This document shows positions 1 through 64,000 of a stretch of DNA of 64,000 nt, one piece after another. A model generated the notes under the pieces. It was not told the DNA's origin and ran no database searches. It worked only from the letters and a program-made list of their open reading frames with translations. Position 1 is the stretch's first letter. Every line of letters starts with the position of its first letter. Source of the stretch: a virus (taxonomy: Duplodnaviria; Caudoviricetes); the IMG/VR virus record IMGVR_UViG_3300023048_000002, positions 32,001-96,000 of that record; one strand, written 5' to 3'. The position numbers and the translations under genes are program-made.

Positions 1-366
1 TTCAAATACTTTACGTTCATAATTTAAATAACCTGCTGTACTGTATTTGATCTTATAACTACTTAATTCAGATATTGGTTGCTCAAATTTCTGTTCAATA
101 GCTTTGATTACACTATCGTATTCAGCATCAGATAATTTTACAGAGCCAAAGTTAGGTGCATACGTCCAAGCCAATCCCATTAACTCATGTGTTACTGGAC
201 TCATTATGTTGTCAGGCTGTTGCATGAAGATGACATCTTTCTGATCCATCTGACTCATATTAAACACTATTACATAACGACCTATACCATCTGCGTTCCA
301 GTTAGTTAAATAAGATACTTTACCATCTTCAATGGATTTAAAAATTTTCTCAAGTAAACTGTTCAT
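1..366 (-). CDS. hypothetical protein, runs off the left window edge
   Basis: Hand-translated open frame from ATG at 366 (MNSLLEKIFKSIEDGK...) to position 1; ATGA overlap with the upstream ORF. Confidence 0.7.
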   Translation of the reverse strand, partial: MNSLLEKIFKSIEDGKVSYLTNWNADGIGRYVIVFNMSQMDQKDVIFMQQPDNIMSPVTHELMGLAWTYAPNFGSVKLSDAEYDSVIKAIEQKFEQPISELSSYKIKYSTAGYLNYERKVFE

Positions 367-659
367 TCTCTTTCCTTATACCAATCTAGGTTCCAATCAA
401 ATGCTTCAATTTTATCGAAGACGATATGAACCTGCAAACCACATGGCCTACCATCTGTTACTGCCCTACCATCAACACTAGCGAGATTATATTCAATTCT
501 CTCTTGGTACATAAACTTAATAAAGTCGGTATATGCTCTACCAATGTATTCCTGATAGTCTGAAATTCGAATCATCTTTCTGAATTCTCTAATTTGTTCA
601 TCGGTTGGCGGCGGAAGATTTTTAATATGTTCTAGCAACTCTGCAAAACTCATAACCAT
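363..659 (-). CDS. hypothetical protein
   Basis: 98 aa ORF with stop/start overlaps with neighbours. Confidence 0.65.
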   Translation of the reverse strand: MVMSFAELLEHIKNLPPPTDEQIREFRKMIRISDYQEYIGRAYTDFIKFMYQERIEYNLASVDGRAVTDGRPCGLQVHIVFDKIEAFDWNLDWYKERE

Positions 660-925
660 TAGTATACTCGATATTTGTAAGGTCTACCAAAATCAGTCTT
701 TTGCTTTGGTAGAGGTGTGATGGAATCTACATATTCTTGTAAAGTTCTAAATGCTGAATCATGGTTATGCCAATACGCATGTAACATCAAAGGATGTCTA
801 ATACCAACCCATACCCACGCCAACTTCCTAGCAGAAAAGGTATTTTTCACTAGGAATTTATATCCTGTTAACCAATTACCTTTTCTTATACCAAATCTAT
901 CATCATTAAATATTACAATTTTCAT
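659..925 (-). CDS. hypothetical protein
   Basis: 88 aa ORF, AAGGG RBS-like sequence, TAATG overlap with the next gene. Confidence 0.65.
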   Translation of the reverse strand: MKIVIFNDDRFGIRKGNWLTGYKFLVKNTFSARKLAWVWVGIRHPLMLHAYWHNHDSAFRTLQEYVDSITPLPKQKTDFGRPYKYRVY

Positions 926-933
926 ATTATCCC

Positions 934-2808
934 TTACACATTAAACTCATCTTTGAACTCATCTACCGATAGTGTCTTGATACCCAACTCACGAGCCTTC
1001 ACGGCCTTTCCAGAGGTTGAGTTAGGCTCAGCCGTCACAAGGTGTGTGGTGTTCTTAGAGACCGAGCTACCGACCTTCGCACCAGCCTTTTCAAGCTTGG
1101 ACTGAAGGTCTTTGTCACGGAAGCCAGTGAACACGATATTCATACCCTTGAACTCATCAGTCTTCACTTCAACGATGAAGTTCAATCCTAGGCGATCTTT
1201 CAACTGTTTGGCGTTATACAAACCATTAACGAAAGATGTGGCTGTCTTCATTTCGAAACCATCAAAACCCATGACATCAGATAGCTTAAGGTTCCAGACA
1301 TCTGACTCATTAGTTAGATTCTTAATAAGAAGCTTTGACTTACGAACACCGAAGCCAGAACCAAAGTACATGACTGCACCAAGATAAGTAGGCAGAGTCA
1401 GGCCAGCAAGACGACGCTCAAGACTTGTGAAAATCTTGGAGCCATTGGAACCAATCACACCTTCCCATTCAATTTCCATTAGATTTAGAATGGTATCAAT
1501 AACTTCTTCATAGCTACGACTACGAAGCTTGAAAGCATCGAATACCTTAGCCATGCTTGATTCCTTAAGAAGATCGACTTCCAAGGTTTCAAAGAAATCT
1601 AGAACCTGCTTAAAGATTACATCTGAATCACTCTGATAGTTCTTACGAACGAAGTCAACCTTATTCTCATCCCACTCCCAATCACTATCAGGATATTGTG
1701 CAACGATCTTATCATCAGGAATCACGTCTGTGATGTATGGAATGACCTCACCTGAGCGAACTAGCTTGACAGTCTTACCCGGACCAATTTGGTTATCTAC
1801 AATAAACTTACCATTGAAACCAGTAGCAAAGGTAACAGTAACACCGCCGATCTTGACAGGTACGATTTCAACGCGTGGCTTCTCACGTCCCCACTTACTG
1901 ACTTCGTAGTGAATTTTTACAACCTTTGATTCCTTAATAGCGCTTGCATCCTGCACTTTGTACTTGACCGAATGCTCAGGGTTCAAACTAGAAGAACTTG
2001 AAAGCGTCTTCTGTGAATTCTTGTCATTGATGGTTACTACGATACCATCTAGCTCATAGTCTGATACAACGCGTGCATCACGGAGAGCCTTTGTCAGCGT
2101 AGGATCAGATACTTCAGAGCCAAAAATTTCATCATGTGCGACCACAGAAAATCCAAGGCTCTTCAATATAGCCAAGTCACCTTTCTGTGATGCAGTTAAA
2201 TATTCATCTGATCCATCGACAATTTGATAAGCAACGAAATCAATATCGTTAAGAACAGCATCATCAGTGGTGCTACGGTTCATTGCACCAGCGACCATGT
2301 TACGTGGGTTCGCGTAAGCACCTGACCAATTCTTTTCAAACTTATCATTAGACATGATCAACTCACCACGAATGGTAAGATGGCCGGTACCTGTGATTGA
2401 CAATGGGATATTAAGTTTCTTGACGTGACGTGAATAATCTGCACCTTCATAACCGTTACCACGGCTATAGGCGATCTGGAACTGACCATTCTTATACTGA
2501 AGCATGCAGCTTACGCCGTCCAGCTTATGACTGACGATGACCTCCTTAGTCTTGAGGCCATACTTTACGACCCAACTAGTGGCATCGCCTTCATAGATTT
2601 GCGTTAGCGAACCCATGGTATATGGAAGCTTGATCTTGCCGCCGCGAACGTCAGAGCCAACCTTCATAAAATAGGAATGGTTAGGCTGCATCTTCTGCGC
2701 CTTAACCTTCAATTGGTCATACTGAGCATCAGAGACCGATGGAATACCATTGGTATATTCATCGTCCCAAAGCTCAAGCTGTTCAACAATTGATTTAATG
2801 TTATCCAT
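934..2808 (-). CDS. ligA: NAD+-dependent DNA ligase
   Basis: SDAQYD, KLDG adenylation motif, SRGNG, RGE, NPRN, DGIV, SGEVIP and a C-terminal BRCT (VFTG...KAVKARELG). Confidence 0.95.
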   Translation of the reverse strand: MDNIKSIVEQLELWDDEYTNGIPSVSDAQYDQLKVKAQKMQPNHSYFMKVGSDVRGGKIKLPYTMGSLTQIYEGDATSWVVKYGLKTKEVIVSHKLDGVSCMLQYKNGQFQIAYSRGNGYEGADYSRHVKKLNIPLSITGTGHLTIRGELIMSNDKFEKNWSGAYANPRNMVAGAMNRSTTDDAVLNDIDFVAYQIVDGSDEYLTASQKGDLAILKSLGFSVVAHDEIFGSEVSDPTLTKALRDARVVSDYELDGIVVTINDKNSQKTLSSSSSLNPEHSVKYKVQDASAIKESKVVKIHYEVSKWGREKPRVEIVPVKIGGVTVTFATGFNGKFIVDNQIGPGKTVKLVRSGEVIPYITDVIPDDKIVAQYPDSDWEWDENKVDFVRKNYQSDSDVIFKQVLDFFETLEVDLLKESSMAKVFDAFKLRSRSYEEVIDTILNLMEIEWEGVIGSNGSKIFTSLERRLAGLTLPTYLGAVMYFGSGFGVRKSKLLIKNLTNESDVWNLKLSDVMGFDGFEMKTATSFVNGLYNAKQLKDRLGLNFIVEVKTDEFKGMNIVFTGFRDKDLQSKLEKAGAKVGSSVSKNTTHLVTAEPNSTSGKAVKARELGIKTLSVDEFKDEFNV

Positions 2809-2813
2809 AAAAA

Positions 2814-2847
2814 AGCCTCATGTAGATATTTAATTCTACATGAGGCT
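2814..2847 (-). terminator. 13-bp perfect hairpin plus U-tract immediately upstream of ligA; covers its GAGG RBS
   Basis: AGCCTCATGTAGA-N8-TCTACATGAGGCT followed by TTTTT then ATG on the minus strand. Confidence 0.7.
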
Positions 2848-2861
2848 ACAGGAGAAATCAA
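2833..2861 (-). promoter_or_regulatory. sigma70-type promoter for ligA
   Basis: TTGATT-N17-TAGAAT. Confidence 0.6.
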
Positions 2862-2867
2862 GGAACG

Positions 2868-4340
2868 TTAGATGAACTTACTAACCTTACCGCTTGGCAT
2901 GTACTTAGCAAATTTTGCTTCAGTAATAGGTGTCAAGCCATGGTGACGACTAAAATATTCTTTTGCTTCTTTTATGTCCGCTTTGTATAAAGCCTTAGGC
3001 TCAGGTAGTTCTACCTTAAGCTCAACACCAATCACACCCTCAACATCATAGGCTTTAATAATCGTTATTATTTGGTCAGCAGTAATACCTTTACCACCCT
3101 TGACGATATCGTAAACGATCTTATTTACAAAATCAATCTTTTCCTTAGTACCATCGGCTTTAAGGCGAGTAATCTTCAAATCTTCCCATCGGTTTGCATC
3201 AATTTCCCAAGCCATGAATAGAAGTCTATTGAACTGCGCTAGAATTTTGTCCGTAGCATATGACATATACTCACGCGTCATATACTCAAACAAACAATTA
3301 ATCAACTCTTGTGATGGTTCCCATTCTTGGTTGAATGAACGAATATACATTAGAAGAGCCGCCACGGTGTTTTCTTTTTTTACATCTACGTGGGCAAATA
3401 TACCTTCTAATTTCAAACGTAACTTGCGGCTATTGCGAAGGTCTTCTTGGAAAGAGAAAGGGTCTTCAATGTTTTTAGCCATAAAGCAATCATTATCGTC
3501 AACACCTTCGTAATGGGCGATATCCTTCAACATTCCCTTAATCTTTCTGCGGGAAGTTTCGTATTCAATAGCAGTGGTGACAGCACTAATAATTTCGTCC
3601 TGAGCTTTCTTGATATTGTCGTTCAATGCTTCAACGGCTGCATTCGCGGAGTCTACGATAATTTTAAATCTTTCGTAGTTCTCATGCTCCATAGATTCAA
3701 CATCATCCATGATCAAATCTTTGATCGCACTTCTTGATACCTGTTCTATTGCCATACTGATGAATTTGGAATCCAGTGTCTCATCATCATATTCAGGAAG
3801 AGTGAAATCGTAGAGGTAAGGAATCCACTTGAAGACAGGATATTCATCCGATGTGAAGTTATCTTTGTCATCATCTAGAATGCCTTTACCAATAAGCTCA
3901 GTTCTATTAAGTAATCTGTAGTTAGAGTATGCATTAGAATAGATTCCCGCATCATTTAGAGCATTATAAAAATTGTCTGTCTTGATCAGGACGTTTGAAC
4001 CGACATCTAAAACAAGTTCTTTGTTTAGTAGGTCTTTCTTAGGGAAGAAAGTATAGCTCTGGCAATGCTTGGTTAATTCCATAACAATGTCTTGGAATCT
4101 TCCTCTATGTACCCTAGTAAGGTCATAACTCATTTTACTTATAAAATCTTTACCAAATGACTCCAAGAATGAGTCTTTAACGTAAGGCAGTTTGGTAGCA
4201 AAATCATCAAGCTCACTTTCCATATCAAAATTTATTGAAATGAAAGAACCATAGATGAATTGCATCTTATCAAAATGTGAATGACTAATTATGTTGGAAA
4301 TTACTTTATAATCAGAGGGTTGTAGAACTTTTGAAAACAT
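2868..4340 (-). CDS. hypothetical protein, probably late/virion
   Basis: 490 aa ORF, AAGGA RBS, preceded by TATAAATA. Confidence 0.75.
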   Translation of the reverse strand: MFSKVLQPSDYKVISNIISHSHFDKMQFIYGSFISINFDMESELDDFATKLPYVKDSFLESFGKDFISKMSYDLTRVHRGRFQDIVMELTKHCQSYTFFPKKDLLNKELVLDVGSNVLIKTDNFYNALNDAGIYSNAYSNYRLLNRTELIGKGILDDDKDNFTSDEYPVFKWIPYLYDFTLPEYDDETLDSKFISMAIEQVSRSAIKDLIMDDVESMEHENYERFKIIVDSANAAVEALNDNIKKAQDEIISAVTTAIEYETSRRKIKGMLKDIAHYEGVDDNDCFMAKNIEDPFSFQEDLRNSRKLRLKLEGIFAHVDVKKENTVAALLMYIRSFNQEWEPSQELINCLFEYMTREYMSYATDKILAQFNRLLFMAWEIDANRWEDLKITRLKADGTKEKIDFVNKIVYDIVKGGKGITADQIITIIKAYDVEGVIGVELKVELPEPKALYKADIKEAKEYFSRHHGLTPITEAKFAKYMPSGKVSKFI

Positions 4341-4368
4341 TTTTAAATCCTTAATAGGTGTCTAAAAA

Positions 4369-4376
4369 TATTTATA
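4369..4376 (-). promoter_or_regulatory. T4-type late promoter
   Basis: Exact TATAAATA about 30 nt upstream of the 4340 start. Confidence 0.6.
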
Positions 4377-4405
4377 GTCCGTTAAAAAGCGTGAACCTGA
4401 GAGCC

Positions 4406-4903
4406 TTAGAAGTCTCTCAGTTCTTCCATGTATTCTTCCACGATTTCAATTTCTCCAATCTCATCGTCAATGTTTTTGATACTCTTAGGATCAAAGTCAC
4501 CACAATCATATGATAGAGATGTATGAATCTTATATTCAGGGAAGTCATAGGTTGCATCATATTCATCCATGATGTACTCATGACGCTTGACTAATTCATC
4601 ACAATCAAAACGAATGACTAAACAATTAGTTTCTTTGTCTTCATTTCTGGTCTTAAAAATTTCTAGCTTGGTTGGCTTACCGATCCATGGCTTTACTAGT
4701 TCACCATCAGGTTTAAAACCATCACAATGCTTTCTAGAATAGATCACAGTACAGTGGAACTCATCACTAGGAGTCGGGTTTGGGATATCATGTTTTTTGA
4801 TGAAATCCTCAAAACTCTTAATTGTCTCACCAGAGAATTTAACCGCAACGTAAGTTCCCGGCTGCTTCTCTTTCAATGCTTCATTCAAATCAACTAATTT
4901 CAT
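4406..4903 (-). CDS. acb1: 2H phosphoesterase, T4 gp57B/Acb1-like (anti-CBASS nuclease family)
   Basis: GTYVAVKFS, PNP...FHCTVIYSR and YDFPEYKIHTSLSYD give two HxT/S motifs matching T4 57B; start placed at 4903 (AAGGA RBS, MKLVDLNE). Confidence 0.85.
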   Translation of the reverse strand: MKLVDLNEALKEKQPGTYVAVKFSGETIKSFEDFIKKHDIPNPTPSDEFHCTVIYSRKHCDGFKPDGELVKPWIGKPTKLEIFKTRNEDKETNCLVIRFDCDELVKRHEYIMDEYDATYDFPEYKIHTSLSYDCGDFDPKSIKNIDDEIGEIEIVEEYMEELRDF

Positions 4904-4911
4904 ATAAATCC

Positions 4912-5415
4912 TTATATTTTTCGGGTCCATCTTTCAAAGCGTAGGTCTTCCGTTTCCTCAATAACCTCATCAAGCTTGAACGCATATTCCAACCATTCCT
5001 GATTAAAGAACGTATCACATTCATAATCTTTCTTGATTCTGGTTATATATCCATATTGTGCCCCAAATACTGGATGTTCTAGGGCATAATTATAAATTGA
5101 CGTACCGCCAATAAAGATAAATGGGTTAGACATTAGTGAAAAATTATCAATACGCGAATGTTTTGTAACCCATGTTGTCTCAGGAATGTCCCTTGATGTG
5201 ATTACATAGCACTTACGTTTGGGTAGAAGTTCTAATGTCTTCTCTGGATAGCCACGCATTTCAGCTATCTCTTTATAGGTATTGTAACCTAGGATGCAGT
5301 GACCATTGATAGTCACTTTTTTAAAGAAGGCAAAATCTTCTTTATAATGCCAAGGAATCTTATTATCCTTGGCGATACCCCATTTCTCATCGACTGCTAC
5401 GATAAAGAAATTCAT
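4912..5415 (-). CDS. frd: dihydrofolate reductase
   Basis: IVAVDEKWGI..IPW..EDFAFFK, IGG, YECDTFF. Confidence 0.93.
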   Translation of the reverse strand: MNFFIVAVDEKWGIAKDNKIPWHYKEDFAFFKKVTINGHCILGYNTYKEIAEMRGYPEKTLELLPKRKCYVITSRDIPETTWVTKHSRIDNFSLMSNPFIFIGGTSIYNYALEHPVFGAQYGYITRIKKDYECDTFFNQEWLEYAFKLDEVIEETEDLRFERWTRKI

Positions 5416-5603
5416 TCGTTCACCAAGAGCAGGTCTTTATCTTTATTGACCCACTTATTGTATTGACGGTTTTCAGGATCAGTAACAGATAGAGGACGAA
5501 TCTCATGGAGAACTTTTGATCTACCAGAACGTAGAGTTTTTTCAGCACTTCTTCCAGTGAGAACAACCTCTTCTCCATTATACACATATGTTTGCATTGA
5601 CAT
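5412..5603 (-). CDS. hypothetical protein
   Basis: 63 aa ORF, ATGA overlap with DHFR. Confidence 0.65.
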   Translation of the reverse strand: MSMQTYVYNGEEVVLTGRSAEKTLRSGRSKVLHEIRPLSVTDPENRQYNKWVNKDKDLLLVNE

Positions 5604-5702
5604 TTTATCTTCTCATTAAAGTTTACCATAAATAATTAGGTAATCGAAAGGTTTTTTTATTAAACAGCTATCAACCCCGATACACTCAACTACATACTCT
5701 TC

Positions 5703-5731
5703 AGTATATATGTCTCTTCCTATCGAGTCAA
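5703..5731 (-). promoter_or_regulatory. sigma70-type promoter
   Basis: TTGACT-N17-TATACT. Confidence 0.7.
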
Positions 5732-5825
5732 TTTTTAGGGAGTGCGTATGAATTCATAATTGTCCCTATCTTTCTGACAAACACCCCTCAAACGTTTTAA
5801 CTGAATTTCGGAGTATACAAAACCC

Positions 5826-6599
5826 ATGGCTAGAAAAATAACTAAGAAAAAAGCAAGATCAGAAAAAATGAGCTTCGTCCATGAAGTCACACATAGTAAT
5901 ATCGTAGCCATTCATCAGGGACCAAAAACAAAATCTTGGTCCCTACACGACTTGAAAGCCATCAAGCCAATGACTGCTAAGCAGGGTAGCTTAATTGAAT
6001 CATATTTTATGGATAATCATCTAGTCGCCAGCGGTTCTGCTGGTACAGGTAAATCATTCCTAGCTCTTTGGCTAGCATTGAATTCCCTACTAGATAAGGA
6101 TGAGCCACAGGACCACATCATCGTCGTCAGAAGCGCCGTTGCTTCCCGTGACATCGGTTTCCTACCGGGAACTGCGGAAGAGAAGCTAGAGCCATTTGAA
6201 GCCCCTTACAGGGACATCATGCATGAACTTCTAGGTCGCTCAAGCTCATATGATGATTTGAAGGATGCAGGTAAGCTTAAATTCATTCCTACATCATTCG
6301 TTCGTGGTTCCACTTGGGATGATGCTATTGTCGTTATTGACGAAGCTCAGAACCTAACCCTTCACGAATTGAATTCTGTGATTACCCGTGTAGGCGTAAA
6401 TACTCGTGTTATCGTTTGTGGTGACTACAATCAGAATGACTTGGCTAACAAGCGTTATGAAACCAGTGGATTCAAAGATTTCTTGAGAGTGGCAGAAGCT
6501 ATGCATGATTTCGATGTCGTCAACTTCACTAAGGAAGATATCGTTAGAAGTGAATTCGTCAAGGCTTGGATTTCAACCTTGGAAGATTTAGGACTTTAA
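5826..6599 (+). CDS. phoH: PhoH-family ATPase
   Basis: GSAGTGKS, IGFLPG, FVRG, IDEAQN, GD..QND, DIVRS. Confidence 0.93.
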   Translation: MARKITKKKARSEKMSFVHEVTHSNIVAIHQGPKTKSWSLHDLKAIKPMTAKQGSLIESYFMDNHLVASGSAGTGKSFLALWLALNSLLDKDEPQDHIIVVRSAVASRDIGFLPGTAEEKLEPFEAPYRDIMHELLGRSSSYDDLKDAGKLKFIPTSFVRGSTWDDAIVVIDEAQNLTLHELNSVITRVGVNTRVIVCGDYNQNDLANKRYETSGFKDFLRVAEAMHDFDVVNFTKEDIVRSEFVKAWISTLEDLGL

Positions 6600-6618
6600 T
6601 TCTAAAACGTAGATAAGC

Positions 6619-6644
6619 GAAAGGGACGCACATGCGTCCCTTTC
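6619..6644. terminator. bidirectional intrinsic terminator
   Basis: GAAAGGGACGCA-CA-TGCGTCCCTTTC between convergent genes. Confidence 0.8.
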
Positions 6645-7061
6645 TTATTTCATGGCCTTGAAAAGATCAACCAAATCTGGCAATTTACCGTGATCAGTAA
6701 ACTTGACTACTCGCTCAGGCTTACCAAGAATACGTGTAACCACTTCCCTTAATTCTTCAAAGTCGGATGCACGCTCTAATGTAAGAACCGTATCCGCATA
6801 TATTTCTTCATCACATTCACTATATTCATTCCACCAGTTACCATACTTCGTAAACTTTAGGTTGAGTATAGCATCAAACTTATACAATGACTTGGGGTCG
6901 AGGTCTTTAAACTCTTCCCAAATATAATCAGACCAATACATATCCATCGACTCACATGTGCCTGCCGGATCACCAGAGTAGCTAATGACTGAAAATATAT
7001 TTTCAAATACCTCTCTGGTAGATGGTCTTAGATATGCAGAAGCATAAATTTTAATCACCAT
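6645..7061 (-). CDS. hypothetical protein
   Basis: 138 aa ORF in the operon. Confidence 0.65.
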   Translation of the reverse strand: MVIKIYASAYLRPSTREVFENIFSVISYSGDPAGTCESMDMYWSDYIWEEFKDLDPKSLYKFDAILNLKFTKYGNWWNEYSECDEEIYADTVLTLERASDFEELREVVTRILGKPERVVKFTDHGKLPDLVDLFKAMK

Positions 7062-7554
7062 TACAAGTCTCCAACATTTTTTTAAACTTATCTATTTCTG
7101 CATGCTTAAAACGATTCGGACACAATAATAGCTTCTCTTTAGTATAGAAAATATAGTCTTCATCATCCACGGCAAACCATGCCACACCCGGATAATTTTC
7201 CGTCATATAATGACGACATTCATCTTCACGATTATATGTGAATGATGTATAAGTTACGCCATGGTGGGGTGTCTGACCTACGATCAAATCTCTGATGGAT
7301 TCTGGAAACTGTTCTACCAGCCATTCATGCTTATAGCTATAACGCCATGAGGTTGAGAATACAATCTTGATGTCATACTCATCAATAGAATTATTGATTG
7401 CTCTGGCAAAGTATGGAGTGAAGGAGAAATCTTTAAACTCTGCATCAGTCGTATCTTCATCACGAAAGAATGGATGCATACAACCATCGAAGTCAGTGAA
7501 AACAATTACCTGTTTCTTCATACCATTGGCAGCATTGTGTTCAAACGCTGCCAT
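7051..7554 (-). CDS. HAD-family phosphatase (Swiss-army-knife RNA-repair type)
   Basis: FTDFDGCMHP, IVFSTSWR, GQTP, WFAVDD. Confidence 0.8.
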   Translation of the reverse strand: MAAFEHNAANGMKKQVIVFTDFDGCMHPFFRDEDTTDAEFKDFSFTPYFARAINNSIDEYDIKIVFSTSWRYSYKHEWLVEQFPESIRDLIVGQTPHHGVTYTSFTYNREDECRHYMTENYPGVAWFAVDDEDYIFYTKEKLLLCPNRFKHAEIDKFKKMLETCNGD

Positions 7555-8089
7555 TAGTGTAACCTCTATATGTTAAAGAAATTCTACGACCACACATAAA
7601 CCCGGCCTTGGGAATCCTATGCTGGTGTGTATCCTGAAATCCTGCTGACATGATGCAAAGGCTTCCGTTCTCAAGCTTTAACTTGGTTACATCATCGTTG
7701 CTACCATTTTCTCTAAACCAAATCTCACGTTCAACCCCAAGGCTGACAATGCAGATTGGCCTAGAGTCATCCATTTCTGGACTGTCATCGGCATGCCAAC
7801 CCAAGTGGTCGGACTGATCTTCATAGCGATTCAAGAAGCAGACTTCATACGTGGATTCAGTCTCAATCTGAAGCGCATATTCAATGAATGTGATCATTGA
7901 ATGTTTGGCTTGTGATGGATACTCTCTTTCATATGGTGGTGTGCCATAGGTGTAAGCAAAGCCAAACTGACTTACATAATATTCCATACGTGGAGTGTTC
8001 CCACGCTTAACCCAATCCAGTTCAGTGACTAGAATTTCCAGAACCTTATCTGGCTCTGGTATAAAATTTGGTATGTACTTAATATCCAT
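7541..8089 (-). CDS. AlkB-like 2OG-Fe(II) dioxygenase
   Basis: LNRY..DHLGWHADD, IVSLG..R, HRIPK, RISLTYR. Confidence 0.9.
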   Translation of the reverse strand: MDIKYIPNFIPEPDKVLEILVTELDWVKRGNTPRMEYYVSQFGFAYTYGTPPYEREYPSQAKHSMITFIEYALQIETESTYEVCFLNRYEDQSDHLGWHADDSPEMDDSRPICIVSLGVEREIWFRENGSNDDVTKLKLENGSLCIMSAGFQDTHQHRIPKAGFMCGRRISLTYRGYTNGSV

Positions 8090-8343
8090 TACTTAATTCC
8101 TAGTTGTTCCTTTGTCATAGTCATGAAATCAACCCATGATGTGACCTTTGCTTTCTCACCATAATCAACACGATCATCTAGTGGAATGGGTCGATGTTCT
8201 TTTAGAAATGCATTAAGGTCTTCACTATCAGTGAACCATAGGCGACACTTGATGCGCTCTCGCTTAACAACTTCATACACGTTGCCGTCAGCATCCTTCT
8301 GTTTAGAAAGATAGCCTCGGTCGAATTCAAGTAGTAGTTGCAT
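8089..8343 (-). CDS. hypothetical protein
   Basis: 84 aa ORF, TAATG overlap. Confidence 0.6.
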   Translation of the reverse strand: MQLLLEFDRGYLSKQKDADGNVYEVVKRERIKCRLWFTDSEDLNAFLKEHRPIPLDDRVDYGEKAKVTSWVDFMTMTKEQLGIK

Positions 8344-8345
8344 AA

Positions 8346-8762
8346 TTAAAATTCTTTAATTTGAATTGAAAGACTTTTTAATACATTACTCATGCTAGTT
8401 GCAGTTGCTTCTAGCATTAAATCGAATGTAAATGGAGCATAGTAATCCATTTCAGGATCACCATTTTCAAGAAATGTCGTACACTTAAGGCCTGAAAAAT
8501 CAAGATTCTCAACTCGTGCAATGAAGATGACAATATCTTTCTTCTTTGTATAGTCAAATTTCCCAAGGAACTTAAGGTCTGATTCTTGAAAAACCAAACC
8601 AGATTCTTCCTGACATTCACGAAGGGCAGTCTGTACGAAAGTTTCACCTTCGTCCTGACGACCCTTGAAGATATCCCAATGTTTATTATTTGTGGCATGA
8701 CCTAGAGCATACTGATTGCTTTGAATCTTGACTAGGATACCAGCAGAAATTACCTTAGACAT
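8346..8762 (-). CDS. Nudix hydrolase, T4 NudE-like
   Basis: SAGIL..WDIFKG and Nudix box G..DEGE....ALRECQEESGL. Confidence 0.88.
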   Translation of the reverse strand: MSKVISAGILVKIQSNQYALGHATNNKHWDIFKGRQDEGETFVQTALRECQEESGLVFQESDLKFLGKFDYTKKKDIVIFIARVENLDFSGLKCTTFLENGDPEMDYYAPFTFDLMLEATATSMSNVLKSLSIQIKEF

Positions 8763-8926
8763 TAGAACTCTCCATTACATGCGAATGTCGCTACTTTTTT
8801 GCACTTAGTGCATACCTTATAGAAAATGAGACAGGGCTTACCCGTTAACATTTCCTGTACTCTTTTACCTCTTGCATCGTACACCCAATAATGAAAACAA
8901 AAGATTGATTTAAGTTTAAATATCAT
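8762..8926 (-). CDS. small Cys/His protein, 54 aa, not in the ORF track
   Basis: Hand-translated MIFKLKSIFCFHYW...VCTKCKK...; TAATG overlaps at both ends. Confidence 0.6.
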   Translation of the reverse strand: MIFKLKSIFCFHYWVYDARGKRVQEMLTGKPCLIFYKVCTKCKKVATFACNGEF

Positions 8927-9510
8927 TAGACTAACTTCAGCAATTGTGTTAAAGACGATATAGAATCATATTGATTATCGCCAGTCCTGTCAAGTAAGGT
9001 GCTATTCCATCCGAAGTTACGTGGACTTTCCACATCAGCTTTGAAGGTATCACCTACCATGTGAATATCGGTCCCATACATCCACAATGCTTTCTCAACG
9101 GCCATGTAAATTTCAATGTCCGGCTTTGTATAGCCCTCTGCGAAGCTCCAAACGTAATGGTCGAATACATCCCCAAAGATGTGCACAATGGGCTGTGCAT
9201 AAGGATGTGCGAGGTTTGAACAAACGACAAGCTTCATTCCTCGCTTCTTAAGAACTTCTAACGTCTGCTTGACATCAGCAAATTCCTTGATTGACTTCAA
9301 CTCAATTGAAAGCTGATCCATGAGATGTGGAAGCTTCAAGCTTCCACCAGCAAATGCCACGGTCTCTTCAAAGGTTACTGGATGTGTCAACGGGTTCAAA
9401 TGTTTGAACCCGTTGATGTCCGTCAAGTTTTTCAACTGCTTGTAGGGATACGTCCTTTCATGAATTTTTACGATAGTCCCATAAGCATCAAATACAACTG
9501 CCTTGGTCAT
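8926..9510 (-). CDS. HAD-family hydrolase
   Basis: VFDAYGT, CSN, KP, MVGD...D. Confidence 0.88.
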   Translation of the reverse strand: MTKAVVFDAYGTIVKIHERTYPYKQLKNLTDINGFKHLNPLTHPVTFEETVAFAGGSLKLPHLMDQLSIELKSIKEFADVKQTLEVLKKRGMKLVVCSNLAHPYAQPIVHIFGDVFDHYVWSFAEGYTKPDIEIYMAVEKALWMYGTDIHMVGDTFKADVESPRNFGWNSTLLDRTGDNQYDSISSLTQLLKLV

Positions 9511-10757
9511 TACCGTCTCCCCAGCAGTGCTTCTTCAAATGCCGAGATAAGATTAAAATGGATTCCATTCCAAAACTTACTCTGAGCAGCATCAACATTT
9601 TTAAACTTGATGTCTGCAATCATTTCTTTAATCTCTTGAGCATCAGGCTTCTTGCCTTCAGCCCATTCGAAGCGCTTCATTTCGCAAGACAAAAATTCCT
9701 TGGTGTCAAGGAATGCTTCCATCATATGAAGAATCTTCTCCAAGTTATCCTTGGTATTGACTTGCCATGCCAGCAGAATCGCGAACAGGTCTTCGAAGAA
9801 GTTAGGGTTCTTCTGGACCATGATTCGAATGTTCATCGCATCGAAAATATTAACAATTTTCTTGATGGAATCCTGCCAAATGTTATGCCCAAACGTGTCG
9901 CCGTACTCGCCAACGAAAGTAGCCAGTTCAATAACATCCACAGGCAACTTAGCTTCGCGCAAAGATTTAACAAAATTCTTCTTGTCTGCCATTCTATCCG
10001 GGGTTGCGTACCAATGGGTAGAGTAAAATGCAGCAGCACGAACCAGCACCTTTCGTTCATCTGAAAACGAATCCGTCAGTTCAACCACCGGTTCGAACAA
10101 ATCACTGTAGGCGTAAATCCCATGCTCCATGTTGGTAACGTATTTCAACGCACCACAATTAGCTAGCACTTTGAAGTATTTGGCCGGTTCCTCAGTTAGC
10201 AGACTTTTCTTGGTCTCAGCCCAAATGCGATCCTTGGAAACATGATTCAGCGCACCATCCAGCACCATTTTGTCCACCATGATCTTAGTCATGATGTCAA
10301 TCTTGAATTCAGGGAAGCGAGCATTGAAACGAGCCAGACGCAGGATACGCAGAGGGTCTTCAGCAAAAGCTTCAGACACATGACGCAGCACCTTGTTCTC
10401 GATGTCCTTCAGACCACCATAAGGGTCAACCATTTCACCTTCAAAATTATGCGGAACTGCGATAGCATTGATGGTCAGGTCACGACGACACAAGTCATCT
10501 TCAATAGAAACAGAAGAGTCAAACTTGGTTTCGAAATCCGTATGCTTCAAACCAGACTTGCGCTCGATACGAGCCAGAGCGTATTCATCATTGGTCTCTG
10601 GATGAAGGTATACTGGAAAGTCCTTACCAACCTGACTGAAGCCTTGAGCTTCCATTTCTTCTGGTGTAGAGCCGACGACAACGTAGTCATGGTCATGAGG
10701 AACCAGACCCATGAGAAAGTCGCGGACTGCGCCGCCAACTTGGTATACCTTCATCAT
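9510..10757 (-). CDS. cca: tRNA nucleotidyltransferase (CCA-adding, class II)
   Basis: VGGAVRD..DHD, RRDLTINA, EDPLRILRLARF; no HD motif seen. Confidence 0.93.
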   Translation of the reverse strand: MMKVYQVGGAVRDFLMGLVPHDHDYVVVGSTPEEMEAQGFSQVGKDFPVYLHPETNDEYALARIERKSGLKHTDFETKFDSSVSIEDDLCRRDLTINAIAVPHNFEGEMVDPYGGLKDIENKVLRHVSEAFAEDPLRILRLARFNARFPEFKIDIMTKIMVDKMVLDGALNHVSKDRIWAETKKSLLTEEPAKYFKVLANCGALKYVTNMEHGIYAYSDLFEPVVELTDSFSDERKVLVRAAAFYSTHWYATPDRMADKKNFVKSLREAKLPVDVIELATFVGEYGDTFGHNIWQDSIKKIVNIFDAMNIRIMVQKNPNFFEDLFAILLAWQVNTKDNLEKILHMMEAFLDTKEFLSCEMKRFEWAEGKKPDAQEIKEMIADIKFKNVDAAQSKFWNGIHFNLISAFEEALLGRR

Positions 10758-10767
10758 AATTAATTCC

Positions 10768-10977
10768 TTATTTTACAAGTAGGGCTATCTTTTCTCCGCT
10801 ACGCCATGGTGGAGAATGCATGAAACTTTCAATACCAATCACAATATGCTTAATACCATTGATAGAGACTTCAATGCCGATGAGGTGTTTGAAATTCTGA
10901 CATTCAGATGGGTTTGTTGTTACGTAGGCTGTACCTCTACAGACCTTGAAATTCTCTTCTGAAATGAATTCTAGCAT
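10768..10977 (-). CDS. hypothetical protein
   Basis: ORF, likely start at the TAATG overlap (MLEFISEE). Confidence 0.55.
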   Translation of the reverse strand: MLEFISEENFKVCRGTAYVTTNPSECQNFKHLIGIEVSINGIKHIVIGIESFMHSPPWRSGEKIALLVK

Positions 10978-11510
10978 TATGCCCAATCCTTTACAACAGC
11001 AGGGTCAACAACAACGCGTTCGATTGGGACAATCGTAACAACATTGTTCATAAAATCACACACTGCTGCAAAAGCATGAGGTCCATTTTTGTCATGGAGA
11101 ATTTTCATGACAATTTCATAAGTTTTCCTGTCTTCCTTGGCATCTTTGTGTTCATCCTTCATATTTTGAATACACTGTCTTGCATCAATTACGTAGGAGT
11201 TATTTTCTTTAAATTGTCCTTGATCAGCAAGCTTAACAATTTCAACAGAATGGTAATACTCAGCCTTCTGCCACTCATCAGCTTCATTAGCATACCCATC
11301 AATAGATTCGGGGATTTCAGCATTAACAAATGCTGAAATGAACACGGCCTTTTCAAGGATGTTATAACAAACCTGAAACATTTCTTGTATAGAACTTACG
11401 TAATAGATAACCTTATCATTGTCGTAATAGCCCAGCTTATGAACGACCTGCATAGGAAATTTAAGCTTCATACGCTTTATCAGCTTTTCTACATACTTGT
11501 CACTAAACAT
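10977..11510 (-). CDS. hypothetical protein
   Basis: 177 aa ORF, GGAG RBS. Confidence 0.7.
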   Translation of the reverse strand: MFSDKYVEKLIKRMKLKFPMQVVHKLGYYDNDKVIYYVSSIQEMFQVCYNILEKAVFISAFVNAEIPESIDGYANEADEWQKAEYYHSVEIVKLADQGQFKENNSYVIDARQCIQNMKDEHKDAKEDRKTYEIVMKILHDKNGPHAFAAVCDFMNNVVTIVPIERVVVDPAVVKDWA

Positions 11511-11529
11511 TTAAATTCTCCAAAAGAAA

Positions 11530-11558
11530 AAGATGCGACTTTATTAGAGTCGCATCTT
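11530..11558 (-). terminator. intrinsic terminator hairpin
   Basis: AAGATGCGACT-N7-AGTCGCATCTT followed by TTTCTTTT. Confidence 0.7.
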
Positions 11559-11582
11559 ATGTGTTAATAACGTAATTGTCAA
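11554..11582 (-). promoter_or_regulatory. sigma70-type promoter overlapping the hairpin 5' arm
   Basis: TTGACA-N17-TAAGAT. Confidence 0.7.
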
Positions 11583-11588
11583 GTTAAC

Positions 11589-11822
11589 TTATTCAAATCC
11601 TAGTGTGGTTAATACCGAACGATTAGCTGCAATCTTCTTCTTGAGAACGTCTGTGAACAGTGTGACATCATCTGGTTCTAGGTCAAGGTGAATACCATTG
11701 CTTAGGCGGATTGTCACTAGAACATCCATCGCAGCCCTTCCAAGGTGAGTCACTGCCTTCTCAAGAGCTTCGATCTTCTCTGCAAGCTTTACTGCTTTAC
11801 GTGCTGCTTCAATAGTATTCAT
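11589..11822 (-). CDS. hypothetical protein
   Basis: 77 aa ORF. Confidence 0.65.
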   Translation of the reverse strand: MNTIEAARKAVKLAEKIEALEKAVTHLGRAAMDVLVTIRLSNGIHLDLEPDDVTLFTDVLKKKIAANRSVLTTLGFE

Positions 11823-12289
11823 TATTCAAATAATCCATAGCCGGGAACTTTTACCAAATATTTTAATGATTTTGGTGCTTCACTTTTATAATATTCTAAT
11901 TTAAGCGTTGGGTCAATATAATTAAGAATCATAATCCAAAGCTGAAGTAGAAGCTCTGGTTCCTGAATATAGAAACCATCTTCATCCTCATTCTGTTCAA
12001 AGAATTGATCATCATTAATTCTTGTCTTAAACTTATCCCAAATTCCAGTAGCACGGAGTTGAACCATAATATCTGGATCAATCGTGCTTTCTTCATACAT
12101 ACTACAGATATCACCAATGGCGAATCCTAGAACCTCAGGCGAGCGCCAGTGAGCCTTTACGATATCATCAATAAGTGCTGGTGAATTAACCATAAAGCTC
12201 TCGCTTTGACCATGGCCATCCTTAGACCAGTCACCAATAGGGAATTCATATTCGTACATGTTTGCGTCTTGTGTATCTTCTTGTGTCAT
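11822..12289 (-). CDS. hypothetical protein
   Basis: 155 aa ORF (IGDWSKDGHG...GYGLF). Confidence 0.7.
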   Translation of the reverse strand: MTQEDTQDANMYEYEFPIGDWSKDGHGQSESFMVNSPALIDDIVKAHWRSPEVLGFAIGDICSMYEESTIDPDIMVQLRATGIWDKFKTRINDDQFFEQNEDEDGFYIQEPELLLQLWIMILNYIDPTLKLEYYKSEAPKSLKYLVKVPGYGLFE

Positions 12290-12291
12290 AA

Positions 12292-12630
12292 TTACATTCC
12301 AAATATATTGTTTAATTCAATTTCATCTAGGACTTTAACTATCATGTCACCATGGCACGATTTCTGAGGTTTACACCAACAACCTAAAGTCTTTCCACGC
12401 AATGATTCGATGTCATCCATTAATTCTTTATTTTCACGAAGGTAGCGTTCAAATAATTTGATGACCTCAGAACGGATAACACCACTGCCTTCACGGTGTG
12501 GCGATCCTAGATATTCTGCTTCTTCCTTCGTTAGGATGTGATCCCTTTTATAAGGATTTCCCCATTTAGAAGTTCGATCAATCATTACATCATATTTTTC
12601 TTTTCTATGATGAACCACTTTAGTTTTCAT
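12292..12630 (-). CDS. DUF4326-family protein
   Basis: YDVMIDRTSKWGNPY ... LRGKTLGCWCKP..CHGD. Confidence 0.85.
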   Translation of the reverse strand: MKTKVVHHRKEKYDVMIDRTSKWGNPYKRDHILTKEEAEYLGSPHREGSGVIRSEVIKLFERYLRENKELMDDIESLRGKTLGCWCKPQKSCHGDMIVKVLDEIELNNIFGM

Positions 12631-12803
12631 CGTCTCTTTGCCTTTAAATCTTTACGAGACGTTAGATGCCATTGATAACACCAATTGCATTTGTAGACAC
12701 GGAGGAAGGATGTACTCTTTCTATTAAGTTGATTATCGACAACCGAGAGTGCTTCACGCTCGGTTTCATAACCATTCTTTCCTGTATGCCTACACGTACT
12801 CAT
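12627..12803 (-). CDS. small zinc-binding phage protein, 58 aa, not in the ORF track
   Basis: Hand-translated MSTCRHTGKNGY...RVYKCNWCYQWHLTS; ATGA overlaps at both ends. Confidence 0.65.
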   Translation of the reverse strand: MSTCRHTGKNGYETEREALSVVDNQLNRKSTSFLRVYKCNWCYQWHLTSRKDLKAKRR

Positions 12804-13015
12804 TCACTTACACTTTCATAGTCTTCAGGTTTATCGCACCATTCCGGTAAAATCAATACAAAGATAAGGTAAGGAAAGATAATAAAAGATGACCAACAGA
12901 AATAAAGCATGATCATAGCGAAACGAACTAACCATGTTGGGATACGCAACCAGTAAGCAATGCCAGCACATACCCCAAACATACCAACAAATGGAATTTT
13001 CTTAAGAGAGCGCAT
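12800..13015 (-). CDS. PspC-domain membrane protein
   Basis: GMFGVCAGIAYWLRIPTWLVR ... YLIFVLILP PspC signature. Confidence 0.8.
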   Translation of the reverse strand: MRSLKKIPFVGMFGVCAGIAYWLRIPTWLVRFAMIMLYFCWSSFIIFPYLIFVLILPEWCDKPEDYESVSE

Positions 13016-14027
13016 TGATCTTTTCCTTTATGAGTTCATAATCTTTATACAGCGCTGGGTCAGATTCGCTAACCTTTGAGAACATGAATCCATAACCGAA
13101 TTCCCAGTTACTAAAAACCCTTCCATCGCCACCCCAATCTTCAATTAGACCATGAATGGTGTCATACATTTTTTCATCTTCTTTGGTTTCAATAGTGAAT
13201 CCATTCAAACCACGTTCAGCATAACTTGGGCCATCATTCCAATCAATTCTGTTGGCTTCAAGATAATGCCCAAGATGTAGATATTTGTTCTTCTCTAGAA
13301 TAGCATCAAGAATCTCACTAGCATCTGCATCGTATCTGGTCTCATATTTCACACGTAGATGCACTATAACCTTCTCTGCATCAACTTTAGCCTTTTCCTT
13401 GACTTCTTGACGTTTGATTTCCTTGATCTTGGCAATACGCTTAACTGATTCTTCCCTAGCAGCTACGAGACTTTTTTCCGCAGCAGACTTATGAAAATCA
13501 TATGAGTCAGTAGAAGAAATATTTCTTTGAAGATCACCGATATATCCAGCCGTGTGACCAATAGATTTTTTAGTTTTAGAACGTGTGGTAGGGTATTCAT
13601 ATGTTGTATAGCCTGCTGGAATACCTGCTGCACTCATCATGAATGATAGCTTTTCTTTAAGTTTCTTATTATTCTCAAGGGCAGCACCATTGTTAGCATG
13701 CATCAAATTGATCTTTTCAATATACTCAATAACAGTTTTTTCATGCTTTTCAAGGCACTTATTGATCTGTTCCTCAGTATTAGCCAGATGATCAGTTTTA
13801 TAATAACTGTCATACTTGACTTTAAAAATATAATCCATATGTGGAGAATTCCATGTTGGAATAGTCTCCACTTTCATGTTTGGAGGAAGGTTATCATTAG
13901 CCTTCTCTTCCAACTTGGCGATGTGATTGCGAAGAGACGTCAAAGTATCTTCGACTGTTTTTACGATGTCCATAAAAATGGCTCCACTATTGGGAGCCAT
14001 TCTAGGATAATTAAATTGTTTAGTCAA
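13002..14027 (-). CDS. hypothetical coiled-coil protein
   Basis: 341 aa ORF; start uncertain. Confidence 0.7.
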   Translation of the reverse strand: MTKQFNYPRMAPNSGAIFMDIVKTVEDTLTSLRNHIAKLEEKANDNLPPNMKVETIPTWNSPHMDYIFKVKYDSYYKTDHLANTEEQINKCLEKHEKTVIEYIEKINLMHANNGAALENNKKLKEKLSFMMSAAGIPAGYTTYEYPTTRSKTKKSIGHTAGYIGDLQRNISSTDSYDFHKSAAEKSLVAAREESVKRIAKIKEIKRQEVKEKAKVDAEKVIVHLRVKYETRYDADASEILDAILEKNKYLHLGHYLEANRIDWNDGPSYAERGLNGFTIETKEDEKMYDTIHGLIEDWGGDGRVFSNWEFGYGFMFSKVSESDPALYKDYELIKEKINALS

Positions 14028-14029
14028 GC

Positions 14030-14314
14030 TTAGTCGCGCAACTGATTATATTCAGCAGCCCAAATCTTTTCAAAGCCTAACTGTGCAGCATACATGTCAA
14101 CAGTTTTGATGTCAGCATCATCTACAAAATTTACAATTAGCACAAGAGGTTTTGTTTTATCAAATTTTAAAAAAGTATTGATAAAATTTTTGAGAGGTAA
14201 ATTCTTGGCTGACCCAAAGGTTCCATTTCTGAAATCAACTGGACTTCTTAAGTCGATCAACTGACCACCCTTATCTAGAAGGGCATTTACTTTACTTTTA
14301 TTTGCGAACTTCAT
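14030..14314 (-). CDS. rhodanese-like single-domain protein with no catalytic Cys
   Basis: LIDLRSPVDFRNG..GSAKNLPL, LGF..; no Cys anywhere in the protein. Confidence 0.75.
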   Translation of the reverse strand: MKFANKSKVNALLDKGGQLIDLRSPVDFRNGTFGSAKNLPLKNFINTFLKFDKTKPLVLIVNFVDDADIKTVDMYAAQLGFEKIWAAEYNQLRD

Positions 14315-14331
14315 TTATCTCTCCTGTTGTC

Positions 14332-14352
14332 AGCGAGAGATAAACTCTCGCT
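14332..14352. other. intergenic 8-bp hairpin without U-tract
   Basis: AGCGAGAG-ATAAA-CTCTCGCT. Confidence 0.5.
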
Positions 14353-14915
14353 TAATTTTTATCGAATACCTGTCCGATATCATAGATTCGCTTAAAGCTG
14401 GAATCGGTTACATTCCATGGCATATCCATAAGTATAGTGTTCTCAATTTTACTATGAGTTGAAAAATCGTTACAGTTGTCTATATTATCGTCTACGGCCA
14501 TAATCACGTTATCATAAATGTTTGCATAGTAAGATTTCTTGATCGTATGGCTTGACACATGAATGTTGTCATATGGAATACCATTACGGTCGAACCATTC
14601 CTTCGTCACGTTGTACGCGTCAGGGTGGTAGCCTCTGGACGTAATGATGACGATCTTATGGCCCTGATCCTTCAGTGCGGTGAGTGTCTTCAAAGAGTTA
14701 TCGTATGGCTCCATAGTAGTAAGAATATCGCTGTCAATGATCGCGTCAAATAGGTTCTCGATTGAGATACCATAAATGTCTGTAATATTGAAGCAATTCC
14801 ACTGCTGCCAAGGAACGCTCTTCTTTGAGTATTTATCCAGAACTTTTTGCATTGGAACCTTGAGATTACCTAGCGTATCGTCAAGATCGAAAATGCATAC
14901 TTTACCTGATTTCAT
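14352..14915 (-). CDS. 5'(3')-deoxyribonucleotidase-like HAD phosphatase
   Basis: FDLDDTL, ITSR, T..WF, AVDDN, PWN. Confidence 0.85.
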   Translation of the reverse strand: MKSGKVCIFDLDDTLGNLKVPMQKVLDKYSKKSVPWQQWNCFNITDIYGISIENLFDAIIDSDILTTMEPYDNSLKTLTALKDQGHKIVIITSRGYHPDAYNVTKEWFDRNGIPYDNIHVSSHTIKKSYYANIYDNVIMAVDDNIDNCNDFSTHSKIENTILMDMPWNVTDSSFKRIYDIGQVFDKN

Positions 14916-14989
14916 CTGTATTCCTTGAAATTTGGTGGAGTATATCTCACCAAGGGTGGGTTAAACGAGAAAAAACGCCTGATCAATGA

Positions 14990-15691
14990 TCAAGCGTTTA
15001 ATATGCTTTCTTTTGTTAGGATTTCTTTTACGAAATTCATACCATCAGTTGCTTTCATTTCCAGATGGAGAAAGTCTTGAATTGAATATAACATATTAGG
15101 ATCGATGATGACTCCTGTGGTACCCTTTGGCATGTACGTGTGCAAATGTGATGCTGGGAATACTTCTAAAGATGTTCCAACGATGATATATGCATGAGAC
15201 TTCTTGACTGCTGCTATGGCATCTTCATAACGCTTGACATTCTCACCGAACCATACAATGTCAGGACGCATAGGAAGTCCACTCGGTGAACGATCATCTT
15301 TAGTCAGGTCTTTCTCCCAACGGAATGACTTCTCTTCACCGGCAACTTCTCTAACCTTTAGAATCTCACCATGTAAATGAATCACATTGGTTGAACCACC
15401 ACGCTCATGAAGGTCATCAATATTCTGTGTTATAACAGTTACATCATAGAACTCTTCCAACTCAGCGATGATCTTATGTGCATCATTAGGTTGTGCGGCT
15501 TGAATGTCTTTGCGACGTTCGTTAAAGAAATGTAGAACCTTGTTAGCATCACGGTTCCAGCCATCAATGGATGAGACTTCTTCAATCTTATAATGGTTCC
15601 ATAAGCCATCTACAGAATCACGGAAAGTGGCGATACCACTTTCCTTTGAAATACCTGCACCAGTCATAAAGACTAGTGATTTGCGCTCCAT
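14990..15691 (-). CDS. Sir2/CobB-family NAD-dependent deacylase
   Basis: GAGISKESGIATFR, PNDAH, TQNIDDLHE, HLHG, RPDIVWFGE, VGTSLEVFPA. Confidence 0.93.
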   Translation of the reverse strand: MERKSLVFMTGAGISKESGIATFRDSVDGLWNHYKIEEVSSIDGWNRDANKVLHFFNERRKDIQAAQPNDAHKIIAELEEFYDVTVITQNIDDLHERGGSTNVIHLHGEILKVREVAGEEKSFRWEKDLTKDDRSPSGLPMRPDIVWFGENVKRYEDAIAAVKKSHAYIIVGTSLEVFPASHLHTYMPKGTTGVIIDPNMLYSIQDFLHLEMKATDGMNFVKEILTKESILNA

Positions 15692-16254
15692 TACTTATTA
15701 CCTTCTAGAATTTTACGCTCAACATCTAGATTACGGACTTCAGCATTTTCGTCAGAGTATTTCTCTGGATAACGTGCCTGAAGCTTTGCAATGTTACGAA
15801 CCAAACCTTCTTCCCAATCAAGGCCAAGGGCATCGTTTAGAATAGCGTTATACCAACTAGCATCAGCCATTTCTTCTTGAATGTTGACTGCATCAATAGT
15901 ACCACCAGTAATGTTCTTCTGTAATGCTGAAACAAGCTCAGCGGCTTCAGTAGCAACACCAATAACACCATGGAACACACGAGGGTTTACACCTTCAAGA
16001 ACTTCTTCCTTCTGTTCGCTGTGATGACGATCAGCACAATTATCAAAGAACTTCAAACTATCGGATAGCTCTTGAAACTTCTCATTATATTTCTTTGGAT
16101 TTTTGTAATAAATCTTTTTCTTAAGGCAGTCAAGCATTTCACCGGCAGTGACGAAGATTGCTAGAACATGTAGAAGTTCATTCTTATCAGCAATAACTTC
16201 ATCAACGATTGACTCTGTGCGTAATGCTTTTTCTTGGTATTCTATTAAATTCAT
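15691..16254 (-). CDS. MazG-like NTP pyrophosphohydrolase
   Basis: YQ..ALRT, GVATEAAEL, EEMAD..WY, NIAKLQARYP. Confidence 0.85.
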   Translation of the reverse strand: MNLIEYQEKALRTESIVDEVIADKNELLHVLAIFVTAGEMLDCLKKKIYYKNPKKYNEKFQELSDSLKFFDNCADRHHSEQKEEVLEGVNPRVFHGVIGVATEAAELVSALQKNITGGTIDAVNIQEEMADASWYNAILNDALGLDWEEGLVRNIAKLQARYPEKYSDENAEVRNLDVERKILEGNK

Positions 16255-16276
16255 AAATGGGTCCGTTTAAGCGGTT

Positions 16277-16305
16277 AGTCTACCATTCATGAATCTCTTA
16301 ATCAA
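16277..16305 (-). promoter_or_regulatory. sigma70-type promoter
   Basis: TTGATT-N17-TAGACT with a TGn extended -10. Confidence 0.55.
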
Positions 16306-16313
16306 TCTAAAAG

Positions 16314-16338
16314 AAAAAGGCCGGTTACCCGGCCTTTT
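16314..16338 (-). terminator. intrinsic terminator
   Basis: AAAAGGCCGG-GTAA-CCGGCCTTTTT on the minus strand after the HNH gene. Confidence 0.8.
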
Positions 16339-16348
16339 CTGTTTCCTT

Positions 16349-16984
16349 CTAAGAATTAAGCTTTCGCTCGTAATCCTTGTAGATTGGGGAGTTCTTGCTT
16401 ACACCCTTGATAAGGAAGTCAAGCTGGTCTCCAAGAATGTGTCTATTCTCAAGAATCAAATGTTCATAGAACGATGGCTTGTATGGAAGATAATGTAGCT
16501 CAAGCTCAGCATCTGCAAGAGTCTTATTATCCTTCCAACGGTTACATGCTCCACATGCTGTTACAACATTTTCCCAAATATCTGGTCCACCTTTAGAAAC
16601 TGGATGAACATGGTCGCGAGTTAACTTACCTTTTGGGTATATGGTATTACAATATGCACAAAGATAACGGTCACGTTCGAACAACATTGCATTAGAAAGT
16701 GTCGGGCTGTATCCAGCAAGGTCACGCTTCTTTGTACGTTTGCTCTTATCATGTTTTACAGCAACAATCGTGTCCATAACTAGCACAGACTGCTGTCCAG
16801 TTGAAGCATTCATTCCACCACGAAGTGTATGTGCATACTTACCTGTTGTCCAAAGGATACGATCCTTCGCCTGCAATGTTGCGAAGTCCTGATATGTAAT
16901 CCAACGCAATGGCTCTCCTGAATCGGAAAGCTGCAAAATTTTGGGGATGTGGGTTCGCTTTTCAATTTCATGTGCAGTCGTCAT
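16349..16984 (-). CDS. HNH endonuclease
   Basis: RD..LCAYC, TRDHVHPVSKGG, WENVVTACGACNRWK. Confidence 0.9.
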   Translation of the reverse strand: MTTAHEIEKRTHIPKILQLSDSGEPLRWITYQDFATLQAKDRILWTTGKYAHTLRGGMNASTGQQSVLVMDTIVAVKHDKSKRTKKRDLAGYSPTLSNAMLFERDRYLCAYCNTIYPKGKLTRDHVHPVSKGGPDIWENVVTACGACNRWKDNKTLADAELELHYLPYKPSFYEHLILENRHILGDQLDFLIKGVSKNSPIYKDYERKLNS

Positions 16985-17013
16985 AACATATTCCTTTGGA
17001 TATTTAGTTCGTT

Positions 17014-17490
17014 CTAACCCTGTCGGACTCTGTTGAATCCTTCTGATGTATCGGGTATTTCATAGGTTTCAATCATATTTATTACAATGCCAATTGGGAT
17101 GTTCTTACCAGTTTGACGAGCGCGCTCCTTCAAACGGCTTAACAATTCTTCCTGATCAACCATAAAATACACACATTCAGTGTGATAATCCTTAGGAAAA
17201 CGAGACAGAATTTCCTTGCGTTTCTTAGCCGTAAGATTGGTTTGATCCCAAATCACATTCTTACGATTCTTAATAGCTTCATCCAACTGAACATACATAC
17301 GCTTAGTAGCTTCCTTAACCGAAGTCTTCCAGACTTCAGAGTAAGTCTTACCCTGTTCCTTGGCAATCGTTTCTACAATATCATCGGTCGAGATGATGAC
17401 ACTATCGTGAGCCATAGTACCAATGTAAGTAGACTTACCGGACGCAGGTGGACCTACCAAGACAATCAATGTTGGGGTGTTAATATTCAT
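17014..17490 (-). CDS. P-loop kinase (polynucleotide kinase-like, AAA_33)
   Basis: GPPASGKST, ISTDD, IWDQTN...R. Confidence 0.85.
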   Translation of the reverse strand: MNINTPTLIVLVGPPASGKSTYIGTMAHDSVIISTDDIVETIAKEQGKTYSEVWKTSVKEATKRMYVQLDEAIKNRKNVIWDQTNLTAKKRKEILSRFPKDYHTECVYFMVDQEELLSRLKERARQTGKNIPIGIVINMIETYEIPDTSEGFNRVRQG

Positions 17491-17551
17491 TCTTTTGTTC
17501 CTTGTATATTATCAGTCTATAAAATTAATTCAAGCTAGAATATAATTATAT

Positions 17552-17998
17552 TCAGTCTGCATTCACAAACTCTACTTCAATTCCAGCTTCAGCAAACATA
17601 GCTTTAGCAAAATCAATTTCTTCACCCCATCGAGTACGAAACTCATCTGAAGGTTCTACAGAAACGACACGCTTAATGCCAGCAGTAATCATGCTTCCGG
17701 CACATGCAGAGCATGGAAAGGTTGATACTGCCATCGTCATACCTCTTGTTGGCAGACCTTCAGCAGCACAATAGTCAAGAGCATTCTTTTCTGCATGCTG
17801 AATTAGCTTATATTTGGTTGGACGATCTTTCAGACGTTCATCATCAGCAAATGCTTCAGGGAAGCCATTGTAAGCCAAGAGACGAATGCGCTTACCATTG
17901 GCAAGTACAGCACCCACTTTGGTTGATTCATCCTTAGACCATGATGCAGCCAATCTAGCAGCATCAATCAATCGTTTATTCCACTTATCATTATTCAT
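17552..17998 (-). CDS. dCMP deaminase
   Basis: SKD.STKVGA, YNGFP, HAEKNA, PCSAC. Confidence 0.92.
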   Translation of the reverse strand: MNNDKWNKRLIDAARLAASWSKDESTKVGAVLANGKRIRLLAYNGFPEAFADDERLKDRPTKYKLIQHAEKNALDYCAAEGLPTRGMTMAVSTFPCSACAGSMITAGIKRVVSVEPSDEFRTRWGEEIDFAKAMFAEAGIEVEFVNAD

Positions 17999-18014
17999 AA
18001 TTTCTCCGTCTTAA

Positions 18015-18043
18015 ATTGTATCTTTTGAGATGTATAATGTCAA
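18015..18043 (-). promoter_or_regulatory. sigma70-type promoter
   Basis: TTGACA-N17-TACAAT. Confidence 0.75.
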
Positions 18044-18049
18044 ATATCA

Positions 18050-18057
18050 TATAAATA
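18050..18057 (+). promoter_or_regulatory. T4-type late promoter
   Basis: Exact TATAAATA 18 nt before the 18076 start. Confidence 0.6.
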
Positions 18058-18075
18058 AAGAAAAAGAGAAAAACT

Positions 18076-18441
18076 ATGAAAATTCTGCAACTTTTAGAAT
18101 CCGTGATGGATTTTGATACTGATACACAATACAAATTAACTGGCGTTAATGCATTCTCAGAAGAGAATGGGATGATCGATGGATCATTTTCATTCGTTCA
18201 AGATAATGGTGTTGTTTACGCAGTGGATATCATGGTTAACCCTAAGACCCGTGGATTTAAGTTTGGTGATATTGATATTCAAGATCATGGTACTACTCAT
18301 GATGGGAACCCTGATGACCTTAAGATTGCTATTAGATTCTTTAAGGATAACTTCCAAGAAATTGTAGCCCAACTTAAGCAAGACCTTGAAGAAAACTCAG
18401 ATGGTCAGAAACCCTTCAATCGACCAACTGCAACAGCCTAA
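18076..18441 (+). CDS. hypothetical late protein, possible internal head protein
   Basis: 121 aa; own late promoter and terminator; MKILQLLE N-terminus. Confidence 0.7.
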   Translation: MKILQLLESVMDFDTDTQYKLTGVNAFSEENGMIDGSFSFVQDNGVVYAVDIMVNPKTRGFKFGDIDIQDHGTTHDGNPDDLKIAIRFFKDNFQEIVAQLKQDLEENSDGQKPFNRPTATA

Positions 18442-18444
18442 ATT

Positions 18445-18470
18445 AAAAAGCCCGCTTTCGCGGGCTTTTT
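18445..18470. terminator. bidirectional intrinsic terminator
   Basis: AAAAAGCCCGC-TTTC-GCGGGCTTTTT between convergent genes. Confidence 0.85.
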
Positions 18471-18474
18471 ATTA

Positions 18475-19449
18475 TTACCAATCACTACCAGATGATCCAC
18501 TATCGAAGCTGGAAGAACCAGAATCAAAGCTTGAAGATGAATCTGACCAGCTAGACGAGCTAGAAGAACCGCTATCCCAACTTGAGGATGAGCTTGACGA
18601 GGAACTGGAAGAACCAGAATCGAAGGTGTCAGTATCACCATCATCAAATGTGGTTGTAGTGGTGGTTGTAGTGGTTGAACCAGAATCAAATCCACGATCA
18701 ACATGGCCGACATATGGGTCACTATAATAGTGATCACGATGATGATCAGACAATGCTTCATTAAGAAGAACACCAGTCAGCATGCCATCGACATAACCAT
18801 TATTGGTATTACCGACGATAACAGTCTGTGGGACGACTGAAGGCTGGACGATAACTGGTGATACTGGTACCGTTGGGCGAGTAACATTAGCCGATGAGTA
18901 ACGTGGAACCGGCTGGCTAACACCAGCACCATAAGTACCACTGTTTGCGGTACGAGTTACCGGCTGACTATCAACAAGATCACGATAAGCACGTTCGGTC
19001 TTATCATCGATTTCCTGCTGGCGGCGCTGGATCGACTTATAGACCCAAACAATGATGCCGACGATAACAAGGACCGCAAGGGTGCCGAAGAAGTACGGAG
19101 CAACACTACCGGACTCATGTGCAGGCTGTACCGTTGGCTGACGAACAGTCGCAGTAGTAGTCGTAGTAGTTACAGACTTTGCGACATGCTGCGAAGTAAG
19201 CTTACCAACGAAATCATTATACTTTGAAAGGCTACCTGCATAACCATGCGATGGATCGATTGCATCAGCCTTGGACAGTGCTGTACGAGCTTCGCCAGTC
19301 TTGCCGAGATGCTGTTCAACCTGTGCAAGGTAATACCAACCCTTGGCTGATTCTGGATGTTCCTGAAGGCCTTGCTGAAGGTCTTTCTCAGCCTGTGCCC
19401 AATTACCATCGCGAGTGATTTCTGTCGAGATTTCAGCGAGTGACTTCAT
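18475..19449 (-). CDS. TPR-repeat single-pass membrane protein with a Ser/Gly/Asp-rich tail
   Basis: TPR (HPESAKGWYYLAQ...AR.AL.KA..IDP), one TM helix, low-complexity C-terminus; start at 19449 from an AGGA RBS. Confidence 0.8.
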   Translation of the reverse strand: MKSLAEISTEITRDGNWAQAEKDLQQGLQEHPESAKGWYYLAQVEQHLGKTGEARTALSKADAIDPSHGYAGSLSKYNDFVGKLTSQHVAKSVTTTTTTATVRQPTVQPAHESGSVAPYFFGTLAVLVIVGIIVWVYKSIQRRQQEIDDKTERAYRDLVDSQPVTRTANSGTYGAGVSQPVPRYSSANVTRPTVPVSPVIVQPSVVPQTVIVGNTNNGYVDGMLTGVLLNEALSDHHRDHYYSDPYVGHVDRGFDSGSTTTTTTTTTFDDGDTDTFDSGSSSSSSSSSSSWDSGSSSSSSWSDSSSSFDSGSSSFDSGSSGSDW

Positions 19450-19528
19450 TGTGTGTTTTCCTGTAGGGTTATAAAAGTTTGGACACCGTTGTGGTGTCCA
19501 CACAGAATACTTCTATTAATTCTTTCCG

Positions 19529-20056
19529 TCAATCAATTGTGATTGACTGGATTGGGACCGTAACCTGATTAGTGCTAAATCCAAAGATTAACATTCCATC
19601 CTTGTTGGAAGCATAGCACCAAGTATGGTCAACAGGGATAAAAAATTTTAAGTTAAATGGCTTAGCTGTAATTCCCTTATGAACAAAGAGTTCTCTGTTC
19701 ACCCCATTAGAAAAATCTTCTGGTCTATACAAAGACCAATTATGGTCACGTTCAACAAATTCGGTTTCTTCTTTAAGACCAAAATGGTTGTAGGTCGTGT
19801 AAACATTTAAATATCCACCTTGCAAGTCAGCCTTTATATCACTACTATTGTAACCAGTAACAGCAATCTCAATGCAAGCATTGTCGTCATTGTGATATCT
19901 AATATTGAATGGCAACATTGCTTCACCTCTTAAGTGAATAGCTTCCAATGGGTATTTTTTAATCTTATTGAAATAATTACCAACTTCTTGATGTCTCTGC
20001 TTATAGTGAAGCTTTTCAAGTTCAGAATCTTTGTTTTCAATTTTAATTTCTGACAT
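19529..20056 (-). CDS. small heat-shock protein (IbpA-like)
   Basis: PFNI...IEIAVTGY...DI...L.V, HKGI..KPF..KF, DGML. Confidence 0.75.
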   Translation of the reverse strand: MSEIKIENKDSELEKLHYKQRHQEVGNYFNKIKKYPLEAIHLRGEAMLPFNIRYHNDDNACIEIAVTGYNSSDIKADLQGGYLNVYTTYNHFGLKEETEFVERDHNWSLYRPEDFSNGVNRELFVHKGITAKPFNLKFFIPVDHTWCYASNKDGMLIFGFSTNQVTVPIQSITID

Positions 20057-20146
20057 ACTATTCTCCTATGTGTTATATCAGGATATGTCCTTTCGGCTAC
20101 ATAAGTAGCTATATTTCGACTAGCCATCAACAGTCTATCATTAAAA

Positions 20147-20806
20147 TTAAACAGACGCTAGCTTTCTGATCTTGGTGGAAGACATATCATTATTACCTTC
20201 AATAAAAATATGGCGGTCTGATTCCATCAATGTCTTGTATCGTTTAAATGAATCACTCTGACTTCTACCTGCAACGATGCACTTACCCTTGTCGATAAAG
20301 GCTAGTGAGAAGTTTGCACGGTCACCACCGCAAAGGAGGTATGCATCATTGTTAAGATCAATGAGTTCCTTATACAGGCGAGTGAAGTTACGCGAACAAC
20401 CATTTTCCATAGAATCTTCAAAGATCAATGAGAAGCTAAATCCACGATAGGGGAATCGACCCAAGAGAAGGCCGAATGCGGCGGTAAAACTCTTCTCGTT
20501 GAACTTACCTTTAGAGGTACGGTATTGCTGATGATCAACATGAATGATCACGATACCTTCTGTACCATGCTTTGCAATAGCATCAATGGCTTTGATGACG
20601 GTCTCAAGGTGACCTTCATGGAAAGGATAGAATGCACCAGAATACTGAATGACCGTCTTACCCTCGGGAAGACTGAAGGTCTTAGCATAAGATTCATTCC
20701 ATGCATGAGGCTCTTGGAAATATCCAGCCTGTAGACAGAAGTCATATCCATACTTAGCTTCAATGGTTTGAAACCAAGGGTCTAGACAATCAAGTTCAGT
20801 AGCCAT
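20147..20806 (-). CDS. HxGH nucleotidyltransferase (NadD/cytidylyltransferase-like)
   Basis: YSGAFYPFHEGH, CGGDR, MSSTKIRK. Confidence 0.8.
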   Translation of the reverse strand: MATELDCLDPWFQTIEAKYGYDFCLQAGYFQEPHAWNESYAKTFSLPEGKTVIQYSGAFYPFHEGHLETVIKAIDAIAKHGTEGIVIIHVDHQQYRTSKGKFNEKSFTAAFGLLLGRFPYRGFSFSLIFEDSMENGCSRNFTRLYKELIDLNNDAYLLCGGDRANFSLAFIDKGKCIVAGRSQSDSFKRYKTLMESDRHIFIEGNNDMSSTKIRKLASV

Positions 20807-20831
20807 AATTATATTCCAATGTCAATATCGT

Positions 20832-21665
20832 TCAAAAACCGTAAGCCACATCACCCCTGATGATATAACGGTGCCCATCACCCACATACTTCTCCACCTG
20901 ATGGCAGAGCCAGTGAGGGAAGATCAGCAAACGCCCCTGCTTAGGGGAAACACTCATGATAACCTCATTACTCATTTCTGTCCAGTCTGAGCGATCCTGA
21001 AACATAGGATGAATATGATGCTGATGATCCTTAACAAACTGGAAGTTACCGCCAGTACCACTAGGAGTATTGAGATACAGAACCCATGAGAAGAGAGTTG
21101 TATAACGCTCATCTGTGTTAACGAATGGTGCATCATAATGTGGAGTATGCATTCCACCATCAGCATACTTCATAAAACGAAGCCATGGTGTTGATCCAAG
21201 AAGTTCATAGCGTTCTTCAGGTTCAAACGGAGTTGCCATTACAGGCTGATATGAACCCGGACAATCCTTGCGCTCATACTTGTATGGCTGCATAAGAGTA
21301 TGCATACCACCGATCTTGGTACGAACAAATTCACGGATAGGAACCATATTGTGAATTTGCTTAGTAATGACATCTGCAAAGTCTGTACCCCAAGCCATGG
21401 CGCGATGCGACCCAGCATTCTCTTCAGTATTAGCAAAACCATCAATACCCACTGGATATTGAATTTGATCATCAAACTGACGGATCAGGCTTGCACACTG
21501 CTCAGCCGAGATAATGTCATCACCCCAAATAATAGGATATTCAGAATAATGATTGATGATTCGTTGCTCACGAATACCAAAACGCTTCTGTTCTTTGAGG
21601 ATAGATGGGTTCCATTCCGGCTTCGTATAGAGTCCACCAGTCTTATAAGCATTGAGGTTGTGCAT
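20832..21665 (-). CDS. 2OG-Fe(II) oxygenase (prolyl-4-hydroxylase-like)
   Basis: RFMKY..GG.HTPHYD, LYLN...GG, P.QG.LLIFPH..CH, RYIIRGD. Confidence 0.88.
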   Translation of the reverse strand: MHNLNAYKTGGLYTKPEWNPSILKEQKRFGIREQRIINHYSEYPIIWGDDIISAEQCASLIRQFDDQIQYPVGIDGFANTEENAGSHRAMAWGTDFADVITKQIHNMVPIREFVRTKIGGMHTLMQPYKYERKDCPGSYQPVMATPFEPEERYELLGSTPWLRFMKYADGGMHTPHYDAPFVNTDERYTTLFSWVLYLNTPSGTGGNFQFVKDHQHHIHPMFQDRSDWTEMSNEVIMSVSPKQGRLLIFPHWLCHQVEKYVGDGHRYIIRGDVAYGF

Positions 21666-21778
21666 GGGATGTCTCGTGATTTGATAACGCTATTATTTCT
21701 CAACTCCATTAGAAGTCAAGATTAAGTTTACTTTAAAGATGAATAGGTGTAAAATATAACGACTAATTGAGTAGTTGA

Positions 21779-22114
21779 ATGAAGTTACATCTTACACAAA
21801 GGGATTTCAAGGATATATGGAATCAGTTAAAGGCATCAGCAAAGAAACGTAATATTGAATTCACGTTGCTGCCATCTGACATAGACGAGATTGGCATTCC
21901 TATCACCTGTCCCATCCTTGGGATACCATTAAGCTTCCATCGCAATAAGGTACAGGCTGACTCTATAAGTTTTGATAGAATCGATTCAGCTAAAGGTTAT
22001 TCTATTGACAACGTGATAGTTGTATCGTACCGAGCAAATATGCTCAAGTCTAATGCAACGTTAGATGAAATGCGAAAAATCGTTAACTTCTATGAAGAAT
22101 TAATTAAAGATTAA
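21779..22114 (+). CDS. small HNH-like endonuclease, antisense to the operon
   Basis: CPILG, SFDRIDSAKGYSIDNVIVVSYRANMLK. Confidence 0.75.
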   Translation: MKLHLTQRDFKDIWNQLKASAKKRNIEFTLLPSDIDEIGIPITCPILGIPLSFHRNKVQADSISFDRIDSAKGYSIDNVIVVSYRANMLKSNATLDEMRKIVNFYEELIKD

Positions 22115-22964
22115 TCTGTGATATCGCTCCAATGATTTTCGAATATGCGTACTTACGGAATCCTTCCAGTCTCGGATATGCATGTTGACCGGGGAACGGC
22201 AGATTGTATTTGTGTCGATTGCGATGAATATTGTTAACCACAAATGTTGTAGGATCATCAACATTTTTAATCGCATTAATGAGATTGGTTCGATCATCAG
22301 TAGTGTCACTAACATTACTCGCTTCATAGGCAACCTTTTCAATCTGTGGATATGTTGCCCCAATCATCTTATAATCGTTAAGGTCACCTGACCACTGTAG
22401 ATCACCAGATGGTACCGCATCGATGATTTCCTGCGGAACGCCAAGCTCCTTAGCTAGTGCATATACTTCAGACTTGTGAAGATGGCTAATCGGATAGTAG
22501 TCCTGTGCAGCGTCAGAAGCCTTACCCCAAAATCCAAGGTAAGCAGCTTCATCGAAATTAACAGTACCAACAACCACTGGCTTCAAACCATGGCAGTGTC
22601 GCTCGGCAGCAATACCATAGAAGTAAGCATTACGGATGATGGGGAGTGCAGCTTCCTTGCCTGCTTCGTTCAGATATCGCGGATTCTCCATTTCAAGATA
22701 ATCCCAACGCATCATATAATCTTCATGATCGTGAGCTTCATGCATTGCAGCAACAAAATCCATGGCAATCATCGGTGATGAAAGCTTCTGACCTTTGAAG
22801 CACGTCTGAAACACTGTGGTTGGAATTCCTGCATGATGAAGAACAGCAGCGGTAGTAGCCGAATCGATACCACCAGAATAGCCTACGATTGCTTCGTTGA
22901 GACCACTGGTCTCAAACCATCGCTTAACGTGGTTGAGAAGCCTTTCTGTAGATGCACTGTACAT
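22104..22964 (-). CDS. nadE: NH3-dependent NAD+ synthetase
   Basis: GYSGGIDS PP-loop, VVGT.N.DE..LGF..K..D, PI.HL.KSEVY.LA..LGVP..I....PS.DL. Confidence 0.9.
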   Translation of the reverse strand: MYSASTERLLNHVKRWFETSGLNEAIVGYSGGIDSATTAAVLHHAGIPTTVFQTCFKGQKLSSPMIAMDFVAAMHEAHDHEDYMMRWDYLEMENPRYLNEAGKEAALPIIRNAYFYGIAAERHCHGLKPVVVGTVNFDEAAYLGFWGKASDAAQDYYPISHLHKSEVYALAKELGVPQEIIDAVPSGDLQWSGDLNDYKMIGATYPQIEKVAYEASNVSDTTDDRTNLINAIKNVDDPTTFVVNNIHRNRHKYNLPFPGQHAYPRLEGFRKYAYSKIIGAISQINL

Positions 22965-22966
22965 GA

Positions 22967-23560
22967 TTAACCCTTCAAAGTTTGATTGACGATTTCCTTC
23001 ATTGGAGCAAACAACTCTTCTGGCAATGAAGTGCGCTTCGAAAAGAATAACGGATTAATTAGATAGTTGCAAGCACTAATTCCATTATCGGTCTTCAGGA
23101 GTGAGTTGTTCATGAACAAGTCTTCCATGTCGATGAGGTCTTCATTCTTAAACAGACGTACCGGAACGGTGTAACTCTCCGTACCCAACAGCGACTTAGC
23201 CAGATGCATAGTCTGACCATGAACCATATCAGTATCAATGATATGAATCATGCCAGTATAAAGTATTTTCTTCCTGATTGGCATAGGCTCCCCAACAAGA
23301 CGGTTGACCACATCACCATGTTCATTGAACACTCGTGAAATCTGAAAATAATCTATACCAAATGCATCAGCAAGATGACGATCTAGAGACACATGAAGAT
23401 GTTCAAGAATTTGTGGTGGAAAGATACCAAAGTCTTCCTTATTAGGAACACGATGATCCACAACCCTAATCTCCGAACCAAGTTCCTTACGAATGAGACC
23501 GCTCACTTTGTCAAGATAGTGCATACCTTCTTCGGTATGCACTCTGAGAATGTATTTCAT
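22967..23560 (-). CDS. divergent phosphoribosyltransferase-like protein
   Basis: IHIIDTDMVHGQTM resembles the type I PRTase PRPP loop (hhhhDDhhxTGxT); sits between nadV and nadE. Confidence 0.45.
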   Translation of the reverse strand: MKYILRVHTEEGMHYLDKVSGLIRKELGSEIRVVDHRVPNKEDFGIFPPQILEHLHVSLDRHLADAFGIDYFQISRVFNEHGDVVNRLVGEPMPIRKKILYTGMIHIIDTDMVHGQTMHLAKSLLGTESYTVPVRLFKNEDLIDMEDLFMNNSLLKTDNGISACNYLINPLFFSKRTSLPEELFAPMKEIVNQTLKG

Positions 23561-23568
23561 AGCTATCC

Positions 23569-24969
23569 TTACTTAACGAAATAGGCATTAGCACGTTCAC
23601 GAACTTCATCAAAGGTCGTTTCTTTGACGATCATACCATGCTTAAACACGATTTCAAGCTCTTCTTTGCGTTCCAGTGGGTCTTCCAGACGAATAGTAAG
23701 GTAATTACCGTGATCATCCTTGACAAGACCTAGGCGGCCCTGCTTTGAGGTCTTACCATTATCATCAATCGGCTGTTTGTATACATCGACCCATTCATTG
23801 TTTACCAGAGCAGCAGAGCATTTCTGTGCAAACTTAAATGTATCACGATTGACCATCTGCAAAAGACCGCCACCCATTCCAAAGTTAAGATTTTCAGTGC
23901 TGAAACCTTCAGCCTTAAGATTCTCAAGAATCAAAGGAATCGTTTCAAGAGTGATACCATCACCCTGAATCACACGGATGTGATCAGGAAGCACTTTGTA
24001 TCCCTTGCTGTTAACTGTAAACCCTTCAAGTTCGGCAATCATCTTAACCAACTTGATAGGAACAAGAGTCGGATCACCAGAGTCAGGACGGATGACTACA
24101 CGAGCGCCAGCAGCCTTTACGCGGTCGAATAGACCACCCTTGCTCCACATGTTCTCAACAGCATTGTAGATGTTGTAACTATCAGAGACTACTGCAAAGA
24201 TTGCGCCCTTCTTGGCATACTGATCAACCATGTTCGAATAAGCGTCAAACTCATTCTCACGCTTCCAGCTAGTGATGGTTGAATGCTCTGCGGCAGGGAT
24301 CGAATATGCGCAAACATCAGAACCATAATAATTCATGGCACCAACGATGGCTTCAACGGTGTCAGAACCCATGAAGTTAACGATATGGCCCATACCACCA
24401 AGCATGGCGCTTTCTGCACTACTGACACCACGAGCGCCGAAGTCATGAAGCATGAAATTCAGACTATCAAGCTGGTCAGAGGTTTCAAGAAGATACTTGT
24501 GCATGATCTTCTTACAGGTATAAGAAAGAGTAGCAACCGTTGAAGGATACCAGATGGCACGAAGAAGTGCTGTTTCAATATATGAAGGAAGCCAGAAAAG
24601 GTTCGGGTCTGACGTGTGAACGGTGAGAAGGACATTGTGCAGTGGAATCACAGAACCTTCCTTTGCAGACTTGATCGTCAGTGGAAGATATCCATCATGC
24701 TTTTCTACAATGTATTTCCAACCATCATAGTTGAACGGTTCGCCATGCTTTGCTGCGAAGGTGTTAGCAAATTCAACATCAGCCATTGTGATGGGCTTGC
24801 TAAGGTATTCTTTGAGATAAGCCTGAAGGCCAAAATAAAGTAGTTCATCAGTGAACTTGCAGCCACGGGATTCAATATAGCTGAATACATCAGTGGTGCC
24901 TGCGGGATACTGAAGCCAATGAGACATCTTATAGCTATCAGCGCGTAGAATTGTGTGTAGTTTAATCAT
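23569..24969 (-). CDS. nadV: nicotinamide phosphoribosyltransferase
   Basis: DSYKMSH, HDFGARG, NFMGSDT (Asp of nicotinamide specificity), SIPAAEHS, VSDSY, RPDSG, IQGDG, GGGLLQ. Confidence 0.95.
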   Translation of the reverse strand: MIKLHTILRADSYKMSHWLQYPAGTTDVFSYIESRGCKFTDELLYFGLQAYLKEYLSKPITMADVEFANTFAAKHGEPFNYDGWKYIVEKHDGYLPLTIKSAKEGSVIPLHNVLLTVHTSDPNLFWLPSYIETALLRAIWYPSTVATLSYTCKKIMHKYLLETSDQLDSLNFMLHDFGARGVSSAESAMLGGMGHIVNFMGSDTVEAIVGAMNYYGSDVCAYSIPAAEHSTITSWKRENEFDAYSNMVDQYAKKGAIFAVVSDSYNIYNAVENMWSKGGLFDRVKAAGARVVIRPDSGDPTLVPIKLVKMIAELEGFTVNSKGYKVLPDHIRVIQGDGITLETIPLILENLKAEGFSTENLNFGMGGGLLQMVNRDTFKFAQKCSAALVNNEWVDVYKQPIDDNGKTSKQGRLGLVKDDHGNYLTIRLEDPLERKEELEIVFKHGMIVKETTFDEVRERANAYFVK

Positions 24970-25006
24970 GATCCTTAACTCCTAAGTGATTTCGATTATG
25001 TGTTGT

Positions 25007-25046
25007 ATTGTGCGTGACAAAGAAATATTTGTCAAGTTTATTTATG
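25007..25046 (-). promoter_or_regulatory. tandem late (CATAAATA) and sigma70 promoter of nadV, with an inverted repeat
   Basis: CATAAATA 25039-25046; TTGACA-N17-CACAAT 25007-25035; TGACAAA-N6-TTTGTCA 25015-25034. Confidence 0.55.
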
Positions 25047-25191
25047 TTTCATCTGGAACAATGTGGTACTTTGGTCTTTTACGTACAGGCTCTAAATTTT
25101 TTAGAAGCTTTATACTTTCAGAATCATATATAACAGTCTTCTCTATTTCAAAATCACTGTTAGGTAATGGTTTGACAATGAAATCTTCCAT
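25042..25191 (-). CDS. hypothetical 49 aa protein, not in the ORF track
   Basis: Hand-translated MEDFIVKPLP...; TAATG overlap. Confidence 0.5.
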   Translation of the reverse strand: MEDFIVKPLPNSDFEIEKTVIYDSESIKLLKNLEPVRKRPKYHIVPDET

Positions 25192-25382
25192 TACTGTTCC
25201 TGCGGCCACTTAACAGCATCGGCACGACCACGAAATACTTCCCATGCTGCCTTTAGCTTCTCAAACCTGAAAGCACCACTAGCTGGACGTGCTGGCACGT
25301 AACCATCTTTACCGTTGCTAGATTGCACTCCACCATTGTTGGCATATTCAACAAGGTCTTTTAGATTCCACATTGTACTCAT
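25191..25382 (-). CDS. hypothetical protein
   Basis: 63 aa, YVPARP...KAAWEVF.G.ADAVKW. Confidence 0.7.
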   Translation of the reverse strand: MSTMWNLKDLVEYANNGGVQSSNGKDGYVPARPASGAFRFEKLKAAWEVFRGRADAVKWPQEQ

Positions 25383-25383
25383 A

Positions 25384-25650
25384 TTAATCCTTGGTCTTTA
25401 CGTATGGTTTAGTTTGCATTGAATTAGAAGGATCAATGTAATAAACCTGTCCAACACTATGTGTGAATTCATTATATTGTTTCTGAATGCCTTCAACCGT
25501 AGCATATCGATTATAAAAATCTTGACCATTGCCAAGGTTCATCGGCCAACCACACAAGTATACAATTTGATTGTCAGGCGGGACAGGCACGTTGGCCTTG
25601 TCACCACCCCATAACTCTTTATAGAACTCTAAATCTAATGGGTAATCCAT
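25384..25650 (-). CDS. hypothetical protein
   Basis: 88 aa, AAGGA RBS. Confidence 0.65.
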   Translation of the reverse strand: MDYPLDLEFYKELWGGDKANVPVPPDNQIVYLCGWPMNLGNGQDFYNRYATVEGIQKQYNEFTHSVGQVYYIDPSNSMQTKPYVKTKD

Positions 25651-25674
25651 ACTGTTCCTTAAATGTGTTAGATA

Positions 25675-26913
25675 TTACTTACGCATGATAACCTTATCTT
25701 CAACCTTGGCAATCCAATAGTTGATCTGACACATGTGATCCTCAAAGATTTGATCGCGCATTCTACGGACTTCTGCCAAATTAAACCACCATGCTTCAGC
25801 AGCATCGTCCATACCCTTGACGCGAGGAAGACCACGCGAATCATCAAGAGCATAGCAATGAGACTGTGAGATAGTACGGCCAACCTTCTTACCACAGCGA
25901 CCACGAAGTGAACGGTCAGGATGATCGAAGGTCTTTTCACCAACATAACTACCGATAAGAACCTTATCTGGAATCTTCAAACCAGTCTCTTCCTCAAGCT
26001 CACGAAGTGATGCTGTGAAGGAATTCTCGTTGCCGTTGATGTGTCCACCCGGAAGTGCCCATAGACCCTTACCCGGATGCTTGGCACGTTTGATCAATAG
26101 GATATGTCCTGACTGAATAATTACATTGTCAGCGCAGTAGAAATTGGTAATGACCTCGTAGTCATGTTCCTCTTTGATCTTATCCTGAAGCTCTTCGAAT
26201 GGCTTCTGATATTCAAGATCGAAATCATACCAGTCCTTTACATACTGGAACTTCTCGGTCTTCATCCACTGTTCAATATAATTTGCCGTACCTTCAGGAA
26301 GAAACTTCTTAAAGTTAAGATCACCATCGTAGATCATCTTACGGATATCGGTTGCATTGACCAGAGTGCCTTCTTTGGTGTAGGCAAGAGTGGTCTCAAG
26401 CGGCCATTTCGGGAACATATTCAAATAGAAAGATGAATCGTCCTTTTCATAGCCAACGACACAAATCTTTGCGGTATGTGCTTCGTCACGACCATTAACG
26501 CGATACTTGGAATAGTCCATGACCACGGCATCGACAGCTTCATACATAAGTGCCTGCCATTCCTTATCCTGATAACGACGATCTTCTACGGCCTGAAAGT
26601 GAATACCTTCAAGCTCTTCTGGCGTTAGGCCAGCTTTGATCATTTCGATACGTTCTGCGGAAGTCCATGGATTCTTCCAGTCGATAGGCTGGTTGTGGGA
26701 ACCCAATGCAACGATGACATGATCGGCAAGGGTCTTCGCATGGAGAAGATTTTCACGATGAGCTTCAGTGAATGGTTCCATACGGCCAATAAGCACTGCG
26801 AAGTTATACTTCTTTGATGCCGGTACCCAAACATCTTTGGTTGGGGTCTTACTGATTTTAACGGCACGATTAAGTTCATCGTAACCAATGGTAATTTTCT
26901 TATTCATATCCAT
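25675..26913 (-). CDS. nadM: bifunctional NMN adenylyltransferase / ADP-ribose Nudix hydrolase (NadM-Nudix, NatV-like)
   Basis: IGRMEPFTEAH, GS...KNPW...ER, G.EKD.SS.YL..FP.W, NATDIR; Nudix WALPGG..NE....LRELEEETGL, DDA..A.W, FEDH. Confidence 0.93.
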   Translation of the reverse strand: MDMNKKITIGYDELNRAVKISKTPTKDVWVPASKKYNFAVLIGRMEPFTEAHRENLLHAKTLADHVIVALGSHNQPIDWKNPWTSAERIEMIKAGLTPEELEGIHFQAVEDRRYQDKEWQALMYEAVDAVVMDYSKYRVNGRDEAHTAKICVVGYEKDDSSFYLNMFPKWPLETTLAYTKEGTLVNATDIRKMIYDGDLNFKKFLPEGTANYIEQWMKTEKFQYVKDWYDFDLEYQKPFEELQDKIKEEHDYEVITNFYCADNVIIQSGHILLIKRAKHPGKGLWALPGGHINGNENSFTASLRELEEETGLKIPDKVLIGSYVGEKTFDHPDRSLRGRCGKKVGRTISQSHCYALDDSRGLPRVKGMDDAAEAWWFNLAEVRRMRDQIFEDHMCQINYWIAKVEDKVIMRK

Positions 26914-26936
26914 AACTCCTATGTGATAGTGATTGA

Positions 26937-26964
26937 ATTGTACTGCTAAACGTATTTATGTCAA
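26937..26964 (-). promoter_or_regulatory. overlapping sigma70 and late promoter of nadM
   Basis: TTGACA-N16-TACAAT with embedded CATAAATA (26953-26960). Confidence 0.6.
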
Positions 26965-26967
26965 GAA

Positions 26968-27231
26968 TTAATAGTGTGCATCAATGGCTAGTTCATGTCG
27001 GCCCTCACTATCTTTGAAGATAAGAGGTGACCAAGCTAGAATATAATTTGATTCACCACGAGGAATAGTCTTCCAATTTTGGTTTTCAAAATAGTGATCT
27101 TCGATTCTTTCGATTATAACTGGAACCTTCTGAATTTCTTCGTCAGAAAGTCCCTTATTCTTCAACCTGTCGATAGTTTCAAGTAGATCACCAACAGTAC
27201 AGTAATGCTTATAGAGAATATAATCACCCAT
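26968..27231 (-). CDS. hypothetical protein
   Basis: 87 aa ORF. Confidence 0.65.
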   Translation of the reverse strand: MGDYILYKHYCTVGDLLETIDRLKNKGLSDEEIQKVPVIIERIEDHYFENQNWKTIPRGESNYILAWSPLIFKDSEGRHELAIDAHY

Positions 27232-27620
27232 TAATCATTCCTCGCTATGTCTCTTGATTTTTCAAGAATTTCTTTGAATGTCGGCATATATTTAAAATTG
27301 ACACCCTTCTCCCATGGAGCCACAAGCTTCGTATACATATGGTGTTCATAGGCACAGTTGTAATCATTCTGACTAATAATGTCAACTTTACGTACTCCAT
27401 TACCATTCTCTTTTAAGATATAGGAGTGATGAGTTTTTTGGCCGGTATCAGTCCATGATGTATAAGCTGTAATATGACCAATGACATAGAACTTCTTAGT
27501 CATCTGGAATTCAATCTGATTCAAGAGTTCAAGTTCTTTTTCTTGTAGCTGACGATTTTCCCACCATCGTTTAATAAAATTAAACACATTAACTTCCTCT
27601 GATAGCTCTAATAGTTTCAA
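27231..27620 (-). CDS. hypothetical protein; true start probably near 27589
   Basis: ORF whose 5' end overlaps the upstream gene. Confidence 0.6.
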   Translation of the reverse strand: MKLLELSEEVNVFNFIKRWWENRQLQEKELELLNQIEFQMTKKFYVIGHITAYTSWTDTGQKTHHSYILKENGNGVRKVDIISQNDYNCAYEHHMYTKLVAPWEKGVNFKYMPTFKEILEKSRDIARND

Positions 27621-28254
27621 TCATTGCTAATTTACTGGCTACGGCAATATTTTGATTTGCCTTATCCATATAATCATGATGGTTAATTCCCATATGACCC
27701 TGTAGCAGGCTGATGGCATCCTTTATTTTCTTTGCATCCCTTTGAGTAGATTCTTTCCTGCGTATGTCTTCCAATAATTGAAACTTTGATTCTAGTTTGG
27801 GATTAGGTTTCGGTGGAAACTTTGGTGTCTGTTCCTTCTTCGAAGTAATCTCCAATTCTTCCTTGGTACTCTTATTAAAGAAGTTTTTCTTTTCAATAGT
27901 TCCCTGTACAGGCTGTTTGAAATCTTCTGGATTATGCTTCTTAACCGGAGGCTTAATGAACTGTTTGGTAGCTCTAGACTTTTGGTCATATTCATGCTCT
28001 GCAATGCGATCATTGATGATATCCAATGCTATCTGCTTATCACCATTCACACAACGACTGCACAAATAATCATAATCTGTTCCACGATAATCATAATCTG
28101 TTCCATGATAATATCGATTTTTTAAAAGAATCTTCCAACCAAGTTCAAAAGAAAATTCATTATTACAGAAATGACAAGTCTTCCACTTAAAGATCGGAAA
28201 GCAGCGGCTAGCCTCATCTGGAAATTTAATCTTTTCTTTCTTTAGACGATACAT
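27589..28254 (-). CDS. hypothetical protein with two CxxC motifs
   Basis: CHFC ... CSRC. Confidence 0.65.
   Translation of the reverse strand: MYRLKKEKIKFPDEASRCFPIFKWKTCHFCNNEFSFELGWKILLKNRYYHGTDYDYRGTDYDYLCSRCVNGDKQIALDIINDRIAEHEYDQKSRATKQFIKPPVKKHNPEDFKQPVQGTIEKKNFFNKSTKEELEITSKKEQTPKFPPKPNPKLESKFQLLEDIRRKESTQRDAKKIKDAISLLQGHMGINHHDYMDKANQNIAVASKLAMIETIRAIRGS
28066..28112. repeat. 21-bp tandem duplication, about 2.2 copies, in frame
   Basis: ATAATCATAATCTGTTCCA(C/T)G twice, encoding HGTDYDY/RGTDYDY. Confidence 0.85.
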
Positions 28255-28256
28255 TG

Positions 28257-28765
28257 TTATTCCTTTACTAGCTGCTCACGGACTTTCTCAAGGACTAGAC
28301 CTAGAAGATTGTCACCTTGCCACTGTGATTTATTAATTGCACGAGGATCATTGGCTGACATGCCAATTCCCCACACCTTATCATACGGTGAAGCTTCAAC
28401 GATTTCAAGACCAACGGTTGCAAGTAGAACCTTGGCTGCATCTGGATTCTGTTGGAACTTGGCTAGGCAACCCTCATAGACTGCATCAAAGCGAACCTTA
28501 GCCATGCTGCGTCATTATAATCCTTTACCTGACGACCAATGGCCTTAATTTTCTTTGGGTCTTTTGACTTGAGGATGCTGGCGGCTGCAACGGTGTCGTT
28601 GAACAGCATGGCTTTGCGATACATCATATAGTGTTCTGATGTATGAAAGAGAATGTCATCCACAAAGAAGGATGACTTATGCCAGTTGGAAAGGGGACTA
28701 CCCCAAAAGAACGCGAAGCCGCTATTAACGGAAATTCCGTAGTCGGAAAGATTTAGTGTGTTCAT
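28257..28765 (-). pseudogene. NADAR/YbiA-family ADP-ribosylglycohydrolase broken by a 1-nt frameshift near 28503 (real or sequencing error)
   Basis: N-half FFW..PLSNW..SEHYMMYRKA.LF.D..GRQV and C-half AKF.QN..EASPYDKVWGIG..W.G.NLLG..L are in different frames. Confidence 0.85.
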
Positions 28766-28767
28766 GA

Positions 28768-28816
28768 CAGTTATCCTTATCCAACAATGATAACTGGCAA
28801 TGGACTAGTTAATCAA
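28768..28816 (-). promoter_or_regulatory. sigma70-type promoter with an RBS-adjacent hairpin
   Basis: TTGATT-N18-TATCAT; CAGTTATC...GATAACTG 8-bp stem 28768-28796. Confidence 0.5.
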
Positions 28817-28979
28817 GGTTATATTCTGTTGACATCGTTATCGTGTCAACCGCCTTGATCGGACGGATCATAATGGATAGGGTACCGTCTTCTGCGGTTT
28901 CGATTGAATATCCTTCAATCATACGCTTTGCTACATATTCATCGAGGCAATTTTTAGCCTCTACAACATTTAAAAACAT
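28809..28979 (-). CDS. hypothetical 56 aa protein, not in the ORF track
   Basis: Hand-translated MFLNVVEAKNCLDEY...LSIMIRPIKAVDTITM; fills the gap. Confidence 0.5.
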   Translation of the reverse strand: MFLNVVEAKNCLDEYVAKRMIEGYSIETAEDGTLSIMIRPIKAVDTITMSTEYNLD

Positions 28980-28982
28980 ATA

Positions 28983-29168
28983 TTATTTTTCAACCTTAAC
29001 AAATTTTAACTTGGTAGAAGCAATAATGTTGGTTACTTCGTCCTCACAGCTTCCACAGATATTGGAGACGCCTAGGACTTCAGAAATCTTTTCAACAGTA
29101 TCACTACCTTTTTTAATCTCATCGATGATCATCTCATCAGTGATCGCGCTACACATGCAAACAAACAT
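28983..29168 (-). CDS. bfd: bacterioferritin-associated ferredoxin-like [2Fe-2S] protein
   Basis: MFVCMC.AITD ... LGV...CGSC. Confidence 0.85.
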   Translation of the reverse strand: MFVCMCSAITDEMIIDEIKKGSDTVEKISEVLGVSNICGSCEDEVTNIIASTKLKFVKVEK

Positions 29169-29175
29169 AAAAATA

Positions 29176-29216
29176 AACCTCGTTTATAGATATTTATGCT
29201 ATCCTAAAACGAGGTT
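29176..29216 (-). promoter_or_regulatory. RBS-sequestering hairpin with a late promoter in its loop
   Basis: AACCTCGTTT-N21-AAACGAGGTT; CATAAATA at 29191-29198; GAGG RBS in the 3' arm. Confidence 0.65.
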
Positions 29217-29227
29217 GTTAATCAATT

Positions 29228-29923
29228 TTATTTTATTATCGACTTGACATAGTTAGACAATGAATGATACTTAAATGGGTTGGAGAACTTTCCTTTCGAT
29301 TTAAGTTTAAGAGTATTGTTAGGCCTAAACCAGCGATAAAGTGGTATACTAAAGGGAATCCAAGTAACGAAGTCTTGCATTATACGATACGATGTGCTTG
29401 ATTCAGATAGAAACTTATCTTTAAATAATAGGTTAGGTGATGCAAAGCATACACACTTCGAAGACTTCGTATAGCTTATATTATACAGAGATGCTACCGC
29501 CGCACCCAACGAGTGTCCGGTGAAGATGATCTGCTTACCTTTGTCAATAGAGTTGATGTAATCCTTAATGAATTGCTCATATCTCTTATGATAAAGAACA
29601 AAGCCACCATGGGCTTTTAGATCATACATAAAATACTTCGGAACAAAGTTAAGAATGATCTTCCAGTTAGACCACATGGAAGGTTCCGTTCCCCTGAATG
29701 CAATATAGATTGCATCTGATGTTTCCCCAATAAGACACTTCATACCTTGATACTCAAGTATCTTATAAGGTATATCTAGCTTGTCTAAATTTTTTGCAAT
29801 GAATGAATTTGAGAAGTACGCTAACGAAGAAAGTCCTAACGCGTGCGTTAGGACTTTCTGGTCATCTTGCACATCAGCCATTCGCTTCAAAAGCGTTCTT
29901 ATGACTAAAAGTTTTGCTTTCAT
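29228..29923 (-). CDS. class 3 lipase (alpha/beta hydrolase)
   Basis: IAFRGTE, AHGGF, FTGHSLGAAVA, FASP, DFV..IP, HSL..Y. Confidence 0.88.
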   Translation of the reverse strand: MKAKLLVIRTLLKRMADVQDDQKVLTHALGLSSLAYFSNSFIAKNLDKLDIPYKILEYQGMKCLIGETSDAIYIAFRGTEPSMWSNWKIILNFVPKYFMYDLKAHGGFVLYHKRYEQFIKDYINSIDKGKQIIFTGHSLGAAVASLYNISYTKSSKCVCFASPNLLFKDKFLSESSTSYRIMQDFVTWIPFSIPLYRWFRPNNTLKLKSKGKFSNPFKYHSLSNYVKSIIK

Positions 29924-30430
29924 TTAAAACTCTGTTTTCTTAGTATCTTGTTTTGAGTGTAAAAATTTAACTAGCTGGCTTGGAAGCATATCTTGAATAG
30001 GGCTCATAAGAGTACCGTAGTAAACCTGTGCCATCTTGAAACCTTCACTATCACCCTTTGCTAGATGTTCTTTAAACTTCTCTAGAGCTTCGATTGCGTT
30101 ACCTTTCACTCCACTGTAAACAGCGCCAGTGTCATCATAACCCTTCTCATCATACTCATCCATTGAAGCCTTAATTTCACCGAGTCTCTTGGCAATCCAT
30201 TTAGTGACATCTGACGGTACTTCTACCTTTTCAGCCTGCTCAGTATCGATTCCCTGCTTGGCAATATTGACTTCCATCGTATCGGTATTAAATTCTTTAG
30301 TCAAAAGGTTATCACCTTCAGCAGGTTCAAGACCATTGGATGGAGTACCATTTGAAAACTTAATAACTGGAACCTCGGCTTCTACAACCGTCTCAACACC
30401 AGCTAATTTCAAAAGTCTCTGTAAGTCCAT
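29924..30430 (-). CDS. hypothetical late protein, possibly head-associated
   Basis: Likely start MDLQRLLKLAG at 30430 (AGGA RBS; AATAAATA at 30450-30457). Confidence 0.7.
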   Translation of the reverse strand: MDLQRLLKLAGVETVVEAEVPVIKFSNGTPSNGLEPAEGDNLLTKEFNTDTMEVNIAKQGIDTEQAEKVEVPSDVTKWIAKRLGEIKASMDEYDEKGYDDTGAVYSGVKGNAIEALEKFKEHLAKGDSEGFKMAQVYYGTLMSPIQDMLPSQLVKFLHSKQDTKKTEF

Positions 30431-30452
30431 AATAATTCCTAATTTCTTATAT

Positions 30453-30779
30453 TTATTGTTTAATAGACCAGTCCGCCTTAAAACCACGAGCATCAAATAA
30501 GTTCTTGATGGCATAGCCAAATAGCTGTGTATACTGAGCCCAACGTTCTTTTAGATTAGCTTTAGGGATAGGAATTTCAAGATTGTGAAATGCTGCATTA
30601 ACCACATCAATAGGACTACTCCAATTTACTGATAAGTCACGGCAAATCTTATTAATTTCTTTCTTAATATAAGAGATTGTATCATTAGGGAATGGCTCTT
30701 GTGGATCAGTCTCCACAAACTTTAATTCCTTCTTCTTTTCCTTCTCTTTCTCTAGGAGGATATCCTTAATTTTTTTCAT
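30453..30779 (-). CDS. hypothetical protein
   Basis: 108 aa; MKKIKDILLE N-terminus. Confidence 0.7.
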   Translation of the reverse strand: MKKIKDILLEKEKEKKKELKFVETDPQEPFPNDTISYIKKEINKICRDLSVNWSSPIDVVNAAFHNLEIPIPKANLKERWAQYTQLFGYAIKNLFDARGFKADWSIKQ

Positions 30780-31155
30780 TGCAATCCTTTGTTACATCAA
30801 CAGCTAATGTATAAACTGAAGATGCACCGAATACTAATGCCTGTGGTAATGGAGATACAGGAATTGGTGACTTCGCTGCAAGGTCATTATAGCCATCAAC
30901 GATTTTCTCAAGCTTACAAGCATACTGCATGGTCTGCTTTAAAGAGATAGCATAGGCCTTTGTCAACTCACCCTGATCATCCTTCTGAGCATCAGTCAAT
31001 TGAGTGATAGCCAATACTGGACGGGCATATGAGGGAGAATGAGGGACTACGTAAACTGGTACTTCCTTGGTGACTACACTGACAGGTTTGACACTGGTGT
31101 CAGCACATGCCGTAAGCATTACTAGGCCTAGGGTTAATAGAATATTTCTTACCAT
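30766..31155 (-). CDS. o-spanin (outer-membrane lipoprotein)
   Basis: Signal peptide with lipobox LTAC, Pro-rich, overlaps the upstream TM coiled-coil gene. Confidence 0.75.
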   Translation of the reverse strand: MVRNILLTLGLVMLTACADTSVKPVSVVTKEVPVYVVPHSPSYARPVLAITQLTDAQKDDQGELTKAYAISLKQTMQYACKLEKIVDGYNDLAAKSPIPVSPLPQALVFGASSVYTLAVDVTKDCNEKN

Positions 31156-31526
31156 TTGTACAACTCCAAATTATCTTTCAAGTATTTCTTAGAGTCATCA
31201 CAGGTCTTTGGTGCCGGTGCATTCTTCAATGCATTAATTAGAGTCGTGTTCTTCTGATCGTTCTTGGTAAGTGTATCGCCAATAGCATCAAGAGACTTTT
31301 GAAATCCTGCTGAGATGTTCTGTGCGGCATCAATCTGTTTGTTCTGTGTAGCAATTGTATCTGTCAGAGTCTTGTTGTTAGTCTGTGCAGTGGTGAGATT
31401 TGTGGAAGCCACAGCTAGGTCTTTTGCCAAGGAATCATTCTTGAAATGCTGATACACGTTGAATCCACCAGACGCAAGAAGTAAGACAGCAACCAAGATC
31501 AAACCAATTTTATAAATTAAACTCAT
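31149..31526 (-). CDS. i-spanin
   Basis: N-terminal TM helix, long coiled coil, C-terminal Cys. Confidence 0.75.
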   Translation of the reverse strand: MSLIYKIGLILVAVLLLASGGFNVYQHFKNDSLAKDLAVASTNLTTAQTNNKTLTDTIATQNKQIDAAQNISAGFQKSLDAIGDTLTKNDQKNTTLINALKNAPAPKTCDDSKKYLKDNLELYKW

Positions 31527-31885
31527 ACTGCTTGCCTCGATTTTTTCTTAATGTGTAGCTTATCATTTACTTCTCTCATATCAGAATGCAGGGAAGTTAC
31601 CTTTGTTTCAACTGTAGTAATCTTGTGCTTGGTCTCTGCCATAGCTTCCTTGTTTGCAAACAAGTCAGACTTAACTGTCTGTTCCAAGATAACCATTTCT
31701 TCCAGCTTCCTGTTTAGATAAAGATTTTGGTCTCTTATCTTTTTATGTTCAGCCTTAAGAATCTGTAGATCATTCCTCAACTGTCTATTTGCTTTCTGCA
31801 AATGAATGAGGTCAATTTTTACTGCTTCTCTTAATGAATGAAGCTCTTTAGAAAGAGCTTCATTGGAAATAGATTCCTTTGCCAT
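31523..31885 (-). CDS. coiled-coil hypothetical protein
   Basis: 120 aa, heptad pattern. Confidence 0.65.
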   Translation of the reverse strand: MAKESISNEALSKELHSLREAVKIDLIHLQKANRQLRNDLQILKAEHKKIRDQNLYLNRKLEEMVILEQTVKSDLFANKEAMAETKHKITTVETKVTSLHSDMREVNDKLHIKKKSRQAV

Positions 31886-31906
31886 ATATTTATCCAGTCA
31901 TTTTCT

Positions 31907-32488
31907 TTAGAGTGAAGTTTGAATAAGTGTCCTGAACATTCGGTATACTTTCAAATACTCTTTAATTATATATAGGGAACTCAATGGCTGCGACTGGTCA
32001 ATCTCAAGGAAATCAAACATGTCTCTGCTACTAAATTGGCCCATGACAGCCATTAATGGAAATAAGTCCAAGGCTCTGTCATCAAACTTGAAATGCAAGC
32101 CAACAGAATGGAATACTTTATTTAAGAATGGGATATGGAATGAGTTTGCACGATAACCGAACACTGGAATAGAGTCCTTGACTCCGAAGTGCTTATAGAT
32201 GAATTCACCTAGGATTGCGGCTGCATCCTCAAATGTCTCACCATCATCTCTCAAGTCTGATGTAATACCATGAATATCTTCTAGACGAGAATCCCAAGTA
32301 TACTTCTTAGAATCAAATTTTATCTGTACTGATACAGTCTCTTCAAACTTCAATGTGGATGTGTTCAGTAGGCCTAGAGCCACTGTTAATGGTTGGTTGT
32401 TTGCAGTGATGTCATCACCCTTACTGACACCTGTGGTGTGGCAGTGAATTGCTAATACTTTTTCAAACTTCTTACTTGCTGCTGTCAT
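31907..32488 (-). CDS. DnaQ/DEDD-fold protein with catalytic acids replaced by His
   Basis: LAIHCHTTG (cf. DxETTG), IHGIT, NSFHIPFL (cf. FDxxFL), ALDL. Confidence 0.7.
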   Translation of the reverse strand: MTAASKKFEKVLAIHCHTTGVSKGDDITANNQPLTVALGLLNTSTLKFEETVSVQIKFDSKKYTWDSRLEDIHGITSDLRDDGETFEDAAAILGEFIYKHFGVKDSIPVFGYRANSFHIPFLNKVFHSVGLHFKFDDRALDLFPLMAVMGQFSSRDMFDFLEIDQSQPLSSLYIIKEYLKVYRMFRTLIQTSL

Positions 32489-32756
32489 CTGTTAATTCCT
32501 CTTGAATATCTGACTTTTCTTCTGCGTTCATTTTTCTTGCCTTCCTGATAGCATCCTGAAACTGAAGCTGTGCTAGGAGTGCATATACTTTCTTATTAAC
32601 CTTTGCTAATTTCTTTCTAAAATACTCCTTCTTTAAACTCGTCTTGGCTGTATCAATTTCGTATTTAAGCGCCACAGCCTCTTTACTTAGAGTCTGTACG
32701 TTGATTGCATTCTTCCAGTCTGAGCGAGTAACAGGTGTGATCGGAGTGTCTTGCAT
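32472..32756 (-). CDS. hypothetical protein
   Basis: 94 aa ORF, AAGGA RBS. Confidence 0.65.
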   Translation of the reverse strand: MQDTPITPVTRSDWKNAINVQTLSKEAVALKYEIDTAKTSLKKEYFRKKLAKVNKKVYALLAQLQFQDAIRKARKMNAEEKSDIQEELTDDSSK

Positions 32757-32783
32757 TAGGATATTCCTTTGGGTTATCCTAAA

Positions 32784-32812
32784 ATTATATCATTCACCTC
32801 TTATACAGTCAA
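32784..32812 (-). promoter_or_regulatory. sigma70-type promoter
   Basis: TTGACT-N17-TATAAT with TGn. Confidence 0.8.
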
Positions 32813-32815
32813 TCT

Positions 32816-33565
32816 TTACTGAACCATACCTGTAATGTTTAAATACTGGACATTACCGATTGTTATTGTTTTTGCTTTCTGCTCACCGTCATCTGACATA
32901 TGCGTATTAGGATCGATGTCAGTACCAGCAAGAATTGCCTTTCTTACAGATGTTTCTTGTTTGATGTTGTCGCCAACGTTAAATACCCATAGTTCTTCAT
33001 AGGTTCCATTCTCAGTCTTTCTTTTATAGACTAAGCATGCTCCACGTACTGTGCGGATGGTGCCTTGGAAATCAGGATCACCTTCTTCACTTGTACCAAA
33101 GCCATCATCGTCGCCAAAGCTGAACTCATCATCCTGACCTTCGTCACCAAATCCCATATCGTCTTCAGCAGCAAAGCCATCATCATCCAAATCAAACTCT
33201 GTGGTTTGGTCATCTGGAATGTCAGGTGTGATTAAACGATTAACTGGTGCGTCAACGGTGGTTGGATCACTCCAAGATGCTTCTTCATCTTCTAAAGGAT
33301 AACGACTAGCATTAATGTAATGATCTTCGGCTTCATCATCAATCGAATCAAGGTCGAAAGCAGTGTCACCAGTTTTGTAGGCTCTACGGTTTTGTAAGCT
33401 TGAATTCTCATCTGGCGTCCCAGCAAATGGTTCATCATCAAACATCTTGAAATCATCATCAGAATCATCGAAAGAAGATACACCAGTCTTAAGATGATCA
33501 ATGTCATCTTGATTCTTGATGATGTAGGTTCTTCCTGTATTTTTATTAGTGATTCTAATGCTCAT
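32816..33565 (-). CDS. acidic hypothetical protein, probably late
   Basis: Asp-rich middle, folded C-terminal domain; GATAAATA upstream. Confidence 0.75.
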   Translation of the reverse strand: MSIRITNKNTGRTYIIKNQDDIDHLKTGVSSFDDSDDDFKMFDDEPFAGTPDENSSLQNRRAYKTGDTAFDLDSIDDEAEDHYINASRYPLEDEEASWSDPTTVDAPVNRLITPDIPDDQTTEFDLDDDGFAAEDDMGFGDEGQDDEFSFGDDDGFGTSEEGDPDFQGTIRTVRGACLVYKRKTENGTYEELWVFNVGDNIKQETSVRKAILAGTDIDPNTHMSDDGEQKAKTITIGNVQYLNITGMVQ

Positions 33566-33588
33566 TTAATGTTTCCGGCTTATTTTTA

Positions 33589-33621
33589 TATTTATCAACC
33601 TAGGAGGCTCTAGGATAAATA
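33589..33621. promoter_or_regulatory. divergent pair of late-promoter-like motifs
   Basis: GATAAATA on minus (33589-33596) and on plus (33614-33621). Confidence 0.55.
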
Positions 33622-33646
33622 TTAAAGTTATGGAAACCGGCTGAGT

Positions 33647-36600
33647 ATGAGCGATAATTATAGTGTAATTTATTTAGATATGGATACTGGCAATAAGCTG
33701 TATCTTGAAAAAGCATTGGGTAGTGGCATCGCTCAGTTTAAATACATCCAGAATGTTCCTGCTGCAACATGGACTCTCTTCCATCAACAGTTTTCTGATA
33801 AGTTTGTTATTTCAATTACAGATGAGAATAATGAAGAGATTGTTCCTGACAGCATTGTTGTCTTCGATCTAGATACTATTGCCATTCATTTCTCGGAACC
33901 AGTAATGGGTAAGGCTATCCTTATCATATTTGATAAGAGTAATGCACTCCCAAGTCCAACACCAACAACCACTGCAAGTAACACGCTGACCCCAACTCCT
34001 TCAGTGAGCAAGAGTGTGTCTGCAACTCCAACGCCTACACCTACTAATACACGCACAATTAGTGTAACCCCATCAATCACAGCTTCTATGCATGCTAGTG
34101 CAACACCGTCACCAACCGTTACATTGACTGCCACACCAACTCCTACTCTTACTGTAACACCTAGCGCATCCTCAGCAGTTATCCTGCTTGATGGTCATGT
34201 TGCTGATGCACTAATTAATGATTCCGTTGCCGGTTCATACATGATTGTAAATGGTGATGTTTCTGGAACATTTAGCATATCGAATGATATGGGTGACGAT
34301 GCAACCTTCAGCATTAATTCCGGTACGTTCCCAGCAGGTCTATCTTTGAATAGTGATGGTACCTTTGCTGGTGCATACAATACCGCAGGTAGCTTTACAT
34401 GGGTTGTAAAAGCTGTGGATTCTGAAGGCCGTGTTGGTATGCTTGAAGATAGTAACCAAGTTGCTACCATTGCTGGCTACATTAATGCCACCGCCGTTCT
34501 TGGTGCACAGGTACAATCAAGTAATGCATTAACCCCTCGTGGCCTATGGGCTTTCGTAATGGGTGATTTTGACTTTGTTAATAGATTAATTACTCTATAT
34601 GTGGATGATGTTAATAGAGGAACGGCTCCTGCTGAAGTCGGCCCACAGACAAACATTGATATCACCATCGGTGGTATCAATTATTCATCCGAAGGAATCT
34701 CTGGATGGAGAGGTGATATTTGGGGTGCTGGTATTGCGAATGGTGGTTTGACGGCTGATGAAAGAAGTCTACTATGGAATTCTGGTAACGGTATTCGCTT
34801 TGATGATTTGTCAACTAGAACAGATTCAGTATCTCAGTCACTTTGGGCAAAGATGGCATATGCTTGGCAGTTAGATGACGATGCTACTGGTGATACTTAT
34901 ATCGATTTGACCGGACACAAGAACCTAAGCAAATCTTATACACTAACAAATCGTGATGATAGTAAGTTTGGTAGAGTAACTAATTTCCCTAAATCTGGTA
35001 AGCTAACTGCTATCAACTCAAGTTCAGACGGTTTTGAAAGTAATGATCATTCAACATACTTCGCTTGGGTATTTGCGGAAGTTGAACAGACTGATGACTT
35101 CCCATCTGTAATTTCAAGATATAATGGCGGTGGTAACTTCCAAGGTATCCGTTGCTTCTGGACATCTGATGTCACAGACCCAACTCCAACTCCATCACCA
35201 TCTGTTACACCTTCGCCAGTGACCCCAACTCCTACACCATCTATTAGTATGAGTGTATCTTTAACTCCTTTAGTCACCCCCACGCCAACACCGAGTGTAT
35301 CTACAGGACCAATAATACCATACGAATCAGCTATTTTAAATAGAGGTCCATTAGTATTCTTAAAACTCAATGAGACTTCTGGCTTAATTGCAAAAGATTC
35401 AAGTGGCAATGGCCGTGATGGTACCTATAATAATACAACCATCATCGGTGCTAATGGTCTATATGGGTCACCGTACTCGGCGCGTACCAACTTTGCAGGG
35501 TTTAATATTCCTTGGGATGCTGGCTTAGATGTTACCGGTGATTTCACTATTTTCATGACTGCAAAGATATCTTCTGCAAGCAATAGTAATCAATATCCAA
35601 AATTGGTAAGCAAATATGCTGGTGATGCATCTTCTGGATATGCTACCTATATGCTACAGATGACTGGTAGCAGTGGTGATATGACTAGTCGTGTGAGTAC
35701 AACAGATAACTCATATAATGATATTACTACTTCATATCCCGTAAATGATGACATCACACGTCTATATGCAGTAAGACGCTCTGGTAATGAAGTATCATAT
35801 TTCATTAATGATACCTTGATTGGTAGTATTACTGTCAGTGGTAATAACAGTATTTCAAATTCCCCAATACAAATTGGTGGTGATAATAATGCCCGTGATG
35901 GAATGGATGCAAATGTGCAATGGTTTAGTGTATTTGATTACGCTATAGCTGATAATGATATTACAAGCCTATATTATCTAGCATCGGGTATTACTCCTAC
36001 ACCTACGCCATCAGTAAGCCCTTCCAGTACTCCTAATTTGACTTCAATTGATCCATATTTTAATAATGTTGTATCTCTACTACACTTGGATGGCGATAAT
36101 GGTTCACAAACAATCACTGATCAGATTTCAAGTAATCAATGGACAGCACGTTTAGCCGCAGGGTTGAGTAATGAAAAAACATTAGTATCTGGTACATGTG
36201 CTAGCTTACCCGGAACCGCATATAGTTATCTATCAACCCCATATAACCCAATCTATGACTTCGGTACTGGTGATTTTACTATCGAAATTACAGTCATGTT
36301 CAGAGCATTCAATGGTGAATATCAAATATTTGCATCAAGACAATGTGATAGTCCAGTTTCTATAGCAGTCCAACTTAGGTTAAATCCATCGAATATTATT
36401 GAAACAACCCTCCGTTCAGGAGATGGTAGCCAAGTATTGAATGTGGCAGGCACATCAGTATTATCTGAAAATACCAAGTATTCTATTGGTGTTCGTAGAT
36501 TAAATGGTATTGTAGAACTTTATGTAAATAATATCATGGAAGGCACTATTGCATGTGCATATGATATGTATGATGCTGCTCAAACCCATGGTTGGGTGCT

Positions 36601-37378
36601 TGGTACTGGTGATGGTAATGATCCGGGGAGTGGTAATAACCTCAATGGATGGCTTGATGAATTCCGTGTCACCAAGGGTGTTGCACGAGATTTAACCATT
36701 CCACAAGTTGGACCCTTCCCTGATGTATCAGGGACAACTCCTATGCCTACACCATCTGTAACACCAAGCCCATCAGTAGGCCAAAGAACCTATTTTGACC
36801 CAAATAACTCTTCACCAAGTATAACGACTACATCAAGTAATTCATATCGTGTAGCTACACGATCAACTGATCCTGACAATTATGTAAGTATCAAATCATA
36901 TGGTCATTCAACCGGGAAATATTATCTAGAGATTGTAACGAATACGGTAGGAAGTTGGGATGGTGGTATATTAGCCGGTTTTGGTTTTTCTAATGCTTTA
37001 AATAATACCTATGCTGGTGCAGATGCTTCAACCTCGATAAGTCTACAGAGTAATACCAGTGGCGATAATGCTAATGGATATGGTTTTAAAAATTGTACCA
37101 ATTCATCAGTTGATCGTATAGATGGTGTCAATAGATACTTCCGTCTGGCAATTGATTTTGATGCTGGAAAATTATGGATAGGCTCTGAGACGATATGGGC
37201 ATGTGGTGGAAGTGATCCATCTATTGGCAGTTCACCATTTGGAAACTTCACACCAAATACCATGATGTATGTAATGGCTTCCATGTATGACTCAGGTAAC
37301 AGTGTAACTATGAATGCATACTCTGATGAAATGATCGGAGCCATACCTACTGGTTTCTTACCATGGGGTGGTTCATGA
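33647..37378 (+). CDS. large virion surface/fibre protein: Ig-like, several LamG/ConA-like and a SPRY-like domain joined by Pro/Thr/Ser linkers
   Basis: FPAGLSL..DG; LKLNETSG..AKDSSGNGRDG; VVSLLHLDG..FGTGDFTIE..GWLDEFRVTKGVAR; TGKYYLE..AIDFDAGKLW; (PT)n tracts. Confidence 0.8.
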   Translation: MSDNYSVIYLDMDTGNKLYLEKALGSGIAQFKYIQNVPAATWTLFHQQFSDKFVISITDENNEEIVPDSIVVFDLDTIAIHFSEPVMGKAILIIFDKSNALPSPTPTTTASNTLTPTPSVSKSVSATPTPTPTNTRTISVTPSITASMHASATPSPTVTLTATPTPTLTVTPSASSAVILLDGHVADALINDSVAGSYMIVNGDVSGTFSISNDMGDDATFSINSGTFPAGLSLNSDGTFAGAYNTAGSFTWVVKAVDSEGRVGMLEDSNQVATIAGYINATAVLGAQVQSSNALTPRGLWAFVMGDFDFVNRLITLYVDDVNRGTAPAEVGPQTNIDITIGGINYSSEGISGWRGDIWGAGIANGGLTADERSLLWNSGNGIRFDDLSTRTDSVSQSLWAKMAYAWQLDDDATGDTYIDLTGHKNLSKSYTLTNRDDSKFGRVTNFPKSGKLTAINSSSDGFESNDHSTYFAWVFAEVEQTDDFPSVISRYNGGGNFQGIRCFWTSDVTDPTPTPSPSVTPSPVTPTPTPSISMSVSLTPLVTPTPTPSVSTGPIIPYESAILNRGPLVFLKLNETSGLIAKDSSGNGRDGTYNNTTIIGANGLYGSPYSARTNFAGFNIPWDAGLDVTGDFTIFMTAKISSASNSNQYPKLVSKYAGDASSGYATYMLQMTGSSGDMTSRVSTTDNSYNDITTSYPVNDDITRLYAVRRSGNEVSYFINDTLIGSITVSGNNSISNSPIQIGGDNNARDGMDANVQWFSVFDYAIADNDITSLYYLASGITPTPTPSVSPSSTPNLTSIDPYFNNVVSLLHLDGDNGSQTITDQISSNQWTARLAAGLSNEKTLVSGTCASLPGTAYSYLSTPYNPIYDFGTGDFTIEITVMFRAFNGEYQIFASRQCDSPVSIAVQLRLNPSNIIETTLRSGDGSQVLNVAGTSVLSENTKYSIGVRRLNGIVELYVNNIMEGTIACAYDMYDAAQTHGWVLGTGDGNDPGSGNNLNGWLDEFRVTKGVARDLTIPQVGPFPDVSGTTPMPTPSVTPSPSVGQRTYFDPNNSSPSITTTSSNSYRVATRSTDPDNYVSIKSYGHSTGKYYLEIVTNTVGSWDGGILAGFGFSNALNNTYAGADASTSISLQSNTSGDNANGYGFKNCTNSSVDRIDGVNRYFRLAIDFDAGKLWIGSETIWACGGSDPSIGSSPFGNFTPNTMMYVMASMYDSGNSVTMNAYSDEMIGAIPTGFLPWGGS

Positions 37379-37427
37379 TTTACAACCTCATTTTCGAAAA
37401 CATAAATAACAATAAACCGGCTTACAC

Positions 37428-37862
37428 ATGAAGAAACAGTTAAATTTTCAACCGCTTATCGTAGAAGAACATCCTAAAGATTATAATGGTTACGAGTTCA
37501 TTACTCTAATCAAATATAACGATCAGAATTTCTTGACAATTGTTGACAATATCACGAATAACCAAATAGTAGCCTATGTTCTAGACTACTGTAATTTGAT
37601 TAAGATTGATGAAGAAGAGATTATTTCTATTGCAAATAATTGGTATGAGAATCACAGAGCCGAACATCCTATCTCTATCGAGTTCTTTAAACATGGAATT
37701 GCTCAAGACATGTCTAAATTAATCCGATGCTTCTCAACAGATTATGTAGTAAGAGTCATCGGACCTATCTATAAGTTCAATATGAAGGGTCCAACAAAGG
37801 TTAGACGTAGAAAGAAGAAATCCATCCCAGCAGCAATGGATTTCGTTGACAGAACAATTTAA
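37428..37862 (+). CDS. hypothetical protein
   Basis: 144 aa; CATAAATA at 37401-37408. Confidence 0.75.
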   Translation: MKKQLNFQPLIVEEHPKDYNGYEFITLIKYNDQNFLTIVDNITNNQIVAYVLDYCNLIKIDEEEIISIANNWYENHRAEHPISIEFFKHGIAQDMSKLIRCFSTDYVVRVIGPIYKFNMKGPTKVRRRKKKSIPAAMDFVDRTI

Positions 37863-38218
37863 AGCATTGACTGAATTAGTTCATAGGATTCTAGATTAAC
37901 GTATTCCTGCTTGTTAGTCTCAAAATCCTTTAACTGAGTTTCACCTTCTGGTGTTAACTGTCCCATCTGATCTACCAGATTGTTATTATACAAAGCATCC
38001 TTTCCGCTAGGTGACAGAGCAAGCTGATTCGCGCTCTGTTGCACGAGTCCTAGTCTTACCAACTCATCCTTAGCCTGAATAGTGTTAGGAGAACCTGATG
38101 CCATATCAAAGGCCTGCTGTGGTGTTGCAGAAGCGAACACAGTTACTAGCATACCTTTCTGTGAATCGGTTAGATTCGTTGTTGGTGCTTCGCTTAGGAT
38201 ATCCCTAATCTTTTTCAT
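37859..38218 (-). CDS. hypothetical protein
   Basis: 119 aa; MKKIRDILSE N-terminus. Confidence 0.7.
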   Translation of the reverse strand: MKKIRDILSEAPTTNLTDSQKGMLVTVFASATPQQAFDMASGSPNTIQAKDELVRLGLVQQSANQLALSPSGKDALYNNNLVDQMGQLTPEGETQLKDFETNKQEYVNLESYELIQSML

Positions 38219-38784
38219 AGTCGTCCCATTTTGATTAAATGCAATTGAAGAACCACGAGAAGAGCGTATGCCAGAGCATGCGCTTTTTTCATATGCGACT
38301 TATCTCTGATCGTGTAAAGCTCTTTACGATGTTCTTTCTTATTCTTTAGATATTTATCCAATATCTTTTCTTTCATTGGTCTAATGAAAGCAATGGCATC
38401 AGCAATTTCTAGAACGGATGTTGGCTTGATGGCATAGACAATATCGAAGTGACCAGTTAGATGGAACAGTTTGTCCACATTAGATCGTTCAAGCAATAGC
38501 TTCCAGTCTGGTTCAATATCCAGAAGGTCATCCATTTCTTTCTTAGAACTGAACAGCTTCAATGTATTATTGTTAAGCATGTCAATCTTGAAATACCCTT
38601 CCTGCTCTGCATCCTCATAAGGAATAGCAGACAGCTTGGTCATCCGATCCTTCGGAATGTTTTGAAAATATATGCCCACAGGATGGGGCTTCAATTGTCC
38701 GTTCTGAACCATTGAAGCCTTTGTGGCTAAGTTGAAAAGTTTGAAGGGATTGACATCCGGTCGGATGTCGATGTCTATATCCAT
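38215..38784 (-). CDS. DNA polymerase III alpha (DnaE)-like fragment 2, catalytic palm
   Basis: MDIDID (cf. PDIDIDF), HPVGIY, GYFKIDML (cf. GLxKxDxL), KAHALAYA (cf. KSHAAAYA). Confidence 0.85.
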   Translation of the reverse strand: MDIDIDIRPDVNPFKLFNLATKASMVQNGQLKPHPVGIYFQNIPKDRMTKLSAIPYEDAEQEGYFKIDMLNNNTLKLFSSKKEMDDLLDIEPDWKLLLERSNVDKLFHLTGHFDIVYAIKPTSVLEIADAIAFIRPMKEKILDKYLKNKKEHRKELYTIRDKSHMKKAHALAYALLVVLQLHLIKMGRL

Positions 38785-39434
38785 TTTTTTGAGCCCAATA
38801 CTAGTAAGTCTCTTTTGAGTATATCACATTCTTCCAATGTTTCAATCTCATCAATTCTTTTCTTGTATTGGTTCTTGATCTGTTCGACGGATATGAGTCG
38901 CAACAAATAATTTTTTCTTGCCTTCACGAATATGTGAGCTACTGATTCATGTGAACGGCCACTATGCTTTGATTCTAATTCTATTAGAATATTATGTTCA
39001 GTCTTTCCATCAAAGAAACGAACCGCTTCTTCAAAACGCTCAAGCATCAAATCTCGGGAATCGAAATCATCTTGAATGCTACTGACAACATTACGAATGA
39101 TTTCACGAACCATTCGTCTTAGCTCTTCTTTATAATGTTCTATAGATTTGTAATCAGTACTCTTGTACTTGACCGGAGGAATATGTTTCTGTAAGTCAGC
39201 AAGAAACTCCATAGCTTTCCCAATATCATGGAAATCATCTACGGAGCGTACTTTGATTCTCCACTGTTTCCAGAGTTCCATGATGGATGGTTCAAGTTCA
39301 ACGTCTTTCACAAAAATCCAATCACTGTTGGATAACATGCGGTTACGTATTGACTTTACTTCATTCCAATCATTTTTTCTCTTTTCATCAGTGGTAGATA
39401 TCTTTAGACTTTTTATTCTTTTAATTTCAGTCAT
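38775..39434 (-). CDS. tail-fibre assembly chaperone-like protein
   Basis: W.EVK.IRN.ML..SDW....D......W.QWR..VR motif. Confidence 0.6.
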   Translation of the reverse strand: MTEIKRIKSLKISTTDEKRKNDWNEVKSIRNRMLSNSDWIFVKDVELEPSIMELWKQWRIKVRSVDDFHDIGKAMEFLADLQKHIPPVKYKSTDYKSIEHYKEELRRMVREIIRNVVSSIQDDFDSRDLMLERFEEAVRFFDGKTEHNILIELESKHSGRSHESVAHIFVKARKNYLLRLISVEQIKNQYKKRIDEIETLEECDILKRDLLVLGSKKWI

Positions 39435-40618
39435 TAGTCGGTGTGGATATATCTGTACTGGACAGTTACGTTGTTAGTGTAAGCTACAACGCCACGAGCA
39501 TCCGTGACTTTGTAACGGAAGATTGTTGTGTAGCGTGGTGTACCAGTACCATCATCATCCGCACCAATGGTTGCCTTAGGACCAATCCATGAAATGGATA
39601 GCGCACCCGGTGTTGCTGTGTTGAATGAACCAAATGTATTCAAGCTATCACCACTGATCAAATCATAACCATAAGTGTATGGACCAACACCACCTACAGC
39701 AGTCAATGTCGATGATCTTGATGGAGTGCACTGGTCAGTTGATAGACCATTACATGAAGATACAAAGGATGATGCTGGAACGCCGATAACTAGCGGTGCT
39801 GCTGATGCTGATGGCGTGTTGGACGGTGTTGGAGTAGGTGATGGTGAAATCGTTGGTGAAGGTGTCAATGACGTTGCTGGTGTGGCTGAAATTGAGGCCT
39901 GTGGTGTTGGGGTAGGTGTTACGGTAGGTACTGGTGTGGCACTTCGTGTAACCGTTGGAGTAGGTGTTGCAGACTGACCAACAGAAGATGTTGGTGTTGG
40001 TGACGGTGTTGGTGTGATCTGTACTGTAGGCTGTGACTGATTTACGTTACCACCAATACCCACAATCATATAGTTAGCCAAACCACCAACCACGTTTGAT
40101 ACGCCAACGTATCTCATCTTCATAGACACCAAACCATTATTATCAGTTTGGCATTCTAAGTAATCAATCTTTTGTGGAATGTTGAATGGACTTACAATCC
40201 AAACACATTCCGAGTATTCAAATGTTCTACCAGAAGACTCACTGACAGGCTTAGGAATGTACTGACCGTCTGAAATGATGCCCCAATTGGCAGCAACGTC
40301 ATCTTCACGGGCAATAGGAATCCACTTTGAACCATCATAATAATTCAATAGCTTCTTTGTACTATTCCACCACCATTGACCTTCAATCTTATCCTGAAAC
40401 AAACTATCTACGGCACGATTTTGATCGGGATTGCCGGGATTATTTGCATCTTCTGGACATGCGAAGTTCTCAAGGATATGAATTAGATTATCCTGAAGTT
40501 CCTTACCATAGGCAAGACGCTTACGACCGAACAATGTAATGTCAGTCGAGTTATTAACCTCAGTCTCATCAATCATGATAGGAAGTTTGGTCTTGTCAGT
40601 AAAGTTAATAGTATACAT
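39434..40618 (-). CDS. virion structural protein, paralog 3 (no Hint domain)
   Basis: Shared N-domain [33 protein letters not shown]; PT linker; beta-rich tip. Confidence 0.8.
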
Positions 40619-40621
40619 TAA

Positions 40622-40792
40622 TTAATCCCAAGTCTCAAAGTCTTCAATTTTACTGCCAATCAAATCTGGTGTGAATTCCTCATCAGGCATTTCACAGACG
40701 ATATAGCCGTTCTTTGAAGCATCTTCAATATTTATTGGCTTGATAGCACTACCAATGATTACATTATCTGTTTGTCTTACAATTAAAAACAT
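40622..40792 (-). CDS. hypothetical 56 aa protein, not in the ORF track
   Basis: Hand-translated MFLIVRQTDNVIIG...; AAGGA RBS. Confidence 0.6.
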   Translation of the reverse strand: MFLIVRQTDNVIIGSAIKPINIEDASKNGYIVCEMPDEEFTPDLIGSKIEDFETWD

Positions 40793-40801
40793 AGTTAATC
40801 C

Positions 40802-40975
40802 TTAAATTAGGCACTCTTGATACGTACCATCATTACAGAAGCATCCATCCATGATAGATGAACCTCCGCCATGACCTAAACATTGCTTATCACAAGTAGT
40901 GCAGCGCTTGATATCAATAGTCAAGTCTTCACGTTTAGGATATTTATTTTTCTTTGGCTTCTCGTTATCAGTCAT
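40802..40975 (-). CDS. small Cys-rich protein, 57 aa, not in the ORF track
   Basis: Hand-translated MTDNEK...RCTTCDKQCLGHGGGSSIMDGCFCNDGTYQECLI; AAGGT RBS. Confidence 0.65.
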   Translation of the reverse strand: MTDNEKPKKNKYPKREDLTIDIKRCTTCDKQCLGHGGGSSIMDGCFCNDGTYQECLI

Positions 40976-40984
40976 ATTATTACC

Positions 40985-42376
40985 TTAAACGTCGGAACAG
41001 CAGTTTGGTGGAATCCAAGTACCTGTACCATCTGCACAATAGCAGCACTTAATGTTATGGTGAAGAATAAATGCATCTGACTGTTCACCAGCCCAAAAAC
41101 ACTTATCGCCAACAGTGATATGCTGAACCCAAATATCACCCTCATCAGTTACGCTAATAGCTTCTTCCCACTTTGATTCACCGTCAACCATGACAGCTAC
41201 ATGCTTACCTAAAACGAATGGTGCTTCAATGACACCTTCAGTTGTAGGAATTGGTGCAGTAGTTGAACATACTAGCGAGATACCAGTTCTGGTAACAATT
41301 CTTACTGACGGCTGCAAGCTTGGTTCAGAATAAGTGACAATACCTGTACCCGGAGTCAAATCATCTTGATCGGCTAAGATCATAGAATCGCCCGGTTTAA
41401 TTTCACCAGCAATTCTTCCATCAGGCAGGAATGAGTTAACTGCTACACAGCAGTGAGCCTGTATCGCTTCACAACGCTGACATGCATTCAAGAATGGTGA
41501 TGGCGATGGCGTGATAGTTGGAACTGGTGTATTTGAAGGTACTGGTGTGTTAGATGGTGCCGGAGTATTTGATGGTGCTGGTGTTGGCGAAGGAACAGGT
41601 GTAGGTGTTCTTGTGCTAGTTGGCACTGGTGTATTAGTTGGAGCCGCTGTTCTTGTTGGGGTAGGTGTAGGTGTTCTTGTTACAGTAGCCGTTACTGACG
41701 GTGTTGGTGTAGCTGATGCCGTTGGTGTAGGTGTAGGTGTTCTTGAAACGAAAGGAGTTTGAGGAATAACATTCATATTACCTGCATTAACGTTTCCACT
41801 AATAGCAATAATCATGTAGTTAGCAATGCCTTTCGATAAAGCATCATCACCATAGGCTCTGTACTTCATTGAAACTATACCAGAGTTATCCGTAGTGCAA
41901 AGCATGTAAGTGAAAGCCTGTGGAAGCTTTGCAGGAGATACAGCCCAAATGCATTCACTATAATCATAAACGTAACCATTATAACGATTAACTGGACGTG
42001 GAATTTGCTGGCCGTCCTGAATCTGGCCCCAATTAGCTGCAACATCACCCTGTGTTCTTAAAATTTCCCACTGTGCACTATTGAAAACATACATCTTCTT
42101 ATCAGTGCTGTTAAACCATAACTGACCTTCTGTAGGAGTATCCAATGCACCACCATTGATCGTGGCGTCTGGAAATACATTTGAGTCAGTTGAAGCTGCG
42201 TCTTGAGGGCATGCAAATCTTTCAAGAAGATGTAGCATGTTTTCATTTAGCTCTTCACCATATTCAAGATCAACTCTACCAAACAATGAAATTGCAGTAG
42301 AGGTGTCATCCTTAGTACCTTCTTTAAGGGTAATAGGAGTTTTGTTGATATCTGTAAATCTTACGTTGTAATCCAT
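40985..42376 (-). CDS. virion structural protein, paralog 2, with a Hint domain flanked by Cys-rich segments
   Basis: Shared N-domain, PT linker, CVAVNS...ILHHN. Confidence 0.8.
   Translation of the reverse strand: MDYNVRFTDINKTPITLKEGTKDDTSTAISLFGRVDLEYGEELNENMLHLLERFACPQDAASTDSNVFPDATINGGALDTPTEGQLWFNSTDKKMYVFNSAQWEILRTQGDVAANWGQIQDGQQIPRPVNRYNGYVYDYSECIWAVSPAKLPQAFTYMLCTTDNSGIVSMKYRAYGDDALSKGIANYMIIAISGNVNAGNMNVIPQTPFVSRTPTPTPTASATPTPSVTATVTRTPTPTPTRTAAPTNTPVPTSTRTPTPVPSPTPAPSNTPAPSNTPVPSNTPVPTITPSPSPFLNACQRCEAIQAHCCVAVNSFLPDGRIAGEIKPGDSMILADQDDLTPGTGIVTYSEPSLQPSVRIVTRTGISLVCSTTAPIPTTEGVIEAPFVLGKHVAVMVDGESKWEEAISVTDEGDIWVQHITVGDKCFWAGEQSDAFILHHNIKCCYCADGTGTWIPPNCCSDV
41054..41449 (-). other. 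Hint (intein-like/BIL) domain, 132 aa
   Basis: Cys1 block A CVAVNSFLPDG..AGEIKPGD, block B VRIVTRTG.SLVCST, block F/G VQHITV...FWAG...ILHHN. Confidence 0.8.
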
Positions 42377-42378
42377 TG

Positions 42379-44253
42379 TTAATCCGATGCTTGATTTAAT
42401 TTGTTATGGTGTAGGATAAATGCATCTGCTGTTTCACCAGCCCAAAAACATCTATCATCTACAGTAATGTGTTGAATTTCTTTATCCCCAACACTCTCAA
42501 CCATGATGACAACTTCCCAATTGGTTAGATTGTTTCTCATTACTGGAATATTTCTATTTAACAAATCAGGTGCCATCATGTAACCATTATCATAGGTAGG
42601 GATTGGTGCTGTGGTTGAGCATACCAATGATGCGCCAGATTCAGTTACGATTCTTACGCAAGGCTGTACCTTTGTTGTGGAGTATGAGACATCACTAAGA
42701 GTTGTATCAAAGTAGTTATATGGATCAGCAGTTACCAACTGATCACCAACATTGACTGCCTGTGCTACAGAACCATCAGGGAATACGGAATCAATTGCTA
42801 CGCAACCTCCACCACTTGTTGATGTGCAGTTAGCAGTTGAGAACCAAGAGTCTGTATAGGAGCCCTGTGGAGTTGTATAGGAAGTACCGTATACATTACC
42901 CTGTAGACCAGATGGGGTGTATAGAACAAGCTGTTTGCCAAGAGCATCAGTGATGACGACATAGCTAGCACTAGAAACAGACAATGACCACTGACCATTA
43001 TCACAGTTGTTAAAGATACCTGTAATGCCGATAACTGCGGTTGCAGATAGTGAGCTAGATGAATCTGCACCTGTTCTTAGCGTGCTGGTTGATGCACCAG
43101 ATGCACCAGCATAGCTTCGTGTGGTTGTGGTTGCGATAGTTGCACCAGTTGTGGTGTCAACCAATGAGGAACCAAAATTAACGTTACCAAACTCTACACT
43201 ATATGGCGCTGAACCACCTGAAATTTCCTGTACGATAACACTCATATTGTTCAAGCAACTTACGCGAGTGGAAGCTGTTGTTGTACATGGTGAAGGAATT
43301 TCTGTGTTACCAGCCTGTGGATATCCCTTAGATGGTGAGATATACATCGTAGCTCTCAATGGTGCAATCGTCTTAGATGGCGTAATTGAAGGCGTTGGGG
43401 ACGGTGTGGTAGATGCCGTAGGGGTTGGCGTAGTAGATACGGCCGGTGTCGCTGTACGGGACACTGAAGGCGTTGGAGACGGTGTAGGTGTACGCGTTGG
43501 CGTAGGAGTTACTGTAATACCCGTAGTTGCTGACGGAGTAATTGTTGGTGTTGGTGATGCACCCACCGAAGGCGATGGATTTGGCATATTTGTTGGGGTT
43601 GGTGTTGGTGAAGGAATAGGTGATGGCTGACCATCGTCTGTTCCTTCATTCTGGTTAAACTTAACACCAATGATCTGGTAAAAGGCATAGCCTTCTGAGA
43701 CAGTTGTGAACTGTCCCATTCTATATTGTGCTGTTACCTTGGCTTGACTATCTGTATAACAAATCATGTAATCAACTTCATCAGGGAAGTTGAACGGGCT
43801 AACAATCCAGCTACATTCATCGTAGCTGAATTCATAACCTGTAGATGCTGAAATTGGTCGAGGGAGGTTTGCACCATGAGCGATAATGCCGCTATTACCA
43901 GCAATGTCACTTAATGAACTGTTAGCAATCCATTGAGAGCCATCATAAACATACAATTTCTTTCTAGTGGAGTTCCACCATAGCTGACCTTCAGTTGGTT
44001 GCTTAAGCACACCACCGTAAGCCTGATTGTAGTCTGGATAGTTAGGGTTTGAGGCATCTTCAGGGCAAGCAAAGTTTTCCAGCATGTGCAACATATTCTC
44101 ATCGAATACCTCGCCATACTCTTTACGTGACTTGCCCAAAAGGGTTATATCCAATACATTTTGAATCAGCGTTTGTTTGTTTACAATGATAGGATTTTTA
44201 GTATTATCAGTATACTGTAAATTGTACACGCCGTCAGCGCAATTGTTAGCCAT
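42379..44253 (-). CDS. virion structural protein, paralog 1, with a C-terminal Hint domain
   Basis: Shared N-domain, PT linker, Ser/Thr-rich beta domain, GGG|CVAIDS...ILHHN; TATAAATA at 44283-44290. Confidence 0.8.
   Translation of the reverse strand: MANNCADGVYNLQYTDNTKNPIIVNKQTLIQNVLDITLLGKSRKEYGEVFDENMLHMLENFACPEDASNPNYPDYNQAYGGVLKQPTEGQLWWNSTRKKLYVYDGSQWIANSSLSDIAGNSGIIAHGANLPRPISASTGYEFSYDECSWIVSPFNFPDEVDYMICYTDSQAKVTAQYRMGQFTTVSEGYAFYQIIGVKFNQNEGTDDGQPSPIPSPTPTPTNMPNPSPSVGASPTPTITPSATTGITVTPTPTRTPTPSPTPSVSRTATPAVSTTPTPTASTTPSPTPSITPSKTIAPLRATMYISPSKGYPQAGNTEIPSPCTTTASTRVSCLNNMSVIVQEISGGSAPYSVEFGNVNFGSSLVDTTTGATIATTTTRSYAGASGASTSTLRTGADSSSSLSATAVIGITGIFNNCDNGQWSLSVSSASYVVITDALGKQLVLYTPSGLQGNVYGTSYTTPQGSYTDSWFSTANCTSTSGGGCVAIDSVFPDGSVAQAVNVGDQLVTADPYNYFDTTLSDVSYSTTKVQPCVRIVTESGASLVCSTTAPIPTYDNGYMMAPDLLNRNIPVMRNNLTNWEVVIMVESVGDKEIQHITVDDRCFWAGETADAFILHHNKLNQASD
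42403..42804 (-). other. Hint (intein-like/BIL) domain, 134 aa
   Basis: GGG|CVAIDSVFPDG...VGD, VRIVTESGASLVCST, IQHITV...FWAG...ILHHN. Confidence 0.8.
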
Positions 44254-44300
44254 TAAACCCTCTAGGAACCTATTATCTTAACTATTTATAACCAAGACAA

Positions 44301-44978
44301 TTAAATACCTAGCTCGCGATTAATACTTTTAATCTCATGAACCTTCTCAGGGTTATTGATCAAATGCTGTTTCCAGACACTTACGTCAATAATTTGACTG
44401 AACAAAACACGTTCTTCCTTGTTAGTCTTGAAGGTCATGAAGTCCATGAATTTCTTACTTGGGAGAAGTAGCCATGGCGATAACTTACGAGATGTAATGT
44501 AACGAATAATCTGAATTGGTGTCACCTTGTTAAAGACTTCACCCGTCTCACAGCCTTGCTCAATTGAAATATCACGAATGGTTTCAATCGATAGATCAAT
44601 CTTGGTGTCAATAGGATATTCTTTATCGAAATTTTCGATGTAATAATCATATACATCATAATCACACCAGTTAAAAGGTAGTAAATCCTTCTTAATCATT
44701 AATTCAATATATCCAATCCTGTCAGGGATGGACTGAGACTTACAGAACTTAGAGAACTCTACGAAAGCATTAAAGTAACGGGAACTGGTGAAATTCTCCA
44801 CGGTAACTGGTGGTCGATTTGAAATCTTGCGCCACTGGTTAAACGTAAGGTATGCGATATGACCAATCGGTTTAGCGAATAGATCATAACGCTTCATTTT
44901 CTCGCACTTGTGCTTTAGATAGTTAGCTTCTCTTTTGAAGTTCTTTCCACAAAAATCACAAACTAGGTTCTTTTCCAT
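44301..44978 (-). CDS. zinc-finger-containing hypothetical protein
   Basis: CDFCGKNF.RE..YLKHKC at the N-terminus; LSPWLL. Confidence 0.75.
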   Translation of the reverse strand: MEKNLVCDFCGKNFKREANYLKHKCEKMKRYDLFAKPIGHIAYLTFNQWRKISNRPPVTVENFTSSRYFNAFVEFSKFCKSQSIPDRIGYIELMIKKDLLPFNWCDYDVYDYYIENFDKEYPIDTKIDLSIETIRDISIEQGCETGEVFNKVTPIQIIRYITSRKLSPWLLLPSKKFMDFMTFKTNKEERVLFSQIIDVSVWKQHLINNPEKVHEIKSINRELGI

Positions 44979-45438
44979 TTAATTCTTTCTTCAACTTGGT
45001 CATGGTTTCTTTATCAGTTCCGATATCTTCGGCCATCTGAATGATATCATCATTTGACAATATATTCAAATAGTCCAATGCAACGGAAGACGAACAGCCC
45101 GTGTTCTCTTTAATCACCCTGATAGTCTCTGAGTCTTTGTCCTTGGACTTTCTCTTGGTCCAGTAAGGTCGTTTACCCTTATCCACATGCGAGGCCATTA
45201 GAAGCTTATATAGAAGGTGAGGGTGCTTATACATCTGAAAGCAAACGGTGTTTACCAAGCCATTAATTAGCTTGATCTGATTTGCATTCTTTGTACCCGC
45301 TTCCCACTTCATCAAAACCAATGGTGCTAACTTGCGTGTCTGGTAATCCTCCAAACTATCGAAAAAGGCTACATTGCCTTTTTCGATGTGCTTGAGTACA
45401 TCAAAGATATCTGGTGTGTTCTCTGTCTTATCTGTCAT
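44956..45438 (-). CDS. clamp loader small subunit (T4 gp62-like)
   Basis: DIFD.L..I, KHP.LLY.L, W.K, ALDYL.ILS; near the large subunit; start set to MTDKTE. Confidence 0.65.
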   Translation of the reverse strand: MTDKTENTPDIFDVLKHIEKGNVAFFDSLEDYQTRKLAPLVLMKWEAGTKNANQIKLINGLVNTVCFQMYKHPHLLYKLLMASHVDKGKRPYWTKRKSKDKDSETIRVIKENTGCSSSVALDYLNILSNDDIIQMAEDIGTDKETMTKLKKELNGKEPSL

Positions 45439-45751
45439 AATTTCTGGTATCCACCACACCAATCTTGGCTAAACAAAACTTGCACTCAACATGAGTTCCG
45501 TAGTGTACCAATTGATCACGAGGATGGATACATTCTTTAATCATGACTGCACGTAGCTCTTCGACCTCATCAAGAAGAGGCTTTCTCTTCTCAATGATAA
45601 GGGTACGAATTTCATCCTCAATTGGTTCTAACTCTCTAGCCAAGGCTTCAATCTTATCCTTCTTACGCTTCCATGACAGGCGTTCATTTTTATCACGATA
45701 TGTTGTGATCTTGTCGATGTCACTCTTAATCTTGTCTTCTGAAATATGCAT
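45428..45751 (-). CDS. hypothetical protein with a C-terminal CxH...CxxC
   Basis: 107 aa ORF. Confidence 0.65.
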   Translation of the reverse strand: MHISEDKIKSDIDKITTYRDKNERLSWKRKKDKIEALARELEPIEDEIRTLIIEKRKPLLDEVEELRAVMIKECIHPRDQLVHYGTHVECKFCLAKIGVVDTRNYDR

Positions 45752-45754
45752 GGT

Positions 45755-46690
45755 TTAAATCTCTGATAGTTTAATTAGGCAAGATGCAAAGTTGATTTCA
45801 CGATCAGCTACAAATGCATGGCGATAAAGGTGATCGGCAATGACGACGATACCAGCTTTCCATTTCTTGGTTTCTGTGAATTTACCAATTTCATGTAGGT
45901 AATCGTAAAGGAACTTGTAGCAATCTTCCCACTTGTTGTCTGGAATATTTTCAGCTAGATAAGTGCGAGCCTTATCCCACTGGTCATTAGTAATGAATTC
46001 TACGATTCCTAGCATATGTTCCGATGCAGCAGTAAGGTTTGCAGAATCGAATGGCATCATCTTACCATTGCGAACTGCTGCCTGTGCTGTGGTCAACAAA
46101 CGGCGAAAGTCTGGATAACAGTTATTAACATAATCATCTAGAACTTCAATACCATCGAACTTCACCTTCTCTCTCTTAAGGATAGTAGCAAAGCGGATGG
46201 TCATCTCATCCTTATCTAGGCTATCGAATTTGATAGGAGTGAAACGCGAGCGTAGTTCAGGGGTGAGGTTGTTTGGATAATTACATGTAAAGATGAAACG
46301 TGCATTGTCCGAATACTCTTCAATCTTTGCACGAAGAATCTTCTGTGCACCAGCACTTAGACCATCAGCTTCATTGACGAATACAATCTTATAATCGAAT
46401 GACAGTGGCATGGCTGAAATGAAGTTGTGAACCTTATTACGCATGGTGTCCACATTGTTCTCATCAGAGCCATTGATGACTAAGAAGTCGGCATCATCCA
46501 TTTCAAAGATTTCCTTAATTAGGAAAGCTAGGCTGGTCTTACCTGTACCTGCTGATCCATGTAGTAATAAATGTGGGATGTCTTTATTTTCTAGATACGC
46601 AAGAATTTGTGCTTTGGTATCTTCGTTCTTGAAGATGTATTCTTCAATTGTCTTGGGGGTATGTTTTGTATACCAGAGTTGCTTTGACAT
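45755..46690 (-). CDS. clamp loader large subunit (T4 gp44/RFC AAA+)
   Basis: LW..KH.PK, PHLLLHGSAGTGKT, INGSDE, EAD.L...AQ..LR, FIFTCN, LRSR. Confidence 0.92.
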   Translation of the reverse strand: MSKQLWYTKHTPKTIEEYIFKNEDTKAQILAYLENKDIPHLLLHGSAGTGKTSLAFLIKEIFEMDDADFLVINGSDENNVDTMRNKVHNFISAMPLSFDYKIVFVNEADGLSAGAQKILRAKIEEYSDNARFIFTCNYPNNLTPELRSRFTPIKFDSLDKDEMTIRFATILKREKVKFDGIEVLDDYVNNCYPDFRRLLTTAQAAVRNGKMMPFDSANLTAASEHMLGIVEFITNDQWDKARTYLAENIPDNKWEDCYKFLYDYLHEIGKFTETKKWKAGIVVIADHLYRHAFVADREINFASCLIKLSEI

Positions 46691-46728
46691 GAAACAGTTG
46701 TCCTATGATTCATGCTATTATTTCACAT

Positions 46729-46756
46729 AAAAAAACGGGAGTCAATGACTCCCGTT
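46729..46756 (-). terminator. intrinsic terminator overlapping the stop codon
   Basis: AACGGGAGTCA-T-TGACTCCCGTT followed by a T run. Confidence 0.75.
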
Positions 46757-47929
46757 GATTATATGGTTTGCCTCTTCGGCAATTTCTCGTTTTATTCTAT
46801 CTATAACGTCTTGTCTAGTTGATGCTTCTTCCTCTGCTTTGAATTCCCGTACTGGTTCTTCGGGTTCATCTATAACAGGGATAGCAGCCTCAAGTTCATC
46901 ATGTAATTCTTCTAGGGATTGTGATTCCTCAGAGAAATCATTTGGGTACTCGGGTGGTAGTCTTTCACTAGGACCATCATAATCTTGAGGACTATAGTGA
47001 AATATATCTTCCTTTTCTTCTTTATCCTCAATAGGAGATAATTCTAAATGAACTGGTACTGGCTGTTCGACAACTTCTGGAACAATGTAAAGTTTAGGCT
47101 CTACGTAAGCTGCTTCAACTTGAATTGACTCTTCTGCAACTGGTTCCTCTACTTCAGGCTCAGACTCTTCTTCAAAGAGTTCAAGATCATCTAAATGTGC
47201 AACTGGTACAACCTTATCCTGCTTGGAAATTTTTGTCTCTTCTTTTAATCTCTTTCTTTCATCTATAGCAGTATTAATTGCTAGAGTGAATGAGACTGCT
47301 AAAGGATCGAATACAAAGATCAGGAGCATTGTTAGATAAGCAATGGAGTTGTTTGGGTCTTGGCGTAAAACCTTAGCAACATACATGATAGGACCAATTT
47401 TGGCTTCAACTGTCAACTGGTGGGATTGTAATTCACCAATCTCTTTGTTTAAGCGATCAATATTAGGACCAAGGGTCTTGTATTCCGTGTCGAAAGTCTT
47501 CATCAACTTTTGGCGTGCGGAAACCATGTTATTAGGAATCTTTTCAACCTGACTATCGATCTGAGCTTTACGGGTAGTTAGTCTCTCAACTTCGGCCTTG
47601 TCTGCTGTAATCTTCTGTGCGACTTCCGCCACTGGAATGTTTTCTTGTTGGTATGCAGCGGTTAGATAACCAAAGATACCAATCGATGTGATAAACATCA
47701 GAACACCTACAGCAAGTAACAAATAAGCTTTCAATGCAAATGAAATCTTATTCCAATACCTGTGTAGGAAAGATGCGGCAACAAGCTTAGCAAATTCTAA
47801 GCTTGCGCCCATTATAGTAACGGATATTGCGGAAGCAGAGTAGATCATAGCTAGACCGTAAACGCTGAAGAAACCAGCAGTACCAGATAGCGCTAATGCT
47901 GCAATGATTAATAACGCAATAAACATCAT
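46742..47929 (-). CDS. multi-pass membrane protein with coiled coil and acidic tail
   Basis: 3 N-terminal TMs, coiled coil, GPIMY..IFVFDPLAV TM. Confidence 0.8.
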   Translation of the reverse strand: MMFIALLIIAALALSGTAGFFSVYGLAMIYSASAISVTIMGASLEFAKLVAASFLHRYWNKISFALKAYLLLAVGVLMFITSIGIFGYLTAAYQQENIPVAEVAQKITADKAEVERLTTRKAQIDSQVEKIPNNMVSARQKLMKTFDTEYKTLGPNIDRLNKEIGELQSHQLTVEAKIGPIMYVAKVLRQDPNNSIAYLTMLLIFVFDPLAVSFTLAINTAIDERKRLKEETKISKQDKVVPVAHLDDLELFEEESEPEVEEPVAEESIQVEAAYVEPKLYIVPEVVEQPVPVHLELSPIEDKEEKEDIFHYSPQDYDGPSERLPPEYPNDFSEESQSLEELHDELEAAIPVIDEPEEPVREFKAEEEASTRQDVIDRIKREIAEEANHIINGSH

Positions 47930-47935
47930 AACTCC

Positions 47936-48265
47936 TTAGAATAAACCGGTTGGTTTGTCTGTGGATGTAGCCATAACTTTTTCAAAGCTAGTTGACCACT
48001 TCTTTACTTCGCCTACCTTGAAGCCTTCTGTCCACATTAGCTGTTCGATAAGAATATATGAACCAACACTAACGCGTTCAGGAACATCAGGGCCAACTGC
48101 TTCAACAAGAGCCCAACGTGGCGTCTTAATATCTTCAACCTGATTTCTTACTGTCAATCCCCAATCAGTCTCATTACTAAATGTACCTGTAGAAATGGTC
48201 TGAATGAAGCTAAAGACAATGTTCTTTCTTAAGGGCTTATAACTTTCAATATTATCGTAACTCAT
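47936..48265 (-). CDS. GroES-like co-chaperonin
   Basis: KPLR..IV, V.AVGPDV...V.VG..IL. Confidence 0.7.
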   Translation of the reverse strand: MSYDNIESYKPLRKNIVFSFIQTISTGTFSNETDWGLTVRNQVEDIKTPRWALVEAVGPDVPERVSVGSYILIEQLMWTEGFKVGEVKKWSTSFEKVMATSTDKPTGLF

Positions 48266-48280
48266 CTTATTCCTTACTGT

Positions 48281-48703
48281 TTACTTCTTGACTACGCGTG
48301 TCTTAGTAACTGTCTGTGACTTCTCAAGCTTAGGAGATACTAAAGGTGTAACTTCCTTTTCTGGTGCTGGATCGAATCCATCAGTATCAAATTCATCATC
48401 AACTGGTGTAGACATGAAGATTTCTTGTTCTGATTCTGACTCTGGCTCGTCACCATCATCCTGAGCCTTAGCCCTCTGTTCTGCAAGCTTCTGTCTTACA
48501 GCCTGTTCATTGGCAAGCATTTCACCAATACGCTTTGAGGATGCTCTACGGCGGCGGCTGTTTACATAGTTCTCACGCTGAATAGTTGGATCAGTCTTAT
48601 CTTTAGTGCCAGTCTCTAGCTGCCTTTTCATGCTGTTTAAATTTGCATGAAATTTATCTAGGTCTACAGTTTCGCCTCTCATGCTGACATATTTTTTACT
48701 CAT
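48281..48703 (-). CDS. hypothetical protein
   Basis: 140 aa, SMRGETVD N-terminus. Confidence 0.7.
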   Translation of the reverse strand: MSKKYVSMRGETVDLDKFHANLNSMKRQLETGTKDKTDPTIQRENYVNSRRRRASSKRIGEMLANEQAVRQKLAEQRAKAQDDGDEPESESEQEIFMSTPVDDEFDTDGFDPAPEKEVTPLVSPKLEKSQTVTKTRVVKK

Positions 48704-48711
48704 AATTCACC

Positions 48712-49269
48712 TTATCTGAAAAATTCTTTTAAATCTAGCTCGTATTCAACACTGTCTACACTATGTAGTCCAATCAAATACAAAACATACGAATTACATG
48801 AACTCCCACGACCAGTGCCCCAAACAACTTCGTTCTGTCTGAAGATATCAAGAATATAGATGATAGCACGCAAGATGATTTCCATATCGAAAGTCTTAAA
48901 CAACTCTAGTTCTTTTGAAACTCTTTCGATACGTTGATCAATTTGGCCTTCTGTGAATCTATATCCACCACTGGTATCCGGCTTCTCTACAATTTCAAGA
49001 AGCTTTTTATGGACGTAACTTTTTATATTTATCTGTTTATAAAAGTCGGGAATTTGCCATGTATGATCCAAGTGATCAAGATCACGTTTCACATTTACAG
49101 ATAATGGCTGATTCATTTTATTGAATAATTCAATATCCTCATTAAGCGCATTCACATGAATGCCACCCGTAATGGACCCACCATTCAAGATGTATTCCAT
49201 TAATTGATCTGACGTAAACGTAATATCTCCATCAAACCATAAAACTCTATCAGCTAGGACGGTCTTCAT
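48712..49269 (-). CDS. DNA polymerase III alpha (DnaE)-like fragment 1
   Basis: ERV..EL..F, VWGTGRGSS.NSYVLYLIG...VD...YEL...EF (cf. GPGRGSAAGSLVAY.LGIT..DP..Y.L.FERF); start set to MKTVL. Confidence 0.85.
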   Translation of the reverse strand: MKTVLADRVLWFDGDITFTSDQLMEYILNGGSITGGIHVNALNEDIELFNKMNQPLSVNVKRDLDHLDHTWQIPDFYKQINIKSYVHKKLLEIVEKPDTSGGYRFTEGQIDQRIERVSKELELFKTFDMEIILRAIIYILDIFRQNEVVWGTGRGSSCNSYVLYLIGLHSVDSVEYELDLKEFFR

Positions 49270-49276
49270 AACTTCT

Positions 49277-49660
49277 TTAAATGAATGGTGATGGTGCATC
49301 GGGGTCAATGATGCTTTGTCCAAATTCGTCACGGTCGATGGATCGTTGGACGGGCTGTGCTGGAAATCGCTGGACTGGTGCAGACGGTTGACTCACCGTT
49401 GGCACTGTCGTTACTCCATTCTGGTTTGGTAATGTTACTATGTGGGAACCTGAACTATACTGTGGAGCCTGATGATGTACAACTGTTTGTACAGATGTTT
49501 CTTCATCTAGCATATCAATACGATCACGAATTAGATTCCACTGATTTACATTTGGAACCCAATCATCATCTTGAAATTCTGATAGGCCTTGAATCCACAT
49601 CTTAAACTGAGAAACCGACATCTTTTGTGGCTTCTTATTCTTACTAACTTTCTTTGTCAT
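49277..49660 (-). CDS. hypothetical protein
   Basis: 127 aa, FKMWIQG...WVPN..QW. Confidence 0.7.
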   Translation of the reverse strand: MTKKVSKNKKPQKMSVSQFKMWIQGLSEFQDDDWVPNVNQWNLIRDRIDMLDEETSVQTVVHHQAPQYSSGSHIVTLPNQNGVTTVPTVSQPSAPVQRFPAQPVQRSIDRDEFGQSIIDPDAPSPFI

Positions 49661-49674
49661 GTATTTGCCTTTAA

Positions 49675-50163
49675 TTATGGGAGAATGTCACCAATAGTGG
49701 CATCTTTTAAATACTTATTGTAATTATCAATTGGTGAAATCATGATCCACATATCTTGACCTAGATGGTGACACAACATTTGTGACTTGTTTAAGGATGG
49801 GGTATGGATTTTTCCGCGTGGCTGGTATTCGGTTACACTGATGTAACCCGGAAGATGATTCAGTTTCTTATGGTTAAGAACAAATGCATCAAAGTGTCCG
49901 CGAGACACTTCGGAGACTTCAGCAATATCTAACTGTGAAGTCTCCATGTCAAACACCAGAATATACCAGTTTGCAGGTATTTCCACAGCGTATCCTAAAA
50001 TCTTTATAACAAGGATTGGTGTTGAGTGTTCCTCAAGGACTTCGATCTTTTGAAATCGAAAGTCCCTGTCTTCTAGATCAAGAACCCAAAAATAATCCAT
50101 CTTCAATGGCGTTGTGATACTGTCAATCAAGATTGGGGTTGAATTCTCATCTGAGATTATCAT
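49675..50163 (-). CDS. hypothetical beta-rich protein
   Basis: 162 aa, downstream of UvsW. Confidence 0.75.
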   Translation of the reverse strand: MIISDENSTPILIDSITTPLKMDYFWVLDLEDRDFRFQKIEVLEEHSTPILVIKILGYAVEIPANWYILVFDMETSQLDIAEVSEVSRGHFDAFVLNHKKLNHLPGYISVTEYQPRGKIHTPSLNKSQMLCHHLGQDMWIMISPIDNYNKYLKDATIGDILP

Positions 50164-50178
50164 TTAATAACGTTTCCT

Positions 50179-51669
50179 TTAATTCTTAGTGTATTCAATC
50201 TTCTGCTTTGAGAAAGGATATTCGTGCTTCTTATAATGCTCAACACGCTTTCTCTGGTGAATTCTACTATACTTTAAATTACTAGAAATGTCAATTACTT
50301 CAATGAAGTCTTTATCTGGTGCTTTACGTAATCCACGCCCGATTGCCTGAATGGTTCGAATATAACTTTTACCTAAATCAAGGAAGAATAGATAGAAGAT
50401 TCGTGGAATGTTCAAACCGGTGGCTGCAAGCTGTGACGTAGCAATAGCTACAACATCGTCGTGATCCTTGAATAGCTTATATACGCTTCTACGGAATGCC
50501 TTCTTATCCTTTGAATATACGAAGTACGAACCTTCAATTAATTCTGCTAGCTTCTGACCAACTTCGACTGAGTTTACAAGGATCAAGGTATTACCCTTAT
50601 CTTTTGCTCTCTTCTCCATGACCAGCTTTTTAACATAATTCAATCTACGTTCGTTCTTATTCAGTCTTCTCTTTTCAATGTCATATTCAGGGAATAGCAC
50701 TTCAAGGAAGTCATTATAAGATTTACCCTTCGATTCTTCAGGGAACTCAATCTGCCATATGGCATACTCTGGCTTATAGTCTTCAACCAACTCAAGCATG
50801 TAGATCATCAACTGTGCAAGCCAGCCATTTTCGATCAACTGCTTAGAGGTTACCGTAAACTTGACATCACCCAATGTAACACGCACTGACATTCGATCAA
50901 CATCTGGCTCTGGAAGTGTTCCAGTTACACCGATTTTAACGTAAAGATGTGATCCGTAGTTATTGAGGATTTCCTTCAATATCTGTCCTGTAACACCATG
51001 ACATTCATCCACAATGGCTACTTGGAACATACCCATCATCTCAGGATTGTTTTGAAGTGCCTGCCACGTACTAATGATAATAGGATGATTAATATCCTTA
51101 ACATCACCACTGTATTCACCAACATCGATATCTAGGTCTTTAAAGTCTTCAACACCCTGACTAACAAGGTCGGATGTAGGAACGATCATGATAACCTTCA
51201 ATCCACATACGTCATTGTATAGCTTAGACAGTGCAGCACACATGATTGACTTACCAGCACCAGTACCAGCTAGGATGATTCCACCATTATCTTGTGTAAT
51301 GGCATTAACACCTTTGACCTGATGGTCACCCAATGTGATACCTACAGTTTCAAGATAATTCTCATCAATAACAGGGATGTCTAGAGTGAATGTTTCTCTA
51401 TTATCCATTAGAGAAATCTTGTATCCCCATCGTTTAATGATAGGTAGCATTTCTTCTAATAGATTATTGTAGGTCTTACCACCCTTGGAGTAGAACGATA
51501 TTCTACCGTCCCACTGACCAAGCTTGTACTTCTTACTGAAACGATAATTCTCCGCATAAGGAGAATACTTATCAACCATCCATTTGTTGTCTTTTGGGTC
51601 AAGACCAATGATAACGCAGTTGACTTCATCTAGAACTTTAATGATTACTTTCTTTTCAAGCGTCGTCAT
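50179..51669 (-). CDS. uvsW: SF2 DNA helicase, UvsW-like
   Basis: GTGAGKS, STWQ, VDECH, TGT, TGLNIP, QAIGRGLR. Confidence 0.92.
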   Translation of the reverse strand: MTTLEKKVIIKVLDEVNCVIIGLDPKDNKWMVDKYSPYAENYRFSKKYKLGQWDGRISFYSKGGKTYNNLLEEMLPIIKRWGYKISLMDNRETFTLDIPVIDENYLETVGITLGDHQVKGVNAITQDNGGIILAGTGAGKSIMCAALSKLYNDVCGLKVIMIVPTSDLVSQGVEDFKDLDIDVGEYSGDVKDINHPIIISTWQALQNNPEMMGMFQVAIVDECHGVTGQILKEILNNYGSHLYVKIGVTGTLPEPDVDRMSVRVTLGDVKFTVTSKQLIENGWLAQLMIYMLELVEDYKPEYAIWQIEFPEESKGKSYNDFLEVLFPEYDIEKRRLNKNERRLNYVKKLVMEKRAKDKGNTLILVNSVEVGQKLAELIEGSYFVYSKDKKAFRRSVYKLFKDHDDVVAIATSQLAATGLNIPRIFYLFFLDLGKSYIRTIQAIGRGLRKAPDKDFIEVIDISSNLKYSRIHQRKRVEHYKKHEYPFSKQKIEYTKN

Positions 51670-52129
51670 ATAGAGTGATATCCTCCAATGCGGCAGTTCT
51701 GATCTTGATGATGTTGTTCAACATAAACGCTCTATTCTTGAACTGTTCTGATATAGATGAAAGCATGTTATACATTTCATAAACATCAAGATAGATTTGT
51801 TTATACTTCAAGAACGTTTTATCAGAGTCGATCATCTTATCCTTTTCCATGGAATTATGATCCTTTACAGAATACTTGTTTATGTTATGTAATGCTTCGC
51901 TGCGAACCTGCTTAACCTTCATCTCATAATATTCTAAGAGTGACTTGGTATCGACTCTTATTTCATCATAATAAGAAAGTAGTGATACTTGCTCAACGTT
52001 TGCCAACTGAATGTTCTTGGCATTGAGTGAAAGGTCTTTCTTCCAATCTTTTATTTTTTTATCTATTTCTTTGAGAACATCATCAACATAGTCATCGACG
52101 TTCTCCCCTCTTAGTTTTCTTAAAATCAT
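51656..52129 (-). CDS. recombination mediator, UvsY-like
   Basis: Helical; IDSD...F..R.FML.NI.K.R; between uvsW and uvsX. Confidence 0.65.
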   Translation of the reverse strand: MILRKLRGENVDDYVDDVLKEIDKKIKDWKKDLSLNAKNIQLANVEQVSLLSYYDEIRVDTKSLLEYYEMKVKQVRSEALHNINKYSVKDHNSMEKDKMIDSDKTFLKYKQIYLDVYEMYNMLSSISEQFKNRAFMLNNIIKIRTAALEDITLYDDA

Positions 52130-52695
52130 TAGTTCAATACCCTTGGTATATTCTTTGAGAATATCATATATTGAAACTTCTGTAAATCATCAAACTCATC
52201 AATGATAGCTGATATTGGATTATCAGTCACATCTAGGTCTTTGACTGCATCTGTCTTGTAAGTGATATTTTCAAGTTCTTCGATACCTGAAGCCAAATAC
52301 TTATGGTATGACTGGATTCCGTATTCTTTTATGAATGCATCTATCTTGTTGATATAATCGCAAAGTTCTATGGCATTCATAGTTTCGACTGCTTTAATAG
52401 ATAACACAATTTTAATTGGTTCTACCTGAAATGAATCAATGTTTTCTTCAGTTACCGTGTATGTAGTTCCATCGGATGTCTTAATGACATCACCGATAGT
52501 GAAGGTAGCAACGAAATCAATAACCACGAAGTTTTTATTGTTTGGATAATACTGGATTTCTGACAGACGAATATCTTTGTCTGTCTTGCTGTAATGCCTT
52601 AGAGCTTTAACAAGGTTCACTTGAAAAAGCTCTAAGATTTCCTTAGTGGTGGATTCATACTCAGAGGTTCTTTTTTCCAAAAGTTCTTTGAGCAT
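52129..52695 (-). CDS. hypothetical protein
   Basis: 188 aa ORF. Confidence 0.7.
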   Translation of the reverse strand: MLKELLEKRTSEYESTTKEILELFQVNLVKALRHYSKTDKDIRLSEIQYYPNNKNFVVIDFVATFTIGDVIKTSDGTTYTVTEENIDSFQVEPIKIVLSIKAVETMNAIELCDYINKIDAFIKEYGIQSYHKYLASGIEELENITYKTDAVKDLDVTDNPISAIIDEFDDLQKFQYMIFSKNIPRVLN

Positions 52696-52701
52696 ATTTA
52701 A

Positions 52702-53793
52702 TTAATCCTCTGTGTCAGATGAAGCTTCATCCATCATCTCTAGAATCTTTGCCTTACGAGAGACTTTATCAGTACTTAGGTCAAGTTCTTTTGAATCAAT
52801 AACCACATCAATGACTTCATCTTCTTTAGCAATCAATGCTTCTAGAACTCTCTGCTGGAACTTATGGAAGTTGCCTTTCTGGAACTTCTCATCACCGTAC
52901 ATATACCAGCTACCATTACGTGTCACTACACCAAGAGACTCAGCAACCTCTAGCAAACCTGTGAATGGGTCCATACCAGTTTCATATGGAACTTCAATCT
53001 TTGCTGCTTGGAAGGGTTTGGTGAAACGAGTTTTGTAACCCAATACCTTCATTGTAATACCTTCATAGCGAGACTTATCTTCACTCTTAAGCATCAACTT
53101 CATTACCATCAGCATCTGTGAGAATGCAAACTTGGTAGCCTCAGTGACAACGAATGGCATAGACAATGCTGCGATAGGGTCTTGTTCTTTGTAAGCCTGC
53201 TTTGTGCATAGGCCAACGAATGGGAGATTCTTGATGTCCTGTACGAACGTCTGTAGAAGCTTCTTCAACTGCTTAGCCTGCTGGCCCTGATCACCCTTCT
53301 GATCACCCTTATCATAATTCTTTAATTCAGAATCAGTCATTAGCATGTCTAGGGAGTCGATGACAATTAGCATACGGTCAGTCATGCCATGCTTACGGTA
53401 CAAACGAGTGAACGTTGAAAACTGTTCAGATGCCTGTACGATGGTCTTAACACCTCTGTAGAAGAAGTTAGGTGCATTGATATCAATACCTAACTTAGCG
53501 AGGTAGCCTTCATCTAGTGCGTTCTCAGAGTCGATGACAAGAATACCACAACCCTGATCTTGTGCAGCCTTAATAACGTTGGCTACTACGAATGATTTAC
53601 CTGCACCAGATGGTCCGGTTACAGCACCCCAGCGACCCTGTGCAAATCCTTCTAGGTACTTACCTGATACGATCTTATTTAAAACGTAATTGCCTGTGGT
53701 AATAAAGAACTCAGGTGCATTATTCGTCATCGAAATGCCCTCAGCCTTTGAACCTTCTTTTTGGAACTCTTTTGAAAATGCTTCAAAACCCAT
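52702..53793 (-). CDS. uvsX: RecA/UvsX recombinase
   Basis: TG.Y.LN..SG, GPSGAGKS, IDSENALD, VIDSL, KTRF. Confidence 0.92.
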   Translation of the reverse strand: MGFEAFSKEFQKEGSKAEGISMTNNAPEFFITTGNYVLNKIVSGKYLEGFAQGRWGAVTGPSGAGKSFVVANVIKAAQDQGCGILVIDSENALDEGYLAKLGIDINAPNFFYRGVKTIVQASEQFSTFTRLYRKHGMTDRMLIVIDSLDMLMTDSELKNYDKGDQKGDQGQQAKQLKKLLQTFVQDIKNLPFVGLCTKQAYKEQDPIAALSMPFVVTEATKFAFSQMLMVMKLMLKSEDKSRYEGITMKVLGYKTRFTKPFQAAKIEVPYETGMDPFTGLLEVAESLGVVTRNGSWYMYGDEKFQKGNFHKFQQRVLEALIAKEDEVIDVVIDSKELDLSTDKVSRKAKILEMMDEASSDTED

Positions 53794-53840
53794 ATTAGTT
53801 ATCCTGTACTATTATTCTTAAAAATACTTCTTGCGGGAAC

Positions 53841-53872
53841 AAAAAAGGGGAGCTATAAAAGACTCCCCCTTT
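53841..53872 (-). terminator. intrinsic terminator after ssb
   Basis: GGGGAG...CTCCCC followed by TTTTTT on the minus strand. Confidence 0.7.
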
Positions 53873-53890
53873 CTCGGGACCACTGTTACA

Positions 53891-54859
53891 TTAGTCTTTC
53901 TTTGAACGACGCTTTAGCAAAGCAATGTAGTCGTCTTCTTCATCTTCGTCTTCAGTAGGAGTTTCTTCCTTTACTGATTCACGAACCGGAGTTGACTCTT
54001 CTACTGGTGTGCTGACCTTTTCAGTCTTCTCCACCTTTGCTTCAACCTTCTTCTCTTCCTTAGCTGGCTCTGACTGTGCAGGAGTATCAGATGGCGTACC
54101 ATCTTCATCTTCTACGTAATCTTCACCAGTAAGGTGAGCTTCAAGCATACGCTGAACCTTCTCTGCACCTAAGTCCTTTGGAAGGTACTTAGACAAATCA
54201 ACTGGTTCAAAGTTTTCGATGAAATCTTCAGGTAAAGAAGTTGAACGTCTTGCGAAGTCACTTGCTGTACCATAGTTAGCATAATCACCCTGCTTTGATT
54301 TGACGATGATGAAGTTCAAACCATTACGCAAGTCCCATGGAAGGTCTTCTAGCTCACCCTTGGTTAGGAGTGCTTTTTGACGGCTTTCATACTTGCTACT
54401 GATCTGGTAACCAAGTTGTACAACCTTGATCTTACCTTCATCATTTTCTTTGGTTTCTTCGTTTAGTGGGAGCGGATCAGATACAATGAATACGCTAGCT
54501 AGAGCCTTGGAATCACGGTAGTAATACTTACCCTTTTCTGAGGTCTTGCCTTCGCTCTTGTAGTACTTTGCGGATATCGCACAGATTGGGCAATCAGCAC
54601 CATACATCTTGCGGCATGGGATTTTCTTATCTTCGCCGTTGATTGATAGAACATGTTCCAACTTAGCTACGAAGGGAACAGTATCTTCAGCGGTCATACC
54701 CTTGAATGGTAGCATTCTCATTTCTGATTCTGCACCGAATTCCATGTTCCAGAATGGGTATGTGTCACCAAAGGTTCTTGACTTGCCACCTTCGGTTTTC
54801 TTCTCGGACTTTTCGTTCATCTTTGCAAGCAATGCTGCTAGCTGTGGCTTATTTGACAT
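53891..54859 (-). CDS. single-stranded DNA-binding protein (T4 gp32-like)
   Basis: YPFW, RMLP, PC..MYG..CPIC, acidic C-terminal tail. Confidence 0.85.
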   Translation of the reverse strand: MSNKPQLAALLAKMNEKSEKKTEGGKSRTFGDTYPFWNMEFGAESEMRMLPFKGMTAEDTVPFVAKLEHVLSINGEDKKIPCRKMYGADCPICAISAKYYKSEGKTSEKGKYYYRDSKALASVFIVSDPLPLNEETKENDEGKIKVVQLGYQISSKYESRQKALLTKGELEDLPWDLRNGLNFIIVKSKQGDYANYGTASDFARRSTSLPEDFIENFEPVDLSKYLPKDLGAEKVQRMLEAHLTGEDYVEDEDGTPSDTPAQSEPAKEEKKVEAKVEKTEKVSTPVEESTPVRESVKEETPTEDEDEEDDYIALLKRRSKKD

Positions 54860-54960
54860 TTATGGTCTCCTTAATTTCATCTATAAAGTCATCTTGTTTC
54901 ATCTTAGATAGAAGTGTTTCTATCTTTAACTATTTATTGTCTCTCTACGAAACTGAACCC

Positions 54961-54989
54961 ATAATAAATGGTTTTAAATAATTAGTCAA
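54961..54989 (-). promoter_or_regulatory. sigma70-type promoter of ssb; AATAAATA also at 54931-54938
   Basis: TTGACT-N17-TATTAT. Confidence 0.65.
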
Positions 54990-54994
54990 TCTCT

Positions 54995-55507
54995 TTAAGC
55001 AAAGAAGTTATTTGCTCTTAGATCATCCATCATTTTCATGATATGTTTGCACGCACCCGGAGACTGCATTGGGTTCACAGGTGGGCGGTTGCCTTTACTT
55101 ACGTATGGTGGCGGTGGGTTTCCGTCAAGAGATTTGAACTTGTTATTCCATACCGCGAAACGATAATGGAAGTCCAAACATGAGCAATTGACTTTTACCT
55201 GAGTATTGTGTGGTACACGCTGGATAAAATACTCGGTGTTATCTGAACCCGTAAAATTAAATGATTGAGGCTCTTCAGCTTCAAGATAATTTACGTTATC
55301 GAATACGAGAGTGGTCCAATAGTCATGACCATTATGTGATGTTGTGTTTGAGCCGATTTTCAGCTTGGCGTTATTCGCCATAGGTATATATGTTAAATTA
55401 TTTAACTGCACCTGTCTAGATTTTTCTGTGCGTTCTGGACCCATTGTACTCTTGGTACGTGATTCCAAATCATTTGCACTTAGTTCTAATAAAATCATTT
55501 CTTTCAA
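54995..55507 (-). CDS. SWIM-type zinc-finger protein
   Basis: VKVNCSCLDF..RF ... GACKH; GATAAATA at 55529-55536. Confidence 0.75.
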   Translation of the reverse strand: MKEMILLELSANDLESRTKSTMGPERTEKSRQVQLNNLTYIPMANNAKLKIGSNTTSHNGHDYWTTLVFDNVNYLEAEEPQSFNFTGSDNTEYFIQRVPHNTQVKVNCSCLDFHYRFAVWNNKFKSLDGNPPPPYVSKGNRPPVNPMQSPGACKHIMKMMDDLRANNFFA

Positions 55508-55537
55508 AACAGGTTCTCCAATTCCTAATATTTATCC

Positions 55538-57112
55538 TTAACCCATTAGGAAAGGCATGTATCCTTCATCTTCGTCATCTCCATCCTTCAAACGAACTTC
55601 CTCATTTTCATATGACCAGTTCTCAGCTTTAACATGCTGGAAGGAATACATCTTTGCATAAGCGTTAACGTCATGCTGTGCCATATCTTCCACAATTCTA
55701 ATACAGATTAGAGTTGCGAACACCGTGTCATCCGTTCCACCCGTCTTAGCTTCAAACGTATTACCTTTACGAACAAGGTTTTTCAACTCTGCGATTAACT
55801 GTTTAGAGTTGATCAGCAAGTGACCGCGTTCAAACATTTCCTTGAACGCGATTAGACCCAAGTTCTTAGTTTTAATGTTTGAGTTGTAGCCCAATGTATC
55901 CTTACCTTCTTCAGACATAAAGATACCCTTTTCAATAGGATCAACGTCAGCCTCATACAATGAAGTGATTGCCTGACCCAAGGCATTATTTTCAACAGAG
56001 AAATAAGTTCTTGCTGAGTTCCTTTCCAAGAATCTGATAAGAGTCTTTAAATAAGAATATAATTCAGTTGGGGATTCTTGGTTTGTACGGTATTCCATAA
56101 CCTGTTCCATACTAGGGAACTCAAATACCTGTACTACGCTGTAGTCATTACCTGTTCCCTGTGATGGGTCAACACCAACGATATATGTGTGATTGCGTGA
56201 AGGAATCTTCCAGAAGGTTTGATTGATAGAGTTACCAAAGATTTGAAATGTCTGGATACCATCAATACGATTCTCAGCAGCAGTAAGCTTGTCTGGATCG
56301 ATAAGCGTATGCTCGGAAGTAAGCATTTCGCATTCGTATTCCTGTCTCCAACGTCTTTCACCAATAAGCTCAATTGTCTTAACTCTAAACTCTTCATCAC
56401 GTCCGGGAATTTCATTCCATCTTACGCTTACTGGAAACCATTCCTTGCCTGATTCAGCTTTACGCCAGAAATCTGCAAAGAGGTCACTATCACCATTTGG
56501 CGTAGACGATACTATACAGGAACCACCTGTTGATAATACGGGCTGTAGGGATGTCCACATTTCTTTTTGAATATGTGGTGGTACGAATGCTAATTCGTCC
56601 ATGTATAGAAGTGAAATGGCAAGACCACGACCCGTGTTTTGGCTAGTAGCCTGCGCAGTGATTTTGGTCTTGTTTTCAAATGCTAATGTAGTCTTGTTGA
56701 ATTCCTTTTCGTCAATACCCGGCTTCAACCAGTTTGGCAATTCTTCATAGATACCTTGAATACGATTGACGATTTCCTTTGCACCAGCAAGTTTGTTAGC
56801 TGCTACAAGGATGTTCTTTTCCTCATGGAAAATAGCAAACCATGTCAAGTATGCACAAGTCGTTTCTGTCTTACCTGACTGACGTGCGATCTTGGAGATA
56901 CACCAACGGTTAGACTGATATGCGCGAATCAATTTTATCTGATATGGTCTAAGTTTAAAGGGAATTCTTCCCAGCGTAGGATGTCGGATATGCACGTAGT
57001 TGTTGATAAAATATACAGGATCAAGCACACATTTGCGCATTTCATCCAACATTTGTTGTGTATATTCAGTTGTTGTATTTGGTTTCTTTAATCGTGGGTT
57101 CTTAATAGCCAT
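55538..57112 (-). CDS. terminase large subunit (T4 gp17-like)
   Basis: DPVYF..NY, ARQSGKT, LYMDELAF, STPNG, QEYEC, GVDPSQG.G.DYS, DD; CATAAATA at 57133-57140. Confidence 0.95.
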   Translation of the reverse strand: MAIKNPRLKKPNTTTEYTQQMLDEMRKCVLDPVYFINNYVHIRHPTLGRIPFKLRPYQIKLIRAYQSNRWCISKIARQSGKTETTCAYLTWFAIFHEEKNILVAANKLAGAKEIVNRIQGIYEELPNWLKPGIDEKEFNKTTLAFENKTKITAQATSQNTGRGLAISLLYMDELAFVPPHIQKEMWTSLQPVLSTGGSCIVSSTPNGDSDLFADFWRKAESGKEWFPVSVRWNEIPGRDEEFRVKTIELIGERRWRQEYECEMLTSEHTLIDPDKLTAAENRIDGIQTFQIFGNSINQTFWKIPSRNHTYIVGVDPSQGTGNDYSVVQVFEFPSMEQVMEYRTNQESPTELYSYLKTLIRFLERNSARTYFSVENNALGQAITSLYEADVDPIEKGIFMSEEGKDTLGYNSNIKTKNLGLIAFKEMFERGHLLINSKQLIAELKNLVRKGNTFEAKTGGTDDTVFATLICIRIVEDMAQHDVNAYAKMYSFQHVKAENWSYENEEVRLKDGDDEDEGYMPFLMG

Positions 57113-57265
57113 AAAATAAATCCGTTTGAATTTATTTATGTAGCCTAAAAAACAGTGAATTCAACCACTTGAGACCTATAGGTATATTTCTAGATTATTC
57201 AAAAAAGATATCGGTCTCGTGTTTCTACAATAAATATACGTTATAATTAAGGAAATAGTACTCCC

Positions 57266-57523
57266 ATGAAATCCCTGCTAGCTCAGTCTGTAAATGCACT
57301 AATCAACAAGGATATGGCTTCTGCCAAGACTTTGTATAAAGAATACATCACTCAGAAGAGTCGTGCAGTTCTTGAAGAAGTTGAAAAGGAGAAGCTTGAA
57401 AAAGATATGGTTCATGGTCACTGCGATGGGTGCGGTGAATCATCTACAACATCTGAATCCGTTCTCACTTCTAAGAAGTGGGTGTGTGGTCATTGTGACG
57501 CCAAAAAGTTCGTAAGAGCCTAA
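57266..57523 (+). CDS. small late protein; N-half like T4 gp67 prohead core, C-terminal zinc ribbon
   Basis: ALINKD..SAK.L..EY...K...VLEE; CDGC...CGHC; AATAAATA at 57229-57236. Confidence 0.55.
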   Translation: MKSLLAQSVNALINKDMASAKTLYKEYITQKSRAVLEEVEKEKLEKDMVHGHCDGCGESSTTSESVLTSKKWVCGHCDAKKFVRA

Positions 57524-57526
57524 TTA

Positions 57527-57552
57527 AAAAAGCCCGCGAAAGCGGGCTTTTT
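57527..57552. terminator. bidirectional intrinsic terminator
   Basis: AAAAAGCCCGC-GAAA-GCGGGCTTTTT between convergent genes. Confidence 0.85.
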
Positions 57553-57553
57553 C

Positions 57554-59248
57554 TTATGCTCTCCATTGTCCTTCAATTACCGTTATCAATGTAACGTTAC
57601 CATCAGGATAAACTAGTGCTGCTGTATTCAACCATGAACTTGGACCCTTGTTGTAGTCGAGTCTTAGTTTAGATGTTGTACCAACCTGATAAGACCCATT
57701 TGAAATACCCGGCGTGTGGGAGTGACCAATAATCAATCTCTGGCCCATCTTTGCAAGGCTCTTCAAACTTCCTCTTGATCCATTCGGACCAACATCACCA
57801 TGTAGTGACAATTCAAGGCCACCAATCTCCAAACTTTCGCTTCTTGTTAAGAAGTGCGTTCTATTGAAAACCAATGGGTCCATACCACGATATTCATCAG
57901 GGTTAACACACCAGAACTCAATCGCATCAAAGCGCTTGTTTTCATACACTGCCCTATACTGATGATACTTCAGATAGTGATAGAACTTAGCATTCTCTGG
58001 ATCAATTGCTGGGTCAGCTTCCTTTAACCAACGGTCAATATGTTCATCATGGTTTGACTTAACAATATGATTCTCTGTATCTGCTCTGCTTACCGACTCA
58101 ACAAAGTCAGCAACGATCTGCATTGATTGTTCAACATTATTATTATCATTATAAAGATGTTTTCTATAACGCCCTAGAGCATCACGGATGTTGTGATGTG
58201 ATCTTGCAGAACCATCAATTAAATCATGAAACACAAAGTGTTTAGGATTACAGATTTCAGCTACAGAATCGATACCAGTAAATAGAGCCTTTACCGCAGA
58301 CTTACTCACAACTTCAGCATGAATGTCACCCGCTACAAGAGCTAGGGCACGCTGTGAGGATGTGATTGTATTGTGCGTATAATGAGTATCCAAATCATAG
58401 AATGCACCCTTCTCATTAGCAGTGATATGACGAATGTGGAAACGCTCTTCATCATCAATTTCTAGAATGACAGCAGAATATGTATGATGATACGCACCCT
58501 TGTGACCAGCCTTGGAATCCGTATAGTTAGGGACAGTTACTGCACCTGTTGTGGTTAAAATCTTTGGTGACTTATCTGCTGCTGATGAAATTGTTTTCCA
58601 CTCAACATTAGGATGCCCAAAGATTGCAGAGTCCAATCCTGATACAGTATCAAAACCAGATAGTGGGCTTACTGCTGTTGGTTGAATCTTGATGTTTCCC
58701 ATGATTCGAATGTACTTACCAACCTTAAGTTCATCAAAGGTTAGATATTCTACAATCGATGGGTGCCAATAATCGATTTCCTTTTCAGTCCATACCGAAG
58801 TAGGGTTCTTATAACGATAAGGGATGACTACTAGCTCAGCATCATTATGTTTAGAGTAGCTTTCCAAAGCTTTTAGGAATGGTAGGAATACTGGTGTTGC
58901 ATTCTGTGCTGAGGTGATTACATAAGTCTTGTTCTTCTCAATTCTTACTTTTGTCTTCTCTGCAACATTGTTTACCTTCTCTGATTTTCTTGTGACTTCT
59001 GCCATAGCATCTAGAATATTTTCAAAATGTATTAGTGTCTGTCTGTCTAATGCAAGATTTGCATTGCTTTCTAAGAAGGGAAGAGAAAGGCCATTGAATT
59101 GCTCAACAGCCTGTTTACGTCTTAGAACCGACTTTGGCTTGATATCAAGGTATTCAGCTAACTGTTCTCTTGATAACTTGGCCTTGACTGCCGCCTTATA
59201 CTTTAAAATAAAGTCTTCAGTAGCATTCGAAAGTAATTGTTTATTCAT
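57554..59248 (-). CDS. metallophosphoesterase, T5 A1-like, with an N-terminal HTH
   Basis: ITSAQN, GDIH, HDLIDG, SNHD, LHGD.GPNGSRG, GHSHTP, YNKGPSSW. Confidence 0.75.
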   Translation of the reverse strand: MNKQLLSNATEDFILKYKAAVKAKLSREQLAEYLDIKPKSVLRRKQAVEQFNGLSLPFLESNANLALDRQTLIHFENILDAMAEVTRKSEKVNNVAEKTKVRIEKNKTYVITSAQNATPVFLPFLKALESYSKHNDAELVVIPYRYKNPTSVWTEKEIDYWHPSIVEYLTFDELKVGKYIRIMGNIKIQPTAVSPLSGFDTVSGLDSAIFGHPNVEWKTISSAADKSPKILTTTGAVTVPNYTDSKAGHKGAYHHTYSAVILEIDDEERFHIRHITANEKGAFYDLDTHYTHNTITSSQRALALVAGDIHAEVVSKSAVKALFTGIDSVAEICNPKHFVFHDLIDGSARSHHNIRDALGRYRKHLYNDNNNVEQSMQIVADFVESVSRADTENHIVKSNHDEHIDRWLKEADPAIDPENAKFYHYLKYHQYRAVYENKRFDAIEFWCVNPDEYRGMDPLVFNRTHFLTRSESLEIGGLELSLHGDVGPNGSRGSLKSLAKMGQRLIIGHSHTPGISNGSYQVGTTSKLRLDYNKGPSSWLNTAALVYPDGNVTLITVIEGQWRA

Positions 59249-59783
59249 CTACTATTTTTCCTGATTCATCGGTTATCTCGATGACTTCTCCATCTACAAC
59301 ATTATTTGATTTTAGAATGTCTTTGATGGCATCCCTTGTATTCATAATAAGTGTCTGGTTTAAGGTTTTAGTTATATTACCGTTTCCAGAAGTGGTTTTA
59401 GCCGTCAATTTATCCTTATGTTCTTTCATCTTAGCACGTTCGTGGATTGCACTCAAGCCAATGTTTAAATAATTTGCAGCAACTTCATACATTCTTGCTC
59501 GTTTGCTTCCCTCTATATCTTCAATATCATCAATGATGGTTTGATGGACCACAATGGCGTCATTGTGAATCTTTGAATATGCGGCTTCAATGTCATCGTC
59601 TTTTTCATCATAAGCGTCAATGGGATTTACATTTACGCTAGGCTGAACTGGTTTTAATACTTGTTCTTCTTTTTCTTCTTTTTCATCTTCCACAACATCT
59701 GGAAGGTTGAAGAAATTTTCTAAGGGCCTTCTCTTAGTGGTAGTGGTAAGACCCTTCGATTCTTTAGATTTTTTGGCTGGCAT
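59241..59783 (-). CDS. terminase small subunit (T4 gp16-like)
   Basis: ARMYEVA helix pair, NQTLIM.TRD..K; near TerL; AATAAATA upstream. Confidence 0.65.
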   Translation of the reverse strand: MPAKKSKESKGLTTTTKRRPLENFFNLPDVVEDEKEEKEEQVLKPVQPSVNVNPIDAYDEKDDDIEAAYSKIHNDAIVVHQTIIDDIEDIEGSKRARMYEVAANYLNIGLSAIHERAKMKEHKDKLTAKTTSGNGNITKTLNQTLIMNTRDAIKDILKSNNVVDGEVIEITDESGKIVDE

Positions 59784-59816
59784 TGTTGGTATTCCTAGGT
59801 TTTCTAAGGATATTTA

Positions 59817-60041
59817 TTATCCTTTAGAACCTCTGACTGCCGAGTACCACTCCCTAGGGAATTCCTTGTTAGTGGTCATTTCGTACCAAGCATCTAAATC
59901 TAAAATCTTCTTAAGATGAAGATCAATATATTTGTTATATTCACTAATGTAGTTGGTGAGGTCTGCTTGGCTTTTATCAGTTATCATGGATTCAACTTTA
60001 TGTGCTACTAGTTTCATTGGTCTGGCTGTCCGGCTCTTCAT
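59817..60041 (-). CDS. hypothetical protein; start possibly 59987
   Basis: Short ORF filling the gap. Confidence 0.45.
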   Translation of the reverse strand: MKSRTARPMKLVAHKVESMITDKSQADLTNYISEYNKYIDLHLKKILDLDAWYEMTTNKEFPREWYSAVRGSKG

Positions 60042-60267
60042 TTTTCTGAGGGAATAGTCCCTTTAGGATATCGTTAATCTGGCTACGCTTAGCTAGTATA
60101 GCTAACTCAATTATTTCCATTTCACCAAAAAGGTCTAATTTCTTTTGAGTATAGCGTTGAAGTGTTTCAACTTCAAAACGAACGTCTTTTGGAAGACTCT
60201 CAACTTCGATCTTCTGATCATTAATTTGCAAGAAAATAATTTTCTCGGCTATAGGTGATTGATTCAT
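59998..60267 (-). CDS. hypothetical protein
   Basis: 89 aa, AAGGA RBS. Confidence 0.65.
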   Translation of the reverse strand: MNQSPIAEKIIFLQINDQKIEVESLPKDVRFEVETLQRYTQKKLDLFGEMEIIELAILAKRSQINDILKGLFPQKNEEPDSQTNETSST

Positions 60268-60275
60268 ATTTTTCC

Positions 60276-61715
60276 TTATGAGTTTGCAAATGCCATTAAA
60301 TCTAACAAATCGTTAGAGTTTGATTCTTCTTGGGGTATATCTGAGTCATCTATCGGTAACCCTTCAATATTCCTATCAATTACACTAAACGATGCTCTTG
60401 GTGGAGCTTCATCAGCTTCAGGTTTTACCTTCTTACCATACTGATTATTTGATTGCTGTACTTCTTTCTGCAACCTAGTCAGTGCGGCTCTAACCTTACC
60501 TTCATCTTCAATGTCAGTAATCTGTAGATTGTCCCTATTGAATTTGACTGGAACGTTCTCGCCTACGGCTGAAGAGGATCGAGTCTTTAGGAAGTACAAT
60601 AACATAATACCTTCTATTCTCATCTTAGGTGTCATATACAATGAAATGTAGTTGTCAACGATATTAATCTTTGAAAAACCACCGGCGATGACTGCTTGGT
60701 TAGGTGATGCTTCGGTAATGCCTGCACGATTCTGCTGTGAAGCAGACACCATTACAGCATTATAATCAACACCAATTTCATACAACTGCTCGGACTTGGC
60801 CTTATCTTGTTCTGAAATAGATATATTATTTGTTCCACCAATAGGTGACATAAGATCAAGGTAGTCAACAAGCATTACATCAGGCTTGACACCATACTCC
60901 ATTTCATACTGTTTTAAGTATCCACGAATATCATTAGCATTTGAACCATTAGGTAAACGCACCATGCGGTACGACCCACCACCCTTCTCTTTAATTTGAT
61001 TTAGCTTGCTTGCTATGGTTGGGATGTTTTCTTTCCAACCACTGATAGGCACACCAGTTGCAATAGATGCAAGACGGGTGTAAATCATATTTTCTGGAAG
61101 TTCTAACGAAATGTAGAGTACGTTATAACCCTGTGCGGCATAGTTGTCACCAATGTTCGACATGACCACTGATTTACCAACACCGGAGTTGGCAGAGAAT
61201 AGGGTTAGCTGTTTGCGTACAAGACCACCACCAAGCTTATCATCAATAATTCTGATACCAGTTGGCATGAATTCCAAACTATCGATACATTCCTGTAAGC
61301 GTGCTTCAGGATTATCATATAGATCGATACCTAGATTTCTGTTAAGCGAAATCTTAGCAGCTTCAAGAATGGCTTGGGTTACTTTATCAAAGTTACCTTC
61401 GGCCATGTCTTTCATGGAACCCTGCATAGCTTCCTTGATGGCAGATTCCTTGGCAAACTTCTCACATTCATCTGAGATGTAAGGAACATCATCATACTTG
61501 ACTTCGCGGTGGCTCAATTTAACATCACACTCCACTTCGATTTTATTAAAATCGGGGAGTGCGGAATACTTTTCATAATAGTTTTGAAAGAACAGAACTG
61601 CCTTTCTTAACTCAGGATCAAAAAAACTTGGCTTGATGATCGACGCACATCTAGCATACAAGTCCTTCGATGATAACAGATATTCAATTACCATCTTTTG
61701 TTTAGCAAAATTCAT
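60276..61715 (-). CDS. replicative DnaB-like helicase (T4 gp41-like)
   Basis: PTG...D..LGGG, ANSGVGKS, YISLEL, LVDYLDLM, ASQQNR, LKTR. Confidence 0.92.
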   Translation of the reverse strand: MNFAKQKMVIEYLLSSKDLYARCASIIKPSFFDPELRKAVLFFQNYYEKYSALPDFNKIEVECDVKLSHREVKYDDVPYISDECEKFAKESAIKEAMQGSMKDMAEGNFDKVTQAILEAAKISLNRNLGIDLYDNPEARLQECIDSLEFMPTGIRIIDDKLGGGLVRKQLTLFSANSGVGKSVVMSNIGDNYAAQGYNVLYISLELPENMIYTRLASIATGVPISGWKENIPTIASKLNQIKEKGGGSYRMVRLPNGSNANDIRGYLKQYEMEYGVKPDVMLVDYLDLMSPIGGTNNISISEQDKAKSEQLYEIGVDYNAVMVSASQQNRAGITEASPNQAVIAGGFSKINIVDNYISLYMTPKMRIEGIMLLYFLKTRSSSAVGENVPVKFNRDNLQITDIEDEGKVRAALTRLQKEVQQSNNQYGKKVKPEADEAPPRASFSVIDRNIEGLPIDDSDIPQEESNSNDLLDLMAFANS

Positions 61716-61761
61716 AGATACTCCAACTTAGGGTGGATTCTCCTACGAATGACCGTTTAAG

Positions 61762-63489
61762 TCAATTCTTGTTCAGAATTGTATCTTCACGTCTCGGATC
61801 AGTTACAGTCGATGTATCAGGATCAGTAAAATCTTGAAGGAATGGCATAGTCTTTCTGAAAGCATAACGTTTGTCATCTTCAATAAAGAACCAAATACCT
61901 TTACGCTTTGAGAAACGATATAGCTTAGGTGCGATATCTTTACCGTTACCAAGTTTGACGTAAGTCAATCTATGGTAATCACCATTTTTAGGTTTGGCTG
62001 GGAAATCATCACCTTCCGTGAATGGGAGGCCGTTCGGAGGAAGTCCGTCCTTACTATATATGTTCTTGCTCACATTGAGCTTGTTCATGTTTAGATTAGG
62101 ATGTTTCTTACCGAATTCGATAGCTTCCGGGGAAAGTGTTCCAATATCAGCATGATCTTCACCGCGCTCTGGAACATTATCATTAGCTTTAGCTTTGATC
62201 GTATCATTGATCGGCATAATGTCCTGATACTTCTTAGATGACCCATCATTGATATCCACAAGACCACTGGAATCAATATCTTCAGTTAGCTTACCAAAGA
62301 TTTGCTGAGTTTCCTGAGACGCAATCGCTGGAACTGCTAAAAGACGAAGCATCGTTGGAATCCAATTTGCAGTGTAACTTGTAACAGCCCACGATACATC
62401 GATAATTTCCAAATATTTCTTAGCCATCGATAGTGTAGGAGTCAACTGTGCTAGTGCTGGAATTTCAACGATATCACCAATGACGAAAGGACGACCCAAG
62501 AAGGCCACCGATTGGTGGGTTGAAACTTCAATCGTATAAGTTTCAGTCTGATAAAAACCATACTTGGATGCAGCAGACTGTACATCGATTGGTGTGAAAT
62601 ATGATTTCATTTTAAGAGGCACAGTCAAATAGTCTCTGTCTCTATTTTCTAACAGAATTTTATCTTGGATGTTGTTGATGGCAGTCTTTTCATATTCCAT
62701 CATCTGGATAGCTTGGATGGTCCAATAGTCATCTGGTCCACCGTTAAATGCAACCGGACGAACTCTCCAAAATCTTGAAGGGACCGTTCTAGGAAATGAT
62801 AACGTTACAAGGCCATCACAATCCTGTGATGAGACTGCACCAGCACCATACCATTTAACTCCGTCTTCAGAATGCTCAAGACGAACCTTTGTTGCACGGT
62901 TCTGAGCATCACAACCCTGTTTAATTTTAATTAGAGAAATATCACGCTTGACTGATGTTTCAATGCCATAACGATCACGACCATTACTCAATTTAATTGG
63001 GCCAAAGTCAAAACCAATAAAAGCTTTACCAACAACAGCAGTACCGGTCTGAGCGGAACGCCACTCAGTTTTATATTTTGTGAAAGCATTAGATGCTGGG
63101 AAATTTGAAAGATTACCAGATGAGATAGCAGTGCCTGATGTGGTCAAGTCCGTTAGGGAACCTTGCTCATGAATACCAAGAAGCTTGTATACGTTTAAAA
63201 CCGCACCAGCGATGTTAAGCTGCTCATCTACATAATTATCGACCAGACATGTATCAGTGTTCTCCGTCAAGTCCCACGGGCTGCACACGTCGTTCTGTGG
63301 GCAAACGATGCCGTACTCAGTCTGCACACATCCACCACCGATATCTTCGGTTGGTGGAGTTACAGGAGTACCATCATCATTAAGATCACAATCACCGGCA
63401 GTGCTATTGTCTATTCCACAATCCTTACCGGTTTTGATTTCAGCCTCAGTATTTACTTTATTAATTTCGCACGGAATACAAGTTGCCAT
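61762..63489 (-). CDS. neck/head-closure protein (gp14-like) with an inserted discoidin (F5/8C) domain
   Basis: EQLNIAG..LNVYK, IQD.ILLENRDRDY, LGRP..IGDIVEIP; discoidin W.S...IGFDFG...L.HS.DG.KW...RFWRV; follows a gp13-like gene. Confidence 0.65.
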   Translation of the reverse strand: MATCIPCEINKVNTEAEIKTGKDCGIDNSTAGDCDLNDDGTPVTPPTEDIGGGCVQTEYGIVCPQNDVCSPWDLTENTDTCLVDNYVDEQLNIAGAVLNVYKLLGIHEQGSLTDLTTSGTAISSGNLSNFPASNAFTKYKTEWRSAQTGTAVVGKAFIGFDFGPIKLSNGRDRYGIETSVKRDISLIKIKQGCDAQNRATKVRLEHSEDGVKWYGAGAVSSQDCDGLVTLSFPRTVPSRFWRVRPVAFNGGPDDYWTIQAIQMMEYEKTAINNIQDKILLENRDRDYLTVPLKMKSYFTPIDVQSAASKYGFYQTETYTIEVSTHQSVAFLGRPFVIGDIVEIPALAQLTPTLSMAKKYLEIIDVSWAVTSYTANWIPTMLRLLAVPAIASQETQQIFGKLTEDIDSSGLVDINDGSSKKYQDIMPINDTIKAKANDNVPERGEDHADIGTLSPEAIEFGKKHPNLNMNKLNVSKNIYSKDGLPPNGLPFTEGDDFPAKPKNGDYHRLTYVKLGNGKDIAPKLYRFSKRKGIWFFIEDDKRYAFRKTMPFLQDFTDPDTSTVTDPRREDTILNKN

Positions 63490-63492
63490 TTA

Positions 63493-64000
63493 TTATCCTA
63501 TTACAAAGTGACCACCAAGACCAACGTCCTGATAGTTCGCCATTGCTGGGTCGTTCAATTCTTCCATCAATGCCTGTCTTTCTGTGTCAGCCTGAGAAGA
63601 CAATTCTTGTGAGTTAAGTGTTGTACTACCATTTGGTCCCGGTAGAGTCTGATACTTACCTCTAACGTGTGATAGCATCATCTTGGCTTCAGCTAATGCA
63701 TATTTCTTAATCCATAGTGCAGATTCACGGCTAGTGAACAAGTCCTGTTCTGTCTTCTCAATGGTCACATCAAGAAGCATTCTTTCATGCATTGTAATTC
63801 TGCTAAACAATCTCAACTCACGGCTCTCTTCTACCCATTGGTGCATGATACGAGTAGCAAATAACTGTTCCAATTCCTTCATGTAAGAAGACATTAAGTG
63901 ATAGCTCAACATGTCAAATGTGCCAACAGTGTACAACTGCTGAAGTGCAGCTACACCAAACAAACCGTTGCCTGCAAGTCCAGCGGTGATCCAACCCGCT
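63493..64000 (-). CDS. neck protein (gp13-like), start lies outside the window
   Basis: WIKKYALAEAK..L...RGKY..LPGP.G..TLN. Confidence 0.8.
   Translation of the reverse strand, partial: AGWITAGLAGNGLFGVAALQQLYTVGTFDMLSYHLMSSYMKELEQLFATRIMHQWVEESRELRLFSRITMHERMLLDVTIEKTEQDLFTSRESALWIKKYALAEAKMMLSHVRGKYQTLPGPNGSTTLNSQELSSQADTERQALMEELNDPAMANYQDVGLGGHFVIG

Follow-up and report, generated by a model that had tools for sequence, protein, structure and literature searches.

Fibre-like proteins of an XacN1-like jumbo phage carry C-terminal Hint domains that probably detach themselves from the fibre

P0001 and P0002, two neighbouring fibre-like and probably structural proteins of an uncultured XacN1-like jumbo phage, end in domains that are modelled with the Hint fold and have Cys and Asn placed at their junctions as in inteins. 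Structure models and conserved motifs suggest that these predicted competent Hints probably remove themselves from the end of the fibre through chemistry like that of type A bacterial intein-like (BIL) domains, each Hint then serving as a transient cap. The fold and the junction residues emerge from the models, and their conservation across a large family from sequence alignments. Both genes lie in a 64,000-nucleotide stretch of the IMG/VR record IMGVR_UViG_3300023048_000002 (positions 32,001 to 96,000), hereafter the window.

Predicted Hint fold of the C-terminal domains

Read from Cys through HHN, the Hint domains comprise 134 (P0001) and 132 (P0002) residues, and the C-terminal domains of the two proteins share 48% identity across a 143-residue alignment (E 1e-38). 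Their junctions (marked by slashes) read SGGG/CVAID ... ILHHN/KLNQASD in P0001 and AHC/CVAVN ... ILHHN/IKCCYC... in P0002, which bears out the Cys start, the GGG/C sequence at one Hint and the HHN end described in the initial annotation. At the position of the intein TxxH motif both domains read LVCSTTAPIPT, an endonuclease insert is absent from both, and the +1 residue is Lys in P0001 and Ile in P0002. The earlier view that these are not classical inteins, as they have no block-B TxxH His, no Cys/Ser/Thr at +1 and no endonuclease, is thus supported.

AF2 modelled the P0001 Hint with a pLDDT of 92.5 and a pTM of 0.88, and the core of the P0002 Hint with pLDDTs of 93-98. A Foldseek search with the P0001 Hint model gave 59 PDB matches at E ≤ 1e-3; the top ones among the matches listed were inteins, Hedgehog and BIL domains (TM 0.77-0.78, E 5e-8; TM 0.78 to the DnaB mini-intein). 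VIA-align superposed the Hint model on the NpuDnaB intein (Z 18.5, rmsd 1.8 over 130 residues), Hedgehog HhC (Z 18.1), Tetrahymena BUBL BIL2 (Z 16.6) and a C. thermocellum BIL domain (2lwy; Z 16.1, rmsd 2.1 over 129 residues). Model residues 7 to 140 correspond to the intein from residue 1 to the terminal Asn, so that Cys484 takes intein position 1 and Asn617 the place of the terminal Asn; Cys310 of P0002 likewise falls at intein residue 1. The nearest ESM-Atlas structures were PT-HINT domains of polymorphic toxins (TM 0.80-0.84), a likeness at the level of the fold only. Structural comparison with Hint folds, suggested initially as a check, was therefore positive. Together with 884 homologous cluster representatives, the pLDDT and the Z scores to intein and Hedgehog put the Hint identity far beyond chance, and the models indicate that the C-termini of P0001 and P0002 are true Hint-fold domains.

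Searched singly, the window Hint domains matched nothing in NCBIfam, PDB sequences or Pfam, in the last case even at E ≤ 10. An S74 fold with a Ser-Lys dyad is absent (no Pfam match; the fold is that of a Hint), and no sterol-recognition or adaptor region follows the Hint, just 7 or 22 residues being found there.

Table 1 Features of the fibre gene cluster (window coordinates).
Feature	Position	Strand	Basis
P0001, fibre-like protein 1, 624 aa	42379..44253	-	ORF; phrog_15511 E 2e-102
P0002, fibre-like protein 2, 463 aa	40985..42376	-	ORF; phrog_15511 match
P0003, fibre-like protein 3, 394 aa	39434..40618	-	ORF; phrog_15511 match
Predicted Hint domain of P0001, Cys484-Asn617	42403..42804	-	AF2, Foldseek, VIA-align
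Predicted Hint domain of P0002, Cys310-Asn441	41054..41449	-	48% identity to P0001 Hint; AF2
C-extein of P0001, 7 residues KLNQASD, Lys at +1	42382..42402	-	Sequence
N-flank of P0002 Hint, NACQRCEAIQAHC, pattern CxxCx6C	41450..41488	-	Kept in orthologues
C-extein of P0002, IKCCYCADGTGTWIPPNCCSDV, 22 aa, six Cys, Lys at +2	40988..41053	-	Kept in orthologues
Small Cys-rich ORF, 57 aa	40802..40975	-	Co-occurrence with P0002-type gene
219-aa protein, tail-fibre assembly / tail assembly chaperone-like	38775..39434	-	phrog_4912, phrog_4697
TATAAATA, T4-type late-promoter consensus	44283..44290	-	~30 nt upstream of P0001 start codon

Fibre gene cluster and virion context

P0001, P0002 and P0003 are encoded by three tandem ORFs, and their N-domains are ~40% identical to one another and all match phrog_15511 (E 1e-99 to 1e-108). 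The N-domain found no match among PDB sequences; its leads in ESM Atlas (Collar, T4 gp9/10 N and PTL_trimer) were weak, with scores of 0.82-0.83 or a TM of ~0.5. At the DNA level, a blastn search with the region found nothing among 50,697 phage records. P0001 runs from the N-domain (residues ~1-207) through a Pro/Thr linker (~208-296) and a tip (~297-477) to a Gly run, the Hint and the 7-aa tail, while P0002 consists of N-domain, Pro/Thr linker, a 13-aa Cys-containing flank, Hint and a 22-aa Cys-rich tail. Of the common layout initially proposed for the two genes, the N-domain, linker and Hint are present in both but the tip is not, as that 13-residue segment is all that separates linker and Hint in P0002. 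P0003 shares the N-domain and linker, has a different tip and carries no Hint, as originally noted; the Hint family profile gives no match in it. The Hint coordinates given at the outset for the other two proteins proved exact (Table 1).

In P0002 the Hint sits in a Cys-rich mini-module, with Cys-rich segments on both sides. Both segments are conserved in orthologues, and AF2 modelled the flanks with low confidence (pLDDT 45-61; C-extein 49-61). The small Cys-rich ORF, which encodes a Lys-rich N-terminus followed by CxxCxxQCxGHGGG...GCxCxDGxxxEC, comes after the P0002-type gene in 5/5 loci and is missing where the Hint module is missing. Complex prediction for its product and the C-terminal region of P0002 scored 0.02, a value that counts neither for nor against binding.

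P0001 and P0002 are putative virion proteins and late genes, with indirect support. The gene for the 219-aa Tfa-like product (phrog_4912, E 1.7e-7; phrog_4697, E 3.7e-7) lies downstream, closes the fibre cluster and is syntenic in relatives, and a weak relative of the N-domain is present in the Atu_ph07 virion proteome. Homologues bear the names phage tail protein, tail-collar fibre or GpJ. The single TATAAATA upstream of P0001 is a possible late promoter by its sequence and insignificant alone. The window shows no enrichment of the motif (3 matches, where chance would give 4), and the late-promoter argument was dropped.

A syntenic relative (L007/L008) encodes the same fibre 1 with the same tip and no Hint, the protein terminating in a Gly-rich tail near the predicted cleavage point; in its fibre 2, linker and Hint are both absent. 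The fibre can thus exist without the module, which is evolutionarily dispensable.

Family-wide conservation of the Hint motifs

An exhaustive search yielded the 884 cluster representatives, mostly from uncultured phages and covered by no Pfam, NCBIfam or named PHROG model. Genome contigs were also scanned, with a 12-sequence alignment of the family. Cys1 is present in 139/139 aligned members. Block B follows the pattern C-S-x-T-A-P, with Ser B:7 and Ala B:10 each in 139/139, His B:10 thus being replaced by Ala throughout, and a near-invariant internal Cys (Cys68) directly precedes Ser B:7. Further family features are Lys/Arg at F:13 and an additional His ahead of HN. The 139 rows were chosen by the presence of HHN, which makes an HHN count among them circular; among the 150 best family matches, unselected for this motif, ~140 end in HHN or HNN, and only three of the Hint-bearing proteins analysed have HQN, HYN or HAT in its place. 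The -1 residue is small and mostly Gly (Gly/Ala/Ser in 113/139), and the Asn is never the last residue of any member, at least two residues following it. Lys occupies +1 or +2 in 155 of 182 members (85%) and Cys/Ser/Thr occupies +1 in only 9; the tail after the Hint exceeds 30 aa in 58 of these 182 and measures 10 aa or less in 67. Conservation of Cys1 and the terminal Asn across so large a family argues for autocatalytic chemistry.

When the family profile was compared with PDB sequences, inteins made up 7 of the best 10 matches, all weak, with S-x-x-A in block B against T/S-x-x-H; the profile alignment to the gp41-1 and PhoCDC21 inteins puts Ala at His B:10. Pfam searches over the 139 members (E ≤ 1) matched Intein_splicing once, PT-HINT once (E 0.02) and Hint_2 never. 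That no Pfam Hint model recognises the family, and that F:4 is His instead of Asp, are observations that speak against self-removal.

The carriers are mostly phage fibres, including GpJ-like and tail-collar fibres, as well as small accessory proteins; the family also occurs on bacterial T1SS (type I secretion)-linked proteins and on one Rhs protein, in which DUF6531 and RHS repeats come after the Hint. Cultured phages with a member include XacN1 (ORF231), PhiXhv-16 (XYR93569.1) and DLP6 (AMQ65897.1). P0001 has twelve orthologues (Hint identity 60-81%), those of P0002 are P0005, P0164-P0167 and P0195, and for both proteins there are orthologues in which all motifs are preserved. We found no experimental data on any family member; the XacN1 paper is silent on ORF231, which the paper and its supplement list as hypothetical only. 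The initial annotation had proposed an undescribed system. In line with this, Hint domains on phage fibres are described in no paper that we found, but the module is not particular to this phage or to phages, and the family is best seen among the known BIL/Hint domains and not as a separate new kind of system.

Proposed maturation of the fibre end and alternative explanations

The most likely mechanism would resemble that of type A BIL domains, which have a terminal His-Asn but no nucleophile at +1 and for the most part cleave, with ligation via a freed amine also open to them (PMC4031507; PMC7765530). We infer cleavage itself, together with its order, its timing and the fate of the tails, along these lines. 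Cys1 (Cys484 in P0001, Cys310 in P0002) would attack the small residue before it (Gly or Cys) to form a thioester, after which the terminal Asn (Asn617, Asn441) would cyclise with the help of the penultimate His and cut off the short C-terminal tail. The thioester may then be resolved by water or by an amine of the freed tail, either the alpha-amine or the conserved Lys at +1/+2. In net terms the ~15-kDa Hint would leave the fibre end after translation or assembly; a cap removed in this way would have a functional parallel in the S74 chaperone domains that cleave themselves from other fibres. The N-terminal step has an unusual setting, as His B:10 is the residue conserved best among inteins and an activator of this junction, and only two inteins without it are described, one of them a pseudogene (PMC4031507). 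Its replacement by Ala in all aligned members suggests that the N-terminal chemistry may be slow, conditional or different.

Simple discard of the Hint would leave P0002 almost tipless, and for this protein ligation, or the Hint as the functional end, is therefore the better fit. Ligation or decoration of fibre tips is nevertheless a minority possibility. One version, which we rate as unlikely, is a thioester conjugation device acting on extracellular proteins: the Gly tail would be charged, possibly with Cys68 as a relay, and passed to an amine in a ubiquitin- or Hedgehog-like coupling that dispenses with the block B His. One candidate for the amine is the conserved Lys at +1/+2, which would leave the tail isopeptide-linked; the other is a Lys on some further molecule of the virion or host surface. 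Also unlikely is trans-ligation of the Hedgehog/BUBL kind, in which the Hint thioester on the fibre Gly tail would react with an external nucleophile (for instance a Lys from a different virion protein, the Lys-rich product of the small Cys-rich ORF or a molecule of the host envelope) so that the fibre end becomes covalently coupled. The poly-Gly/Cys junction is like both the G/C junction of Hedgehog and the GG tail of ubiquitin, the fold matches Hedgehog HhC and BUBL BIL2, the P0002 linker ends in nothing except the Hint, and the small ORF accompanies the P0002-type module at all five loci. However, the few residues after the Hint offer no adaptor region, no acceptor was identified, the Hint-less orthologue indicates that the fibre is independent of the module, and the conserved HHN with an obligatory tail speaks for cleavage at the C-terminal junction, a step that has no part in Hedgehog processing.

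A Hint that has lost N-terminal autoprocessing along with His B:10 and persists as a folded terminal knob, for example a binding or capping domain, would agree with the invariant Ala, the non-canonical F:4 and F:13, the compact and well-packed AF2 model and the lack of any other distal domain in P0002. Invariant Cys1, widespread HHN, the small size of the -1 residue and the tail found after Asn in every member are nonetheless hard to explain without two-junction chemistry, the one active intein known without His B:10 compensates with another residue (PMC4031507) and the relative lost the module with its tip intact, so that we consider such a knob improbable. Release of what follows the Hint, as in pretoxins, would here free the 22-aa Cys-rich peptide of P0002; the PT-HINT structures nearest in ESM-Atlas, the member that precedes DUF6531 and RHS repeats, the 58 members with long tails and the conservation of the P0002 tail all lean that way. 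Payload release cannot be the general role, however, given the 7-residue tail of P0001 and the 67 members with tails of 10 aa or less, and Pfam PT-HINT misses the family apart from its one match; we judge it distinctly improbable. Finally, classical mobile mini-inteins that splice out to restore a conserved host protein would account for Cys1 and terminal Asn at the junctions and for the size, and the Cys-rich segments flanking the P0002 Hint could be two halves of one module. This reading was rejected as highly improbable because the +1 residue is not Cys/Ser/Thr (found in 9/182 members only), homing endonuclease and His B:10 are absent, and the domain lies at the far C-terminal end of variable proteins, apparently outside conserved sites of enzymes.

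Active Hints would mean that Hint thioester and Asn-cyclisation chemistry matures phage fibres as well as some proteins secreted by bacteria, and the Ala at B:10 in every aligned member amounts to a natural experiment on activation of the Hint N-terminal junction. Should conjugation instead be true, a fibre coupling chemistry would be running without the otherwise near-universal block B His. Small domains of 132-134 aa with a Gly linker, and perhaps no need for a +1 nucleophile, would be attractive for C-terminal thioesters and traceless ligation. The 884 representatives without a domain name also expose an annotation gap.

Comparison with known systems

By sequence motifs and models, the type A BIL domain (Amitai 2003 and Dassa 2004, through PMC4031507 and PMC7765530) comes nearest to the family among known systems. 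Both have the Hint fold, start with Cys, end in His-Asn and lack an endonuclease as well as a Cys/Ser/Thr at +1, and both are located in variable extracellular or surface proteins, here fibres, GpJ, T1SS-linked and Rhs proteins; cleavage at either end and ligation through a freed amine are known for type A BILs. The present family differs in having Ala for the block B His (139/139), His at F:4, Lys/Arg at F:13, one more His ahead of HN, an almost invariant Cys preceding Ser B:7, Lys at +1/+2 and an upstream poly-Gly run. It also differs in going unmatched by Pfam PT-HINT, Hint_2, Hint and Intein_splicing and in being carried mostly by fibres of phages.

Class 1 mini-inteins (Npu/Ssp DnaB, gp41-1) are the best structural matches (Z 17.9-18.5), with Cys1 and the terminal Asn superposing, and gp41-1 has C-S at B:6-B:7 in common; the family differs from them in lacking a +1 nucleophile and His B:10, and it does not appear to be inserted in a conserved host protein or to be mobile. 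Hedgehog HhC (1at0, 6tyy) shares the fold and is likewise a C-terminal module acting at Gly/Cys on the upstream protein. In Hint domains the second carrier of the thioester can be an internal Cys (C143, PMC12054796), a role of interest given the near-invariant Cys68. Unlike Hedgehog, the family has no sterol-recognition region and no TxxH, and its HHN followed by a tail implies Asn cyclisation, which Hedgehog lacks. Pretoxin HINT domains (PF07591), the nearest ESM-Atlas predictions, are similarly found near the C-terminus of secreted proteins, and one family member precedes an Rhs cage, whereas no toxin domain follows the Hint in the window and the Pfam model is unmatched. Peptidase S74 chaperone domains, which are described as C-terminal in fibres and spikes and as removing themselves autocatalytically after aiding fibre maturation (PMC7824862), have an unrelated fold and Ser-Lys dyad chemistry, with no sequence or structural match here, but provide the favoured functional analogy for a Hint that may cap a phage fibre.

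A Hint fold at the ends of two tandem fibre-like proteins

The N-domains (~200 residues) of the three tandem fibre-like proteins P0001, P0002 and P0003 all match phrog_15511 (E 1e-99 to 1e-108), with 40% identity between P0001 and P0002 across this region. The initial annotation had assigned Hint (intein/Hedgehog-type self-processing) domains to P0001 and P0002 only; the nucleotide coordinates that it gave for them proved exact, and a Hint profile search found none in P0003. With 48% identity to each other (E 1e-38), the two domains gave zero matches in Pfam, even at E<=10, and in NCBIfam, as did a single Hint sequence used as query against PDB sequences. When 1.84 billion cluster representatives were searched exhaustively with a profile, 884 relatives were recovered (131 of them at <1e-30), and 139 of the 884 made up the alignment for AlphaFold2.

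The P0001 Hint was modelled with a pLDDT of 92.5 and a pTM of 0.88, and the P0002 Hint core equally well (pLDDT 93-98). Foldseek returned 59 PDB matches at E<=1e-3 for the P0001 model; inteins, Hedgehog HhC and BIL (bacterial intein-like) domains ranked top among the matches listed, the best being the Ssp DnaB mini-intein (TM 0.78). VIA-align gave a Z of 18.5 against the NpuDnaB intein (rmsd 1.8 over 130 residues), 18.1 against Hedgehog 6tyy, 16.6 against Tetrahymena BUBL BIL2 and 16.1 against the C. thermocellum BIL 2lwy. In many VIA-align rows, model residues 7..140 were aligned to the span from intein residue 1 to the terminal Asn (e.g., Mtu RecA 1..440, Ssp DnaE 1..159), which places Cys484 and Asn617 at both splice-junction positions. 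Structure prediction thus bore out the annotated domains, and the Hint fold of both C-terminal domains is established.

Genomic setting of the fibre genes

The window belongs to a 171-kb IMG/VR virus record, estimated to be about 49% complete, and has T4-type replication and packaging genes (gp44-like clamp loader, UvsW, TerL). Together with the fibre N-domain, of which XacN1, RAS14, CM1 and Xoo-sp13, all Xanthomonas/Stenotrophomonas jumbo phages, have six paralogous copies each, these genes identify the phage as an uncultured XacN1-like jumbo myovirus. A 219-aa protein encoded directly downstream of P0003 resembles tail-fibre assembly/tail assembly chaperones (phrog_4912, phrog_4697, E about 1e-7), as fits a fibre gene cluster. 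Atu_ph07 gp176, a weak match to the N-domain (E 6e-4), is in the virion proteome of that phage (supplement, PMC6102473). This remote match is the sole proteomic support for the putative role of P0001 and P0002 as virion proteins; for their putative standing as late genes, the sequence offers a single TATAAATA about 30 nt upstream of P0001, a motif showing no enrichment in the window.

Several neighbouring genes were also recorded. The 1243-aa protein on the opposite strand is probably another fibre or adhesin. The match of the 189-aa protein to DNA polymerase III alpha covers just one piece of the enzyme, its orthologue matches DNA_pol3_finger, and the syntenic relative carries such fragments at L007 1462-2016 and 10170-10742, a separate 184-aa DNA_pol3_alpha fragment lying about 8 kb off; these matches suggest that DnaE is split and flanks the fibre cluster.

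Features of the fibre region and other genes in the window
Feature	Position	Strand	Description
P0001	42379-44253	-	624 aa; N-domain, Pro/Thr linker, ~180-residue tip, SGGG, Hint, tail KLNQASD
P0001 Hint	42403-42804	-	134 residues, Cys484 to Asn617
P0002	40985-42376	-	463 aa; N-domain, Pro/Thr linker, 13 residues NACQRCEAIQAHC, Hint, 22-residue tail IKCCYCADGTGTWIPPNCCSDV
P0002 Hint	41054-41449	-	132 residues, Cys310 to Asn441
Cys-rich ORF	40802-40975	-	57 aa; Lys-rich N-terminus, then CxxCxxQCxGHGGG...GCxCxDGxxxEC (six-Cys motif)
Conserved ORF	40622-40792	-	56 aa; between Cys-rich ORF and P0003; no annotation
P0003	39434-40618	-	394 aa; N-domain and Pro/Thr-rich linker
DNA polymerase III alpha fragment	38215-38784	-	189 aa; phrog_11778, E 6e-59
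Probable fibre or adhesin	33647-37378	+	1243 aa; several Pro/Thr/Ser linkers, two Laminin_G_3 (concanavalin-like) stretches; linker region also matches phrog_15511
Nicotinamide phosphoribosyltransferase	23569-24969	-	NAMPT/NAPRTase, E 5e-49
NAD-dependent DNA ligase	934-2808	-	BRCT domain

An atypical but conserved active site

Aligning the family profile to the gp41-1 and PhoCDC21 intein sequences identified the conserved LxCSxTAPIPT as block B. Counted over the 139 aligned members, intein position 1 is Cys, B:7 (Thr in inteins) Ser and B:10 (His in inteins) Ala in 139/139 each. F:4, usually Asp in inteins, is His in 106/139; F:13, usually His, is Lys or Arg in 97/139; and B:6 is Cys in 137/139, retained with or without a second internal Cys (position 125). 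The residue preceding Cys1 is mostly small (Gly 82/139, Ala 17/139, Ser 14/139), often with Gly runs upstream. Block G reads H-H-N; because the aligned rows had been selected for HHN, it was tallied separately, and an HHN/HNN ending occurs in about 140 of the 150 best family matches, with HQN, HYN or HAT in its place in only three Hint-bearing proteins among those compared. Every member continues past the terminal Asn, the minimum tail being 2 residues, and 155/182 carry Lys at +1 or +2, while Cys, Ser or Thr occupies +1 in only 9/182.

Only two of the inteins described lack His B:10, one a pseudogene and the other compensating by a lysine (PMC4031507). It is unusual that an entire family has Ala at this position, yet so widely retains both junction residues. 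Compensation may come from His at F:4, from the additional His ahead of HN or from the B:6 Cys; internal cysteines serve as second thioester carriers in class 3 inteins (PMC4031507) and in Hedgehog, at C143 (PMC12054796).

Some family members (P0007, P0029, P0054, P0070, P0102, P0112, P0125) carry two tandem Hints only ~5 residues apart (...AHHN-KKLGF-CVSV... in P0102), and past HHN-(L/I/M)K many tails are Gly-rich, then Trp/Asp-rich, some ending in WWWW/WPWW (e.g., P0042, P0043, P0046, P0022, P0036), a tail class that recurs in the family. The Hint of every P0002-type orthologue sits between an upstream CxxCx6C and a downstream (I/L)K-CCxC...C.W..PNCC.C, and these flanks are poorly modelled. 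The 57-aa Cys-rich ORF follows the P0002-type gene in 5/5 loci and is missing in the Hint-less relative L007/L008; the neighbouring 56-aa ORF is conserved in every relative that was examined, the Hint-less relative among them (L007 8038-8208).

Distribution, loss and shuffling of the Hint module

The family was found in only 9/50,697 deposited phage genomes, almost all of which bear the label of a Xanthomonas or Stenotrophomonas phage, and at 33 IMG/VR loci whose contigs are between 4 and 350 kb long. Named carriers are rare and include a 'predicted phage tail protein', a tail-collar fibre (PF12571), DUF4815 proteins, GpJ-type tip proteins (viral Atlas clusters; Dyella prophage locus L019), the DLP6 'VlrC' giant protein and small separate proteins adjoining fibre genes (XacN1 ORF231, PhiXhv-16 XYR93569.1). 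Members also occur outside phages, and one member is followed by DUF6531 and RHS repeats. The carriers share the trait of being extracellular, variable proteins, on which BIL domains are also found (PMC7765530).

A non-phage use linked to type I secretion was seen in Burkholderiales: in Albitalea terrae (L015 3955-11596) and an uncultured beta-proteobacterium (L016 4096-8713), ~780-820-aa proteins with a C-terminal family Hint lie immediately upstream of a C39-peptidase ABC transporter, followed in the former by HlyD and TolC-type genes. A similar 770-aa protein, also with this Hint at its C-terminus, is encoded at L011, where the contig stops ahead of any transporter position.

In the syntenic relative L007/L008, on contigs 239-257 kb long, fibre 1 shares its N-domain, linker and tip (56% identical) with P0001 but lacks the Hint, and fibre 2 is the 202-aa N-domain alone. 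That fibre 1 protein ends ...SCSSGGGSGGDKSGGGGLGSVVIRPE; its final residues, in loose alignment with GGG|CVAIDSVFPDG, may be what is left of a deleted Hint. A fibre can terminate roughly where predicted N-terminal cleavage would leave its end. As RAS14, CM1 and Xoo-sp13 likewise gave no Hint match, though N-domain paralogues are present, the module is evolutionarily dispensable. Module shuffling is seen at locus L024, where Hint and Cys-rich tail occur both on a P0002-type gene, whose ORF is partial at the end of the contig, and on P0091, which has a P0003-type N-domain.

Proposed processing and alternatives

Type A BIL-like autoprocessing is the best-supported reading of the mechanism. A thioester would form at the junction of the small residue and Cys1, the Asn of HHN would cyclise, and either water or the freed tail's amine would resolve the thioester; for BILs without a +1 nucleophile, the same published scheme yields mostly cleavage products and some ligation (PMC4031507). 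The conserved Lys at +1/+2 and the minimum of two residues past Asn suggest that the tail participates chemically, whether as leaving group, nucleophile or aid to active-site alignment. The interpretation in the initial annotation is supported in part: autoprocessing of the P0001 and P0002 Hints is predicted as likely, with caution mainly because His B:10 is missing, and ligation or decoration stays hypothetical. That the Hints form a non-cleaving terminal knob, with the junction residues nevertheless retained, seems quite unlikely.

As to role, we favour the Hint as a removable fibre-end cap, a reading that we hold to be reasonably probable and that has an analogue in the self-cleaving S74 chaperone domains (PMC7824862). 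Trans-ligation of the Gly tail, as in Hedgehog and BUBL, both close in the structural alignments, is unlikely. A tail set free as a peptide, in the manner of pretoxin HINT (PT-HINT) domains, is a slim prospect. A classical intein, to which fold and junction residues would correspond, is scarcely credible given the +1 and B:10 residues.

A literature search found no papers describing Hint domains at the ends of phage fibres. The atypical active site, large unnamed family and direct testability make these domains noteworthy. S74 domains, likened by function to the proposed cap as self-cleaving fibre ends, are unrelated to Hint. Type A BIL domains are closest, also by predicted working; however, they have the block B His and are recognised by existing Hint/BIL models, whereas the present family lacks this His and goes unrecognised, and we therefore regard it neither as a member of the BIL domains nor as a separate new kind.
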